64,000 bases of DNA, taken from positions 8,423 to 72,422 of the forward strand of contig JAGZSF010000007.1 of assembly GCA_018381235.1 (NCBI GenBank). Direction: 5' to 3'. A program made the translations under genes and the position numbers. Below, piece by piece: positions 1 through 64,000 of the stretch. The notes under the pieces are model-generated. The model had not been told where the DNA came from and searched no databases. It was given only the letters and a program-made list of their open reading frames with translations. The stretch is from Collinsella sp. (GTDB lineage Bacteria; Actinomycetota; Coriobacteriia; Coriobacteriales; Coriobacteriaceae). Every line of letters starts with the position of its first letter. Position 1 is the stretch's first letter.

Positions 1-657
1 ACAGCGGGTCGTGAACCAGGCCCAGGTGCTCGCAGACATATTCCTCGACAAACGGCTCGATGGAGCTGTACGTGCCGACAGCGCCCGAGATGGCACCAAA
101 GGCAACGTTCTTGCGGGCATCCTCAAGACGGTCCAGATCGCGCTTGAGCTCCCAGGCCCAAGAGCCAAACTTCATGCCAAAGGTCATCGGCTCGGCATGG
201 ATGCCATGAGTGCGGCCGGCGCAGAGCGTGTTGCGCTCCTCGAAGGCGCGACGCTTGCAAATCTCGCCGAGCTTCTTGACGTCCTCGATGATCAGGTCGC
301 AGGCCTGGGTGAGCTGGTAGCACAGGGCCGTGTCGCCCAGATCCGAGCTGGTCATGCCATAGTGAACCCAGCGGCTGGGCTTGGGGTCGCCCTCGGGAAC
401 ATCGGCATCGATGTATTCCTTCATGTTGGTCAGGAAGGCAATGACGTCGTGGCGCGTGACTTCCTCGATCTCATCGACCTTCGCCTTCTCAAAGTTGGCA
501 TGGTCGCGGATCCACTGGGCCTCGTCTTTGGAAATACCGATCTTGCCGAGCTCCGCCTGGGCCTCGCAGGCCAGAACCTCGATTTCCTGCCAAATGGCGT
601 ACTTGTTCTCGAGGGAGAAGATGTGTCCCATCTCCGGGCGGGTATAGCGATCGATCA
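1..657 (-). CDS. purB: adenylosuccinate lyase, 5' portion (3' end lies beyond window start)
   Basis: Reverse-strand translation from ATG at 657 reads MIDRYTRPEMGHIFSLENKYAIWQEIEVLACEAQAELGKIGI..., the canonical PurB N-terminus. The track's + strand ORF 11..1171 is its antisense shadow. Confidence 0.85.
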
Positions 658-753
658 TAGCGGCTCCTTTTTGGTTATTGGCACGTTGGTCGTAACCCAA
701 CCATTGTACCGTGCGCAGGTGCAAGTATGGGCAGCAGGCATTAACCTAACATT

Positions 754-1081
754 TTGGAATTGGAGCGAGCATGGGGACGTCCGCGCATTTGCTTCGCAAA
801 TACGCACCGGCTGCGGTCGGCAGACCCGGTCCGCGCACACGCACGGGCACAGCGGGTTGGACCCGACGTTCCCGAGGTCCCCCGTACTCGATGGAGCGGG
901 CAACGGGACATCCGCGTATTTGCTTCGCAAATACGCACCGGCTTCAGGCGAGCCCCTCAGCCTCACGAAGCCGCGGGGGAAGACTTTGTTGAATTGGCCG
1001 TCCCCATGTCTCCCGCACTCGATGGAGCGGGCAACGGGACATCCGCGTATTTGCTTCGCAAATCCGCACCGGCTTCAGGCG
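754..1081 (-). repeat. array of tRNA-Gly 3'-end-like segments, each followed by a 9-bp-arm palindrome (CGTATTTGC-TTC-GCAAATACG)
   Basis: Two 65-bp copies (886..950 and 1017..1081, one mismatch, 131-bp period) and a degenerate third copy (about 759..830). Each begins GATGGAGCGGGCAACGGGA, which matches the first 17 nt of the minus-strand tRNA-Gly gene at 1215 (TGGAGCGGGCAACGGGA). Confidence 0.6.
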
Positions 1082-1170
1082 CCTGTCGGCGCCTTCGCCT
1101 GCTCGCTACAAACGCTTCGCGTTTGCTTTACGCTCGCACCCTGTCGGGTTCGAGTCCCGGCGCTTTATTG

Positions 1171-1202
1171 AAAAAAGCACGGCACCGTAATGGTGCCGTG
1201 CT
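1171..1202 (-). terminator. rho-independent terminator downstream of tRNA-Gly
   Basis: Perfect hairpin AGCACGGCACC-GTAAT-GGTGCCGTGCT; on the minus strand it is followed by a T6 run (the A6 at 1171-1176 on the + strand). Confidence 0.6.
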
Positions 1203-1214
1203 TGTGCTTCTAGC

Positions 1215-1289
1215 TGGAGCGGGCAACGGGACTCGAACCCGCGAGTGTCAGCTTGGGAAGCTGATGCCTTACCACTTGGCGATGCCCGC
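1215..1289 (-). tRNA. tRNA-Gly (anticodon CCC)
   Basis: Reverse complement is GCGGGCATCGCCAAGTGGTAAGGCATCAGCTTCCCAAGCTGACACTCGCGGGTTCGAGTCCCGTTGCCCGCTCCA. It has a 7-bp acceptor stem, anticodon loop TTCCCAA, a TTCGAGT T-loop and an encoded CCA. Confidence 0.9.
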
Positions 1290-1302
1290 TTGTGTGTTGG
1301 CT

Positions 1303-1332
1303 AGTATAACGCGGTTGTCTTGTTCGATACAA
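1303..1332 (-). promoter_or_regulatory. sigma70-like promoter for tRNA-Gly (-35 TTGTAT, 18 nt, -10 TATACT)
   Basis: Read on the minus strand: TTGTAT-cgaacaagacaaccgcgt-TATACT, then 13 nt to the tRNA 5' end. Confidence 0.45.
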
Positions 1333-1586
1333 GGGTGGCGATGCTTGTTTTAGCTGTGGAGATTCGTTTGAAAATCGCGTCAATTGTGGAGATGAGGACC
1401 TTTGACCTCCTGTTCTCCCTATCTTCTACCTGCGCTTTTGCTTGATTGTTGTATTTGAGCTCAATTTGTCAGGAATTGGGCAAGCTTTTGGTCAGGCTCC
1501 GGTACTTACCCGCATGAACCTCGGGGGTAGCCTCATCCTACGCGTCGCAGCCTCCCCATGCGGCGCACGAGGGATAAGGAGCAGCC

Positions 1587-4500
1587 ATGTCCAACGCACC
1601 CACGCACTCTGTCCACAGCGCAATCGCAACAGGTCCGCTGCTCCTGCTCCTCTTCCTGCTTTTCGGCTGCCTGGCACCGAGAGCCGCATTTGCCATCGAT
1701 GGCTACGACCAACTCGGCTTCCGCACTATTAGCGATGATTGTGGGCCCTTCTTCATCGGCAAGTATGAAGCTCAAGACGCCTCGATTGCCTACTGCATGA
1801 ACCAGGAGCGCCCCGGCCCCACCAAGCCGGGCGGCCCATGGCTCAACTTTGATCAAGGCTGGGTGTGGCTCGACGACGAGTTCGCGGCAATCGTTTGTCA
1901 CGGATATCCTACCGCCACGTCGTTTGGCGGTTACCATCTTTCACCCGATCGCGCCCGCGCCGCAACCCAGCTTGCCGTATGGATGCTCAACGGCACTACC
2001 CATGTCGACGGTACCTATTCCTACACGACCGCTCAGGGCAAAACCAAGAGCGGGCACTTTACCGCCGACAATGAAGTCGTGGCGGCTGCGCGGTGGCTCC
2101 ACGACAACGCAAAATCAGGAAGCATCAAAGCCGCTCCGCACCGCGCGCGGCGCTATCTAGGAGCCGTATCGGGCGGCAGCAAACGTCAAGACATGCTCTA
2201 TGTACTGCCGGCAGTCTCTGTTTCCTTCAAAAAACAGTCTGCAAACGCCGCCATTACCAGCGGAAACAATACTTATCAGTTTGACGGGGCAACATTCGAT
2301 ATTTTTGAGAGCGCCAGCGGCGCGCATGTCGGCACCGTCCAGATGGACAGCAACGGTCGAGCGCAAGCAACACTTCTGCCCAACACGGCATACTACCTAG
2401 TTGAAACGAAGGCGCCGGCCGGCTATGTCCCCCGCCACGATCGTATTGCCTTTACCACGGGGAATGACGGCGGGCGGGTCGCCATTGATGAACAGCCCGG
2501 CACCATCAACCTGCGTATCGTAAAACTCGATGCCGCGACGAATGCCGGCCACCAGGTGGGAGCTTCGCTCGCAGGAGCAGAGTTCACGTGTGTGTCGCAA
2601 TCAACCCCTGGATGGGCACAAATCCTCACGACCGACGAAAGCGGTCGGGCCACCCTCGCCGATGTCCCCTTAGGAACCTTTACCATCTACGAATCAAAAG
2701 CCCCCGAGGGCTACCTGCCATCCAACGACAGCTGGACCTATACCGTTGGAGCCGACCAGCTCGGCGATTCAGGCGTGGTCGAGATCGAATCTCGCGTTTC
2801 CGATATCCCCATTGCGTTTAACCTTGAGATTTCCAAATTCAAGGATTACGGCAATAGCGACCAATCCGGCCTGGAGCAGCCGGCGGGTGGTGTTGTCTTT
2901 GAGGTTGTCAGCAACAGCTCTCAGCAGGTTGTTGGCACACTGACCACAAACATCTATGGCTTTGCCTCCACCGAAGATCAGCCCGAAGCATGGTTCGGCA
3001 CAGGCAAGCGACCCGCCGGTGTCCACGGAGCCGTCCCATACGACCGTGCCGGCTACACGGTTCGCGAGGTTCCGGAAACCGTCCCCGAGGGTTTTAAACG
3101 TGCAGGGGAATGGACCGTCGGGGCCAATCAGATTTCCAACGGCGCCGAGCTTCAATATATCGTGGATAACCACACTCTGTCGACGCACCTCCAGATTGTA
3201 AAACGCGACGCCCAAACAGGCGCTTCTGTTCCACTAGCCGGATTCACCTTCCAACTCCTCGACAGCAATCACGAACCTGTCTCACAAACTTGCTGGTATC
3301 CAGCACATAACGTAATGGACACCTTTACGACTGACGCGACCGGGACCGTCACACTGCCCGAATCGCTCGTGCCGGGCACGTATTATGTACGCGAAACCTC
3401 GGCCAAAGAGCCCTATCTTGTCGGCGAAGAGATTGAGGTAAACATACCCGCCGACATGAACCTAACGCCCGTTGCAATCGCCTCGTATTATGACCACGCC
3501 GCGACCGGTAACATCAGGATCGTTAAAACCGATGCCGTAGACGGCAGCAGCCTCGCGGGCGCCATCTTTGAGATCCGTGCCTCGGGTGATATCGTGCGCC
3601 CCGACGGTAGCACTGCCGCGCTCGACGGTGAGACTGTCGCGACCGTCACGACGGATGAAACTGGAGAAGCACGCGCGGACGACCTCCCGCTGGGATCTGG
3701 CACCGCACGCTACGAGGTTGTCGAGACTCAAGCGCCGACCGGCTTCCTACTCGACCGGACGCCCCATATCGTAGACCTCGCTTATGCCGACCAGAAAACA
3801 CCCGTTGTAGAAGCACGGCTTAACGTATCCGACGATTACACCAAGGTTGATATCTCCAAGGTCGATGCAAGCGGAGAGCAGGAAGTGGAAGGCGCACAGC
3901 TCACCTTATATGGTCCCGATAAAACCGAAATAGACTCCTGGACCTCATCCGACAAGCCACACCGCGTCGAACATCTTGCACCCGGCACCTACTCGTTGCG
4001 CGAAATGATGTCTCCGCGGACCTATGACCTTGCCGAGGAGATAACGTTTGAAATAAAGGATACGGGAGAAGTCCAATCCGTCGCGATGAAGGATGCGCCC
4101 ATCGAAATCAAGGGGCAGGTCGACAAGCGTCAGGAACTTGTCCAACCTATCGAAAAGGGCCTGTTGGCTAACGGCGATGGTAAAAACCGTGCCGCGATGC
4201 AAACCAATACGGATGGGCTTTTCTCCTATACCATCGACGCTCGAAACAATTCAACTACCTGGGTTGATGAGTTCACACTTACCGATGATCTTGAGTGTGC
4301 CGAGGACGATACAGCGAGATTCGTCTCAATCGAAACCCCCGTCGCCATCGGCGACCTCAATGGTCTGTGCAACGTGTGGTATCGCACGACGCCGTTGGAC
4401 TCGACAGACGTCGATGAGCCGGCAAACGCGACACTTGACGATGGGCACGAAAATCCTTGGCTTGAGTCCGACGAAGTAAGGGAAAGTCTGGGTGAGGATT

Positions 4501-5018
4501 GCCGCCTCGTCGATTACGACGGTTGGCACCTCTGGAAGGCGGATATCTCGACCACGGAATCCACCACACTCGAGGCGAAAGAACTCGACCTTGCATCCAA
4601 TACCGTCGTAACGGGCATTCGAATTGAATACGGTGCGGTAGCCGCCGACTTTACGACTCGAAGCGATGCGGATTCTTGGAACCGCGATGATCTCAAAGAT
4701 GAGCACGACGATCTTGACGATGCCAAAGCAATCCTTGGCACAGACGCTCGGGGCGCAATCGTGCACATGCAGGCGACGTCGGCTTATACGCCCCAAACCG
4801 CACTCACCAACAGCGCACACGTCGATCTTTGCCGCAACGGCGGCGGCGATAAACTTGAGTCACATGACGATGACCGTGTCATTCAACGCTGTACCCTACC
4901 GCAGGACCTACCGGCAACAGGATCAGCTCCCATCGCCGCTTGCATCACCGCGCTCCTGACCTCGGGTGCCGCAGCCCTATGGTTCGCTCGCCTTAGGTCG
5001 ATCCCAAAGAAGCGCTAG
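1587..5018 (+). CDS. LPXTG cell-wall-anchored adhesin with an N-terminal thioester (TQxA) domain and repeated Cna B-type stalk domains
   Basis: AAGGAG ribosome-binding site 5 nt before the ATG. Signal peptide MSNAPTHSVHSAIATGPLLLLLFLLFGCLAPRAAFA. Cys motif AYCMNQERPGP and Gln motif ATQLAVWMLNG, the TQxA signature of thioester domains. At least five Cna B-like repeats (NTAYYLVETKAPAGYVP, GTFTIYESKAPEGYLP, GTYYVRETSAKEPY, RYEVVETQAPTGF, GTYSLREMMSPRTYDL). C-terminal LPATG, then a hydrophobic stretch and RLRSIPKKR. Confidence 0.8.
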   Translation: MSNAPTHSVHSAIATGPLLLLLFLLFGCLAPRAAFAIDGYDQLGFRTISDDCGPFFIGKYEAQDASIAYCMNQERPGPTKPGGPWLNFDQGWVWLDDEFAAIVCHGYPTATSFGGYHLSPDRARAATQLAVWMLNGTTHVDGTYSYTTAQGKTKSGHFTADNEVVAAARWLHDNAKSGSIKAAPHRARRYLGAVSGGSKRQDMLYVLPAVSVSFKKQSANAAITSGNNTYQFDGATFDIFESASGAHVGTVQMDSNGRAQATLLPNTAYYLVETKAPAGYVPRHDRIAFTTGNDGGRVAIDEQPGTINLRIVKLDAATNAGHQVGASLAGAEFTCVSQSTPGWAQILTTDESGRATLADVPLGTFTIYESKAPEGYLPSNDSWTYTVGADQLGDSGVVEIESRVSDIPIAFNLEISKFKDYGNSDQSGLEQPAGGVVFEVVSNSSQQVVGTLTTNIYGFASTEDQPEAWFGTGKRPAGVHGAVPYDRAGYTVREVPETVPEGFKRAGEWTVGANQISNGAELQYIVDNHTLSTHLQIVKRDAQTGASVPLAGFTFQLLDSNHEPVSQTCWYPAHNVMDTFTTDATGTVTLPESLVPGTYYVRETSAKEPYLVGEEIEVNIPADMNLTPVAIASYYDHAATGNIRIVKTDAVDGSSLAGAIFEIRASGDIVRPDGSTAALDGETVATVTTDETGEARADDLPLGSGTARYEVVETQAPTGFLLDRTPHIVDLAYADQKTPVVEARLNVSDDYTKVDISKVDASGEQEVEGAQLTLYGPDKTEIDSWTSSDKPHRVEHLAPGTYSLREMMSPRTYDLAEEITFEIKDTGEVQSVAMKDAPIEIKGQVDKRQELVQPIEKGLLANGDGKNRAAMQTNTDGLFSYTIDARNNSTTWVDEFTLTDDLECAEDDTARFVSIETPVAIGDLNGLCNVWYRTTPLDSTDVDEPANATLDDGHENPWLESDEVRESLGEDCRLVDYDGWHLWKADISTTESTTLEAKELDLASNTVVTGIRIEYGAVAADFTTRSDADSWNRDDLKDEHDDLDDAKAILGTDARGAIVHMQATSAYTPQTALTNSAHVDLCRNGGGDKLESHDDDRVIQRCTLPQDLPATGSAPIAACITALLTSGAAALWFARLRSIPKKR

Positions 5019-5024
5019 CGCGAT

Positions 5025-5063
5025 GAAAAAGCGGGCGAGCCAGTCCCCTGGCTCGCCCGCTTT
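5025..5063. terminator. bidirectional rho-independent terminator between convergent genes
   Basis: Hairpin GCGGGCGAGCC-agtcccc-TGGCTCGCCCGC flanked by an A5 run and a TTT run. Confidence 0.5.
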
Positions 5064-5084
5064 CAATCATGTAAATCGCCGTAT

Positions 5085-5303
5085 CTACTCTGCAGACGAA
5101 GATCCACCATCAACGATTGCCTGCTCGGACTCAGGAATCCCATCGGCACCCGTACTCTGTTCTTGCTCCACCTCTTCGCTGATTGCGGAGGCGGGGGTCG
5201 AGCCCTTTGCACCCACGATGTAGGCAGCCCCAAATCCTAACGCAATGGCAATCAAGGTCAAAATCACGTAGACAGGCCAATGGCGCTTAATATACGAAAA
5301 CAC
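5085..5303 (-). CDS. small membrane protein (one N-terminal TM helix, acidic tail), hypothetical
   Basis: 72-aa ORF 20 nt downstream of the M28-like gene on the same strand. Hydrophobic WPVYVILTLIAIALGFGAAYIV segment followed by a Glu/Ser-rich tail. Confidence 0.4.
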   Translation of the reverse strand: MFSYIKRHWPVYVILTLIAIALGFGAAYIVGAKGSTPASAISEEVEQEQSTGADGIPESEQAIVDGGSSSAE

Positions 5304-5324
5304 GTTGACTCCTTAGAGCTCCGT

Positions 5325-8300
5325 CTACGAACGGCGGATAACCTCGGTCACGACCTCGGATACCGTGGCAATGTTCGTCGGGTTGACATTGTGGGGCAGG
5401 TCGTCCTCGGTACGAGCGCAAGCCAGACGCGTGCCGTCCACGCCGGCGATGGTGAGGGCTCGGCGGCTCGCCTCGAGCGCGGCATAGGCATCGGTCTTGG
5501 CATAGGGCATCTCGAGCGCGCCACAATCGACATGGAACGACTTGCACACCTTGCTGACCAGGTTCATGATGCGGCGATCGCCCTTGAGCAGCTGCTGTTC
5601 GCCCTCGACCGTCACCACCGAAAGCCTACCGGCGCCGACGGATTCAAGATTGATGAAGAATACGCCGCGGAGCTTATCGCGATGCGAAGCCAAGAAGGCC
5701 TTCATGCCGGCGCCATCACAATCCGAGGCGCCCGTTGCCACAAACCAGATATCGTGACCGAGCAGCTCATCATCGCCCATAGAGGCGACAGCCGAGAGCA
5801 TATCTTCGGAAGAAGCGCCATCGGAAGACGTAGCGCCGCCCTTCCAGCCATCGTTATCGTCCTCGAAGTTATCCCACGAACCGATACCGCGACCGGACTT
5901 CTTGGCATCGTAATCGTCTTCGACGCCCAGCCAATCACTCATGCTGTCCTGCTCGTTTTTCCTTTTACAACCGAACAGGCCACCCAGGCCGCGTTTGCGA
6001 GACTTGGGTGCCGCTGGGGCGGGAGCCGAAATGGTCTCGATCGGCTGCACGCCCGACGCAACGGGCATAGAAGGCGCAACGGGTGCCGATGTGGGTTCGG
6101 GACCCTGGGCAGTAGCAAAGGGGTCGTTGACCTGGGCAGAGGGATCGGGAAGGTCGAACAGCGACGTGCGAGACGCAACGTTTGCCTGCCTCATAGACGG
6201 CAGCGACGGATCGGGGACCGAAGCCAGCGGAGACGAGGAAGGTGCAGGCGACGGTGCCGACGCCGGATCGGGAACATTTATCTGCAGACGCGGCGATGCC
6301 TGGGAGGAAATCTGGGCCATAAGGGAATCGACCGTTTCGTCCTGGGTGGGAGCAACATTGGCAACCGTGGCACCGGAACCACTCGGGGTCGGCATGGTGA
6401 AAATCTGCGTGGAGTAAGGCCTCGACTCATCCGTCTCGGGAGTCTCGGAAACCGCAGGCACTTCCTCCTGCTCGACCTCGGTCGAATCACCTTGATCGGC
6501 TGCCGCGTATTGCTCTTCGTCAGAGTTGGCCTCGACGGACTCGTCCTCGGCGGCATCTTGGATTTCGGCAGCATCAATGGGCTCGTCATCGTCTGCCGCG
6601 TCGCCCTGCTCATCGGAAACAGGAAGGGGCTCGGCAATTGCGGTGCCTTGCTTTTCAAACGTTATCGTGGAATCGAACTGCGCGGCATCAAACGACATGG
6701 TGCTATCGACGTGCTGCTGGGCCTCGAAAGACGTTGTAGCTTCGGCAGCGTCGACGGGCCCGGACTGCATAGCCTCGTTCTGCTCAAACTCTTGCGCCGC
6801 GCGCTCACGTGCCGCCTCGGCTGCCTGCTGCTGAGCGATAGCCTCCTGCTCGGCAGCCTCGCGTGCGGCAGCGCGCTTCTCCTCGAAATCGTCGACAAAT
6901 TTCCTGCCCTTTGCAAGCGCACCCTTAAAGAAGCTGGAAGCGCTGGCGCCAATCGAAGAGAACGCGGATGCAATATCGGCATGGGGCGTTGCCGCGGGAA
7001 TCTCGGCAGAGAAATCAGTATCGCTCTCGTAAGACACGCGCCTCGGCTGTTCAACGTAATCGTCGTCAGACTCGTCCGCAACGTCTTGCGCCGGCGCGGC
7101 GGGAGCCAAAATGTCCAGTCCTGCCGCGGGATCGATCGCAGACACCGCCTCGGGCTCGGCAACGGCAGAGGTAACCGCGGCAGACTCATCATCCGCAGTG
7201 ACAACGGGCGCAGGCTCGGGCTCAAACGTCGGCTCCTCGCCCTCCTCGTAATCGAGCGTGCAGGACTCGGGAAGCATTCCGAGCGCACGGATGGCATCCG
7301 AACCAAAGCGGATGTTGCCGGCGGCGTTGCGATAGAGCTTGGGCTCGGGCTCGGCCGCGGCAGGCTCCTCCGCCGGCTCAGCAGCGGGAACCTCGTCATT
7401 GAACTCTTCGGCCTGGACAGCCTGATTCTGATCCTCGGGCACGATGGCGCCAATCAGCGTCTCGTCGGCAGACGCACCCTCAAAGCCCTCGATCTGCTCG
7501 TCAAAAGCCTCGCCCTGTTCGGGCTCGGTTTGAGCGTCGGGAGCAATCGGCTGACCGAACTCGTCCTCGGCGTAGGTAGGCTCTTCGTACTCGATGGTGT
7601 TGCCGTAGTCGTTTTGCTGCTGGGCCGCGGCATACTCCGCCGCCGCGCGCGCCATTTCCTCGGCACGACGTTTCTGCTCCCCAAAATAGGTATCGAACGG
7701 AACATCGTCGGGAAACTCGTTCTCGCCCTGGAAGGGAGCAACGTTGTCCATAACACCGAGCATAGCGGCGACAGAAGACTTGTTGCACACCGCGCCGGAC
7801 GTATAGGGAAGAATGTGGCGGTTAGAGATGATGTTTGCCGCGTTGGCAAGTGCAACGAGGGAAGCGAGGATCGCGACAATCCACAGCAGAACCTTGAGCG
7901 CGCCGGGGAGCGGCAGGATACGCAGGATGGCAACGGCAGCAGGGGCAACCGTGGCAACGGGCAACAGCTTGGCGATGAGCGCACGATACGAAGCATAGGG
8001 CTCGCGGGCGAGCAGCTCAGCACGGGGAGAGTCGTAGTGTGCGACAACGACCACCGGGCGGTTGCGCGGAGACGCGAGCGGGCCCGAGGCCTTGTGGTAG
8101 GCGATGACATTTTGGCTCACGCCCGTCTTGCCCAGGCGCGAAACCACGGGGTGGCCCGTGCGCTCGAGCACGTAAAGAACGGCGCCGACAACGGCCAGCA
8201 AGGTGCCGACCAAGCCGATACCGCCGCCGATGCCCATCAGCAGGGCGCCGGCAAACGCAAGAATACCGGTAACGGCAAATGCCAACCTACCGGGCGCCGG

Positions 8301-8450
8301 GGCATTGAACTCCTGAACCTCGGGATCAAAGCCGTGGTTGCGGAAGATCTGAGCGATATCCTCGGCAGCCAAGCGCTCTTCTTCGCTGCATGCCGGCGTA
8401 ATGCCGGTGTTCTGCAGCAGGTGGTTAATATAGTTCTGGGTGTTCGCCAT
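5325..8450 (-). CDS. M28 peptidase-like membrane protein, probably catalytically degenerate, interrupted by a ~580-aa acidic/Ala/Pro-rich low-complexity region
   Basis: ATG at 8450 sits 5 nt after GGAG. N-terminus YINHLLQNTGITPACSEEERLAAEDIAQIFRNHGFDPEVQEF resembles M28 aminopeptidases. A 40-aa hydrophobic hairpin follows, then NVIAYHKA and VVVVAHYDSP (HxD). The usual DNxSG motif is degenerate (NKSSVAAMLGV). The C-terminal lobe reads DIWFVATGASDCDGAGMKAF (the Glu-Glu motif is replaced), then INLESVGAG and HNVNPTNI. The middle ~580 aa are E/D/A/P/Q-rich with no recognisable domain. Confidence 0.6.
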   Translation of the reverse strand: MANTQNYINHLLQNTGITPACSEEERLAAEDIAQIFRNHGFDPEVQEFNAPAPGRLAFAVTGILAFAGALLMGIGGGIGLVGTLLAVVGAVLYVLERTGHPVVSRLGKTGVSQNVIAYHKASGPLASPRNRPVVVVAHYDSPRAELLAREPYASYRALIAKLLPVATVAPAAVAILRILPLPGALKVLLWIVAILASLVALANAANIISNRHILPYTSGAVCNKSSVAAMLGVMDNVAPFQGENEFPDDVPFDTYFGEQKRRAEEMARAAAEYAAAQQQNDYGNTIEYEEPTYAEDEFGQPIAPDAQTEPEQGEAFDEQIEGFEGASADETLIGAIVPEDQNQAVQAEEFNDEVPAAEPAEEPAAAEPEPKLYRNAAGNIRFGSDAIRALGMLPESCTLDYEEGEEPTFEPEPAPVVTADDESAAVTSAVAEPEAVSAIDPAAGLDILAPAAPAQDVADESDDDYVEQPRRVSYESDTDFSAEIPAATPHADIASAFSSIGASASSFFKGALAKGRKFVDDFEEKRAAAREAAEQEAIAQQQAAEAARERAAQEFEQNEAMQSGPVDAAEATTSFEAQQHVDSTMSFDAAQFDSTITFEKQGTAIAEPLPVSDEQGDAADDDEPIDAAEIQDAAEDESVEANSDEEQYAAADQGDSTEVEQEEVPAVSETPETDESRPYSTQIFTMPTPSGSGATVANVAPTQDETVDSLMAQISSQASPRLQINVPDPASAPSPAPSSSPLASVPDPSLPSMRQANVASRTSLFDLPDPSAQVNDPFATAQGPEPTSAPVAPSMPVASGVQPIETISAPAPAAPKSRKRGLGGLFGCKRKNEQDSMSDWLGVEDDYDAKKSGRGIGSWDNFEDDNDGWKGGATSSDGASSEDMLSAVASMGDDELLGHDIWFVATGASDCDGAGMKAFLASHRDKLRGVFFINLESVGAGRLSVVTVEGEQQLLKGDRRIMNLVSKVCKSFHVDCGALEMPYAKTDAYAALEASRRALTIAGVDGTRLACARTEDDLPHNVNPTNIATVSEVVTEVIRRS

Positions 8451-8648
8451 GTGCGCTCCACATCCATAATCCGACAAATAGGCCCAATGCATGCACATTA
8501 GAACCGTATATAGTCGAAAGTATACCCCGAGCGAGCGCAAACGACCGAATTCGGGCCATCTTAACGCCCCGAGCGGACAAGGATATAGCCTAATCTCCAT
8601 ATCGGACTAAAATCATGGCAGCAAACCACCTTCTCATGCGAGGACTCT

Positions 8649-9671
8649 ATGACGGCAAGCGACGCGACCGCGACAATTAAAAAGGGAAGTTCGGAGCCCG
8701 GTTTCGATAAAACGGCTCAGCGCATCCTCAATCTTTTCTTTGTGCTCAACAGCTCCCCCGAACCGCTGACGACCGAGCAGATCGTCTTGGATTCTGACCT
8801 GGGATATGGCTCGGGCAACATCGACTCGGATAAGCGCAAGTTTCGGCGCGATCGTGACAAACTGCTCGAGCGTGGCATCTTAATCAAGGAAGTTCGCCCC
8901 GCCGGTGCGCAGGAGACCGAGGAAAGCTCGTGGACAATCGACCGCGAGCACACGTTTGCAGCAGGTGGCCTCATCACCGCAGACGACGCCGACATCCTAC
9001 TCAACGCCATCGACCAGACGCTAGCGGCCGGCTCTTCCACCTTTGCCGCGCCGCTTGCCGATATTCGCTCCAAAATTGCCTACCTCACCGGCATGTCGGC
9101 GGTGGACGAAGCACCGATCCGCCGCTCTCCCACCGTCGATGCGGTATGGAGCGCCTTTGCCGAGCGATGCGCGCTGCGATTTTTATATCAGAACGGACGC
9201 GGCGAGCAGAAAGAACGTACAGTCTGCGTCTACGGCATGTTCGAGCGCGAGGGCGTGGCGTACTTCTGCGGCCTCGACAATGCCACCGACGACATCAGGA
9301 CATTCCGCTGCGACCGTATCGTTCGCGCTTGGCGTCCTTCGAAGGCCTACGCCATCCCTGCAGACTTCAATCTCAACGACTATCTGTTCTTTGAATTCGA
9401 TTTTGCCGACCGACCGCCCGTTGCAGCCACGTTCTCGTTCGCCCCTCAGACGCAGATCGATATGATCAACGGCCTCACGCGCGGGCGAGGTGAGCTCGCA
9501 CACACCGATGCGGGATGGACCTGGACCGTTGACGTGCGTGACCTTGAAGCCGCCGCCTCATTTTGCATGGCCCACGCCATGGACGGCATGAGGCCCATGG
9601 CCCCCAAATCGCTCAAGCAGGCGTGGAACCACCTCATAGAAAGGACGGTGCACGAGCATGCCCGTGCGTAA
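8649..9671 (+). CDS. PafB-like WYL-domain transcriptional regulator (HTH + WYL)
   Basis: N-terminal HTH RILNLFFVLNSSPEPLTTEQIV. WYL region RFLYQNGRGEQKERTVCVYGMFEREGVAYFCGLDNATDDIRTFRCDRIV. Its stop overlaps the next gene's start by 14 nt. Confidence 0.7.
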   Translation: MTASDATATIKKGSSEPGFDKTAQRILNLFFVLNSSPEPLTTEQIVLDSDLGYGSGNIDSDKRKFRRDRDKLLERGILIKEVRPAGAQETEESSWTIDREHTFAAGGLITADDADILLNAIDQTLAAGSSTFAAPLADIRSKIAYLTGMSAVDEAPIRRSPTVDAVWSAFAERCALRFLYQNGRGEQKERTVCVYGMFEREGVAYFCGLDNATDDIRTFRCDRIVRAWRPSKAYAIPADFNLNDYLFFEFDFADRPPVAATFSFAPQTQIDMINGLTRGRGELAHTDAGWTWTVDVRDLEAAASFCMAHAMDGMRPMAPKSLKQAWNHLIERTVHEHARA

Positions 9672-10575
9672 ACTCACCAGCGAGCAGAGACTCTCGCGCG
9701 CCATCGACATCATGGAGGCCCTCTACGCCGCCGGCGATGGCGGCATGACACGAACCGAGATTTGCAGCCGCTTTGACATCACGGGGGCGTCGCTCGACGA
9801 GATTCTCGAGATCGTCTCGACGCTCGCGGACCGAGAATCGGGCGCGCGCATCATCTGCGAATGCCGCGGCGAGCGCGTGGCCCTCACTGGTGACGCCGGG
9901 CGCGTGCTACCGTTGCGCCTGAGTGCCGCCGAGGGCGCCGTGCTCAACCATGAACTTGAATCGTTGGGGATCGAGCCGCAGACGGCAGCTCGGATTCGAC
10001 ATGCCCTTCTGCCCGAAGAGCTCGGCTATAACCAGCGCGTCTTTGACACCGTCAACCACGGGTCGCACTGGCAGCAGCTGAGCTGCGCCATTCAGGACGG
10101 TGTTCGTTGCCGCATCTCGTATCGCTCGATGGACGATGCGCGGCCACGCGAGCGTCTGGTCGACCCCTTGCGCATTACGGCAAACGGCGACCAAACATAC
10201 CTGATTGCCTGGGACATCGCGGTCGAGGAGGAGCGCACCTATCGCATGGATAAAATCGAGGGACTCACCTTGACGGAAGACTCCGTCGTGCCTCACACAC
10301 CGGGCGTCGCATCCCTCCACGATTCCCTTGCCCGGACGCAGCGTAGCGCAAAGCTCTTGATGCCATTCGATATGGCGGAGCATCTGGACTGGGCCGGCAT
10401 CACCCTAATCGAGCGCAGCGGGGCAGACATGGCAACGGTAACCGTGCATTACGGCTCCGAGCGTTGGCTACTGAGCCAGGTAATCGCAGCGGGCGGAGCC
10501 ATCCGCATCTTGGATGACCCCGCCCTGTCAAAGCGTCTGTGCGATATGGCAAAAACCCTCGTCTGTCCGCTTTAG
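9658..10575 (+). CDS. PafC-like WYL-domain transcriptional regulator
   Basis: HTH MTRTEICSRFDITGASLDEILEIV. WYL region RCRISYRSMDDARPRERLVDPLRITANGDQTYLIAWDIAVEEERTYRMDKI. Confidence 0.7.
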   Translation: MPVRKLTSEQRLSRAIDIMEALYAAGDGGMTRTEICSRFDITGASLDEILEIVSTLADRESGARIICECRGERVALTGDAGRVLPLRLSAAEGAVLNHELESLGIEPQTAARIRHALLPEELGYNQRVFDTVNHGSHWQQLSCAIQDGVRCRISYRSMDDARPRERLVDPLRITANGDQTYLIAWDIAVEEERTYRMDKIEGLTLTEDSVVPHTPGVASLHDSLARTQRSAKLLMPFDMAEHLDWAGITLIERSGADMATVTVHYGSERWLLSQVIAAGGAIRILDDPALSKRLCDMAKTLVCPL

Positions 10576-13466
10576 CGCCGCCGCTCGTGACGTGCGCGCC
10601 ACAGTTGCAGATAGTGACCGATCTGCGCCGATTCGATGCGCTGGTAGGAGCTCGTGGGCAGCGACGTTAAGAACTTCTTTCCGTAGCCCTTCGTCACCAG
10701 GCGCGGGTCGGCCAGAATCAGCACGCCGCAATCGGTCGACGAGCGGATAAGGCGGCCGGCCGCCTGCTTAACCTCGAGCACCGCCTCGGGCAGCGAATAG
10801 CGCGCCCAAGCGCGGTCTTCGCGCAGGTTGCGCTCGCACGAGAGCGGGTCCGTGGGGCTCGAGAACGGCAGCTTGGGAATGATGACGCAACGCAGCGTCT
10901 CGCCGCTGGCGTCAAACCCCTCCCAGAAGGCCTTAAGCGCAAAAAGCGACGAGGTCGGCTCGTTGATAAACCGGTCGCGCAGGCGACGAGGAGATGAGTT
11001 GCGCTGCTGGCAGTTGAGCTCCAGACCCGCACGGGCCATCTTGGGCTCAACGCGGGCGTACAGGTCTTCCATGTCGCGCCGATTGGTAAACAGTGTGAGC
11101 ACCGATCCGCCCATGGCAAGATGGGCGTCGACCAGCACGCGCTCGAGCGCCGTAAGATAGCTCTCACGATCGCGCGGATCGGGTATATCGCCTGCAACGA
11201 CTACAGCCATGTTCGAATCAAAGTCGTAGCTCGAGTCCAAGTGCAGCGATGAGGATGTCGAAGCACCGATGCGATCGAGGCCGACCGCGTGGTTAAAGTG
11301 TTCAAAGCTTTTGGACACCGTCATGGTCGCCGAGGCAAAGATAGCCGTGTGAACCTCGGGCAGCCACTCGGTTGCCAAGGCCTCGCCAATGTCGATGCGC
11401 TCTGCGGTCATTGACTCTCCGCCGGCACGCAGCCTGCGATTGACCTGCAGCGAATACACGTAGTGTTCATCGGTGCCGTCGATGATGAGTTTGAGGTTCT
11501 CGGCCAGCTCGTGCAGGCGGCGCGAGATATCGCCCAAGTCGACAACAACCTCGGGCTTGTCGGCGGCGACAGCCTGCACCAGCGCGTCGACGCTCTTGTC
11601 AGCTTGTTCCAATGCATCGATGGCAGCGTAGGCCGACTGTAAGAAATCATGCCAGTCGTCAGATTCGCGCAACTCGGGGCCAATCCATAGATTGGCATTG
11701 TCATAACCCCCACGGGCACGGCGGCCGAGCTCGCGAACGCCATCGAACACGTCGGCGATTGCCATGCTCGCGCGCGCAACCGTCGACGTCGCCTTGGCAG
11801 TAAGGCCCAGATAGAGCGTAGAGCCCTCGGAGGTTGCCAAATCACGGGAAACCTGGCTTAGCGCACCGGTGCTCGAGCCACCCAGGCGCTCAAACAGAAC
11901 GCGTGATTCGTCCGCCGACACCACGCGCGCCCACTGACGGCGCGCCTCGCGCTCGATGGAATGGGCCTCGTCGATTACCCAATGACGAATCGGAGGTAAA
12001 ATCCTGCCCTCGGCCGCGACATTGCGGAACAGCAGGGAATGGTTGGTGACCACCACGTCGGCATGCGCTGCACGACGGCGAGCGCCGTGGACCAAACATT
12101 TATCAGGGAAAAACGGGCAGAGGCGACGAGCACACTCGCGCGAGGCCGTCGTAAAGTCGGGGCGGTTGACGCTGCGCCACCGAATGCCGAGCGAGTCGAG
12201 GTCGCCATCGGCTGATTGGCAGACGTACGCCATAATGACCGCGACCGCCGTGAGCGTGTCCGCCGGATCGCGCTTGGTGGTAATCTCGACCTGGCCGCGG
12301 CTCATGCGCTCAAGCTTGCGCAGGCACGGATAGTGGTCATAGCCCTTGAGAGCGCAAAATGACAGGCCACCGTCCAGTTGCTCGGCAAGTTTTGGCAGCT
12401 CATGGTACATGAGCTGGTCGGCAAGATTGTTCGATTTGGTCGCAATACCAACCGTGATGTTGTTACGGCGTGCTGCCTCGGCAAAAGGCACCAGATAGGC
12501 CATCGATTTGCCGACGCCCGTGCCCGCCTCAATTACACGATGAGTGCCCGTGACCAGCGCATCGCGGACCTCGAGCGCCATCGCGATCTGCTCATCACGC
12601 GGCTCGTAGGTGGGATACATGCGATTGACCAGGCCACCTGGCGCATAGTCTGCCTCAATCTCCTCACGACTCGGCATCTTGAGTACCGGCAGTTCGTCGG
12701 CGTCCACCCGATCGTCGGCGCGATCGGCCTTGAGAACGTCAGCACGAGCGGCGCTGAGAGAGAAGATAGAACCAGGGTTCTGCCCCGCCAAGAATGAGAA
12801 GATTGGACGATAGGACCAAGGCACGTCCGGATGCATGTCGGCTAGGCGCGCCATGAGGCCCTGGGGCAAGTCGGTGAGTGCCACGAGCAACACGCGCCAT
12901 ACGCCACACAGGGCGTCGACGTCGGCATTGGCACGGTGTGATACCGAGTCACAGCCAAACAGATCGGCCATAAAAGACAGCTTGTGCGAGGCCAGGCGCG
13001 GAAGCGCGATGCGCGACAGCGCCAGCGAATCGATCCAAATATCGCTCACGTTGACGCCGCCTTTGACCGACTCGATAAACGAGCGGTCGAACGTGGCGTT
13101 ATGTGCGATTACCGGGCAACCACCGACAAAATCGGCGAGAGCGGCGACGGCCTCAACGGCCGACGGGGCATCTGCCACATCGGCATTTGTAATGCTCGTG
13201 AGCTCGGTAATCTCGGCGGGAATCAGCTGTTTGGGATGCACGAAGGTATCGAAGCGGTCGACGACCTCGCGGCCCGAAAGACGGGCCGCCGAGATCTCGA
13301 TCAGCTCATTGTCCTGCACCGAAAGACCTGTGGTCTCGGTATCGAGGACGATCACATCTTCCTCGATAAGGCCGAAGGACTGCGTTTTGGCGCGTTCGGC
13401 AAGCGTGGCATAGGAGTCGATGACAAACTGCGGCGTTCCTGACGAAACCGCGTCCTCGATTAGCAT
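10572..13466 (-). CDS. dinG: DinG-family ATP-dependent helicase with an N-terminal DnaQ-like 3'-5' exonuclease domain
   Basis: DEDD exonuclease motifs VLDTETTGL and IAHNATFDRSFI. Helicase Walker A GTGVGKSMAYLVP and DEAH box VIDEAHSIE. 964 aa, like the exo-DinG proteins of Gram-positives. Its stop codon overlaps the pafC-like stop on the opposite strand. Confidence 0.85.
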   Translation of the reverse strand: MLIEDAVSSGTPQFVIDSYATLAERAKTQSFGLIEEDVIVLDTETTGLSVQDNELIEISAARLSGREVVDRFDTFVHPKQLIPAEITELTSITNADVADAPSAVEAVAALADFVGGCPVIAHNATFDRSFIESVKGGVNVSDIWIDSLALSRIALPRLASHKLSFMADLFGCDSVSHRANADVDALCGVWRVLLVALTDLPQGLMARLADMHPDVPWSYRPIFSFLAGQNPGSIFSLSAARADVLKADRADDRVDADELPVLKMPSREEIEADYAPGGLVNRMYPTYEPRDEQIAMALEVRDALVTGTHRVIEAGTGVGKSMAYLVPFAEAARRNNITVGIATKSNNLADQLMYHELPKLAEQLDGGLSFCALKGYDHYPCLRKLERMSRGQVEITTKRDPADTLTAVAVIMAYVCQSADGDLDSLGIRWRSVNRPDFTTASRECARRLCPFFPDKCLVHGARRRAAHADVVVTNHSLLFRNVAAEGRILPPIRHWVIDEAHSIEREARRQWARVVSADESRVLFERLGGSSTGALSQVSRDLATSEGSTLYLGLTAKATSTVARASMAIADVFDGVRELGRRARGGYDNANLWIGPELRESDDWHDFLQSAYAAIDALEQADKSVDALVQAVAADKPEVVVDLGDISRRLHELAENLKLIIDGTDEHYVYSLQVNRRLRAGGESMTAERIDIGEALATEWLPEVHTAIFASATMTVSKSFEHFNHAVGLDRIGASTSSSLHLDSSYDFDSNMAVVVAGDIPDPRDRESYLTALERVLVDAHLAMGGSVLTLFTNRRDMEDLYARVEPKMARAGLELNCQQRNSSPRRLRDRFINEPTSSLFALKAFWEGFDASGETLRCVIIPKLPFSSPTDPLSCERNLREDRAWARYSLPEAVLEVKQAAGRLIRSSTDCGVLILADPRLVTKGYGKKFLTSLPTSSYQRIESAQIGHYLQLWRARHERRR

Positions 13467-14425
13467 GCAATGCCCGCTCGACGAAGGCCCATACGGATCA
13501 GGCTGTCACAGACCTGCGGGAACGTCATGTCGTCGGTGTGGCGGATCTCGTCCGGATACAGCGACGTATCGGTCATGCCGGGAATGGTATTGGTCTCGAG
13601 GATAACGGGGCCGTCCTCACTCACAATAAAGTCGCTGCGCGAGATACCCAGGCAACCGAGGGCCTTGTGAGCAGCACAGGCAAGCTCCTGGGCACGAGCG
13701 TAATTCTCGGGTGAAATCTGCGCCGGAATGCGATGGATGTCCGTAGGATCGACATACTTCACGTCCAGATCGTAGAACTCGCAGTCCTTGGGCTTACGAA
13801 TCTCGACAATCGGCAGAGCGCGCACGTCATCTTCGCCGTATACGCCGACGGTGATCTCGGTACCCTCGATGCACTTCTCGACCAGCACTTTGTCGCCGTA
13901 CTCAAACGCTTTGGCGATTGCCGCGGGCAGCTCGGATGGCTCATGGACCAGGGAAATGCCATAGCTGGAACCGTTGACGGCCGGCTTCACAAAGCAGCGC
14001 TCGCCACAAACCTCGACGATATGATCGATATCGACTTCATCGCCCACCTCGAGCGCAAGGCCGGGGGCAATGGGAATGCCCGCCTTGGCGTACAGGAGCT
14101 TAGAGACCTCCTTGTCGGCACCGCAGGCGCTGGCAAGCACGCCCGAAGCCGTGTAGGGGATACCCAGGGTCTCCATGGCGCCTTGCATGGCGCCATCCTC
14201 GCCGCCGGCACCGTGCATGGCGATAAACGCCACGTCAAAGCCGCCGGTCGCCATGGTTACCATAAAATCATCGGCAGCCGTGTCGAGCAGCTCCACCGAA
14301 GTGTAGCCGGCCTCCTTCAAGGCAACCACGACGTTCTTTCCCGAATTGAGCGAGATCTCGCGCTCAGCGGAATGACCGCCCGCCAAGACCGCTACGTGCA
14401 TGTTCTCTAGGCTTTTACCCGGCAT
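13460..14425 (-). CDS. ddl: D-alanine--D-alanine ligase
   Basis: VAVLAGGHSAEREISLNSG, ATP-grasp motifs, and C-terminal EINTIPGMT-like ETNTIPGMTDTSLYP. The ATG at 14425 follows AGGAGGAG; an alternative ATG at 14401 would give MHVAVLAGG. Confidence 0.85.
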   Translation of the reverse strand: MPGKSLENMHVAVLAGGHSAEREISLNSGKNVVVALKEAGYTSVELLDTAADDFMVTMATGGFDVAFIAMHGAGGEDGAMQGAMETLGIPYTASGVLASACGADKEVSKLLYAKAGIPIAPGLALEVGDEVDIDHIVEVCGERCFVKPAVNGSSYGISLVHEPSELPAAIAKAFEYGDKVLVEKCIEGTEITVGVYGEDDVRALPIVEIRKPKDCEFYDLDVKYVDPTDIHRIPAQISPENYARAQELACAAHKALGCLGISRSDFIVSEDGPVILETNTIPGMTDTSLYPDEIRHTDDMTFPQVCDSLIRMGLRRAGIAC

Positions 14426-14510
14426 GGGCAGACTCCTCCTCTATAATTTCTGCAGCTGATACCATATTGTAGCGATACCCTCTACGTTTCCCCAAAATCG
14501 AAAGGCTTCC

Positions 14511-15563
14511 ATGAATCCCAGGACTAAATCTCAGGACATTCGCGACTTGAGCCAAAACGATATTCGCGAGCTCTTGGCCGAGCTTGGCCAGCCCGCCTTC
14601 CGCGCGAAGCAGCTCATCGAATGGGTCTTTGAGAAGAACGTTTGTTCGTTTGACGATATGACCAACCTTCCCAAGGCTTTCCGCGAGCAGCTTAAAGAGG
14701 CTTTTGCCTTTGACACGCCGACTGAACTCACCAAGCAGGTTTCCAAAGATGGCTCTCGCAAGTATCTGCTCGAGTACCACGACGGCGTTTCCGTCGAGAC
14801 CGTCGGCATGCCCCGTCGTAACAAGCTTTCCGTCTGCGTTTCCACCCAGGCAGGCTGTGGCATGGGCTGTGCCTTTTGCGCTACCGGTCTCAACGGCCTC
14901 AAGCGCTCTCTGACCGCTCAAGAGATCGTCGACCAGGTGCTTCATGTATCCAACGACTTTGGCGAGCGCGCCACGAGCGTTGTCTTCATGGGCCAGGGCG
15001 AGCCGTTTGCCAACTACGACGAGGTTCTCAAGGCGCTGCGAATCCTCAACGACCCCGATGGCATCGGTATCGGCGCTCGTCACCTCACCGTCTCTACCAG
15101 CGGCGTTATTCCCGGTATTCGCAAATTTGCCGATATCCCCGAGCAGTTCACGCTTGCCGTTTCCCTGCATTCCGCCATCCAGTCGACGCGCAATAAGCTC
15201 ATGCCCGGTGTTAAGAAGTACACGCTGCTTCGCCTTCACGAAGCACTTCAGCTCTACACCGAGAAGACCGGCCGCCGCCCGACCTATGAGTATGCCATGA
15301 TCGAAGGCGTCAACGATACGAATCCCGAAATGCAGGCGCTCTGCGACTTCTGCGAGGGAACGCTGTGCCACGTTAACCTCATTCAGCTTAACGACATCGA
15401 GGGTAGCCCGCTCAAGCCGTCGCCGATGCATAAGGTTGAGGATCTTCAGCGTCGTCTTGAGTCCCGTGGCATCGAGACCACAATTCGCAACTCCCGTGGT
15501 AACGATATTGACGCCGCTTGTGGACAGCTGAAGCAGCGCTTCAAAGTTCAGAAGAACGCATAG
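14511..15563 (+). CDS. rlmN: 23S rRNA (adenine2503-C2)-methyltransferase, radical SAM
   Basis: CGMGCAFCATG radical-SAM cysteine triad. The overall RlmN pattern is present (FRAKQLIEWVF..., MGQGEP). The antisense ORF 14415..15641 is rejected. Confidence 0.9.
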   Translation: MNPRTKSQDIRDLSQNDIRELLAELGQPAFRAKQLIEWVFEKNVCSFDDMTNLPKAFREQLKEAFAFDTPTELTKQVSKDGSRKYLLEYHDGVSVETVGMPRRNKLSVCVSTQAGCGMGCAFCATGLNGLKRSLTAQEIVDQVLHVSNDFGERATSVVFMGQGEPFANYDEVLKALRILNDPDGIGIGARHLTVSTSGVIPGIRKFADIPEQFTLAVSLHSAIQSTRNKLMPGVKKYTLLRLHEALQLYTEKTGRRPTYEYAMIEGVNDTNPEMQALCDFCEGTLCHVNLIQLNDIEGSPLKPSPMHKVEDLQRRLESRGIETTIRNSRGNDIDAACGQLKQRFKVQKNA

Positions 15564-15581
15564 GGGAGTCGCACCCCAAAA

Positions 15582-15597
15582 CGTTTCATGTGAAACA
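15582..15597. promoter_or_regulatory. degenerate parS-like palindrome (cGTTTCATGTGAAACa)
   Basis: Two mismatches to TGTTTCACGTGAAACA; lies about 20 nt after the rlmN stop. Confidence 0.3.
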
Positions 15598-15601
15598 TCG
15601 A

Positions 15602-15645
15602 ACGTCCCCGGTTGTAGAGTATGCAACCGGGGACGTTTCATTTAT
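15602..15645 (+). terminator. rho-independent terminator after rlmN
   Basis: ACGTCCCCGGTTG-tagagtatg-CAACCGGGGACGT followed by a TTCATTTATT T-rich tract. Confidence 0.5.
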
Positions 15646-15762
15646 TGACTTCGATTTTAAATCAGCTGCTACCTGTCCCATTTTTTACGGCCTAAATAAG
15701 GGGTCCTTGTCTCATGAATCAGACAAGGACCCCTTAGAATATGCTGAGTAATTGTTAGGTAC

Positions 15763-16017
15763 CTAATAGCCTACATTTTCCCATTGGTTGCTGACCCAAC
15801 CTTGATTAATCTTGGGATTCTTCGTTACCTGAGCAGTACGCATGGCAACATCTTCTGTCATAACATCCATTTTCTTTTTGGAAGTATCGACGATATCTTG
15901 CGCGCCACGAAGCAAACGACCTCGAAGTTCATCGTCTGTCGCGATCTTATAGCCAGCAAAGGCACCAGCCGCGACAGTCGTCGCCAATGCAATCGCTGTT
16001 AAAATCTTATTCCTCAT
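15763..16017 (-). CDS. small membrane-anchored protein (YtxH-like character), hypothetical
   Basis: AAGGAGG 5 nt before the ATG at 16017. Reads MRNKILTAIALATTVAAGAFAGY... followed by a charged helical region. Overlaps the parB stop by about 11 nt. Confidence 0.45.
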   Translation of the reverse strand: MRNKILTAIALATTVAAGAFAGYKIATDDELRGRLLRGAQDIVDTSKKKMDVMTEDVAMRTAQVTKNPKINQGWVSNQWENVGY

Positions 16018-16912
16018 CTTGGCCTCCTTGATCAAACTGAATCATTTCGCCAAGAATACGAGAGAGCTCTTCCTCGTCTTTAAACTCAATCTCAATCTTA
16101 TTCTTTCCACGCGAGCTCTTCACACGCACGTTGGTATTAAATACCTGGCGAAGCACACGGGCGGCCTTTTTAAAAGACTGAGGCGTCGCAGGCCTCGGCG
16201 TCTTAGGTGTCTCTCCGGCAGAAAACAACGGAGCAAGATTTTCTGTCGCTCTTACGGAAAGGCCCTCTGCAACAACCTTCTCTGCAAGTCGAATTCGAGC
16301 GTCCTCATAGGGAACTGCAAGAATCGCACGTGCATGACCAGCAGTAAGTTTGCACTCAAAAATCATCTGCTGAACAACTTCAGGGAGATCGAGAAGGCGC
16401 AGCGAGTTTGTAATTGCAGAGCGTGACTTGCTGACTGCCTTCGACAATGCCTCCTGGGTCATACCGCTGGCATCGATAAGCTGGCGATAGCCCTTAGCCT
16501 CTTCGACGGGATTCAGATCAGAACGCTGAAGGTTTTCGATCAGAGCAAGAGCCAGCATCTCTTCATCATTAACATCTTTAATGATGACAGGCAGCTCCTC
16601 AAGACCAGCAAGCTTTGACGCTTGGTAACGACGCTCACCAGCGATGATCTCATAGCCGTTTCCATGCTTGCGAACCAAAAGCGGCTGCAAGACGCCATGT
16701 TCTTGGATTGATTCGCTCAACTCACGAAGTTCAGTTTCGTTAAAGTGAATTCGCGGCTGATTAGGGTTGGGAACGATATCCTCAATAGGTAGTTTTGTTT
16801 CAGATGCGGCATTCGAAGCCGATGCAGCCGAACCACCGGTCTCATACTCGGCCTCTGAGACCAAAGCATTGAGTCCACGTCCCAATCCGCCACGTTTCTT
16901 TACACTAGGCAC
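16007..16912 (-). CDS. parB: chromosome partitioning protein ParB/Spo0J
   Basis: GTG start after AGAGGTG. ParB box GERRYQASKLAGLEELPVII; HTH region; C-terminal dimerisation region. Confidence 0.9.
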   Translation of the reverse strand: MPSVKKRGGLGRGLNALVSEAEYETGGSAASASNAASETKLPIEDIVPNPNQPRIHFNETELRELSESIQEHGVLQPLLVRKHGNGYEIIAGERRYQASKLAGLEELPVIIKDVNDEEMLALALIENLQRSDLNPVEEAKGYRQLIDASGMTQEALSKAVSKSRSAITNSLRLLDLPEVVQQMIFECKLTAGHARAILAVPYEDARIRLAEKVVAEGLSVRATENLAPLFSAGETPKTPRPATPQSFKKAARVLRQVFNTNVRVKSSRGKNKIEIEFKDEEELSRILGEMIQFDQGGQDEE

Positions 16913-17705
16913 GCTTGATCACCTCTTTTGCAAGGTTCATATATGCTTTTGCACCCTTATTTTGAGGTGCATAGGTAATTACCGGTTCCCCAAAAGACGG
17001 AGCTTCGGAGATTTTAACCGTACGGGGGATCAACGTCTTAAATGCCTTATCACCAAAGTACGATTGAACCTCCTCAACAACCTGATTCGATAGAGAAGTA
17101 CGCGAGTCATACATGGTCATAAGCACACCGTAGGTGTCTAAGCCCTTGTTCAGACGAGATTTGACCATCTTCATTGACTCAAGCAGCTTCGTAACGCCCT
17201 CGAGTGCGTAATACTCGCACTGGATCGGAATCAAAACGCTGTCTGCTGCGGTCAAAGCGTTGATAGTAAGCAGGCCGAGCGAAGGAGGGCAGTCAATGAA
17301 AATAAAATCGAACTCGTCCTGAATCGGCTCAAGCAAATCTTTGAGACGGGTTTCACGAGCAATTGCGCTTACGAGTTCAATTTCCGCGCCTGCAAGCTGA
17401 ATTGTAGCCGGAATTACGAATACCTTTTTGCAATTTGTATCAAGAACAAGCGATTCTGCCGGCACATCATTCAGCAATGCATCATAGATGCAGTGATCAA
17501 GGTCTTCTTTTTCAATTCCGAATCCACTGGTGCTGTTTCCCTGCGGATCAAAATCAACAATCAGTGTCTTACGACCCTGCTCACCCAGTGCTGCTGCAAG
17601 GTTTACAGCCGTCGTTGACTTACCGACGCCGCCTTTTTGATTGATGATTGCAATGATACGCGTGTCTTTTGCGCTCTTAGAACGCTTAACGTCGCGAAAT
17701 CCCAC
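16905..17705 (-). CDS. parA: chromosome partitioning ATPase ParA/Soj
   Basis: GTG start after AGGAGG. Deviant Walker A IIAIINQKGGVGKSTTAVNLAAAL. Overlaps parB by 8 nt. Confidence 0.9.
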   Translation of the reverse strand: MGFRDVKRSKSAKDTRIIAIINQKGGVGKSTTAVNLAAALGEQGRKTLIVDFDPQGNSTSGFGIEKEDLDHCIYDALLNDVPAESLVLDTNCKKVFVIPATIQLAGAEIELVSAIARETRLKDLLEPIQDEFDFIFIDCPPSLGLLTINALTAADSVLIPIQCEYYALEGVTKLLESMKMVKSRLNKGLDTYGVLMTMYDSRTSLSNQVVEEVQSYFGDKAFKTLIPRTVKISEAPSFGEPVITYAPQNKGAKAYMNLAKEVIKRA

Positions 17706-17744
17706 GGTCCCTCCTGGTGTGTATTAAAGCTGTCAAACGGAGGA

Positions 17745-17760
17745 TGTTTCACGTGAAACA
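17745..17760. promoter_or_regulatory. parS site, perfect TGTTTCACGTGAAACA
   Basis: Exact 16-bp palindrome matching the parS consensus, in the parA-rsmG intergenic region. Confidence 0.8.
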
Positions 17761-17783
17761 TTCCGAATCGATAGCAACTGCTA

Positions 17784-17799
17784 TGTTTCACGTGAAACA
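17784..17799. promoter_or_regulatory. parS site, perfect TGTTTCACGTGAAACA
   Basis: Second exact copy, 39 bp from the first. Confidence 0.8.
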
Positions 17800-17822
17800 C
17801 TGCAAGCTGTTAGTAACCATTA

Positions 17823-17838
17823 TGTTTCACGTGAAACA
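17823..17838. promoter_or_regulatory. parS site, perfect TGTTTCACGTGAAACA
   Basis: Third exact copy, ending 2 nt from the rsmG stop. Confidence 0.8.
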
Positions 17839-17839
17839 T

Positions 17840-18577
17840 CTAGGCAAGCGGATTCTTCTTTGCCATGCCATTTGCACGAGGCAATGAAACGGATGCTGAA
17901 TGACTCTTCTTAAGAACAATGAACTCCCTGTGACCCAAGCCTTCAGGCAAATCAATTGCGTCATTCAGAAGCAAAGTGAAGCCGCAAATCTTAGCTGCTG
18001 ACATGCCGGAAGCAAGCTCCTCATCCGAAGGATTGCCCTTGGTGATAACAAATAGCCCTCCATCCTTCAGGTACGGAGCCGCATACTCAACAAGAATCGG
18101 TAGAGGGGCCAGTGCGCGGGCGGTTACAACGGAGAACTGCTTCTTATGGCTTCGAGCATATTCTTCAAGACGATCATGAACCGCATGAGCATGTTTCAAT
18201 CCAAGAGCATGGACAAAGGAATTAACCGCATCAACCTTCTTGCCAACAGAGTCAATATAAGTAGCTTTACGATGCGTGGTTATGGTTAATGGAATACCAG
18301 GGAAGCCCGCACCTGTTCCCATATCGAGCAAAGCTCCCTCAGGAGCCTTATTGATATAGGGGAGCAAAACAAGTGAGTCGAGGATATGAAGTACGGCAGC
18401 ATCTTCTACGTTAAGAATACGGGTGAGATTGGTTGTCTTATTTGTTTCTAGAACCAAATCCAAATGCTGGATACATTTCCTCAGCTCAATATCAGTTACG
18501 CTCAAGGAATATTCTTTGCAATAGGAAGTTAGGCGACTCAACATCTCGTCAGCCTGCTGATCGGTAAGTACAAACAA
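17840..18577 (-). CDS. rsmG: 16S rRNA (guanine527-N7)-methyltransferase RsmG/GidB
   Basis: SAM-binding DMGTGAGFPGIPL; N-terminal region like RsmG (LTRILNVEDAAVLHILDSL). The start chosen is TTG at 18577, 6 nt after AGAAAGGAG. ATG at 18544 is an alternative. The track's TTG at 18625 lies inside the upstream terminator T-run and is rejected. Confidence 0.8.
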   Translation of the reverse strand: MFVLTDQQADEMLSRLTSYCKEYSLSVTDIELRKCIQHLDLVLETNKTTNLTRILNVEDAAVLHILDSLVLLPYINKAPEGALLDMGTGAGFPGIPLTITTHRKATYIDSVGKKVDAVNSFVHALGLKHAHAVHDRLEEYARSHKKQFSVVTARALAPLPILVEYAAPYLKDGGLFVITKGNPSDEELASGMSAAKICGFTLLLNDAIDLPEGLGHREFIVLKKSHSASVSLPRANGMAKKNPLA

Positions 18578-18623
18578 CAGAAGCTCCTTTCTGACAAAAA
18601 TCAGCGTATCGAGAACTTTTGAC

Positions 18624-18654
18624 AAAAAAAGGGGACGTGGAAACCACGTCCCCC
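18624..18654 (-). terminator. rho-independent terminator after jag
   Basis: Minus-strand GGGGACGTGG-ttt-CCACGTCCCC followed by T7. Confidence 0.6.
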
Positions 18655-18673
18655 TAGCATAAGCTCGAGTAGA

Positions 18674-19243
18674 TTATCGAGCAACAATCACCACATGGCG
18701 ATCAGGGTCAGAACCCTCAGAATGAGTATCGACTGCATCGTTGCCACGAAGTGCAATGTGAACCAGTCGGCGCTCGTAGGCATTCATGGGCGGAAGCGAA
18801 ACACTCTTATGAGTGCGGATGGCACGCTCGGCAGCAGACTGAGCCATGGAGGCGACCTTATCCTGACGGCGACTCTTGTATCCCTCGACGTCCACTACAA
18901 CCGGATACCTAAAGCCAAGCTTGCGGCTCACCAGCAAAGAGAACATAACCTGAAGAGCATCAAGAGTGCGACCATGACGGCCAATGAGAACAGCAAGGTC
19001 GGGAGCCGTTACATCCAAAATCAGCTCACCCTCGTCGCCCTCATACTCATCGATAGGAGAGTTGGCGGCATCGAAGTGCGAAAGGATGGAACGCAGGATG
19101 GAAATCGCAACATCGGCAATGGTGTCGAGCTCCTCATCGGTCAGCTCTTCACCAGCCTTGTAGCGCTGTGCAATCTCGGGATAATCGCCCGCGACCTGCG
19201 GGGCAACCTCCTCAAGCATATCCTCGATGATCTCTTCAGACAT
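18674..19243 (-). CDS. jag: Jag/KhpB family RNA-binding protein (KH + R3H domains)
   Basis: ATG at 19243 is 6 nt after GGAG. R3H motif near ...YERRLVHIALRGNDAVDTHSEGSDPDRHVVI. Conserved position downstream of yidC. Confidence 0.8.
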   Translation of the reverse strand: MSEEIIEDMLEEVAPQVAGDYPEIAQRYKAGEELTDEELDTIADVAISILRSILSHFDAANSPIDEYEGDEGELILDVTAPDLAVLIGRHGRTLDALQVMFSLLVSRKLGFRYPVVVDVEGYKSRRQDKVASMAQSAAERAIRTHKSVSLPPMNAYERRLVHIALRGNDAVDTHSEGSDPDRHVVIVAR

Positions 19244-19287
19244 AACGTACTCCAAAAGTTAGGTACCTAAATAAGATTGATATCCCA

Positions 19288-20058
19288 CTACTTCTTCTTG
19301 TGCGGGCGCGGCTTCTTCTCGCGACGAGTGACCTCAACCTGCAGCGGAGCGTTCTTGAGGCGCTCCTCTTCATCGGCCTTGGCCTTCTCGATAACCTTCT
19401 GCGTCACGAAGATCTGCTGGATAACCTGCCAGGCAGAAGACACATCGTAGTACAGCAGAACGCCGACGGGCAGGCTCCAACCCATCCAAAGCATCATGAC
19501 GGTCATGACAACAGCCATCATACGCATGCTCTGAGCCTGCTGGCCGGTCTGGTTGCGCGACATATAGAGCTGCGGAATCAGGGTCAGGACGGCAAACAGG
19601 ATCAGGCAAACCAGCGCAGGCAGTGCAACCATAAAGCCATCGGCAAAGGAAGCGCTCGGCGTGGTGGTCAGGTCGGGCAGGATGTTGAAGAACGAGAACG
19701 TGCCGTTGTTAAAGTACTGCGGCAGGTTGCGCAGCAATGTAAACAGGGCGAACAGGATAGGCATCTGAATCAGCAGCGGCAGACAGCCAGCCATGGGGTT
19801 GAACTTGTTCTCGCTGTAGAACTTCTGCATCTCCTCGGCCTGACGCTGGGGATCGTCGGCATAGCGCTCCTGGATCTCGAGCATCTTGGGCTGCAGCACC
19901 TGCATGCGAGCCGTCGACTTGGTCGACTTGAGCATAAGCGGCGTCAGCAGCAGACGGATGATGACCACCAGGATGATGATGGACAGGCCCCAGTCGACCG
20001 CAAAGGTCTGGATGAGCTTGAGCAGCTCGAAAAGGATGTTAACGATCCAATCCCACAT
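19288..20058 (-). CDS. yidC: membrane protein insertase YidC (short Gram-positive type)
   Basis: GGAGG ribosome-binding site. Five TM helices. Conserved KMLEIQERYADDPQRQAEEMQKFYSENKFNPMAGCLPLLIQMPILFALF core. Basic C-terminal tail. Confidence 0.9.
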   Translation of the reverse strand: MWDWIVNILFELLKLIQTFAVDWGLSIIILVVIIRLLLTPLMLKSTKSTARMQVLQPKMLEIQERYADDPQRQAEEMQKFYSENKFNPMAGCLPLLIQMPILFALFTLLRNLPQYFNNGTFSFFNILPDLTTTPSASFADGFMVALPALVCLILFAVLTLIPQLYMSRNQTGQQAQSMRMMAVVMTVMMLWMGWSLPVGVLLYYDVSSAWQVIQQIFVTQKVIEKAKADEEERLKNAPLQVEVTRREKKPRPHKKK

Positions 20059-20087
20059 GTAAGTTTTCCTCCGATAGCGAGTGCCCG

Positions 20088-20312
20088 CTAGGGCACAGGG
20101 TCATAACCGCCGACGTGCAGGGGATTGCAGCGAGCGATGCGCCTCACGGCAAGCCAGCAGCCTCTCAAAACACCGTGCTTCTCAATCGCCTGGATGGCGT
20201 ATTGCGAGCACGTTGGGTAATAAATGCAGGCGTCAGGCAATAAGGGCGAAATAACCTGTTGATATATGCGAATAGGAGCGATGGCAACACGTCGCAAAAC
20301 GTGATTGCTCAT
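20088..20312 (-). CDS. yidD: membrane protein insertion efficiency factor YidD
   Basis: 74 aa. Conserved [31 protein letters not shown]. Its ATG overlaps the rnpA stop (ATGA). Confidence 0.8.
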
Positions 20313-20647
20313 CGCTCCTCCCCGGCAACGCCGGCGCGCTTCATAAGCGAACGCAACGCCTTGTCCATCTCCTGCGGCGAGGAAACCCTCGTCTTGGGAG
20401 TTGCAAACAAGATGATGTCATAACCCGCAACGGGAAATCCGCAGCTGCGGGCGGCCTCGCGCATCACACGCTTAGATCGGTTGCGCACGACGGCACAACC
20501 GAGTCGCTTAGCACCAACGAAGGCGACCCTTCCGGAGTCGCCTTCGCCAACCGATTCACATATGGTCATTCGAATCAGAGGGTGATTGAAACGACGCCCC
20601 TGACTGAACACATGCTCGAAATCTTGCCGAGACTTAATAGTCTTCAT
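20309..20647 (-). CDS. rnpA: ribonuclease P protein component
   Basis: 112 aa, basic, with an RNR-like region ([23 protein letters not shown]). Confidence 0.85.
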
Positions 20648-20667
20648 GCGAGATGTGTGTATCGCTG

Positions 20668-20802
20668 CTAGACAGTGAGACGCTTGCGGCCCTTGGCGCG
20701 ACGACGGGCGAGCACGGCACGACCACCCTTAGTGGCCATACGGGCACGGAAGCCATGGGTCTTGGCACGCTTACGCTTATTAGGCTGATACGTACGCTTC
20801 AT
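20668..20802 (-). CDS. rpmH: 50S ribosomal protein L34
   Basis: [47 protein letters not shown] at 20802 is 5 nt after GGAGGAAC. The track ORF extends artificially upstream. Confidence 0.9.
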
Positions 20803-20862
20803 CTTAAGTTCCTCCTGCTGCATTTCGAGTGTCCGCGGGGACGCGGACGCAGATATAGACAC

Positions 20863-21147
20863 GTGAGCTTGAAGATTGTAGGGAAATCAATGTTCAAATG
20901 TCAAGAAATCAAAGGTAAAAGGTTGCGCAGTTCACACGGTTCCCCCATAAGCCAAGCTCGATTTAGCGGTGCATGGAAACTTTTCACGATATTTCATCGA
21001 GTTTTCAACAGGTCATGTTGGCAATGTTGAGAACTTTTCGTCCGTTTTCCAAAGTTTTCAACAGGTTTTGAAAGTTTGTCGAAAGATGAGAAACATTGCA
21101 CGGTGAGCTACTATTTGTTCGAAACCTTTTGGAAGATTGCGAGCGGC
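20863..21147. other. rpmH-dnaA intergenic region with repeated AGTTTTCAACAGG(TTTTGAAAGTTTGTCGAAAG) motifs; candidate DnaA-box / origin-proximal regulatory cluster
   Basis: AGTTTTCAACAGGT at 21000..21013 and a 33-mer AGTTTTCAACAGGTTTTGAAAGTTTGTCGAAAG at 21053..21085. TTTTCAACA is two mismatches from the DnaA box TTATCCACA. Related copies lie after dnaA (24254..24276 and 24317..24349). Confidence 0.4.
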
Positions 21148-22500
21148 ATGTCTGACGACTTTTACACCATGGTCGATTCCGGAGACCCGGCACCCGACAA
21201 CGAGCACATCACCGGCGTGCGCGAAGAGCGTGACGAAGGTGAACAGACGACAACGCAGGCGCCAAAAGCCATGTACGCCGCGCGCATCGCCGTCTATGAC
21301 GACATGCTGTCGACACCGCGTGTGATCGTCATCGATCCGCAAGATGTCCGCACGTATTTGGAAGAGACGACCAACACCGTCTACCAGTGCATGAAAGAAC
21401 AAGGTGGCCATATCTCGCTCATGGTCATCCGCGAGATTGTCGAAAACTTTATCCACGCACACTTTGCAGAGCCCATCATCTCGATTCTGGACGGCGGAGA
21501 CACCATCCGCTTTGCTGACCAAGGACCCGGCATCGACGACAAGGAACGCGCTTTCGACTTTGGCGTTACCAGCGCAAACAGCAAGATGAAGCGCTATATC
21601 CGTGGAACCGGAGCAGGGTTTCCCATGGTGCAGGAGTATTTGGAAAACGCCGGCGGTGCCGTATCCATCGAGGACAACATGGGCAACGGCACCGTGGTTA
21701 CGGTAAGCCTGAACCCTAAACGCGTGCAGGAAATCGAGCGTGCCGGCGGACGCGGTGCTGCCGTGCGGCCCGAGACGGAGCAGCCCACATATCCCCTGCC
21801 GGGAGCTTTTGCGCAGCAGCCCATGGCAACGCAGCAGATGCAGCCCCCCGTGGGGCAGATGCAGCAGCCCGGAATGCTTCCCACACAAGAGCCCCAGGCG
21901 GCATCTATGTCGATGACGCCAAACATGCCAGAGGCCATGCCGCTGGCAGATCAGGATGCAGCAGCAATGCAGCAGGCGACGGGGGCACCGGGTGGCCAGC
22001 AAATGGGCTATCAGCCGTACCAACGGGGATATCCATATCAGCAGATGCCGCCACTGGGGTATGGCCAGCAGTTCCCGCAGCAGTACCAGCAGGGATATCA
22101 GCAGCCGTACCAGCAGATGCCGCAGCAGCAGTACAACCCCTGGGCCCAACAGATGCCTCTGCAGCCTTACCAACAGTGGCCTCAAAGTTTTCAACAGCAA
22201 ATGCCGCCGATGCAGAGTTCTCAACAACCAGCAGCTCAAATGATGTATCCTAATGCAGCAAATCAGTATGCGCAGCCACAACCGGACGTGTTCGTAAGCG
22301 ATCGCGGCAACGCCGCGCTGGGCTATCTGGCGCAAAATCAAGCGTGCGGTGCAACCGATCTGGCGAGGGCGTTTGGAAACTCAGCCCCCACTTGGTCACG
22401 CACGCTCAATGACTTGGCGCAGGCCGGCTTGGTCATCAAGCATGGCCAGAAATACCATCTGACCGAACTCGGCGCCGCTCGCGTGCGAGCTCAGAGCTAA
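21148..22500 (+). CDS. unusual protein: RsbW/SpoIIAB-like GHKL ATPase domain + ~200-aa Q/P/Y/M-rich low-complexity linker + C-terminal winged-helix DNA-binding domain
   Basis: GHKL N-box VIREIVENFIHAHF, G1 box RFADQGPGI, G2 box RGTGAGFPMV, G3 box GNGTVVTVSL. Linker is rich in QQMQPP, YQQMPPLGYGQQFPQQYQQGYQQPYQQ. C-terminal wHTH DRGNAALGYLAQNQACGATDLARAFGNSAPTWSRTLNDLAQAGLVIKHGQKYHLTELG. Stop at 22500, 15 nt before dnaA. The start is uncertain (ATG 21148; the track's upstream extension from 21076 is unsupported). Confidence 0.6.
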   Translation: MSDDFYTMVDSGDPAPDNEHITGVREERDEGEQTTTQAPKAMYAARIAVYDDMLSTPRVIVIDPQDVRTYLEETTNTVYQCMKEQGGHISLMVIREIVENFIHAHFAEPIISILDGGDTIRFADQGPGIDDKERAFDFGVTSANSKMKRYIRGTGAGFPMVQEYLENAGGAVSIEDNMGNGTVVTVSLNPKRVQEIERAGGRGAAVRPETEQPTYPLPGAFAQQPMATQQMQPPVGQMQQPGMLPTQEPQAASMSMTPNMPEAMPLADQDAAAMQQATGAPGGQQMGYQPYQRGYPYQQMPPLGYGQQFPQQYQQGYQQPYQQMPQQQYNPWAQQMPLQPYQQWPQSFQQQMPPMQSSQQPAAQMMYPNAANQYAQPQPDVFVSDRGNAALGYLAQNQACGATDLARAFGNSAPTWSRTLNDLAQAGLVIKHGQKYHLTELGAARVRAQS

Positions 22501-22515
22501 AGAACGGGAGAGACA

Positions 22516-24240
22516 GTGGACGAGGAAGCAAGCATCATCCTGGGGGATGCCATCGCCTTTTGCCAGCGCGACGGCCAAGATGCACGCCTCATCAACATGC
22601 TGGGGCAATCGCGGGCCATAAGCCTGACCGAAGATACGCTCACGATCGAGGCCCCCTCGCGCTTTGCCATCGCGCAGCTCAAAAAGCATCAGCCGACTAT
22701 TGAGGCCTATCTGGAAGAAATCGCCTTTGCACCGATCGCGCTCGACATCGTGGCACCGCAAGGCGCCGCAACGGAATCCGCTGCCGCGACGGCGCCCGCC
22801 ACGGCTCCCGCCGCTTCCCCGGCGGCACCGACCTCCGCAGGCGACGTGCCGACAATCGAGCACCAGCACAGCGATGTTTCCCGTGAAACCATGGCACCGT
22901 TGCCGACCGCGGCGGCGACGTCAACGAACGCACCCGTCACGCACATGCCTATCGCTCACGACGCAGCGGCGGGCGCGGATTCGGGCATTGCAATCAAGAA
23001 CACGCTCTCGGCCGATGATTTTCGTCGCATGATGAACCAGATGAAGGGCGGAGCGCCGACTAAATCCACGCAAGCTGCGGCCCCCGCTTCACCCATACCG
23101 GCGCCGACCGTGCCGGCCGAGCAGAATACGGATGGAGCCCCGCTCGCCGCGAACTCAAAATTTACCTTTGAGAACTTTGTCTACGGCCCCGAAAACAGCC
23201 ATGCCTATCGCTCGGCACTCAAGTTTGCCGCCCTCGCGGACGAGCGCGGCACATGCACATCACTGTTCATCTACGGCAAATCGGGCCTGGGCAAGACGCA
23301 CCTGCTGCTTGCCATCAAAAACGAGCTCGCCGAGAAGTCGCCCGAGATCAAGGTCAAGTATGCCAACTCCCAGGCATATCTGGACGACCTGATGACCGAG
23401 TTCGACCGCCAAAAGAAGAGCAACGCCCCCATCATGCAGGCGTACCACGGCGTGGACGTGCTCATCATCGATGACATCCAAAACATCATCGGCAAGCGCG
23501 CGAGCGTGGACTACTTTTTCCAGCTCATGGACGAGTTCATCCGCAACAACAAGAAGGTCGTCATCGCGGCAGACCGTGCCCCCAAGGACCTGAGCATGGA
23601 CGAGCGTCTGACCAGCCGCTTCAACGCCGGCATGCTCTGCCTGGTCGCAGAGCCCAGCTACGAGATGAAATACAAGATCTTGCAGCGCTATTACGAGAAC
23701 ACCATCGTCGCCGCTCCCGAGGCAGGCGACGACTCGCTGCTGGCGGCCTATGGGGGCGACGGCGGACACCTGACCGACGAGCACTTTAAACACATGGCCG
23801 AGGTCTCGGGCACCAACATCCGCGAACTCGAGAGCTTTTGCGAGCGCTGCGCCGGCGAGGCGGGCGACCGCGAGCGCGAGGGCGGGGAGCTCACCTTTGA
23901 CGATATCGACGCCATCGCCAGCCAGTACTTCGACACATCGGCCAAAAAGATCAACGTCCAGACGGTTCAGTCCGTCATCGAAGAGCAGTACGGCGTGACG
24001 CACGAGGAGCTCATCGGCCCGCGTCGCAACGCCAATATCGCCAAAGCACGCCATATCGCTATCTACCTGGCCATCGAGATGTGCGAGATGACGACCACGG
24101 CGGTGGGCGCCGAATTTGGCAACCGCAACCACTCGACCGTCAGCACGAGCTACAAAAAGGTCCAGAAGATGATCCAGGAAGACCGTACCGTCACCGAAGA
24201 CCTCAAATCGCTGCGCGATAAAATTACACTGCGCTCGTAG
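22516..24240 (+). CDS. dnaA: chromosomal replication initiator protein DnaA
   Basis: GTG start after GGGAGAG. AAA+ Walker A LFIYGKSGLGKTHLL. Domain IV KARHIAIYLAIEMCEMTTTAVGAEFGNRNHSTV. Long Ala/Pro-rich domain II. Confidence 0.95.
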   Translation: MDEEASIILGDAIAFCQRDGQDARLINMLGQSRAISLTEDTLTIEAPSRFAIAQLKKHQPTIEAYLEEIAFAPIALDIVAPQGAATESAAATAPATAPAASPAAPTSAGDVPTIEHQHSDVSRETMAPLPTAAATSTNAPVTHMPIAHDAAAGADSGIAIKNTLSADDFRRMMNQMKGGAPTKSTQAAAPASPIPAPTVPAEQNTDGAPLAANSKFTFENFVYGPENSHAYRSALKFAALADERGTCTSLFIYGKSGLGKTHLLLAIKNELAEKSPEIKVKYANSQAYLDDLMTEFDRQKKSNAPIMQAYHGVDVLIIDDIQNIIGKRASVDYFFQLMDEFIRNNKKVVIAADRAPKDLSMDERLTSRFNAGMLCLVAEPSYEMKYKILQRYYENTIVAAPEAGDDSLLAAYGGDGGHLTDEHFKHMAEVSGTNIRELESFCERCAGEAGDREREGGELTFDDIDAIASQYFDTSAKKINVQTVQSVIEEQYGVTHEELIGPRRNANIAKARHIAIYLAIEMCEMTTTAVGAEFGNRNHSTVSTSYKKVQKMIQEDRTVTEDLKSLRDKITLRS

Positions 24241-24478
24241 GGAAATAGAGACACCTGTTGAAAACTTGTCGAAACCATGGGCATAAGGTGTCTAAAACCC
24301 AACCCGCGGTGGTGAAAAGTTTTGCGCAGGTTTTGAACGTGGAAAACCACCCCCGTTGCACACAGGTTGCTGTCGATTCTCTTTCTGGGTCTGACCTGCG
24401 TCTTTGGGAGTAATCAACAGTTTCGTCAGTGCTATTACTATTATTAAGATATTTATATCTAAAGAAAGGTATTAAAAG
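24241..24478. other. candidate oriC: dnaA-dnaN intergenic region with DnaA-box-like motifs and an AT-rich unwinding element
   Basis: Motifs CCTGTTGAAAACTTGTCGAAACC (24254..24276) and AAGTTTTGCGCAGGTTTTGAACGTGGAAAACCA (24317..24349; contains TTTTCCAC). The 24400..24478 stretch is about 75% AT (ctattactattattaagatatttatatctaaagaaaggtattaaaag), immediately before the dnaN ATG. Confidence 0.5.
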
Positions 24479-25582
24479 ATGAAGTTCACCGTCAGCCAGA
24501 GCTCGCTTACACAAGCCATCGGCGTCGTTATGAAGGGCGTCGCTTCGGCGTCTACCCTTCCCATCCTGTCGGGCGTGCTCGTCAAGGCGCAAGACGGCAT
24601 CTTGGAATTCCAGACCTCTAACTACACCATCTCGATCCGTCATCGCATCGCGGCGCATGTCGAAGAAGAGGGTGAGATGGTTATCCCCTGTAAGATGCTC
24701 TCCAATATCACCAAGACCCTCCCCGATGCCCCGGTCACCTTTGAGCTGTCCGAGCGCCAGGTGCTGATTGGTTGCGAGAAGAGCTCTTTCCGCCTGAACA
24801 CGCTCGATGTCAATGACTTCCCCGAGTTTCCGGCCTATGCCATCGAGAGTGCCGTGGAGCTGCCGACCGATATCTTGTCCGAAATGGTCGGCCGCGTGTG
24901 GCGCGTCACCTCGACCGACAAGGCCCGCCCCATTCTGGGTGGCGTGCACATGAAGGTCGAGAACAACACCGTGCGCCTGGTGGCGACCGATTCCTTCCGC
25001 TTGGCCGTGTGCGATACGCAGGTCGAGACCTCGACTCTCGAGGGCTCCTTTGAACTCAACGTTCCGGCCGACGCCTTTAACGACGCGCTGAACATCATGG
25101 CCAGCCAGGCGACCATCATGATCGGGGCTACCGACACCCAGGTCGTCTTCGAGGCCGGCAACACCACCTACGTGTCGCGCCGTATCGAGGGCATGTACCC
25201 CAACTACAAGCAGCTCATCCCCGATTCGTGCGTGACGAGCGTCAAGATCGACGTCGCCGCCTTTAACGCCGCCCTCAAGCGCGTGGCCGTTATCGCGAGC
25301 GCCAACCCCGCCGTCAAGTTCGAGATCGATGTCGAGAACGGGCAGATGGGCCTGTCCTCCATTTCCAATGACCAGGACCTTGCGCAGGAGACGATCGATG
25401 TCGAGGCCGAGGGCGAGTCGGGCACCATCGCCTTCAACTACCACTACATCTTTGGCTGCCTCAATGCCCTGTCCAAGGAGAAGGAGATCACGCTGGAGCT
25501 CAAGAGCTACTCGCAGGCGGGCATCTTCAAGTCCTACGACAAGATCAACTACCTGTACCTGGTTATGCCGGTCCGCATCTAG
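24479..25582 (+). CDS. dnaN: DNA polymerase III beta sliding clamp
   Basis: MKFTVSQSSLTQAIGVVMKGV... and C-terminal ...YLYLVMPVRI, typical DnaN; 367 aa. Confidence 0.95.
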   Translation: MKFTVSQSSLTQAIGVVMKGVASASTLPILSGVLVKAQDGILEFQTSNYTISIRHRIAAHVEEEGEMVIPCKMLSNITKTLPDAPVTFELSERQVLIGCEKSSFRLNTLDVNDFPEFPAYAIESAVELPTDILSEMVGRVWRVTSTDKARPILGGVHMKVENNTVRLVATDSFRLAVCDTQVETSTLEGSFELNVPADAFNDALNIMASQATIMIGATDTQVVFEAGNTTYVSRRIEGMYPNYKQLIPDSCVTSVKIDVAAFNAALKRVAVIASANPAVKFEIDVENGQMGLSSISNDQDLAQETIDVEAEGESGTIAFNYHYIFGCLNALSKEKEITLELKSYSQAGIFKSYDKINYLYLVMPVRI

Positions 25583-25592
25583 CAACCGCCCT

Positions 25593-26699
25593 ATGACCAT
25601 GTTCGCCCGCGATCTTTCCGTCGCGCACTACCGCAGCTTCGATAGTTATCGCCTTGCCCTGGACGAGGGCGTGACGATACTTGCGGGACCCAACGCGGCG
25701 GGAAAGACCAATCTCATAGAGGCGCTGCAGCTGCTGACGAGCGGCGCCTCGTTTAGGCATCCGACCGCAGCCGAGCTCGTCCATGATGGCGTGGGCTCGT
25801 GCAAGGTCGAGCTGAGGCTCGAGGGCGACGGCCGCGTGCTTGATATGGGATTGAGCGTGGAGGACGGTAAGCGCTCGTTTAGCCGCAACGGCAAGAGGTG
25901 CTCTGCCGCCGGTGTGCGCGGGGCTCTGCCGAGCGTGCTGTTTTGCCCCGACCATCTGGACATGGTTAAGCGAGGCGCCAGTGTGCGCCGCGCCGCCCTC
26001 GATGACTTTGGCATGCAGCTGAGCGCACGTTATGCCGATCTTGCGAGCACCTATGGACGCTGCGTGACCCAGCGTAACGCCCTGCTCAAGGAGACCTGGT
26101 GCTGTCGCGAGATGCTCGGCGCGTGGAACGATTCGATTGCCCGCGCGGGCTCGGCCCTGCTTGTGCACCGGTTGGCCCTGCTCGACCGGCTGGCGGGCCA
26201 TGTGCACACTGCCTACGGGCAAGTGGCATCCGGTGAGGCTGCCAACGTGACCTATACGTCCACGCTGGGGGATTTGCCCCAGGTCGATGATCGCGAAGAG
26301 CTGAAGGGCTGGGCGTACGAGCGCATGCTGGCTGCCCTTGATGAGCACGCCGACGAGGAAATTCGCCGCGGCGTGACGTTGGTGGGACCGCATCGCGATG
26401 AGATTGAGTTTACCGTGGCGGGTCGCTCCGCCCGTTCATTTGCCAGCCAAGGTCAGCAGCGAACGTTGGTTCTGGCCTGGAAGGTGGCGGAGGTGGCCGT
26501 GGCTCGCGATGTCCTGGGCACCGCCCCGTTGCTGCTTTTGGACGACGTGATGAGCGAACTCGACGGCGAACGCCGCGGTGCTTTTCTGCGGCTGATCGGC
26601 GATGATATCCAGACGGTCATAACCACGACCAACCTGGGGTATTTTACCGATGACCTGCTTGATCGAGCCAAGGTGGTGAGCATGGGTGAGACGTGCTAA
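25593..26699 (+). CDS. recF: DNA replication and repair protein RecF
   Basis: ATG at 25593 gives MTMFARDLSVAHYRSFDSYRLALDEGVTILAGPNAAGKTNLIEALQLL (Walker A). ABC signature and D-loop LLLLDDVMSELD near the C-terminus. The track ORF start at 25329 runs through the end of dnaN and is rejected. Confidence 0.9.
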   Translation: MTMFARDLSVAHYRSFDSYRLALDEGVTILAGPNAAGKTNLIEALQLLTSGASFRHPTAAELVHDGVGSCKVELRLEGDGRVLDMGLSVEDGKRSFSRNGKRCSAAGVRGALPSVLFCPDHLDMVKRGASVRRAALDDFGMQLSARYADLASTYGRCVTQRNALLKETWCCREMLGAWNDSIARAGSALLVHRLALLDRLAGHVHTAYGQVASGEAANVTYTSTLGDLPQVDDREELKGWAYERMLAALDEHADEEIRRGVTLVGPHRDEIEFTVAGRSARSFASQGQQRTLVLAWKVAEVAVARDVLGTAPLLLLDDVMSELDGERRGAFLRLIGDDIQTVITTTNLGYFTDDLLDRAKVVSMGETC

Positions 26700-27249
26700 T
26701 TACGAGCGCGAGAGCGAAACGGTTGCCTTCAGTGGATTTTTGAACGCAGAGCGTCAGCGCATCCTGGCGGCCGCGACACCTGAGCGCCGCGCGCAGATGG
26801 AGGCTGCCGAGGAGTCGCGCGCGGTCTATCGCGCGTGGAACGCGGTGTGCTCGGGCACGCGCGAGGGGCGGCATGTGACGGGCTTGCGCTACCTGCCCGA
26901 GTCCAATGAGCTGCTGGTATATCTCGATTCGCCCTCGTGGACGCAGGAAATGACGCTGTTGCGCGAGATCATCCGCGCGCGCATGGAGCGCGCCGGTGCG
27001 CATGTGGACGGCCTGGTGTTCAAAACCACCGCGCCGGGTCACACGCCGCCCGCCGCCAAGCAGCGCCTGCGCCCGGCGACGACCGAGCGCCCGCCGGCCC
27101 CGCACGCCGACCTAAGTGAGGCCGAATGCACCGAGATTGAGCGCCAAGTGGCGCCCATCGAAGACCAAAAACTGCGCGAGGCCCTCGAGAATGCCATGAG
27201 AGCCAGTGCCGAGTGGGCCAAGGGCGTAGAAAGCAAAAAAGAGCCTTAA
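26686..27249 (+). CDS. DUF721-domain protein (DciA-like), conserved between recF and gyrB
   Basis: GTG start overlapping the recF stop. Pattern AVYRAWNAVCSGTREGRHVTGLRYLPESNELLVYLDSPSWTQEMTLLREIIRARM fits DUF721. Same position as Rv0004 (DciA) in Mycobacterium. Confidence 0.55.
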   Translation: MRRANYERESETVAFSGFLNAERQRILAAATPERRAQMEAAEESRAVYRAWNAVCSGTREGRHVTGLRYLPESNELLVYLDSPSWTQEMTLLREIIRARMERAGAHVDGLVFKTTAPGHTPPAAKQRLRPATTERPPAPHADLSEAECTEIERQVAPIEDQKLREALENAMRASAEWAKGVESKKEP

Positions 27250-27312
27250 ATCGCATCTGGTGGCCTTGTAGAGCCAAATACCCTCGTTCCCGAGGGTATT
27301 TTTTTACGATAA

Positions 27313-29385
<2,073 letters not shown>

Positions 29386-29396
29386 GAGGAGGTAAC

Positions 29397-32138
29397 GTGG
29401 CAGACGATATCAACAACAACGAGGGTATGGGCGAGGCCGGCGATGCCGGTATGCCCGATGATCTGAAGCGCCTGCTTGCCCTTGCTGAGCAGGGCGAGGA
29501 CGGCGATCCGGACGCCTATAACCCCGATGCCGATGATGATGAGGAAGAGGACGACGACGGTGAGCTCGAGGAGAGCTTTGGCGAAGTCGATCGTGGCGCC
29601 TCGGCCGGCGAGGACATCAACGGCGGCCAGCTCCAGATTTCGGAGTTCGGTCGCGAGATGAAGCAGTCGTTCATCGAGTATTCGATGTCGGTTATCACAG
29701 CGCGTGCCCTGCCGGACGTGCGCGACGGCTTAAAGCCGGTACACCGCCGCATCCTGTACGCGATGAACGAGAGCGGCATCTACCCCAACCGCCCACACAA
29801 AAAGTCGGCCTGGACGGTCGGCGAAGTTATCGGTAAGTACCACCCGCACGGTGACTTTGCGGTCTACGAGGCCATGGTCCGCCTGGCGCAGTGGTTCTCC
29901 ATGCGCACGCCGCTCATCGACGGTCACGGCAACTTCGGCAACATCGATGGCGACGGCGCGGCGGCCATGCGTTACACCGAGAGCCGCCTGGCCAAGCCCG
30001 CCATGGAACTGCTGCGTGACTTGCAGAAGGATACCGTCGACTGGCAGCCCAACTACGACGAATCGCTCGCCGAGCCCGTGGCACTGCCTGCGCGCTTCCC
30101 CAACCTGCTGGTCAACGGCAGCCAGGGCATCGCCGTCGGCATGGCCACCAACATCGCCCCGCATAACCTCACCGAGGCGATCGAGGCCACCTGCTACCTG
30201 ATCGACAACCCCGACGCCACCGTCGACGAGCTCATGCAGATCATGCCCGGTCCGGACTTCCCCACCGGCGCCATCATCATGGGCAGCGCCGGCATTAAGC
30301 AGAGCTACGAGACCGGCCGCGGCTCCATTACCGTGCGTGCCAAGGCACATGTGGAGTCCACCAAGACCGGCCGCAGCCGCCTGGTCTTTACCGAGATTCC
30401 CTACATGGTCAACAAGGGCACCCTGCAGGAGAAGATCGCCCAACTCGTCAACGACAAGCGCATTGAGGGCATCTCGGATATGCGCGATGAGTCCAACCAG
30501 AAGGGCATCCGTCTGGTCATCGAGCTCAAGAAGGGCGTCATTCCGCAGGTCGTGCTCAACAACCTGTATAAGTACACCTCGCTGCAGACGACCTTTGGCG
30601 CCAACAACCTGGCACTCGTCAACGGCGTTCCCAAATGCCTGAGCCTGCGCGAGATGCTGCAGCACTACATCGACCACCAGGTCGACGTCGTCACCCGCCG
30701 CACCCGCTTCGACCTTAAGAAGGCCCAGGCCCGCGCGCATATCCTCGAGGGCTACCTGATGGCCCTTGACCATATCGACGAGGTCATTAGCATCATCCGC
30801 TCCTCGCAGACCGACTCCGAGGCCAGCAGCCGACTGATCGAACGCTTTGGCTTTACGCCCGAGCAGACCACGGCCATCCTCGAGATGAAGCTGCGCCGCC
30901 TGACCGGCCTGGAGCGCGACAAGATCCAAGAAGAGTTGGACGGCCTGCGCCGCGCCATCGCCTACTACGAGGACCTGCTGGCGCACGAGGAGAAGATCCT
31001 GGGCGTCATCAAGGAAGAGATGCGCGAGATCTCCAAGAAGTTCGGCGACAAGCGCCGCACCGAGATCAGCCAGGTTGAGAAGGACCTGGATGTCGAGGAC
31101 CTCATCGCCGACGAGGATATGGTCGTGACCATCACCCACACCGGCTACGTTAAGCGTATCCCGGTGGCCGCCTACCGTGCCCAAAAGCGCGGTGGCAAGG
31201 GCGTGTCGGGCGTCAACCTCAAAGAGGACGACGTCATCGACGAGATGTTCATCGCGTCCACGCACGAGTACGTGCTGTTCTTCTCGAGCAAGGGCAAGGT
31301 CTATCGCCTGAAGGTGCACGAGCTGCCGGTGGGTACGCGCCAAGCGCGCGGTACCGCGATCGTCAACCTGCTGCCCTTCGAGGAGGGCGAGAAGATCGCG
31401 AGCGTCATCAGCTGCCGCGAGTTCCCAGCCGACGAGTACCTGATGTTTGCCACCAAGAGCGGCATGGTCAAGAAGACCGTGATGAGCGCATATGACCGCA
31501 GCCGTCGCGACGGCCTGATCGCTATCAACCTGCGTGACGACGACGCGCTGCTGAACGTGCGCCGCGTGCGCGAGGGCGACAAGATTATCCTGGCCACCAC
31601 CGCGGGCAAGGCGATCATGTTCTCCGAGGAGCAGGTGCGCGCCACCGGCCGCGATACCAGCGGCGTTCGCGGTATTGGTATGAAGGACGGCGTGAGCGTT
31701 CTGGGCATGGAAGTCACTAACGGCAACGGCGATCTGTTCGTCATCACCGAGCGCGGCTACGGCAAGCGCACGCCGGTCGCGGACTACCCGGAGCAGAATC
31801 GCGGCGGTCAGGGCGTCTACACCATTCAAATGACCGAGCGTAAGGGTAACCTCGCGGCCATGAAGACGGTGGGCCCGCAGCACGAGCTGTTCATCGTGAC
31901 GGAGGGCGCGACGGTCATTCGCGTCAAGACCGACGAGATCAGCCAGACCGGCCGCGCCACCCAGGGCGTCAAGATGATGACCGTCGACGACAACGACCGC
32001 ATCTGCGCCGTGGCCCGCATGACGACCGCCAAAGAGAAGCCCGAGGGCGAAGCCATAGAAAACGGCTCCGCCCCCGAAGAAACCCCTGTCGATCTAGGCG
32101 ACGGCAACGACATGCCGGAAGATCTCCTTGACGAGTAA
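29397..32138 (+). CDS. gyrA: DNA gyrase subunit A, with an ~85-aa acidic N-terminal extension
   Basis: GTG after AAGAGGAGG. Conserved core starts at ...[44 protein letters not shown] (catalytic Tyr region). Preceded by [22 protein letters not shown]...[14 protein letters not shown]. Confidence 0.95.
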
Positions 32139-32178
32139 GAGGCCCTAACTGTTAGAAAATATCAGACCCCATATATCG

Positions 32179-32211
32179 GCGGTCGGCGCACTGCGCGCCG
32201 ACCGCTTTTTT
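32179..32211 (+). terminator. rho-independent terminator after gyrA
   Basis: GCGGTCGGCGC-actgc-GCGCCGACCGC followed by T6. Confidence 0.6.
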
Positions 32212-32388
32212 GAAAATTGAACCCCGCGTCGGCCCCGGCTGCCCGACGGCATGCGAAGTCGATCGCGAGTTCCGCACGAGCCGGAGAGCACTTAATGTGC
32301 TCTCCGTGCGAGCAGGACTGTCCGAGCAGGCGACTTCGCATGCCGCCGGGCAGCCGGGGCCGACACCCCTCAAAGATTTTCAAAAAAG
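32205..32388. repeat. ~185-bp complex imperfect palindrome (two ~57-bp inverted arms plus a central 9-bp-stem hairpin)
   Basis: Left arm CTTTTTTGAAAATTGAACCCCGCGTCGGCCCCGGCTGCCCGACGGCATGCGAAGTCG (32205..32261). Reverse complement of the right arm (32331..32388) is CTTTTTTGAAAATCTTTGAGGGGTGTCGGCCCCGGCTGCCCGGCGGCATGCGAAGTCG. Centre contains GGAGAGCAC-ttaa-GTGCTCTCC. Confidence 0.55.
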
Positions 32389-32391
32389 TTG

Positions 32392-32421
32392 TTGACGCGC
32401 GCGTAACGACTCGTCTAATAT
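32392..32421 (+). promoter_or_regulatory. sigma70-like promoter for the tRNA-Ile/Ala/Ile cluster (-35 TTGACG, 18 nt, -10 TAATAT)
   Basis: TTGACG-cgcgcgtaacgactcgtc-TAATAT, then 14 nt to the tRNA-Ile 5' end at 32436. Confidence 0.55.
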
Positions 32422-32435
32422 ATCCCTTGCGCGAT

Positions 32436-32512
32436 GGACCTGTAGCTCAGTTGGTTAGAGCGTCCGGCTGATAACCGGGAGGTCACAAGTTCGAATCTTG
32501 TCAGGTCCACCA
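32436..32512 (+). tRNA. tRNA-Ile (anticodon GAT)
   Basis: GGACCTGTAGCTCAGTTGGTTAGAGCGTCCGGCTGATAACCGGGAGGTCACAAGTTCGAATCTTGTCAGGTCCACCA; anticodon loop CTGATAA; CCA encoded. Confidence 0.9.
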
Positions 32513-32579
32513 CTTTCTTTCGCAATAAACACCCCAGCGAGAGCCGAGTCGCCGCTGGGGTGTTTATTACTGTCTCCGT

Positions 32580-32655
32580 GGGGGTTTAGCTCAGCTGGGA
32601 GAGCGCGGGCTTTGCAAGCCTGAGGTCAGGGGTTCGATCCCCCTAACCTCCACCA
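32580..32655 (+). tRNA. tRNA-Ala (anticodon TGC)
   Basis: GGGGGTTTAGCTCAGCTGGGAGAGCGCGGGCTTTGCAAGCCTGAGGTCAGGGGTTCGATCCCCCTAACCTCCACCA; the G3:U70 wobble identity pair is present; anticodon loop CTTTGCAAG. Confidence 0.9.
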
Positions 32656-32659
32656 TGAT

Positions 32660-32736
32660 GGACCTGTAGCTCAGTTGGTTAGAGCGTCCGGCTGATAACC
32701 GGGAGGTCACAAGTTCGAATCTTGTCAGGTCCACCA
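32660..32736 (+). tRNA. tRNA-Ile (anticodon GAT), second identical copy
   Basis: Identical 77-nt sequence to 32436..32512, starting 4 nt after tRNA-Ala. Confidence 0.9.
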
Positions 32737-32751
32737 TCAAAACTGTGAAGA

Positions 32752-32783
32752 GCCCTGAGGCGTTGCCTCGGGGCTTTTTTCTT
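32752..32783 (+). terminator. rho-independent terminator after the tRNA cluster
   Basis: GCCCTGAGGCGTTGCCTCGGGGC followed by T6. Confidence 0.6.
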
Positions 32784-32895
32784 GTCTGCGATAAATCTCA
32801 TTTTGGTTTTGTGTGCTGTGCGAAAGATTGGGTAGTATAGCTATTCAATGCGGCAACCCTGCCGCGTGTTAACCGCTACGTACCGGAGGTGTTCC

Positions 32896-33396
32896 ATGGT
32901 TCGTGTCGACATAGAGACCATCGTCATGGCCGCCGGTCCCGTGCCATCGCTTATCGTGCTTCGCGAGCGCTGCAGTAAATCGGACTCGCCCGCGCCGTTG
33001 CGTTCCCTTTCCATTCAGACTGGTTCGTTTGAGGCTGCTGCCATTAGCCGTGGCATCGATAGTGGCCGCGCCGAGCGCCCGATTACCCATGACCTGCTGC
33101 TCGATACTGTTAGCGCCCTGGGCGCCAAGCTCGAGCGCATCGAGATCGTTCGCGCCGAGCCGCCGGTGTTCTACGCGACGATCGTTGTGCTGGTCGATGG
33201 CGACGAGCGCAAGATCGACGCCCGCCCCAGTGATGCCATTGCCCTTGCCGTGCGCAGCAATGCTCCCATGTTTGTGGAGGATGACATCATGAATCGCTTG
33301 GGCACTGTTTCTACCCATGCCGAGGAAGTTGACGACGAGCAGGAGTTCGAGAAGTTCGACGAGTTCGTCCATACGCTCTCCCCCGATGATTTCTAA
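32896..33396 (+). CDS. bifunctional nuclease (BFN/DUF151) family protein
   Basis: GGAGG 6 nt before ATG at 32896. MVRVDIETIVMAAGPVPSLIVLRER...RPITHDLLLDTVSALGAKLERIEIVRAEPPVFYATIVVLVDGDERKIDARPSDAIALAVRSNAPMFVEDDIM matches the DUF151 pattern. Confidence 0.7.
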   Translation: MVRVDIETIVMAAGPVPSLIVLRERCSKSDSPAPLRSLSIQTGSFEAAAISRGIDSGRAERPITHDLLLDTVSALGAKLERIEIVRAEPPVFYATIVVLVDGDERKIDARPSDAIALAVRSNAPMFVEDDIMNRLGTVSTHAEEVDDEQEFEKFDEFVHTLSPDDF

Positions 33397-33786
33397 ATGC
33401 GGGGCGGCCAGGTTGCGGAGCGTTCGCTGATGGCCGGCGGCATGTCTGCCGAGGCGGCGGCTATCGCGCGTGAAGCCCAGATGCGCTCGGAGGCATCCGA
33501 GGCGGCTCGCATTGCCTATGTGACGCAGGCCCGCACGCTTCGTGAACGCCGCGGCTCGTTTATCAAGATGGTTGTCATCTCCGTCCTTGTCGCGGCAATC
33601 TGCTCGCGCCTTCGTGGTACAGTTGGTGCGCTTGGGTTTTCGATCTCTACGGGCCTGGTGATCTGGGGTGTGGTCGACGCGGTAATGCTGACTAGTCAGA
33701 TCAAGGTGCTCGACAAGCGCGCGATGGATATGATGCGCGCCCGCGACGCTGCCGCCAAGATCGCCGCCGAGGCACAGGAACTGTAA
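33397..33786 (+). CDS. hypothetical small membrane protein (two TM helices)
   Basis: ATG directly after the preceding TAA. Hydrophobic IKMVVISVLVAAICSRL and LGFSISTGLVIWGVVDAVML segments. Start is uncertain (alternative ATG 11 codons downstream). Confidence 0.4.
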   Translation: MRGGQVAERSLMAGGMSAEAAAIAREAQMRSEASEAARIAYVTQARTLRERRGSFIKMVVISVLVAAICSRLRGTVGALGFSISTGLVIWGVVDAVMLTSQIKVLDKRAMDMMRARDAAAKIAAEAQEL

Positions 33787-33816
33787 CGACGCCGGACTCG
33801 ATGGGAAGGTCTAAAG

Positions 33817-34266
33817 ATGGCACAGGATATGCAGGACGCCGGTAACGTCTCCGCCGAGCTCGACGCCATGGTGTGCGATCTGATCGGCGCCTTCTTGGAC
33901 GACCTGGCCGCGGGCGAGAACCCGGGCGTGGTCGTGGCAATCGAGGACGCTGCTTCCAACCGATATCTGGCGGCGCTCGACGAGGACGGCGAAGAGGCGT
34001 GCCTGGAGGCGGCCACCAACTTTATCTCCGAGCACAAGATGGGCCTTAAGGACGAGGGCCTGGGCCGCATCGCCCGTTACGCCATCGGCTACACCGGTTG
34101 TGTCGAGATCGATGGCGGCTACCATGACGCCCTGCTCGTGAGCTTCTTCGAAACCACGCTCGAGAGCGGCTTTTCGGCATACGTACTGTACGAGGGTGTG
34201 GGCGCCGGCGATGGTTTTATGTGGAGCGACCCTGAACCTGCAGGTGAGGAAACCCCTCTAATCTAA
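33817..34266 (+). CDS. hypothetical acidic cytoplasmic protein
   Basis: GGAAGG ribosome-binding site. 149-aa ORF with coding-like composition and no recognised motif. Confidence 0.4.
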   Translation: MAQDMQDAGNVSAELDAMVCDLIGAFLDDLAAGENPGVVVAIEDAASNRYLAALDEDGEEACLEAATNFISEHKMGLKDEGLGRIARYAIGYTGCVEIDGGYHDALLVSFFETTLESGFSAYVLYEGVGAGDGFMWSDPEPAGEETPLI

Positions 34267-34383
34267 AATCGCTAAAATAAACGAGTTTTCGGTAAAAGGC
34301 TCAATATTCCCGCTGAGCGTTGTGTTGCTGGGCGGGTCGCATACGCGTGCCGGTTGTATATAGATAGAAGATAGGGGAACTAC

Positions 34384-36222
34384 ATGCGCGTAGACAATCT
34401 GAGGAACATCGCCATCATCGCTCACGTCGACCACGGCAAGACGACGATGGTCGACAAGCTCCTGCGTGCCACGGACGCCTTCCGTGCCAACCAGCAGGTC
34501 GAGGACCGCGTCCTGGATTCTAACGACCAGGAGCGCGAGCGCGGCATTACGATTCTCGCCAAGAACATCTCTATCGAGTACAAGGACGTTAAGATCAACG
34601 TCATCGACACTCCGGGCCACGCCGACTTTGGCGGCGAGGTCGAGCGCGTGCTGCGTATGGCCGACGGCGCCCTGCTGCTGGTCGACGCCTTTGAGGGCCC
34701 CATGCCCCAGACCCGCTTCGTGCTGCGTCACGCTATCGACACCGGCCTCAAGATCATGATCGTCATCAACAAGATTGACCGTCCGGGTGCTAACCCCGAG
34801 AAGGCCTACAACGACTGCCTGGACCTTATGGCCGACCTGGGCGCCACCGACGACCAGCTTGAGTTCGCCATGGAGCACGTGGTCTACGCCAGCGCTATGA
34901 ATGGCTTTGCCCGCCTTGATCCCAACGACGGCAACATGGACATGTATCCGCTGCTCGATATGATCATCGACGACATGCCCGCGCCCGAGGTTGACGAGAA
35001 CGCCCCGCTGGCCATGCAGTGCGTGACCATCGACCACTCCAACTTCGTTGGTCGTATCGGCATCGGCCGCGTGTACTCCGGCACCATCCACCAGGGCGAC
35101 CAGATCCTGGTTGTCAAGAACGACGGCTCCAGCGCTACCGCCACCGTCAAGCAGCTCTTTACCTTCGACTACCTGGGCCGCACCGAGTGCCAGGAAGTCG
35201 GCGCCGGCGACATCGCCGCTGTCGTGGGCATCGACCGCACCGATATCGGCGATGTCTACACCGATCCCGAGAACCCCGTCGAGCTCGAGCCCATCGAGAT
35301 CGACCCGCCGACCCTGTCCATCGTCTTCGAGGCTTCGACCTCCCCGCTCGTCGGCCGCGACGGCGACATCGTGGGCGCCCGTCAGCTCAAGGAGCGCCTG
35401 TTCAACGAGGCCGAGAACAACGTGACCATGAAGATCGAGGAGCTCGAGGACAAGAGCGGCGTCGAGGTCTCGGGCCGCGGCATCCTGCACCTGTCCGTCC
35501 TGATGGAGTCCATGCGCCGCGAGGGCTTTGAGTTCCAGGTCGGCCGTCCCCGCGTCCTGTTTAAGAAGGACGAGAACGGCAACAAGATGGAGCCTGTCGA
35601 GCAGGCCGTCGTCGAGTGCCCGGACGAGTACTCGGGCAAGGTCGTTGAGGTCTTCGGTACCTCCGGCGGCATCATGACGAGTATGGACACCTCGGGCATC
35701 GTGACGCACCTCGAGTTTAAGATCCCGACCCGCGGCATCATGGGTCTTAAGAACCGCATCATGAATGTCACCCACGGCGAGGGCGTGTTCTACCACACCT
35801 TCCTGGAGTATGGTCCCTACGCCGGCGAGATCGGCAACCGTCAGAACGGCGCCATGATCTCCATGACCACCGAGAAGGCCGTTGCCTACGCTCTGGGTAC
35901 GCTGCAGGAGCGCGGCCAGCTGTTTGTTGAGCCGGGCACCGAGTGCTACGAGGGCATGATCGTGGGCGAGCGCAGCAAGGCTGGCGACATGGTCGTCAAC
36001 ATCGCCCGTACCAAGAACCTGGGCAACCAGCGTTCCTCGACCTCCGATATCTCCGTCCAGCTGGTGCCGCCCCGCACCTTCTCGCTGGAGGAGGCGCTGG
36101 AGTACATCGCCGACGACGAGCTGGTCGAGATCACTCCCAAGAACATCCGCCTACGCAAGCGTCTGCTCAACGCCACCGACCGCAAGAAGGCTGCCGTCCG
36201 CGCCGGCCAGGTCAACAAATAA
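34384..36222 (+). CDS. typA: translational GTPase TypA/BipA
   Basis: G1 [13 protein letters not shown]3 DTPGHADF, G4 NKID, and the BipA-specific C-terminal domain. Confidence 0.95.
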
Positions 36223-36252
36223 GCGCTGGGCTTTATAGCGTCTAACAAGAAA

Positions 36253-36285
36253 GGGCGTCGACCGCGATGGTCGGCGCCCTTTTTG
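36253..36285 (+). terminator. rho-independent terminator after typA
   Basis: GGGCGTCGACC-gcgat-GGTCGGCGCCC followed by T5. Confidence 0.55.
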
Positions 36286-36349
36286 GTTCAGGGGGCAGGT
36301 TCGTTTGCGCCGCCACAAAGGTGCTTGGCATCTTTGTGGCAGTTAGCTG

Positions 36350-37495
36350 CTAAGCGGTGGGGAGTCCCGGCGTGTTAGTCGGCTGCTGCGGCTTGAGACG
36401 GGCGTTGCGCCAGATGATCTGGATGATGTAGCCGAGCATAAAGACAAAGGCCACACCGCTGATGAAGCCGCCTACGAGGGGAAGCCCTGTGAGGGCGCCT
36501 GCGGCGATGCCACCCACGGCTGCCATGGCGTAGCGGTTTTGGCTGTGTCCGACCATGCGGGCGATCGCGCACCCCGCAAAGGCGTTCGACACCAATGCGA
36601 TGCCGATAACGCCGCACATGAGGGCTCCGGCAAGCGATAGACCAGCGATGGAGATAATCAGCAGTAGGACGGCGGGGACGATAGCAATCGTGCCCAGAAG
36701 ACCGCTCACCCACAGGGGCGTGGGGCGCTGGTGGAGCATGCCGGCGGCGCTGGCGGTCGCGCGCGGAAAGACGAGCTCGAGTAGCAGGGCGACAAAGCAG
36801 GTGGAAAGCGCCGCGGCGACGGTGCCGCCGATGACATCGTTAACGGTGGAAGTATCCTCGTTTTCGGTGCGGTCGATCTTGAGCGCGCCGACCTCGGCTC
36901 CCGCGGCGCGCTCGGGGTCCTCGGAGACGTGCGCGTTCACGGTGCCGGTGATGTGGGCGTTCTTGCCCAGGATGAGCTTGTCGGCCCAAACCTCGACATC
37001 GCCATCGACGGTGCCATCGATGGTTACCGTGTCGCCCGCAAGCGCTGCCGACCTGGCGGAGCCGCGCAGGGCAACCGTCTCGCCCATCGCATAGAAACAG
37101 TTGGCGGTGCTGTCGGAATTGAGCACGACATGCTGGCCAGCGACGGTCACGCTGCCATCAACCGTGGTCTTGGCAATGTCGATGGTGCGTGCCGCCAGAC
37201 GGACGGCGCCGCCCACTGTGCAGTCACGGATCGAGAGGGTATCGCCCGCGGCGATGATATCGCGGTCGATGGACACATCATCCAAGTTGAGGGCCTGACC
37301 TGCCCAGTACAGGTCACCTTCGACGCCGGACGGATTGGCGTCATTGTCGGTCGCAAGTACGTTTCCTGCGGTGTCCGTGCCGGCGAACGACGCCGTGGGA
37401 AGCACGGTGATCGCCAGCGCGATGAGCGCGAATAGGATGGTGATGCGGCCCCATGCTTTACGGCGCTGGGTCAACGGGAGTTGATTGCAGGGCAT
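36350..37495 (-). CDS. membrane protein with an N-terminal beta-helix-like repeat region (bactofilin/DUF2807-like character) and a C-terminal polytopic domain, hypothetical
   Basis: ATG about 6 nt after GAAGGA (coordinate +/-1). The track's TTG start 16 codons upstream is rejected. N-terminal TM helix, then repeated G-x-V/I-x-V-x-G-D-V patterns (TVDGSVTVAGQHVVL, TVTIDGTVDGDVEVWADKLILG, ITGTVNAHV), then 4-5 TM helices. Confidence 0.5.
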   Translation of the reverse strand: MPCNQLPLTQRRKAWGRITILFALIALAITVLPTASFAGTDTAGNVLATDNDANPSGVEGDLYWAGQALNLDDVSIDRDIIAAGDTLSIRDCTVGGAVRLAARTIDIAKTTVDGSVTVAGQHVVLNSDSTANCFYAMGETVALRGSARSAALAGDTVTIDGTVDGDVEVWADKLILGKNAHITGTVNAHVSEDPERAAGAEVGALKIDRTENEDTSTVNDVIGGTVAAALSTCFVALLLELVFPRATASAAGMLHQRPTPLWVSGLLGTIAIVPAVLLLIISIAGLSLAGALMCGVIGIALVSNAFAGCAIARMVGHSQNRYAMAAVGGIAAGALTGLPLVGGFISGVAFVFMLGYIIQIIWRNARLKPQQPTNTPGLPTA

Positions 37496-37601
37496 AGTGA
37501 ATCCTTCGTTAGATACTCGGCATATACCTAACAGGGTACCCAACGCGTGGGCGCTCTAAAAGAACCTCTCGGTTGCATTTCGAAGGATGAGCCCGCGCTG
37601 C

Positions 37602-38243
37602 CTACTTTTTGCGATGCAAAAAGCGCGCGATGTCTTCTTCGGTGGGGCTTTTGATGTCAAAGCGCAGCGAGAGCCAGCGCAGACCCATGGTCACGACAAC
37701 GCATACGATCAGCGCGGCGACATTGCTCATGATGCCGCTCATAACGAGACACACGTAGCTTGTCGATCCGGCGATGGCCGCGATGGCATAAAAGTTAGTG
37801 CGTTGGAAAATGCCCGGAACCACGCCCATAAAGCCGTCGCGCAGCATGCCGCCACCTACTGCGGTGAAGAAGCCCATCATGATGCAAACGACGGGCGCAA
37901 AACCGTAGACCAGTGCCTTGTCTGCGCCGGTTGCCGCATAGATGCCGACCGAGATGATGTCGAGCAAGGGGATGAGTTTTTCGGGCTTGTCGACGATTGC
38001 CGGGAAAATGTAGATGATGGCTGCCGTGGCGATGGAGAGCGGCAGCGCCATTGGCTGGTTGAGGATGTAGACGTTGCCCACCTGCAGCGTCATGTCGCGC
38101 AAGAGACCGCCGCCCAGACCGCAGACCACCGCGAGCGCGACCGCGCCCACCAGGTCGAGCTTGTGCTCGCGCGCAACCAACACACCCGAGATCGATGCAG
38201 CGACAACAGCGAACATCTCGAGCCAAAACGGAATAGCGACCAT
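37602..38243 (-). CDS. UPF0126 (YadS/YicG, TRIC-like) family membrane protein
   Basis: Two GGGxxRD motifs (GLGGGLLRDM, AVGGGMLRDG) and seven hydrophobic segments. The start is taken as the internal ATG (MVAIPFWLEMF...). Confidence 0.65.
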   Translation of the reverse strand: MVAIPFWLEMFAVVAASISGVLVAREHKLDLVGAVALAVVCGLGGGLLRDMTLQVGNVYILNQPMALPLSIATAAIIYIFPAIVDKPEKLIPLLDIISVGIYAATGADKALVYGFAPVVCIMMGFFTAVGGGMLRDGFMGVVPGIFQRTNFYAIAAIAGSTSYVCLVMSGIMSNVAALIVCVVVTMGLRWLSLRFDIKSPTEEDIARFLHRKK

Positions 38244-38456
38244 GGCATCCGAGGCATGTGAGGTAATGGTTATGGCGGCGACGACGGGCAAGATGGGGTC
38301 CTTTGGGTTGTGGGTTTAGACAATGCCCGTACATAGTACATGGTTGGCGGGCGTGGCGACCCTATTGCTCGGTAAACGGTCGGGACCGGGTATGGTCATA
38401 GGTTCCATGTTTGGGGATCCGGGTTGATGCCGAACGCGATGGGGGCGTGGCTGAAT

Positions 38457-38598
38457 AGGAGGGATGTCCAAATTTTGAGTGGAGCTCAAAATTTATCCGG
38501 TCGGCTTGCGCCGACCGCGCTGCGCTAAAAACGCGCCACTGGCGCGTTTTCTTTACGCTTTGCGCCCTGGCGGGTTCGAATCCCTCCTCCTCCGCCGT
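38457..38598 (+). other. tRNA-Ser-derived tRNA-like element (~142 nt) with expanded internal hairpins; no CCA; possible pseudogene or structured RNA
   Basis: 5' GGAGGGATG... and 3' ...GGCGGGTTCGAATCCCTCCTCCTCCGCC. The last 27 nt equal the T-arm and acceptor 3' strand of tRNA-Ser(CGA) at 38650..38740. A GAGTGG D-loop remnant is present. Internal hairpins: AAATTTTGAG/CTCAAAATTT, CGGTCGG-cttgcgc-CCGACCG, CGCGCCACTGGCGCG. Confidence 0.4.
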
Positions 38599-38649
38599 AT
38601 CTGTTTGTAAGGGACTCAAAAGAAAAAAGCTCCCGTTGCTGGGAGCTTT

Positions 38650-38740
38650 CTCAACCAAAATGGCGGAGGAGGAGGGATTCGAACCCTCGTGACCTTATAC
38701 AGGCCAAACGGTTTTCGAGACCGCCGCATTCAACCACTCT
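38650..38740 (-). tRNA. tRNA-Ser (anticodon CGA)
   Basis: Reverse complement is GGAGGGGTGGCAGAGTGGTTGAATGCGGCGGTCTCGAAAACCGTTTGGCCTGTATAAGGTCACGAGGGTTCGAATCCCTCCTCCTCCGCCA. Long variable arm, anticodon loop CTCGAAA, 91 nt. Confidence 0.9.
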
Positions 38741-38761
38741 GCCACCCCTCCGCGTGGGGTA

Positions 38762-38790
38762 AAAACAAAGCAGGCTCGAAGGCCTGCTTT
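38762..38790 (-). terminator. rho-independent terminator between the two tRNA-Ser genes
   Basis: Minus-strand AAAGCAGGCC-ttcga-GGCCTGCTTT followed by GTTTTT. Confidence 0.5.
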
Positions 38791-38799
38791 GGAATTAAC

Positions 38800-38890
38800 T
38801 GGCGGAGAGTCAGGGATTTGAACCCTGGAGACGCTTTTGACGCCTACACGATTTCCAATCGTGCTCCTTCGGCCACTCGGACAACTCTCC
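38800..38890 (-). tRNA. tRNA-Ser (anticodon GGA)
   Basis: Reverse complement is GGAGAGTTGTCCGAGTGGCCGAAGGAGCACGATTGGAAATCGTGTAGGCGTCAAAAGCGTCTCCAGGGTTCAAATCCCTGACTCTCCGCCA. Anticodon loop TTGGAAA; long variable arm. Confidence 0.9.
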
Positions 38891-38906
38891 GTTAAATGCG
38901 AAAGTC

Positions 38907-38934
38907 AGTATACACGAGGAATCGCAAAGTGCAA
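38907..38934 (-). promoter_or_regulatory. sigma70-like promoter for tRNA-Ser(GGA) (-35 TTGCAC, 16 nt, -10 TATACT)
   Basis: Minus strand TTGCAC-tttgcgattcctcgtg-TATACT, then 16 nt to the tRNA 5' end. Confidence 0.5.
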
Positions 38935-39294
38935 ACAGAAAAGTTGGCATTTTTTAAAACGCTTGGCCGCGTTTGGCGTTGCAGCAGGGTTTGAGATGCC
39001 AAAAAACGGCTTCCGACCAGCGTAGTTGATCAACTCAATTGTTCAAAAGGGGTATTTATAAGCGATTTGGCAATGAATTTAAAAATCTTTGGGTGGTGCT
39101 GTGGGCCACTGGTATGCATTTTGCGACCACAACCATGCGCCCGTTGACCTGCGACTTGGCTCAGCTTGTCCTCACGGCACCGTATCTTGTCCACAGATCC
39201 GTCAAGCTTTTGGTCAGCATTTGGTTGGAATGCGCATGAAACACCGTGCGAGTATGGGCATATGTGGAGGTCATGAGGTTGTAGCTGCATATTC

Positions 39295-39323
39295 TTGCAG
39301 CCTAGGAGGTTGAAAGATATTAT
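39295..39323 (+). promoter_or_regulatory. sigma70-like promoter for the rpsF-ssb-rpsR-rplI operon (-35 TTGCAG, 17 nt, -10 TATTAT)
   Basis: TTGCAG-cctaggaggttgaaaga-TATTAT, about 70 nt upstream of the rpsF ATG. Confidence 0.4.
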
Positions 39324-39394
39324 TACCAAGTCTTTTCCTGCTTCAGGCGCACCTTCACGACCTGAAGCCACATTTGCCCAGAGGAGGTGACAAT

Positions 39395-39688
39395 ATGAAG
39401 GCTTATGAACTGCTGTTCTTTGTTGACCCGTCGCTCGACCCCGAGACTCGTCTCGCTGTTATGAAGCGTATCGATACCACGATCGCTGAGGGCGCTGGCA
39501 AGGTCGACTCCGTTGACGAGTGGGGCAAGCGCAAGCTCGCCTACGAGATCAACGACCTCACCGATGGTGACTACACCCTCATCAACTTCCACGCAGATCC
39601 TACCCAGATCGCCGAGCTTGATCGCGTCCTGCGCATCACCGACGCTGTGGTCCGCCACATGATCGTCCGTCGCGACGACCAGGAGTAA
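39395..39688 (+). CDS. rpsF: 30S ribosomal protein S6
   Basis: GAGGAGG before ATG at 39395. MKAYELLFFVDPSLDPETRLAVMKRIDTTIAEGAGKVDSVDEWGKRKLAYEI. Confidence 0.9.
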   Translation: MKAYELLFFVDPSLDPETRLAVMKRIDTTIAEGAGKVDSVDEWGKRKLAYEINDLTDGDYTLINFHADPTQIAELDRVLRITDAVVRHMIVRRDDQE

Positions 39689-39736
39689 GACTGTCGTTTT
39701 GGACTGGGCTTGTGCCCCAAGAGGAAGTAGTGAGTT

Positions 39737-40189
39737 ATGAGCATCAATCGAGTGAACATCACCGGTAACCTCACCCGCGATCCCGAGCTGCGCGCCACCG
39801 CCGGCGGAACCCAGGTTCTGTCCTTTGGCGTTGCCGTGAACGATCGTCGCCGCAACGCGCAGACTGGCGAGTGGGAGGACTATCCCAACTTTGTCGACTG
39901 CACCATGTTCGGCACCCGCGCCGAGGCCGTGAGCCGTTTCCTGGCAAAGGGAAACAAGGTCGCGATCGAGGGCAAGCTGCGCTACAGCTCTTGGGAGCGC
40001 GACGGCCAGCGCCGGAGCAAGCTTGAGGTCATCGTCGATGAGATCGAGTTTATGAGCTCCCGTGGTGGCCAGGGTGGCTACGATCAGGGCGGTTACGCCC
40101 CCGCAGCTCCCGCGCCCGCAGCACGTCCTGCCGCGCCGGTGGCTACGCCGCCCGCGGTCGACGTCTACGATGAGGACATCCCGTTCTAA
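39737..40189 (+). CDS. ssb: single-stranded DNA-binding protein
   Basis: OB fold (MSINRVNITGNLTRDPELR...), a Gly/Ala/Pro-rich linker, and the C-terminal acidic tip DEDIPF. Confidence 0.9.
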   Translation: MSINRVNITGNLTRDPELRATAGGTQVLSFGVAVNDRRRNAQTGEWEDYPNFVDCTMFGTRAEAVSRFLAKGNKVAIEGKLRYSSWERDGQRRSKLEVIVDEIEFMSSRGGQGGYDQGGYAPAAPAPAARPAAPVATPPAVDVYDEDIPF

Positions 40190-40261
40190 GGGTTGTTCAC
40201 CTATTTTTGAGTGAGAGGCGGCTTCGGTTCGCCGAAGTTGCCAAATGAAAGGTATTTTGAC

Positions 40262-40528
40262 ATGGCTAATGATTTTTCTGCACGTCAGCCGCGTCGTAAG
40301 TACTGCCAGTTCTGCAAGGAGAACACTGAGTTCATCGACTATAAGGACACTCAGCTTCTCCGTAAGTACATGACCGACCGTGGCAAGATCAAGCCCCGTC
40401 GCGTCACTGGCGCTTGCACGCAGCATCAGCATGACATCGCCAACGCCATCAAGCGCGCCCGCGAGATGGCTCTCCTGCCGTACACCGTCCCCGTGGTTTC
40501 CTCTCGTGGCAACCGCGACCGCGGCTAA
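40262..40528 (+). CDS. rpsR: 30S ribosomal protein S18
   Basis: [74 protein letters not shown]. Confidence 0.9.
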
Positions 40529-40543
40529 GAAGGGAGACGCATC

Positions 40544-41083
40544 ATGAAGGTTATTCTTCTCGATGAGATCAAGGGCAAGGGCGGCGAGGGTGACGTCGTA
40601 GAGGTCGCTCAGGGTTACGCTGAGAACTTCCTGTTCCCCAAGAAGCTCGCTGTTGCCGCCACCAAGGGCAACCTCAAGCAGCTTGACGAGCGTCGCAACA
40701 ACATCGCCAAGCGCGAGGCCGTCCGTCTGGCTACCGCTAACGAGACCAAGGCTGCCTTCGAGGGCAAGACGGTCACCGTTGACGTCAAGGTCGGCGACGA
40801 GGGCATCCTCTTTGGCTCCGTTACCGCCGCTATGGTCGCTGACGCCATCAAGGCTCAGCTCGGTATGGACATCGACCGCAAGCGCGTCGAGCTCGGTAAG
40901 CCCATCAAGGTTGCCGGTGCCCACACCGTTGCCATCTCGCTGTACCGCGAGATCAAGGCCGAGGTTGTCGTTCTCGTCGGCGTTACCGCCGAGGAGCTCG
41001 CTGCCGAGGCTGAGGTCGAGGAGGCCGCTGAGGTCGCCGAGGCCGAGACCGCCGAGGTCGAGACTGAGGCTGCTGCCGAGTAG
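40544..41083 (+). CDS. rplI: 50S ribosomal protein L9
   Basis: MKVILLDEIKGKGGEGDVVEVAQGYAENFLFPKKLA..., with a C-terminal Ala/Glu-rich extension. Confidence 0.9.
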   Translation: MKVILLDEIKGKGGEGDVVEVAQGYAENFLFPKKLAVAATKGNLKQLDERRNNIAKREAVRLATANETKAAFEGKTVTVDVKVGDEGILFGSVTAAMVADAIKAQLGMDIDRKRVELGKPIKVAGAHTVAISLYREIKAEVVVLVGVTAEELAAEAEVEEAAEVAEAETAEVETEAAAE

Positions 41084-41117
41084 CATTTGCTGCAACGCAA
41101 CAATCTTGTTCTAAGAA

Positions 41118-41154
41118 GGGCGCTCTGGGAAACCAGGGCGCCCTTTTGTTTTTT
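41118..41154 (+). terminator. rho-independent terminator after rplI
   Basis: GGGCGCTCTGG-gaaa-CCAGGGCGCCC followed by TTTTGTTTTTT. Confidence 0.6.
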
Positions 41155-41307
41155 GCGCTGAGCGAGTGTCATGGTGAATGTTGCGTCGAAGTCCTATATA
41201 CAGGACCGTTCATCCGTTTGGTTCGGTGATGATTGGCGGCGCGCGGCGCGTTTTGGGACCGTGGCTGATACTATGGATGCTCGCAAGCGATATGAATGAG
41301 GATGCTC

Positions 41308-42699
41308 ATGGCATATGACGATAGGGAGACCGGGCTGACGGTTGAGGACCGCGGCTCAAAGTTGGGTCTTCCCCAAAACCAAGATGCAGAGGCCAACGTA
41401 CTGGCCGCTATGCTGCTATCGCCCGAGGTGGTCGAAGAAGCCCAGGTCGAGCTGCAGCCCGATGACTTCTACCGGCCCATTCATAAGACCATCTATACCG
41501 CGATGGTCGATATGTACAACAGTCGCATTCCCATCGACTCCATCTCGCTGATCGATTACCTGCGAAGCATCAACAAACTCGATGCCGTGGGCGGCGAAGC
41601 GTACATTTTGGAGTTGATGGGTCAGACCCTGTCGCTCGTCAACTGGCAGCACCATGCCGCCATCGTTCGCCGTGATTCGATGCTGCGTGAGCTGATCGGC
41701 GCCACCAACGAGATCAACGCGCTGGCATATAACGCCCCCACCGACACCAAAGAGGTTGTCGAGCTGGCCGAGAGCAAGCTGCTCAAGGTTACGGCGCGCG
41801 AGGTCAAGTCGAGCTACAAGACGCTGACCGAGTTTATGGTCGAGGCCTATAACGAGGCCGAGGAAGTGTGCCAGGCCGGTGGCCAGGCTGCGGGCGTGCC
41901 CACGGGCTTCCCGTCGCTCGACCGCATGCTCATGGGCTTCCGCGAGGGCCAGCTCATCATTATCGGCGCCCGCCCTGCTGTGGGTAAGACGTCGTTCGCC
42001 CTGAATCTGGCGCTCAACGCTGCCGCTGCCGGTTATACCGTCGGCTTCTTCTCGCTGGAGATGTCGGGCAAAGAAATTGCCCAGCGTCTGATTTGCGCCT
42101 ACGCCATGATCTCGATCAGTGACTTCCGCATGGGCCGCATTAGCCCCGAGCAGTGGGCCAATATCAACGAGGCCACGCAGACCTTGTCCAAGCTCGATAT
42201 TCTGATTGACGATACGCCCGGCACCACAGTGACCGAGATTCGCGCCAAGAGTCGCCGCATGCTCCATAACAAGGAGAAGGCAATCATCATCCTGGACTAC
42301 CTGCAGCTGGTGAGTCCTCCGCCGGGACGCCGCTCCGAGAGCCGTACCGTCGAGGTTTCGGAGATGTCGCGTGGTCTGAAGATCATGGCCAAGGAGCTCA
42401 AGATTCCGCTCATCGCGCTGTCGCAGCTCTCGCGTCAGGTCGAATCCCGTACCGGCAAGCGCCCGCAGCTTTCCGACCTTCGTGAATCGGGCTCTATCGA
42501 GCAGGACGCCGATATCGTTATGTTCTTGGACCGTTCCGCCGACGAGGCCGAAGCCTCGCGCGACGATCGACCCGACGAGGGCGTTACGCGTATCGTCGTG
42601 GCCAAGAACCGTTCGGGCCCGATCGGCGACGTCGACCTGATGTTCCTGCCGGCATCCACCAAGTTCTATGAGCTTGATGGGGCACATGCCGAGGAGTAG
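41308..42699 (+). CDS. dnaB: replicative DNA helicase DnaB (no intein)
   Basis: ATG at 41308 after GAGGA. N-terminal domain LPQNQDAEANVLAAMLLSPEVV. Walker A IIIGARPAVGKTSFALNLA and Walker B IIILDYLQLV. Confidence 0.9.
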   Translation: MAYDDRETGLTVEDRGSKLGLPQNQDAEANVLAAMLLSPEVVEEAQVELQPDDFYRPIHKTIYTAMVDMYNSRIPIDSISLIDYLRSINKLDAVGGEAYILELMGQTLSLVNWQHHAAIVRRDSMLRELIGATNEINALAYNAPTDTKEVVELAESKLLKVTAREVKSSYKTLTEFMVEAYNEAEEVCQAGGQAAGVPTGFPSLDRMLMGFREGQLIIIGARPAVGKTSFALNLALNAAAAGYTVGFFSLEMSGKEIAQRLICAYAMISISDFRMGRISPEQWANINEATQTLSKLDILIDDTPGTTVTEIRAKSRRMLHNKEKAIIILDYLQLVSPPPGRRSESRTVEVSEMSRGLKIMAKELKIPLIALSQLSRQVESRTGKRPQLSDLRESGSIEQDADIVMFLDRSADEAEASRDDRPDEGVTRIVVAKNRSGPIGDVDLMFLPASTKFYELDGAHAEE

Positions 42700-42783
42700 G
42701 ACAGGCGCCCGTTGCACGGGTATACTGGGAATGTTTTGTGCTTCTGCGTGCCGGCGTGGCGCGTAGACAGTCCATGAATGTAA

Positions 42784-44079
<1,296 letters not shown>

Positions 44080-44197
44080 TCGGGACTATTTGGTTATTGC
44101 GATATACCCCTTTGCAGCCCAAGCGGGCGGCCGAGGGGTATATTTGCTTGCAAAGGGCTCGCGCGGAGCGAGCCGTTAATCCATAGAGGAGGCACCC

Positions 44198-45502
44198 TTG
44201 AAGGCGGACACTCAAACCATCGACATCCTGTTGTTGGGCAGCGGCGGCCGTGAGCATGCTTTGGCAGCTAAGCTCGCGGCATCACCGCGCGCCGGCAAGC
44301 TCTACATCGCGCCGGGCAACGGCGGCACCGCGAGCTGTGGCGAGAACGTTGTTCTCGACGACTGCGATCCTGCGGCCGTGGCGGCGTTTGCTCAGAGCCA
44401 CGGATGCGGACTCGTGGTAATTGGCCCCGAGGCTCCGCTCGTGGCGGGCGTGGCCGACGCCGTGCGCGCGGCGGGTATTCCCTGCTTTGGCCCGGGTGCC
44501 GAGGGCGCCCAGATGGAGGGCTCCAAGCTGTTCTCCAAGCAGCTCATGGAGCGTGCGGGCATTCCGACGGCAGCCTATGGTTCGTTTACCGACGAGGCTT
44601 CGGCTCTCGCCTACGTGCGCGAGCAGGGCGCCCCGCTGGTTGTCAAGGCCGACGGCCTTGCCGCGGGCAAGGGCGTTATCGTGGCGACCGAACTTGAGCA
44701 GGCCGAGGAAGCCGTACGCGAGTGCTTTGGCGGCACCTTTGGCGATGCCGGCAACACCGTGGTTATCGAGGAGATGCTGACCGGCCCCGAGTGCTCGCTG
44801 CTGGCCTTTACCGACGGCAAGACCGTGCGCCCCATGGCCACCTCGCAGGACCACAAGCGCGCGCTCGAGGGCGACAAGGGCCCCAACACCGGCGGCATGG
44901 GTGTCTACAGCCCGGTGCCCATCGTGACTGACGAGGAGCACGCCACCATGGTGAAGGTCATGGAGCAGACCGTGGCCGAGCTCGCTGCCGAGGGTATCGA
45001 CTACCGCGGCTGCCTGTACGGCGGCTTTATGCTCACGCCTGCCGGCCCCAAGGTGCTGGAGTTCAATGCCCGCTTTGGCGACCCCGAGACGCAGGTCGTG
45101 CTGCCGCGCCTTAAGAACGACCTGGTCGAGGTCATGCTGGCTTGTGCCAACTGCGAGCTCGACCAGATTGAGCTCGACTGGCGTGACGAGTGGGCCGTGG
45201 CCGTTGTCCTGACGAGCGCGGGCTATCCCGGCAGCTACGAGAAGGGCAAGGTCATCACCGGTATCGCCGATGCCGAGGCCATGGAGAACGTGACCGTGTA
45301 CCACGCGGGCACTGCCGTGGTGGACGGCCAGCTCGTGACCAACGGTGGCCGCGTGCTTGCCGTGACCGCTCTGGGCGACACGTTCGAGAACGCTCGCAAC
45401 CTTGCCTACGAGGCCTGCGAGAAGATTGATTTTGAGGGCAAGACCCTGCGTCACGACATCGGCCTGCGCGCGCTGCGCGGCCGCGACGCCTGGGATGCCT
45501 AA
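44198..45502 (+). CDS. purD: phosphoribosylamine--glycine ligase
   Basis: TTG start 5 nt after [27 protein letters not shown]-grasp; C-terminal domain. Confidence 0.9.
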
Positions 45503-45523
45503 AATCCGAGAGGAATGAGACGG

Positions 45524-46219
45524 ATGGACGAGAAGAACGAAGAGCTCGTGGACGCGCAGATCGTCGAAGAGGACAGCCGCATGTATGGGCACGCCGAGGG
45601 CGAGCCTGGTGGCGAGGTCGCTGACGAGCCGGCACTGGTGCTGGGCGACGACGACCCGCACGATGCCGAGCTGCACGAGAAGATTCTTTCGGAGGAGTGC
45701 GCCTGGAAGGGCAAGATCCTTGACGTCCACCGTCTTGAGGTTGAGCTGCCCAACGGTCACCGCAGCGCCCGCGATATCGTTCGCCATCCGGGTGCGGCGG
45801 CCGTTGTGGCACTGACCGAGAGCGGCAAGATCGTGCTGGTGCGTCAGTACCGCACCGCCATCGACCGCGTGACGGTCGAGATTCCCGCCGGCAAGCTCGA
45901 TCCAGGCGAGGACCCGCTCGATTGCGCCAAGCGCGAACTGCATGAGGAGACCGGCTTTAGGGCTGGTCGTATTCGCTTTTTGACGTCGATTGTCACGTCC
46001 TGCGGTTTTTGCGATGAGATCATCCACATCTACTTGGCCACCAAGCTCGAGTTTGATGCGCCCAACCCCGATGATGACGAGTTTGTCAACGTGGACCTGG
46101 TGCCGCTGCACGAGCTGATCGACGCCGTGCTCGACGGCAAGATCGAAGACGCCAAGACCGTCGTGGGCGCCTTGGCCTGCGATAGCATCGCACATAGGTT
46201 GGGCGGAGCCGAACTGTAA
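45524..46219 (+). CDS. NUDIX hydrolase (ADP-ribose pyrophosphatase-like)
   Basis: Nudix box GKLDPGEDPLDCAKRELHEETGF. Start ambiguous between ATG 45515 and ATG 45524. Confidence 0.8.
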   Translation: MDEKNEELVDAQIVEEDSRMYGHAEGEPGGEVADEPALVLGDDDPHDAELHEKILSEECAWKGKILDVHRLEVELPNGHRSARDIVRHPGAAAVVALTESGKIVLVRQYRTAIDRVTVEIPAGKLDPGEDPLDCAKRELHEETGFRAGRIRFLTSIVTSCGFCDEIIHIYLATKLEFDAPNPDDDEFVNVDLVPLHELIDAVLDGKIEDAKTVVGALACDSIAHRLGGAEL

Positions 46220-46301
46220 CGAGTGGGGATAGCCCTGGGGCAAGTACTACTGATTGCTTTGTCCCAGGGCCTTACGTTGCTGATATTTCTTTGAGGATCA
46301 C

Positions 46302-48074
46302 ATGCTGAAAAGGTTTTTGTCTTATTACGAGCACCAGATGGGGCTTTTTGTTGCTGATACTGTTTGCGCTCTGGTGCTTGCCGCAATTGACCTTGCGTTT
46401 CCTATTATCCTGCGCAATTTGACCGGTGGGCTGTTTACTCAGGGTCAGGCTGCCATTATGCAGGCGCTCGGCATGATCGCGGTGGGTTTGGTGCTGATGT
46501 ATGCCGTCCGCTGCGCCTGCCGCTACTTTGTGAGCTATTGGGGTCACGTGATGGGCGCGCGCATGGAGTCCAAGATGCGCGAGGACCTGTTCGACCAGTA
46601 TGAGCGCTTTAGCTTTGCGTACTTCGACCGCAACAGCTCGGGCGACATGATGAGCCGCGTGGTCAACGACCTGTTCGATATCTGCGAGGCGGCGCACCAC
46701 GTGCCCGAGTGGATTATCATCTGCGGCATCGAGATCATCGGCTCGTTTGTGATCCTCTTTACCATCGCCCCGGTGCTGGCGCTTGCTATGGCTGTGGTGA
46801 CGGCAGCGTTTGCGGTCATCATGTTTTGGCAGAACATGCGCATGCGCGAGGTCTTTAGCGACAACCGCAAAAAGATCAGCGGCATCAATGCGCAGCTGCA
46901 GGATTCGCTTGCGGGCATGCGCGTAGTCAAGAGTTTTGCCAATGAGGAGACCGAACGCTTCAAGTTCCGCGCCTCGAACGACCGCTACCTTTCTTCCAAG
47001 GAGAACATGTATCACGCCATGGGCGTCTATACCGCGACGTATGGCCTGCTCTCGGGTGTACTCTATGTGATCGTGGTGCTGCTGGGTGGCTGGCTGGTCG
47101 CCCAGGGGCAGCTGCAAGCGGTCGATATGGCGACCTTTGCACTCTATATTTCGCTGTTCTGCACGCCGCTCGAGACACTCGTCAATTCGGCCGAAACGTA
47201 TCAGAAGGCTATCGCCGGCTTTAAGCGTATGGACGAGGTGCTCTCGACCGCGCCGGATATCCAGGACAAGCCGGGCGCTACGGATCTGCAGGTGACTGCC
47301 GGCGCCGTGGAGTATCACGACGTGTGCTTTAACTACGAGGATGTTGAGCTGGGCGAGGGCGATGCCGACGAGCGTCTCGTTATCGACCATATGGACCTGT
47401 CCATCAAGCCCGGGCAGACCATCGCTTTGGTTGGCCCTTCGGGCGGTGGCAAGTCCACGACCTGTTCGCTGCTGCCGCGCTTTTATGACGTGGCTGCCGG
47501 ATCCATTAGCATCGACGGCCAGGACGTGCGTGATGTGACGCAGCAGAGCCTGCGTCGCGCCATCGGCCTGGTGCAGCAGGATGTCTATCTATTTGACGGT
47601 ACGATTGGCGAGAACATCGCCTACGGCAAGCCGGGCGCTACGGCAGAAGAGATCGCCGAGGCCGCCCGTCGCGCCAACATCGATGCCTTTATCGAGTCGC
47701 TTCCGCAGGGCTACGACACCGTGGTGGGCGAGCGCGGCAGCCGTCTTTCGGGCGGACAGAAGCAGCGCGTTGCCATCGCGCGCGTGTTTCTCAAGAACCC
47801 CAAGATCCTGATTTTGGACGAGGCGACGAGTGCTTTGGATAACGAGAGCGAGGAGGCGGTGCAGGAGTCACTCGAAGAGCTGGCACGCGGCCGCACCACG
47901 ATTATCATCGCCCACCGTCTTTCGACCATTAAGCATGCCGATGAGATTGCGACCGTTGAGCATGGTCGCGTTGTGGAGCGTGGCACGCACGAGGAGCTTC
48001 TCGCCCGTGGCGGCACCTATGCCCGTTACTATCGAATGCAGTTCGAAGGTGCGCGTGCGCACGAGCTCGACTGA
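46302..48074 (+). CDS. ABC transporter, fused permease/ATP-binding exporter (type I export family)
   Basis: Six-TM N-terminal domain; Walker A GPSGGGKST; signature LSGGQKQRVAIAR; Walker B ILILDEATSALD; H-loop IIIAHRLST. Confidence 0.9.
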   Translation: MLKRFLSYYEHQMGLFVADTVCALVLAAIDLAFPIILRNLTGGLFTQGQAAIMQALGMIAVGLVLMYAVRCACRYFVSYWGHVMGARMESKMREDLFDQYERFSFAYFDRNSSGDMMSRVVNDLFDICEAAHHVPEWIIICGIEIIGSFVILFTIAPVLALAMAVVTAAFAVIMFWQNMRMREVFSDNRKKISGINAQLQDSLAGMRVVKSFANEETERFKFRASNDRYLSSKENMYHAMGVYTATYGLLSGVLYVIVVLLGGWLVAQGQLQAVDMATFALYISLFCTPLETLVNSAETYQKAIAGFKRMDEVLSTAPDIQDKPGATDLQVTAGAVEYHDVCFNYEDVELGEGDADERLVIDHMDLSIKPGQTIALVGPSGGGKSTTCSLLPRFYDVAAGSISIDGQDVRDVTQQSLRRAIGLVQQDVYLFDGTIGENIAYGKPGATAEEIAEAARRANIDAFIESLPQGYDTVVGERGSRLSGGQKQRVAIARVFLKNPKILILDEATSALDNESEEAVQESLEELARGRTTIIIAHRLSTIKHADEIATVEHGRVVERGTHEELLARGGTYARYYRMQFEGARAHELD

Positions 48075-48093
48075 TTGATATGACAGGAAGTTT

Positions 48094-49059
48094 ATGGCTG
48101 ACAAGAACCCTTTGACTCCGGAAGAAGTGACGGAGTTATTCTCCGAAATCGATGCATCCGGCGTCTTGGATCCCACGCTCGCCAAAAAGCGTACCGAGCG
48201 CATGCGTGAGAAGGAGGCTGCGGCCAAGCGCGGTGACAAAGCGGCGCTAGCGCAGCTGCGCAGCGAGGACCGCGCGAGCCAGGCAAAACATATCGACCCG
48301 CTGTCCGAGGACGATCCTTCGGGCTCGCAGGTGAGCCATACCATTACGAAGACCGCGATGGCCGTGGTCATCGGTATTTTGGTGCTGATCGTGGGCATGC
48401 AGATTGGCTACGGCGTGATGCGTCGTCTGAACACCGCCAACCTGTCCGAGAGCGTTTCGGTCGATACCGTTTCGACGGCGCTGAAGGGCGGCCTTGAGTG
48501 GGGCAACGGCTTTACGCAGTTCCCGCTCGACTTCACCGTCGATGAAGCCGATGAACGCACGGGCACGGTCGAGGTGACGGTGTTGGACACATCGTCTGCC
48601 AACGAGCTCGAGCTGCTGTCCAACGGGCAGATCCAGGCCGCGGCGCTTGCGACCAACGCGCTGCTCAACGATAAGATCGACCGCGTGGTGTATAACGTTC
48701 ACGCCTATATCGACGAGGATAGCAACATTCAGCACGATTCCTTCTTTGGCATGTTCCCCGCGCGGGGCCACCAGAGCGCCATTTTGACGTTCGTGTGGAC
48801 CAAGAGCTCATCCAACGCCACGAGTATCGACTGGAAGATGCGCATCGTGAGTATGGATGACACCATTGCCGAGCGCATTCAGAAGCAGGTGAACTCGGTG
48901 TCGTCGTTGATTGAGGACCCGGTGGTGAGCCAGACCAAGATTGACGAGGAAAAGGCCGAACGTGACTTGGAGCATCGTCTGCATGGCCGCGAGATTTTCC
49001 GCGGTGGCAAGCCCGATCGCACGCCGTCCGAACTGCTGGAGCAGGACAAGAAAAAATAA
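48094..49059 (+). CDS. hypothetical membrane-anchored protein (single TM helix)
   Basis: 321-aa ORF with one hydrophobic segment AMAVVIGILVLIVGMQIGY and a lysine-rich tail. Follows the ABC exporter gene after a 19-nt gap. Confidence 0.5.
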   Translation: MADKNPLTPEEVTELFSEIDASGVLDPTLAKKRTERMREKEAAAKRGDKAALAQLRSEDRASQAKHIDPLSEDDPSGSQVSHTITKTAMAVVIGILVLIVGMQIGYGVMRRLNTANLSESVSVDTVSTALKGGLEWGNGFTQFPLDFTVDEADERTGTVEVTVLDTSSANELELLSNGQIQAAALATNALLNDKIDRVVYNVHAYIDEDSNIQHDSFFGMFPARGHQSAILTFVWTKSSSNATSIDWKMRIVSMDDTIAERIQKQVNSVSSLIEDPVVSQTKIDEEKAERDLEHRLHGREIFRGGKPDRTPSELLEQDKKK

Positions 49060-49067
49060 GACGCCAT

Positions 49068-49108
49068 CATCCCGCGTGAGCCACAAGCCTCGCGGGATGA
49101 TTTTTTAA
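49068..49108 (+). terminator. rho-independent terminator
   Basis: CATCATCCCGCG-tgagccacaagcct-CGCGGGATGAT followed by T6. Confidence 0.6.
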
Positions 49109-49237
49109 TCCCCGTCCCAGAAAAATCATTATGCATAGAAAGTCATAATTATCATTTCGTAAACATTTCGATGAAATTAACGCCATGAGGCATACTTGCG
49201 GTTACAATACCGCGAGGCCTAACTACACACCTTTAAG

Positions 49238-49262
49238 CCGGTCCTGTGAGACCGGGAAGGAG
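49238..49262 (+). promoter_or_regulatory. putative PyrR-binding hairpin overlapping the carA ribosome-binding site
   Basis: CCGGTCCTGTGAGACCGG resembles the PyrR binding-loop consensus (A)RUCCNGNGAG(G)Y. Its 3' arm overlaps the GGAAGGAG ribosome-binding site, which sits 5 nt before the carA ATG. Confidence 0.35.
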
Positions 49263-49266
49263 AACT

Positions 49267-50706
49267 ATGGCGAACAACCATATCGCGGGCGCTGCCGCCC
49301 GCACCTTCGCGCCCAGCGAGCTTTGCCAGCGTATGCTGGCCAAAACCAGCAAGGGCACCTGCGGTCCCTGCATCCTGTATCTTGAGGATGGGACCATTTT
49401 TTATGGACGTGCATGCGGCGCCGAGGGCACCGCGACCGGCGAAGTCTGCTTCAACACCTCGCTCGAGGGCTACTTTGAGGTCATGACCGACCCGAGTTAT
49501 GCCGGCCAAATCGTAACCATGACCTATCCGCAGATCGGCAACTACGGTATCGACGAGACCGACGTCCAGTCGGCCTTCCCCGGCGACGCCGTGCGCCCTG
49601 CGAGCGCTCCGGCTATGCGCGGCATGATCGTTCGCGACATGTGCACCACGCCTTCTAACTGGCGCTCGGCCGTCAGCGTGCCGGAGTATCTGCGCGCCCA
49701 CGGCATCGTCGCTATCGAGGGCGTCGACACCCGCGCTCTGGTACGCCACCTGCGCGACAATGGTTCCAAGATGGGCATTATCTCGACCGAGATCTTCGAC
49801 GTCGACGAGCTTGCCGAGCGTCTGGCCGCAGCGCCCACGCTGGTAGGCGAGAACCTGGTCAAGACCGTAAGTTGCCCCGCGCCTCACGAGTTTGCCGCCG
49901 TCGACCTGCCTGCCACGCATGACTTTGCGCTTTCGACTGCCGCTCCTGCCCGTCACAAAGTGGTCGCCTACGACTGCGGTGTGAAGCGCGGCATTCTGGA
50001 GGGGCTGGTCCGCGCCGGCTGCGACCTTACCGTCGTGCCGTGGGACACGCCCGCGAGTGAGGTGCTCGACATGAATCCCGACGGCGTCTTTTTGTCCAAT
50101 GGCCCCGGCGACCCCGACGCCGTGGTGGAGACCTACGAGCAGGTGCAGCAGCTGATCGGCAAGGTGCCGGTCTTTGGCATTTGCCTGGGCCATCAGATGA
50201 TCAGCCTGGCCTGCGGCGCCCAGATGGAAAAGCTTAAATTCGGTCACCGCGGTGGCAACCAGCCGGTCATGAACCTGGTAAGCCGTCGCGTGGAGATTAC
50301 CGCGCAAAACCATGGCTTTGGCCTGCTGTTCCCCAGCCTGGGCAAGCTTGTCCCCGAGCTTTCCGGCGGCGAGACCGAACATGCGGCCGACGGCGACCTG
50401 CGCGTCTGGGTGCGCCGCGGAATCGCGCCGGTCGTGATGAACGAGCGCTTTGGCCGCATTCGCCTAACACATGTGAACCTCAACGACGGCACCGCCGAGG
50501 GCATCCAGCTGCTCGACGCCCCGTGCTTCTCGGTCCAGTACCACCCCGAGGCCTCGCCTGGCCCCACCGATGCCCACTATCTCTTTACCGCCTTTACGCG
50601 ACTCATGGACGGCGAGGAGAACTACCTGGACATCGACACCGCGAAGGACCGCCTCGCCGGCTGGAATTTTGCCGAGACCGCCGCGACCGAGACCGAGGAG
50701 AACTAA
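49267..50706 (+). CDS. carA: carbamoyl-phosphate synthase small (glutamine amidotransferase) subunit
   Basis: [61 protein letters not shown]; GATase catalytic GICLGHQM; about 30-aa N-terminal extension; 480 aa. Confidence 0.9.
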
Positions 50707-50707
50707 C

Positions 50708-54022
<3,315 letters not shown>

Positions 54023-54029
54023 TTGACCT

Positions 54030-54124
54030 GTCCGGCCGGGGCGGGAGGGGCCGAGATTTCCCCCTTTCGCTCCGGCTGCAAGCAGAGTCGTTCAGGAGGA
54101 AACTCGGCCCCTCCCGCCCCGGCC
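54030..54124. repeat. GC-rich long inverted repeat (~28-bp arms, 36-nt spacer) just after carB
   Basis: CCGGCCGGGGCGGGAGGGGCCGAGATTTCC ... GGAAACTCGGCCCCTCCCGCCCCGGCC. No T-run follows. Confidence 0.5.
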
Positions 54125-54185
54125 TACGGTGACTCAATTGCACCGTGTGCTGCCGAAGGGGCTTTGCGCGATGATTGGGGCTGAA

Positions 54186-54240
54186 CAGAAAATGAGTGTG
54201 GGCTCTGTCGTTCATTCGGACGACAGAGCCCACATTTTGT
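54186..54240 (+). terminator. rho-independent terminator
   Basis: TGGGCTCTGTCG-ttcattcgga-CGACAGAGCCCA followed by CATTTTGT. Confidence 0.55.
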
Positions 54241-54539
54241 ATGGGGCCTTCAGGTGAATTGCAATCATATGAAGGCCTTTTACCAAGGGAGAGATATGTC
54301 TTTGGACAGTTAGTTCAGATTTGTATTTCTCAAAGAGCAGAAGTCGGTTAATTTAGGCTCAATTGAACTGTTTTCGCTTTCCTAATGAGGCAGATATGCT
54401 TACTCAAGGGCGGAAAAGGCTTATCGCTGGGTCCCAGTGACTCAAAAACCGAGATGATTAAGCAAAAGCCACTGCCAAAAAAATACAAATCTGAACTAAC
54501 TGCCCACCACCCTCTGTCAACCTTTCTATTCAAACCAAA

Positions 54540-54582
54540 TCAGCCAACGTATGTCATAGCAATCCCCGGTAGGTCGCAGGGT
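54540..54582 (+). repeat. direct repeat copy 1 (TCAGCCAACGTATGTCATAGCAATCCCCGGTAGGTCGCAGGGTGG)
   Basis: 39 of 43 positions identical to 61440..61482, exactly 6,900 bp apart. Both are followed within 60 nt by an ACTT(C/T)GCGAAG palindrome. Confidence 0.6.
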
Positions 54583-54963
54583 GGCGGCTGAGCCTTTTCT
54601 TCGGGAAACTTCGCGAAGTCCAGTTCCCGAGGGAAAGGTATGGTCTGTGTAATACCAGATAAACAGTACATTTTTGCTTAATTGATATTTGGGAGAAGAA
54701 CCAATTGGTGTGGCTTATTAAGCCCACTTTGCCATTGACGCTCATTTTAATACCACTGGGAGAATTCCGAACTTGGTTGCGCAACTGCTCCTGTATGCTG
54801 ATTTAACCTAATAGGTGGATATCTGGTTACTACCAGTTGACCACTTGGTAACGGGTGGGCCCACTGCACGGAATGTACCGAACACCCCTCCCGTTTGATG
54901 CGTGCGCCATGCTGCAGGGCGTGCGTCCGCGACACTTCCGCATGTCGGAGGGAAGGAGTCCAG

Positions 54964-55359
54964 GTGTGTAGGAATTCCATTTTTACGAAACGGTGGGTGA
55001 AGGGAAGCGCGGTCCTCGTTGCCACTGCAGCGACGCTTGTGTTTGCCAATCCCCAGCAGGCGATTGCCACGCCACTCAAGGGTGTCGACTCAGCGACCGT
55101 GTCTCAGTCTGCCTCGAACGTCGTCGACATCGATTTCGCTGACGGCATCAAGGGCCGTATTACGTTCCTCGAGGACGGTATTTTCCGTTATAACGTCGAC
55201 CCCAAGGGTGAGTTTTCCGAGTACGCCACGCCGCGCAGTAAGTCCCACACGGCTAAGATCCAGGCCAGCCCGATACCTCGGACACCTACAGCAAGCCGAG
55301 TGCGACGGTTGCCGACAAGGGCGACACTATCGAGATCACCGGCGGAAAGGCGACCGTGA
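54964..55359 (+). CDS. N-terminal fragment (signal peptide + GH31 N-terminal beta-sandwich) of the large GH31 surface glycosidase; out of frame with the body
   Basis: GTG start 5 nt after GGAGGGAAGGAG. Signal peptide MCRNSIFTKRWVKGSAVLVATAATLVFANPQQAIA. ...GRITFLEDGIFRYNVDPKGEFSEYATPRSKSHTAKIQAS, then the frame degenerates into Arg/Pro-rich nonsense before the stop at 55357. Confidence 0.55.
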   Translation: MCRNSIFTKRWVKGSAVLVATAATLVFANPQQAIATPLKGVDSATVSQSASNVVDIDFADGIKGRITFLEDGIFRYNVDPKGEFSEYATPRSKSHTAKIQASPIPRTPTASRVRRLPTRATLSRSPAERRP

Positions 55360-58300
55360 TCCTGGACAAGGCGACTGGCAAGATGAGTATCAAGTCAGGC
55401 GACCGTGGCGTGGTTTCTGAGTCTGCGCCCCTCGACCTTGATAAGAAGGGTACCGTCCAGACGCTCGCCAAGGAGAAGTCCGAGAACTTCTTTGGCGGTG
55501 GCACCCAGAACGGCCGCTTCCTGCACACCAACCAGACCATCGCCATCTCCAACACTAACAACTGGACCGATGGCGGCGTTGCCTCGCCCAACCCGTTCTA
55601 TTGGACGAGCGACGGCTACGGCGTGCTCCGAAACACGTTTGCAGAGGGTTCCTACGACTTCGGTTCCACGGACTCATCGACGGTCACGACTTTGCACAGC
55701 GAGAATGAGTTTGATGCCTATTACTTCGTGGCGACCAACGAGGGCGCCTCGAACGTGGCAACCGAGATGCTGCAGGACTACTACAAGGTGACCGGCAATC
55801 CGGTGCTGCTGCCCGAGTACGGTTTCTACCTGGGTCATCTTAATGCCTATAACCGTGATGGCTGGTCAACGACCTCGGGTCAAAAGAAGTGGGAGACCAA
55901 GGGCAGCAAGTCCTCGAGTGAGAAGGGCGACGTTAAATACGAGTCCGGCATGTCGACGGGCTACAAGCTCGACGGCACGCTTGCGGCCGAGACGCTCAAC
56001 GGTGAGGGCCCTACGGTTGATACCGAGAACATGAAGGCGACCGATTTCGACCGCCAGTTCTCCGCCCGGCAGGTTATCGATGACTACGAGGACAACGACA
56101 TGCCGCTCGGCTGGTTCCTGCCGAACGACGGTTACGGTGCTGGCTACGGCCAGAACGGTTACTACAAGACCGGCGGCGTCAACTCCGACGGAACGAGTTC
56201 TGCCGAGCGCCTCAACGCCGTGCGCGCCAACGTCGACAATCTTAAGAAGTTCACCGAGTATGCCAACTCCAAGGGCGTGAGCACCGGTCTCTGGACCCAG
56301 TCGAACCTCGAGCCCGATAGCAACTCCGAGACCCCGTGGCATCTGCTGCGCGATTTCGATTCTGAGGTTAAGACTGGTGGCATCACCACGCTCAAGACCG
56401 ACGTCGCTTGGGTCGGCTCCGGCTACTCCTTTGGCCTCAACGGCATCAAGACGGCCTATGACACCGTGACCACCGGCGCCAACAAGCGCCCCAACATCAT
56501 CACGCTTGACGGCTGGGCCGGCACGCAGCGCTTTGGCGGCATCTGGACCGGCGACCAGTACGGCGGTAACTGGGAGTACATTCGCTTCCATATCCCCACG
56601 TATATCGGCCAGAGCCTCTCGGGCAACCCCAACATCGGCTCCGATATGGACGGCATCTTTGGTGGCGATCCCATCATCTCCGCTCGCGACTACCAGTGGA
56701 AGACATTCACGCCCTCTATGCTTGACATGGACGGTTGGGGCACCTACCGCAAGTCGCCCATGACGCACGGCGATCCATACACGGGCATCTCGCGCTTCTA
56801 TCTCAAGCTCAAAGCACAACTCATGCCCTATATCTACACGAGCGCGGCCTCGGCGGCCAACATCGACACGGGCAACGGCGATACCGGCCTTCCCATGATC
56901 CGCGCCATGCTGCTTTCCGACAACTCCGAGTACGCCGCAAGCACCTCGACGCAGTACCAGTACATGTTCGGTGAGAACTTCCTGGTGGCACCGGTGTATC
57001 AGGATACCCAGGCAGATGAGAACGGCAACGATGTCCGCAACGGTATCTACCTGCCCAACTACGGTACCGACGAGAATCCCACCATCTGGATTGACTACTT
57101 CTCGGGCAAGCAGTACCGCGGCGGTCAGGTCCTCAACAACTACGAGGCTCCGCTTTGGAAGCTGCCACTCTTTGTTAAGGCCAACGCCATCGTGCCGATG
57201 TACGCCGAGAACAACAACCCCGAGGCTGTGACCGAGACCAACACCAAGGGCACCAATCGCAGCCAGCGTATCGTCGAGTTCTTCGCCACCGAGGGTGAGG
57301 GCAGCTTTACGCAGTACGAGGATGACGGCTCCTCCATCGAGAACAACACGACCGAGGACGATTCCTACGGCACAATCGACAATATTTCCTACGGTGAGCA
57401 TGTGAGCACCGTCTATAAGTCGAGCGTGGTGGGCGGCACGGCGACCTTTACCGCCGAGGCATCGCAGGGCGGCTACAGCGGCTACGACTCCAACCGCACC
57501 ACGACCTTTGTGGCCAACGTCTCCGCCAAGCCCACGAGCGTCTCCGCCAAGAACGGCGGATCCGCGCTCAACGTGGTTGAGGTCGACTCGCAGGAGGCCT
57601 TTGACGCCGCGACCCCCGAGGCCGGCCAGGCGGTCTACTTCTACAACGAGACCCCCAACCTCAACCACTACGGTAGCGACGCAGGCAGCACCGAGGCCGA
57701 GCAGGGCGAGAGCTTCAACAACACCAAGATCACCACGAATCCCAAGGTCTACGTCAAGTTCGCGAAGACCGATGTCGCCACGGCAGCGCAGACGCTCGAA
57801 CTGGGCGATTTCGTGAACGCCGATGCCACGCTCGCGGCCGACCGCTTCAATGAGAACCTCTCCGCACCCGCGAACCTTGCTGCCCCCGAGGACGCCACGA
57901 CCCCCACGAGCATTAAGCTCACCTGGGGGAAGGTCGATGGTGCTACCTCCTACGACCTTAAGGTAGACGGCACTGTGTTCGCCGTGGGCGATGCGGCAGA
58001 ATTCACGCATACCGATCTTGCCTACAACAGCAAGCATACCTACCAGATTCGTTCGCGCAACGCCGATGGCTACTCCGCATGGAGCGACGTGCTTGAGGCG
58101 AACTCTGCGCTCGACCCGTGGCGGAACGTGCCTGAGGCCGAGGAAATCACTTGGGAGGGCTCGCTCTACGGTAGCCATAAGGCCGAACTCGCCTTCGACC
58201 ATGAGTTCCAGTCGGGCGACGGCGGTTTCCACTCCGGTGGCAACGATCTGGGCAAGGCGCTTACCGTTGACTACGGTCGCGCTTACAAGCTCGACAAGCT

Positions 58301-61300
58301 CGAGTACTATCCGCGCGATGATGCCGGTAACGGCACTGTGACCAAGATGCGCATCGAGACGAGCCTCGACGGCGTGCATTGGACGACGCAGGAGGTCGAC
58401 TGGGAGCGCTCCGCCGCTTGCAAGACGGTGGCGTTCGACGGCGCCGTGGCCGCGCGCTACGTGCGTATGACGCCGCTCGCGTCCGTGGGCAACTTCTTCT
58501 CCGCCTCCGAGATCGCCATCTACAAGACCGACGGCACGGACGGCTTCGCTGTGGGCTCCAACCTCAACAAGGCCACGGTCTCCGACGGCGACTACTCCAA
58601 CATGAAGAATTACCTGGGTCTTGAGAACCGCGAGCCCGACACCTCGACGTTCGACTCCCAGATCCGCGCCCACTTCGCCGACCTCAACGGCAACGGCGTC
58701 TACGACGTGTACGACTACTCCTTCACCATGGCGGCGCTCGACGGCGGCACCAAGCAAAAGGGCAAGGCTGCTGGCACCCTCGCGGTGATCCCGAGCAAGA
58801 TGGAGGTCGAGGCCGGCGACGAGATCACGGTCGACGTCTACGCCACCGACGCCGAGAACATCAACGCGCTCGGTGCGCTCGTCAACTTCAACAGCGACCA
58901 GTTCGAGTATGTCTCCGAGAGCATCGCGCAGGATGCGTCGACGGCGGGCATGGAGAACCTCTCGCGCGAGAAAGTGCAGTTCACGGATGGCCACCAGACC
59001 ATCAACCTGGCCTTCGCCAACCGCGGCGACGCCAAGCTCTTCAACAGTACTGGTGTGGTCGCGAGCTTTAAACTCAAGGCTAAGACGGCCGGCAAGGTCG
59101 AGCTGCCCTCGACGTCTTGGCTCGTCGGCCCGGCGTGCGACGCGCTCGAGTTCGTGAGTGATGGCACCGTGACGATGCCCGGTGTCCCGCAGCCAACCAA
59201 GTCCGAGTACGGCCGCGACGCCTTTGACATCACGATGACCACCGACGAGCTCCCCACCGACGACGGCACCAACGTCGAGAAGCTCATCCAGCAGAAGAGT
59301 TATGACGGACTGTTCGACAACAATGAGGGCGGCAACGACTTCGAGTTCCTGTGGAACTATGGGCCCAACTGGATCGACGGCAAGATGCCGACCTACGTCA
59401 AGCTGCCCGCCACGATGACGTTCGCCTTCAAGACGCCGTCGAAACTCGATAGCGTCGAGGTCGTTAACCGCAACGGTGGCAACGGCACCGTGCAGAAGAT
59501 TAAGTCCGTCGTGACGTTCGAGGACGGCTCGACCCAGGAGTTCTCGGGCGGAAGCTTTGATTCCTATCAGGCTCGCTACGCCTTTGGCCTCTCTGCCGAG
59601 AACAAGGGCAAGAAGGCGACCAAGGTCGAGATCACGCCGCTTGAGGCATCGGGTGACCAGATGCTCACGCTGCGCGAGATCAACTTCAACTACACACAGG
59701 GTGTCGAGGCCATCGAGGGTGTCGAACTGGGCAAGAACCAGACCGAGTTCTTCGAGGGCGATGTGACGCTCGTCGACGCCAAGGCCACGCCCGAGAGCGC
59801 CGGCTACCCCTATGTGACGGTCGAGAGCTCCGATCCTTCTGTGGTGAGCGTCTCCGCTGTCCAGGCCGGCGATAGCGTGAGCTACTACCTGCGCGCCAAC
59901 AAGGCCGGCAAGGCAACGATCACGGTGGCGTCGGTGCTCGATCCCTCCAAGACCGCATCCTATGAGGTCGAGGTCAAGGCTGGTGTCGACACCTCTGCGC
60001 TCATGGCAGCGCTTTCCAAGGCCGCGGGCTACAGCGAGTCCGTCTACACCAAGGATTCCTATGCAGCCCTCACCGCTGCGGTCGAGGCGGCTCAGAAGCT
60101 CCTCGATGGCGGCCAGGGCAGCTATAGCAAGAAGGATGTCGCAGACGCCACGGCCAAGATCGAGAAGGCAATCGACGGCCTCAAGATGCGCCCCGTCGAT
60201 GAGAAGAGCCTCATCAACACGCCCGAGAACCGCGAGAACGTCAAGGTGACCGGCTTCTCGAGCGAGGCCGACTATGAGGGCAGCAACGCCGTCAACGCTC
60301 TTGACGGCGATGAGCAGACGCTCTGGCACAGCGACTGGGCCTATAAGGCCGGTATGCCCCAGTACCTGACCGTCGACCTGGGCCGCGACTACGATCTCAC
60401 CGACGTCACGTTCCTGCCGCGCCAGGACGGCGGCACGAACGGCGATATCTTTGAGGCCGAGGTGCTGGTTTCCGACACCGCCGACGGTTATGAGATGGGC
60501 ACCGCCACGTCGATGGGTACGTTTACCTTCGACAACGACGGCCGCGTGCTCACCGACCGTGGCGACTGGAAGCAGATGAGCTTTGGTGCCGCGCGCGGTC
60601 GCTACGTGACCGTCAAGGTGCTCCACGCCGGCGGTGGCAGCGTTGACGCCTACTGCAGCATGGCGGAGCTCAAGTTCTACGGTACGGCCGTTCCCAATCC
60701 GGTGGCGAAGGACGACCTCACTGCCGCGATTGAAAAGGTTGATGCCGAGGTTGCAGCCGGCGACCTTAAGGCCAGCGACTACACCGAGGCTTCCTGGACC
60801 GCGTTCCAGAACGCCTTGGCGAGCGCCCGCGCCATCCTGAACGACGAGAACGCCACGCAGGACGAGGTCGACCAGGCACTCAAGGCACTCGAGAGTGCTC
60901 GCGACGCGCTTGAGAAGACTCCGGTGACCCCGGTCGAGAACCCGACCAAGAAGCAGCTCAAGGCCTTGGTCAAGCAGGCGAAGGAGACTGACACCAGGGG
61001 CAAGACGGACGAGTCTGTCAAGGCCCTGACGGATGCCATTACCTACGCCGAGGACGTCTTGGGTGATGAGAATGCTTCCGACATCCAGCTCCAGGCGGCC
61101 TATGACCAGCTCAAGCTGGCCATTGAGAGCCTCAAGGATGCCGATTCCGGCAACCAGGGCGGCTCGGGCAACCAGGGTTCCGGCAATGGCTCAAACGGCG
61201 GCAACCAGGCGGGCAGGCCCGCAGGCGACAAGGCCCAGGGCAGCAAGAAGAGCGGTTCGGCGATCCCCAATACCGGCGACCAGACGGCGGCGACCGTCGC

Positions 61301-61373
61301 GGCCGTCGGTGGTCTTGGCGCCATCATCGCCGCGATCGGCGCTTTCTTCCATCGTCGCAGCAAGGCTAAGTAG
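55356..61373 (+). CDS. glycoside hydrolase family 31 multidomain cell-wall-anchored protein (body; continues the 54964 fragment after a frameshift)
   Basis: GH31 second catalytic region DGWAGTQRFGGIWTGDQYGGNWEYIRFHIPTYIGQSLSGNPNIGSDMDGIFGG. FN3-like module (SIKLTWGKVDGATSYDLKVDG). Two F5/8 type C (discoidin/CBM32-like) modules (...YYPRDDAGNGTVTKMRIETSLDGVHWTT..., ...LWHSDWAYKAGMPQYLTVDLGRDYDLTDVTFLPRQDGG...). Dockerin-like ADLNGNGVYDVYDYSF. Three FIVAR-like helical repeats. C-terminal IPNTG + hydrophobic + HRRSKAK sorting signal. The frame-0 reading upstream of the GTG (from 55257) is already sensible protein (DPGQPDTSDTYSKPSATVADKGDTIEITGGKATV). Confidence 0.8.
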   Translation: MILDKATGKMSIKSGDRGVVSESAPLDLDKKGTVQTLAKEKSENFFGGGTQNGRFLHTNQTIAISNTNNWTDGGVASPNPFYWTSDGYGVLRNTFAEGSYDFGSTDSSTVTTLHSENEFDAYYFVATNEGASNVATEMLQDYYKVTGNPVLLPEYGFYLGHLNAYNRDGWSTTSGQKKWETKGSKSSSEKGDVKYESGMSTGYKLDGTLAAETLNGEGPTVDTENMKATDFDRQFSARQVIDDYEDNDMPLGWFLPNDGYGAGYGQNGYYKTGGVNSDGTSSAERLNAVRANVDNLKKFTEYANSKGVSTGLWTQSNLEPDSNSETPWHLLRDFDSEVKTGGITTLKTDVAWVGSGYSFGLNGIKTAYDTVTTGANKRPNIITLDGWAGTQRFGGIWTGDQYGGNWEYIRFHIPTYIGQSLSGNPNIGSDMDGIFGGDPIISARDYQWKTFTPSMLDMDGWGTYRKSPMTHGDPYTGISRFYLKLKAQLMPYIYTSAASAANIDTGNGDTGLPMIRAMLLSDNSEYAASTSTQYQYMFGENFLVAPVYQDTQADENGNDVRNGIYLPNYGTDENPTIWIDYFSGKQYRGGQVLNNYEAPLWKLPLFVKANAIVPMYAENNNPEAVTETNTKGTNRSQRIVEFFATEGEGSFTQYEDDGSSIENNTTEDDSYGTIDNISYGEHVSTVYKSSVVGGTATFTAEASQGGYSGYDSNRTTTFVANVSAKPTSVSAKNGGSALNVVEVDSQEAFDAATPEAGQAVYFYNETPNLNHYGSDAGSTEAEQGESFNNTKITTNPKVYVKFAKTDVATAAQTLELGDFVNADATLAADRFNENLSAPANLAAPEDATTPTSIKLTWGKVDGATSYDLKVDGTVFAVGDAAEFTHTDLAYNSKHTYQIRSRNADGYSAWSDVLEANSALDPWRNVPEAEEITWEGSLYGSHKAELAFDHEFQSGDGGFHSGGNDLGKALTVDYGRAYKLDKLEYYPRDDAGNGTVTKMRIETSLDGVHWTTQEVDWERSAACKTVAFDGAVAARYVRMTPLASVGNFFSASEIAIYKTDGTDGFAVGSNLNKATVSDGDYSNMKNYLGLENREPDTSTFDSQIRAHFADLNGNGVYDVYDYSFTMAALDGGTKQKGKAAGTLAVIPSKMEVEAGDEITVDVYATDAENINALGALVNFNSDQFEYVSESIAQDASTAGMENLSREKVQFTDGHQTINLAFANRGDAKLFNSTGVVASFKLKAKTAGKVELPSTSWLVGPACDALEFVSDGTVTMPGVPQPTKSEYGRDAFDITMTTDELPTDDGTNVEKLIQQKSYDGLFDNNEGGNDFEFLWNYGPNWIDGKMPTYVKLPATMTFAFKTPSKLDSVEVVNRNGGNGTVQKIKSVVTFEDGSTQEFSGGSFDSYQARYAFGLSAENKGKKATKVEITPLEASGDQMLTLREINFNYTQGVEAIEGVELGKNQTEFFEGDVTLVDAKATPESAGYPYVTVESSDPSVVSVSAVQAGDSVSYYLRANKAGKATITVASVLDPSKTASYEVEVKAGVDTSALMAALSKAAGYSESVYTKDSYAALTAAVEAAQKLLDGGQGSYSKKDVADATAKIEKAIDGLKMRPVDEKSLINTPENRENVKVTGFSSEADYEGSNAVNALDGDEQTLWHSDWAYKAGMPQYLTVDLGRDYDLTDVTFLPRQDGGTNGDIFEAEVLVSDTADGYEMGTATSMGTFTFDNDGRVLTDRGDWKQMSFGAARGRYVTVKVLHAGGGSVDAYCSMAELKFYGTAVPNPVAKDDLTAAIEKVDAEVAAGDLKASDYTEASWTAFQNALASARAILNDENATQDEVDQALKALESARDALEKTPVTPVENPTKKQLKALVKQAKETDTRGKTDESVKALTDAITYAEDVLGDENASDIQLQAAYDQLKLAIESLKDADSGNQGGSGNQGSGNGSNGGNQAGRPAGDKAQGSKKSGSAIPNTGDQTAATVAAVGGLGAIIAAIGAFFHRRSKAK

Positions 61374-61439
61374 TCCCAGCGACAACTAAGCAAACGTGCC
61401 CGCCGCTCCGTCAAGGACGGCGGGCATTGCTTTATTATT

Positions 61440-61482
61440 TCAGCCAACGTACGTCATGGCAATATCCGGTAGGTCGCAGGGC
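61440..61482 (+). repeat. direct repeat copy 2 (TCAGCCAACGTACGTCATGGCAATATCCGGTAGGTCGCAGGGCGC)
   Basis: See copy 1. Followed by a perfect 24-bp inverted repeat GGCGCTTCGCGGGCGGGCCAGGCT...AGCCTGGCCCGCCCGCGAAGCGCC (61485..61556) with a 38-nt loop. Confidence 0.6.
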
Positions 61483-61662
61483 GCTTCGCGGGCGGGCCAG
61501 GCTCTATCTGAACGACTTTGCGAAGCAACCGGAGTGAAGATAAAGCCTGGCCCGCCCGCGAAGCGCCACAGAGACCGCAGGGACGGGAGCAGCTATACTA
61601 CTCTCAGTAGTTAAGGGTCGCGGATTCGCCGCGTCACCGCTCTCAACAGGAGGTCTTTGTTT

Positions 61663-62127
61663 ATGGCAGATCAGAAGCCGGTTGTCGGGATCATCATGGG
61701 CTCCAAGTCCGATCTGGGCGTTATGGAAGGTTGCACCGCCGAGCTCGAGGCACTGGGCGTGCCCTATGAGCTCGTCATTGCAAGCGCGCACCGCACGCCG
61801 GCGAAGGTCCATGAGTGGGCCTCGACTGCTGCCGGCCGCGGTATCAAGGTGATTATCGCTGCTGCTGGCAAGGCTGCTCACCTGGGCGGTGTCGTGGCTG
61901 CGTTTACGCCGCTGCCGGTCATCGGTGTGCCTATGAAGACGAGCGATCTGGGTGGTATGGACTCGCTGCTGTCGATGGTGCAGATGCCTTCGGGCGTGCC
62001 CGTTGCCTGTGTGGCCATCAACGGTGCCAAGAACGCTGCCATTTACGCCACGCAGATTCTGGGCGCATGCGACCCCGAGTACCGCAAGGTTATCGAGAAG
62101 ATGAAGCAGGAGATGGCTGACGCCTAA
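61663..62127 (+). CDS. purE: 5-(carboxyamino)imidazole ribonucleotide mutase / AIR carboxylase catalytic subunit
   Basis: ATG at 61663, 9 nt after AGGAGG. PVVGIIMGSKSDLGVMEGCTAELEALGVPYELVIASAHRTP..., the PurE fold signature. Confidence 0.9.
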   Translation: MADQKPVVGIIMGSKSDLGVMEGCTAELEALGVPYELVIASAHRTPAKVHEWASTAAGRGIKVIIAAAGKAAHLGGVVAAFTPLPVIGVPMKTSDLGGMDSLLSMVQMPSGVPVACVAINGAKNAAIYATQILGACDPEYRKVIEKMKQEMADA

Positions 62128-62163
62128 GCGCTCTGCCAGTCCATTTGTAGCATAAGGAGAGCC

Positions 62164-63162
62164 ATGTCCGACTATCAGGGAAAGCGTTTTTCGGCTTCTC
62201 GGATTCCCGATCCAGCCAAGTCGGGAGCAGCCCGCGTGCCGCAGCAGGGTCGGATATCCTCTCCTCAGCAGCCACGCGCGCCGCGTCCCGTGACGCCGGC
62301 GAAGCATCGTCGTCAGGATGCACCTACTGCATATCGCCCTTCGTCATACAGCACGGCCAAGAAGTCACCTCGCTCTTCGGCGCATGCCGCGCCATCGAGC
62401 TATACTGAGCCGCCGCGCAAAAAGCGCCGCTCCGTCATTCCCATTCTGCTCATCATCATCGGCATTGGCCTGATCGTTGCTGCGGCCGCCATCTTTATCA
62501 ACGCACAGATTGGCTACAAGCAGGCGAGCGAGTCATATCAAAAAATCGAAAAGCAATATGTGAGCGACAAGGACGCCAGCGGCGTGCCGGTTATCGACTT
62601 CAATGCGCTTGCCCAGACAAATCCCGAGGTTGTTGGTTGGATTTACGCGCCCGGCACTAACATCAACTACCCCGTGGTGCAGACCAACAACAACTCCAAG
62701 TACCTCAACACGCTGTTCGACGGCACCGCCAATGCCTCGGGAGCCATCTTCTTGGATAGCGACGACACCGCGCCGGGCATGGTGGATCAGCAGACCACGA
62801 TTTACGGTCATCATATGAACGACGGTTCGATGTTCAACGTGATTTCGGATACAACCGATCAGGCGACGTTCGACAGCATGGAATACGTGTACTACATCAC
62901 GCGCGATGCGACGTATAAGTTGCGCCCGCTGGCGACCAAGGTGGTCGAGGACACGTATGCCAAGGCGCGCACGCCCAACTTTGAGGGCGATGACGGACTG
63001 AAGAATTACCTGTCCGAGATGCTCGACGATTCCTCTGCCGTGGCGAGTGATGCCACCGATCGTGTCGCTTCGGCAACCAAGGTCGTAACGCTTGTGACCT
63101 GTCGTTCGCTGTCATTTAGCAATACGCGCGCAGTCATGGTGCTCACGCCGGTCGAGGAATAA
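62164..63162 (+). CDS. srtB: class B sortase with a ~100-aa Pro/Ser/Arg-rich N-terminal cytoplasmic extension
   Basis: AAGGAG ribosome-binding site. TM anchor VIPILLIIIGIGLIVAAAAIFI. Class-B-like VVGWIYAPGTNINYPVVQTNNNSKYLNTLFDG...GAIFLD. Active-site His in TIYGHHM. Catalytic Cys in VVTLVTCRS (TLxTC). Confidence 0.8.
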   Translation: MSDYQGKRFSASRIPDPAKSGAARVPQQGRISSPQQPRAPRPVTPAKHRRQDAPTAYRPSSYSTAKKSPRSSAHAAPSSYTEPPRKKRRSVIPILLIIIGIGLIVAAAAIFINAQIGYKQASESYQKIEKQYVSDKDASGVPVIDFNALAQTNPEVVGWIYAPGTNINYPVVQTNNNSKYLNTLFDGTANASGAIFLDSDDTAPGMVDQQTTIYGHHMNDGSMFNVISDTTDQATFDSMEYVYYITRDATYKLRPLATKVVEDTYAKARTPNFEGDDGLKNYLSEMLDDSSAVASDATDRVASATKVVTLVTCRSLSFSNTRAVMVLTPVEE

Positions 63163-63217
63163 AGTGTCCGGGAGTCCCGTCCCAAAAAGACTACCCCGGA
63201 AATCAAAAGGAGAAATG

Positions 63218-63634
63218 ATGCTTGAAAGTGGCAAATCGATGCCTTCGGTTGATGCCTGGCTGCGCGAAGCCAAGGCCGATGTTTCGGCGGCTGATTGTGG
63301 GATGTACCTGACACACAATGGCGTGGTGCGTGCGACGCCTAAGTCCGAGGTGCGTGGGGTCGAGACAGATGGTGTGGCGCCTGGACATAAGGTGGGCGGC
63401 ATGGTGTTTGGCTTCGATGCCGAAAAGGTGCAGGCTGCTATCGAGGCAACGCGCGCGATGCCGGGTATCGGCTATGTGCGCGTGTGGCTGGCGAGCGGCG
63501 AGCTTACCGTGGGCGACGACATCATGCTCGTACTCATTGGCGGAGACATTCGCCCGCATGTGGTCGACGCACTTCAGAAGCTTGTCGGCACCATCAAAAA
63601 TGAGTGTGTGAGCGAGGTCGAGCGCGAGGCATAG
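63218..63634 (+). CDS. MoaE-like (molybdopterin synthase large subunit family) protein, tentative
   Basis: AAAGGAG ribosome-binding site. The pattern YLTHNGVVR...GYVRVWLASGELTVGDDIMLVLIGGDIRPHVVDALQKLVGTIKNE resembles MoaE (FTGKVR...RVTVIHRIGELWPGDEIVFVGVTSAHR...LK). Assignment is by pattern only. Confidence 0.4.
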   Translation: MLESGKSMPSVDAWLREAKADVSAADCGMYLTHNGVVRATPKSEVRGVETDGVAPGHKVGGMVFGFDAEKVQAAIEATRAMPGIGYVRVWLASGELTVGDDIMLVLIGGDIRPHVVDALQKLVGTIKNECVSEVEREA

Positions 63635-63667
63635 GACCTTGCGATCAATTCAAGTCCATCTACAGCA

Positions 63668-63710
63668 AAAGCCCACTGGCAGTTCAATCAGTCTGACAGC
63701 GGGCTTTTCT
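63668..63710. terminator. bidirectional terminator between convergent genes
   Basis: AAAAGCCCACTGGCAG-ttcaatcagt-CTGACAGCGGGCTTTT, an imperfect 12-bp stem flanked by A4 and T4. Confidence 0.45.
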
Positions 63711-63741
63711 ATGCGTTGGAAAATCTCGGCATTGCGTGGCG

Positions 63742-64000
63742 CTACACGCGCGTCGCATCCTTGGGGCTCATGGTCATGCTCTGGAAGCGGTTCTCCATGT
63801 AGTCGTTATCGAAATACTTGCCGTAGAACTGCGCGACGGGAATATCCGGCTCCGTGCCGTTGACGCGCTGGTACCAGTAGTCGAGCGACTGCAGCGTCAT
63901 GATGCCGTCGACCAGCATAATGACGGTAAAGATGACGGTAGCCGAGTAGCGACTCTTCCACGGAATCATGTTGATGAGCTTGAGCAGCCTCGGCAGCAGC
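63742..64000 (-). CDS. C-terminal part of a membrane protein (5' end beyond window), hypothetical
   Basis: The minus-strand ORF stays open to the window edge: ...LLPRLLKLINMIPWKSRYSATVIFTVIMLVDGIMTLQSLDYWYQRVNG... Confidence 0.4.
   Translation of the reverse strand, partial: LLPRLLKLINMIPWKSRYSATVIFTVIMLVDGIMTLQSLDYWYQRVNGTEPDIPVAQFYGKYFDNDYMENRFQSMTMSPKDATRV

Follow-up and report, generated by a model that had tools for sequence, protein, structure and literature searches.

A conserved GHKL and winged-helix protein encoded directly upstream of dnaA, a candidate initiation regulator in Coriobacteriia and related Actinomycetota

A conserved gene between rpmH and dnaA

We analyzed a stretch of 64,000 nucleotides from a Collinsella genome (hereafter, the window) and found that the gene directly preceding dnaA encodes a protein composed of a GHKL-type ATP-binding domain, a disordered linker and a C-terminal winged helix-turn-helix (wHTH). 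This gene, which we call the GHKL-wHTH gene, is real and strongly conserved. Because it is always the cistron before dnaA, lies behind a cluster of DnaA-box-like sites, and encodes an intact and conserved ATP pocket together with a DNA-binding domain, it ranks, on genomic evidence alone, with the clearest candidates for a lineage-specific regulator of replication initiation. The control of DnaA is known in detail for only a few model bacteria. To our knowledge, essentially nothing is known about it in the Actinomycetota outside Mycobacterium and Streptomyces, including the medically relevant gut Coriobacteriia such as Collinsella and Eggerthella.

The open reading frame spans 21076..22500 on the + strand, and the ATG at 21148 is the start that is conserved in orthologues; the gene thus covers 21148..22500 (+), ends with the stop codon TAA at 22498-22500, and encodes 450 aa. 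The product is identical to MBS5278826.1, which is named ‘ATP-binding protein [Collinsella aerofaciens]’ at NCBI, and the translation contains all of the peptides quoted in an earlier note on this DNA. As that note had described, the gene is located between rpmH and dnaA, and its stop codon lies 15 nt before the dnaA start. The left neighbour is the divergent gene rpmH for ribosomal protein L34 (20668..20802, - strand; 44 aa). With the rpmH start set to the ATG at 20802, the rpmH-to-gene spacer extends from 20803 to 21147, and not from 20863 onward as had been assumed. On the rpmH side of this spacer, the - strand carries a promoter-like TTGACA-18-TACAAT (20904->20875). The spacer between the GHKL-wHTH gene and dnaA (22501..22515, + strand; 15 nt) contains a Shine-Dalgarno-like GGGAGAG and no terminator. 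It is followed by dnaA (22516..24240, + strand; 574 aa, GTG start; Bac_DnaA 1e-41, Bac_DnaA_C 8e-21) and dnaN (24479..25582, + strand), and downstream of these lie a recF-like ORF (25329..26699 as listed, with its start not refined) and a DciA-family ORF (26686-27249). The order of the genes around the GHKL-wHTH gene, dnaA and dnaN is repeated in related loci.

We found 253 representatives of the family (50% clustering, E<1e-30). The named members fall within the actinomycetotal classes Coriobacteriia and Ca. Aquicultoria, and their sources comprise Coriobacteriaceae, Eggerthellaceae, Coriobacteriia MAGs, Ca. Aquicultor and Ca. Oleimmundimicrobium. This breadth was established by looking up contigs, by a scan of metagenomes and from the names of sources; the scan of a genome collection listed 80 loci, of which all 80 belong to Collinsella. 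Three MAG proteins are labelled Firmicutes; since the gene order in the two of these neighbourhoods that we examined is that of Ca. Aquicultor, we did not rely on this label.

The earlier note had proposed to ask whether the gene is constantly adjacent to dnaA in related genomes, and this is what we observed. In all 11 contigs looked up and in all 55 informative metagenomic loci, dnaA lies directly downstream on the same strand (66/66 loci in total). The metagenomic loci range from 27 to 71% in GC content, and in 54 of 56 of them rpmH or rnpA is found upstream in divergent orientation. The neighbours in all loci are rpmH, rnpA, yidC and jag on one side and dnaA, dnaN, recF, dciA and gyrB on the other. 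Among the loci checked, we saw no copy of the GHKL-wHTH gene away from dnaA. Our searches of the full-text literature, which covered this architecture, these taxa and the setting next to dnaA, returned no description of the family, in line with the remark in the earlier note that no origin-associated regulator with such an architecture had been described.

Domain architecture of the protein

Profile searches and AlphaFold models bore out the three-part architecture of GHKL domain, disordered low-complexity linker and wHTH that had been read from the sequence. The GHKL/Bergerat ATP-binding core (21277..21717, + strand; residues 44-190) matches the Pfam family HATPase_c (PF02518) at residues 93-189 with E=1e-10 and 42.5 bits, compared with a gathering score of 26.4, and the same family is matched by all 123 aligned relatives, so that the GHKL assignment of the N-terminal domain holds at the profile level. 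The motifs that define the GHKL superfamily are all conserved, namely the N-box Asn for Mg2+ (E96-x-x-E99-N100-x-x-H103-A104), the DxGxG of the G1 box for adenine (D124-Q-G-P-G128), the GxGxG of the G2 box (R152-G-x-G-x-G157) and the GT of the G3 box (G181-T). The Mg/ATP-site residues N100, D124, G126, G128, G153, G155 and G157 are invariant in the relatives, with little or no variation at E96, E99 and H103. The ATP lid contains S142, A143 and K148, and the residues S142, A143, M147, K148 and R152 are nearly invariant. In addition, the core of 146 aa shows no indels in 122 of the 123 relatives, and it is modelled with pLDDT values mostly above 90. Judged from these residues, the ATP-binding pocket is complete and highly conserved, and ATP binding itself is predicted. 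Ahead of the N box, the model shows a beta-hairpin and a helix (residues 45-84).

The N-terminal tail that precedes the core (21148..21276, + strand; residues 1-43) has a conserved aromatic pair at residues 5-6 (MSDDFY) and, after it, an acidic disordered spacer, with pLDDT values of about 47-64. An F-Y pair occurs within the first eight residues of 311 of the 426 family members, compared with 27 of 426 for a control window.

The linker (21778..22272, + strand; residues 211-375, 165 aa) is rich in Q (28%), P (17%), A (11%), M (10%) and Y (8%), contains six charged residues, and has pLDDT values below 50. An imperfect 12-nt tandem array (CAGCAGTACCAG x5.8) lies inside it at 22066-22134. Among Collinsella orthologues, the linker is 80.7% identical and carries indels, whereas the core is 98.8% identical. 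Across the family its length ranges from 12 to 291 aa, and the long linker is, as judged from this comparison, an expansion specific to the lineage. The earlier note had likened the Q/P/Y/M-rich tract to phase-separating domains. The disorder and the composition were confirmed; however, the linkers of many members are only 12-60 aa long, and a prion-like linker therefore cannot belong to the core features that the family shares.

The C-terminal wHTH (22285..22497, + strand; residues 380-450) is a folded domain of about 70 aa that is modelled with pLDDT above 90 as three helices, a wing and one further helix, with the recognition helix at about 413-425 and the wing at 429-438. Families of wHTH proteins are matched by most of the 123 relatives, and both profile and structure comparison indicate a likeness to generic MarR-, ArsR- and Csa3-type regulators. 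Thus the winged-helix fold suggested in the earlier note was recovered, but membership of MarR was not, as the scores lie below the gathering scores (MarR, 16.2 bits vs 24.6; MarR_2, 21.7 bits vs 27) and the domain lacks the dimerisation helices on its N- and C-terminal sides by which MarR proteins are defined. The two AlphaFold models have pTM values of 0.53 and 0.62, which means that the relative placement of the GHKL domain and the wHTH is not reliably predicted; a fixed docking of one onto the other was considered and is not established at these values.

Comparison with known proteins

The best sequence and Foldseek matches of the protein are the catalytic domains of the histidine kinases HK853 of T. 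maritima and KinB of B. subtilis/G. stearothermophilus (PDB 3dge and 3d36), with which it has in common the Bergerat fold and the N, G1, G2 and G3 boxes. Unlike histidine kinases, it has no DHp/HisKA domain, sensor, membrane segment or cognate response regulator, and it possesses in addition the hairpin and helix of residues 45-84 and the fusion to a wHTH through a disordered linker. In Pfam, no HisKA-type family matched the window protein at E<=1. The one modelled helix ahead of the N box does not form the helical hairpin that a DHp domain would need, and the sole invariant His is H103, inside the N box. We found no gene for a response regulator, a STAS protein or a sigma factor in any neighbourhood examined. 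A two-component sensor histidine kinase was therefore rejected, given the lack of HisKA, of a phospho-acceptor His and of a response regulator.

The earlier note had placed the four Bergerat boxes in the arrangement of the anti-sigma kinases RsbW and SpoIIAB. The boxes and the GHKL fold were recovered through HATPase_c, but the affinity to RsbW/SpoIIAB was not. The family HATPase_c_2 (PF13581) gave no match at E<=1 in the window protein and was outside the 25 families most frequently matched by the 123 relatives. In contrast to SpoIIAB and RsbW, the protein has a DNA-binding domain and a His (His103) at position N+3. In histidine kinases and PDKs, N+3 is a Lys/Arg position, and the SpoIIAB equivalent is located at N+4. 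An anti-sigma kinase of this type was rejected because there is neither a PF13581 match nor a STAS antagonist or sigma-factor gene, and the suggestion of a partner-switching kinase acting at the origin finds no support in the same evidence.

A structural likeness was also seen to DIP2311 of Corynebacterium diphtheriae (PDB 3lmm), although the identity is 12-15% and there is no match at the sequence level. DIP2311 is an uncharacterised structural-genomics protein of 492 aa that has a large extra N-terminal part and no known link to dnaA. We take it to belong to the AlbA_2 / HATPase_c_4 / HTH ‘predicted transcriptional regulator’ group (COG2865); neither AlbA_2 (Schlafen-like) nor HATPase_c_4 matched the window protein at E<=1 in Pfam. 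Regulators of the Csa3/CasR type likewise combine a ligand-sensing domain with a C-terminal wHTH, but the sensor of the GHKL-wHTH protein is a GHKL ATP-binding domain and not CARF. A role in defence was rejected, since the PADLOC models (Csa3, CasR) match only the wHTH.

Searches of Pfam, NCBIfam and PDB sequences returned GHKL and wHTH matches only, and no homology to Hda, YabA, SirA, DiaA/HobA, Soj, SeqA, MtrA, AdpA, CtrA, Spo0A or HP1021. What the GHKL-wHTH protein would have in common with these known regulators is the presumed site of action, that is, oriC, the dnaA promoter or DnaA. We know of no origin or DnaA regulator that is a GHKL protein or the leading cistron of a dnaA operon. AdpA of Streptomyces offers a precedent, as a transcription factor whose binding at an actinobacterial oriC is modulated by ATP.

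DnaA-box clusters and coupling to dnaA

The upstream spacer of the GHKL-wHTH gene contains a cluster of DnaA-box-like sites at 20990..21090, with TTTTCAACA at 21002 and 21055 (+), TTCTCAACA at 21025 (-) and TTTTCCAAA at 21045 (+). The cluster includes a 14-nt direct repeat (AGTTTTCAACAGGT at 21000 and 21053) and the 33-mer AGTTTTCAACAGGTTTTGAAAGTTTGTCGAAAG (21053-21085), which was previously thought to recur in the dnaA-dnaN spacer. This recurrence was not found: the 33-mer occurs as a single copy in the window when up to three mismatches are allowed, and what the dnaA-dnaN spacer repeats is only the 12-mer GTTTTCAACAGG (inverted, 24254-24265) with the adjoining 9-mer TTGTCGAAA (24266-24274). 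These two motifs, common to both spacers, are DnaA-box-like (compare TTTTCAACA with the consensus TTWTNCACA). The dnaA-dnaN spacer itself (24241..24478; 42% GC) holds a second cluster, with TTTTCAACA at 24256 (-), TTTTCACCA at 24310 (-), TTTTCCACG at 24338 (-) and TAATCAACA at 24411 (+).

Related loci show the same picture. Canonical clusters of TTTTCCACA or TTATCCACA are found in relatives at the same place, in the rpmH-to-gene spacer; of the 62 related upstream spacers, 58 contain TTTTCCACA, where 1.2 would be expected, and 41 contain TTATCCACA, where 0.2 would be expected. The gene-to-dnaA spacer has one weak DnaA-box site or none in the two relatives in which it is long enough to be scored. 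In the window and in locus L083, DnaA-box clusters flank the gene-dnaA pair on both sides. A k-mer enrichment analysis of the 62 upstream spacers, which looked for a second, non-DnaA motif as a possible operator of the wHTH, yielded only DnaA-box variants and conserved flanks, and in a footprinting comparison 51 distinct Collinsella spacers were nearly identical. The earlier note had suggested that one factor, either DnaA or the GHKL-wHTH protein, reads both spacers. Because the shared motifs are DnaA-box variants and canonical clusters occur at the same place in relatives, DnaA is the more parsimonious reader of these short motifs, rather than the GHKL-wHTH protein.

The gaps between the stop codon of the gene and the start codon of dnaA are mostly -11 to +41 nt, with a 4-nt overlap in eight loci. 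In the window, no terminator-like site was detected on the + strand between the two genes. Based on this result and on the tiny or overlapping spacers in dozens of distant relatives, co-transcription with dnaA, as the earlier note had thought probable, is likely. The near-abutting or overlapping start and stop codons further suggest translational coupling with dnaA. Given that the gene lies downstream of a DnaA-box cluster, its expression is probably tied to DnaA.

Possible function and alternative explanations

We tentatively propose that the protein regulates initiation or the expression of dnaA as a nucleotide-dependent one-component factor, with the leading cistron of a DnaA-box-controlled dnaA operon as its gene, and we give this proposal slightly less than an even chance. 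Transcription would most likely begin in the rpmH-proximal spacer that contains the DnaA-box cluster, and the protein would be co-produced with DnaA and subject to DnaA autoregulation. It consists of an N-terminal F-Y peptide on a disordered tail, a compact GHKL domain, a flexible linker of variable length and a winged helix. When the GHKL domain binds or hydrolyses ATP, the protein may change its state, through dimerisation or a rearrangement of the lid, and this switch may govern how the winged helix acts on DNA in or close to the origin or the dnaA promoter, with DnaA as a partner. DNA binding, ATP dependence and an effect on replication are what we infer from the domains and their context. 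Since the synteny is strict, a role in replication or in the control of dnaA is plausible. Two observations do not favour this proposal: the upstream spacers lack a motif other than the DnaA box, and the recognition helix differs by clade (xPTWSRxL vs STAYRDL) while the DnaA boxes stay the same. The wider claim, that the protein is a new ATP-dependent component of replication initiation translationally coupled to DnaA in Coriobacteriia, Ca. Aquicultoria and related anaerobic Actinomycetota, seems doubtful at present. It could operate through a GHKL switch or kinase acting on DnaA (its nucleotide state, oligomerisation or origin loading), through bridging of the two DnaA-box clusters, or through the F-Y peptide, with which the protein may dock onto DnaA or the beta-clamp.

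We also considered the possibility that the protein is a DNA-tethered protein kinase, in which the GHKL domain transfers phosphate to a Ser, Thr or His of a partner. Candidate substrates would be DnaA, a different protein of the replisome or origin, and T141/S142 in the lid of the protein itself, with the wHTH serving for localisation and the F-Y peptide for substrate recruitment. The GHKL domain is as similar to protein-kinase catalytic domains as to ATPase switches; every one of the top sequence matches is a histidine-kinase catalytic domain (KinB and HK853 in the PDB, and the histidine-kinase models of NCBIfam), the ATP lid is unusually conserved, and in JGI pipelines some members bear the label ‘anti-sigma regulatory factor (Ser/Thr protein kinase)’. 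However, these labels are automatic annotations, and we found no DHp/HisKA domain, no phospho-acceptor His beyond the N box, and no STAS, sigma-factor or response-regulator gene in the neighbourhoods examined. HisKA and HATPase_c_2, moreover, have no match at E<=1 and are not among the leading families in the 123 relatives, and we therefore regard a kinase as unlikely. An ATP-gated DNA bridging or clamping factor seems quite improbable. In such a factor, the wHTHs would sit on both DnaA-box regions that flank dnaA, and dimerisation of the GHKL domains, ATP-driven as in GyrB, MutL, Hsp90 and MORC, would loop or compact a bipartite origin, with the expanded Q/P/Y linker of gut lineages adding multivalent self-association. 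This would agree with the clusters on either side of the gene-dnaA pair, with the E-x-x-x-N motif, which is typical of GHKL domains that hydrolyse ATP and is kept as E96...N100, with the suitability of long flexible linkers as tethers, and with the prion-like composition of the linker (few charges besides the Q and Y). However, the small core comes without the transducer or second dimerisation domain that is found in GHL and MORC clamps, and linkers of just 12-30 aa are seen in many members.

Bacteria keep the order of the genes around oriC unusually constant, and the adjacency to dnaA could persist partly by inertia after an insertion, without a functional link. As a further alternative, the protein may be a conventional transcription factor, local or global, or a nucleotide sensor that has no connection to replication, and its position would be a frozen accident of an ancient insertion. 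The order rpmH-dnaA-dnaN-recF-gyrB is conserved across bacteria whatever the function and is the same in all loci here, and the wHTH resembles those of generic regulators. However, the synteny is invariant over the whole range of GC content, no copy was seen in another context, the stop codon of the gene and the start codon of dnaA lie so close together, or even overlap, as to suggest translational coupling, and the position downstream of a DnaA-box cluster probably ties expression to DnaA. For these reasons, a frozen accident is rather improbable as well.

If the proposed regulatory role is true, then the family would represent a new class of initiation regulator without a counterpart among Hda, YabA, SirA, DiaA and SeqA. 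If the protein is unrelated to replication, it would still define a large uncharacterised family of one-component proteins with a GHKL sensor domain. The labels ‘histidine kinase’ and ‘ATP-binding protein’ under which its members appear in databases are misleading and would be replaced.

Genomic context of the GHKL-wHTH gene

The genomic context of the GHKL-wHTH gene is the strongest result of our analysis. The window represents a Collinsella aerofaciens-type chromosome: a scan of genome collections found a 98-100% identical protein in 80 loci, all of them Collinsella or Coriobacteriaceae, and an identical protein is named 'ATP-binding protein [Collinsella aerofaciens]' in NCBI. The region is a canonical origin neighbourhood, with parB, parA, rsmG, jag, yidC, yidD, rnpA and rpmH on the minus strand, and the GHKL-wHTH gene, dnaA, dnaN, recF and a DciA-family gene on the plus strand. 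The true start of rpmH is ATG 20802, with a strong promoter-like site for this gene at 20904-20875 (minus strand). The GHKL-wHTH ORF is listed as 21076..22500; because the MSDDFY.. peptide encoded from ATG 21148 also opens orthologues of other genera, this codon, which gives 450 aa, is most likely the start. As the earlier note had stated, only 15 nt separate the stop (TAA, ending at 22500) from the dnaA start (GTG, 22516); GGGAGAG lies in this spacer. We also observed a 408-aa ORF adjoining parB (14415-15641, minus strand) that had no Pfam match at E<=1e-5 and sits in a GC-poor stretch (~0.50-0.51 over 14-20 kb vs ~0.60 elsewhere).

Searching 1.84 billion representatives exhaustively, with residues 1-215 as the query, we obtained 253 clusters at E<1e-30, ~45-60% identical across the core. 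The architecture is constant, consisting of a variable N-terminal tail, a core starting ARIAVYD...PRV, a linker and a wHTH. The GHKL-linker-winged helix gene before dnaA that the earlier note described is real, and more general than a single sequence could reveal. Source names of members include Collinsella, Eggerthellaceae, unclassified Coriobacteriia, unclassified Actinomycetota MAGs, and Ca. Aquicultor and Ca. Oleimmundimicrobium (class Ca. Aquicultoria). We treat the Firmicutes label on three MAG proteins as unverified, because the two neighbourhoods that we inspected have the same gene order as Ca. Aquicultor primus.

Adjacency to dnaA, which the note had proposed to check in relatives, held in every informative locus. 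In 11 of 11 contig look-ups of distant members, the gene directly preceded dnaA in the same orientation, and was divergent from rpmH/rnpA wherever the contig reached far enough upstream. In a metagenome scan of loci ranging from 27 to 71% GC, dnaA came next in all 55 loci having enough downstream sequence, and rpmH or rnpA lay upstream on the opposite strand in 54/56. The stop-to-start distance was mostly -11 to +41 nt, with a 4-nt overlap in eight loci, and no plus-strand terminator-like site was found between the two genes in the window. Therefore, co-transcription with dnaA is very likely, and translational coupling is plausible in many lineages. Throughout the loci examined, linkage to dnaA was obligatory; the gene lies downstream of the DnaA-box cluster described below.

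Domain structure

Residues 93-189 match Pfam HATPase_c at 42.5 bits (gathering score 26.4), in agreement with the suggested GHKL assignment, and the same profile matched all of 123 diverse relatives. Residues of the type N100, D124-x-G126-x-G128, G153-x-G155-x-G157 and G181 define a working Bergerat ATP site. In the 123 sequences these positions are invariant, as are E99 and H103; E96 and a large part of the ATP lid are nearly invariant, and the 146-residue core has zero indels in 122 sequences. The predicted ATP site is accordingly intact and highly constrained.

By both sequence and Foldseek, the nearest relatives of the core are histidine-kinase catalytic domains; however, the DHp domain and response regulator that define histidine kinases are absent from this system. 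The analogy to RsbW/SpoIIAB anti-sigma kinases drawn in the note was rejected, since neither the profile test nor the partner-gene test bore it out. The sole solved structure matching both domains together is the uncharacterised DIP2311 (PDB 3lmm), which shares no sequence similarity with the protein, and the inter-domain geometry of our model is uncertain (pTM 0.53-0.62). Searches of Pfam, NCBIfam and PDB sequences found no homology to known DnaA regulators, and no account of the family emerged from full-text literature searches.

AlphaFold placed residues ~41-205 and 380-450 at pLDDT >90 and most of 212-370 below 50, and returned the same two domains for a 283-aa relative with a short linker. 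The last 70 residues match several wHTH families just under threshold; a wHTH was found in 117/123 family sequences. The linker of the window protein spans 165 aa (Q 28%, P 17%, A 11%, M 10%, Y 8%, six charged residues), and its coding sequence holds an imperfect 12-nt tandem array. The Q/P/Y/M-rich tract that had been called 'prion-like' is present, but as a lineage-specific embellishment: linkers vary from 12 to 291 aa (median 121), and because environmental members are usually short-linkered (260-320 aa in total), the long Q/P-rich tract seen in Collinsella and further gut lineages is a secondary expansion. Within Collinsella the linker evolves fast, being 81% identical with frequent indels, as opposed to 98.8% identity in the core.

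An aromatic pair, mostly F-Y, occurs in the first eight residues of 311/426 members vs 27/426 in a control window, a count inflated by the abundance of Collinsella. Its forms are MKSFY (environmental), MxxxFYPFVE (gut lineages) and MSDDFYTMVD (C. aerofaciens; residues 1-10, nt 21148-21177). Separated from the core by a disordered spacer of 16-214 aa, the pair looks like a short linear docking or interaction motif on a disordered tail.

DnaA-box-like motifs

The 33-mer upstream of the gene (21053-21085) had been claimed to recur in the dnaA-dnaN spacer (24241-24478). This was incorrect: no second copy exists in the window at up to 3 mismatches. What this spacer shares with the rpmH-to-gene spacer (20803-21147) are shorter motifs, namely GTTTTCAACAGG, direct at 21001 and 21054 and inverted at 24254-24265, and TTGTCGAAA. 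A single mismatch separates TTTTCAACA from the DnaA-box consensus TTWTNCACA, and sites of this type concentrate in the two AT-rich spacers (41-42% GC vs 59% for the window).

We then counted boxes in the rpmH-to-gene spacers of 62 non-redundant relatives. Canonical boxes pack this spacer, with TTTTCCACA in 58/62 loci (1.2 expected) and TTATCCACA in 41/62 (0.2 expected). About 24 environmental relatives (L088, L090-L092, L096, L102-L140) have in common a strongly conserved module, TCCTGCGTTTTCCACAGTATCCACAGATT, in which two DnaA boxes abut and the flanks are fixed. Located ~190-320 nt from rpmH, on the opposite strand to the GHKL gene, it may represent a core element of the origin. The gene-to-dnaA spacer was long enough for scoring in two relatives, and in these it had none or one weak site. 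On the simplest reading, the shared motifs would be DnaA boxes read by DnaA. In other bacteria, a DnaA-box region directly before dnaA is an autoregulated promoter, half of a bipartite origin, or both. The counterpart of this region here would be the upstream cluster, with the GHKL-wHTH gene intervening between it and dnaA.

The Collinsella sites (21002-21063, 24256-24264) are TTTTCAACA, with A for C at position 6, whereas most relatives (compare L081, L083, L086-L090) have canonical TTTTCCACA or TTATCCACA. This suggests that the preferred box drifted in the Collinsella lineage, possibly along with DnaA domain IV. Two more GTTTTCAACA-like sites (22187-22196 and 22217-22226), ~300 nt before dnaA in the Q-rich linker coding sequence, coincide with S-F-Q-Q and S-S-Q-Q codons and may be a glutamine-codon by-product rather than functional boxes.

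Possible role

The analysis establishes that the ATP site is constrained, that the protein has a DNA-binding fold and a flexible tether, and that the gene is linked to dnaA; the family is a widely conserved, uncharacterised and very probable first cistron of the dnaA operon. We tentatively propose, being almost evenly divided on the matter, that the protein would be made together with DnaA, and that nucleotide binding or hydrolysis in the GHKL domain would act as a switch for its activity on DNA, either at the origin or at the dnaA promoter. It is unlikely that the protein is instead a DNA-tethered protein kinase: nothing else is closer to the domain than kinase catalytic domains are, but a DHp domain is missing, as are any partner genes. 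An ATP-gated bridge joining the two box clusters is attractive given a bipartite origin, yet the protein contains no transducer or second dimerisation domain, and we consider this quite improbable. We would give equally little credence to the idea that this is a generic regulator left beside dnaA by a frozen accident. Gene order around the origin is stable in itself, but so tight a coupling to dnaA, together with the complete lack of unlinked copies, speaks against this idea. That the protein is an initiation regulator of a truly new class seems doubtful; the novelty is the strictly origin-linked arrangement of known domain types.

Some features of the downstream genes were also noted. Collinsella DnaA (22516-24240) is long, at 574 aa, with an Ala/Pro/Thr-rich low-complexity segment at roughly residues 80-205, so that both products of the pair have expanded disordered segments in this genus; Pfam DnaA_N had no match in it but matched the DnaA of relatives. 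In the relative's locus L083, recF is apparently split (10284-11469) into ORFs of 235 and 161 aa, each with an SMC_N match; the cause is a frameshift or else an error in the assembly.
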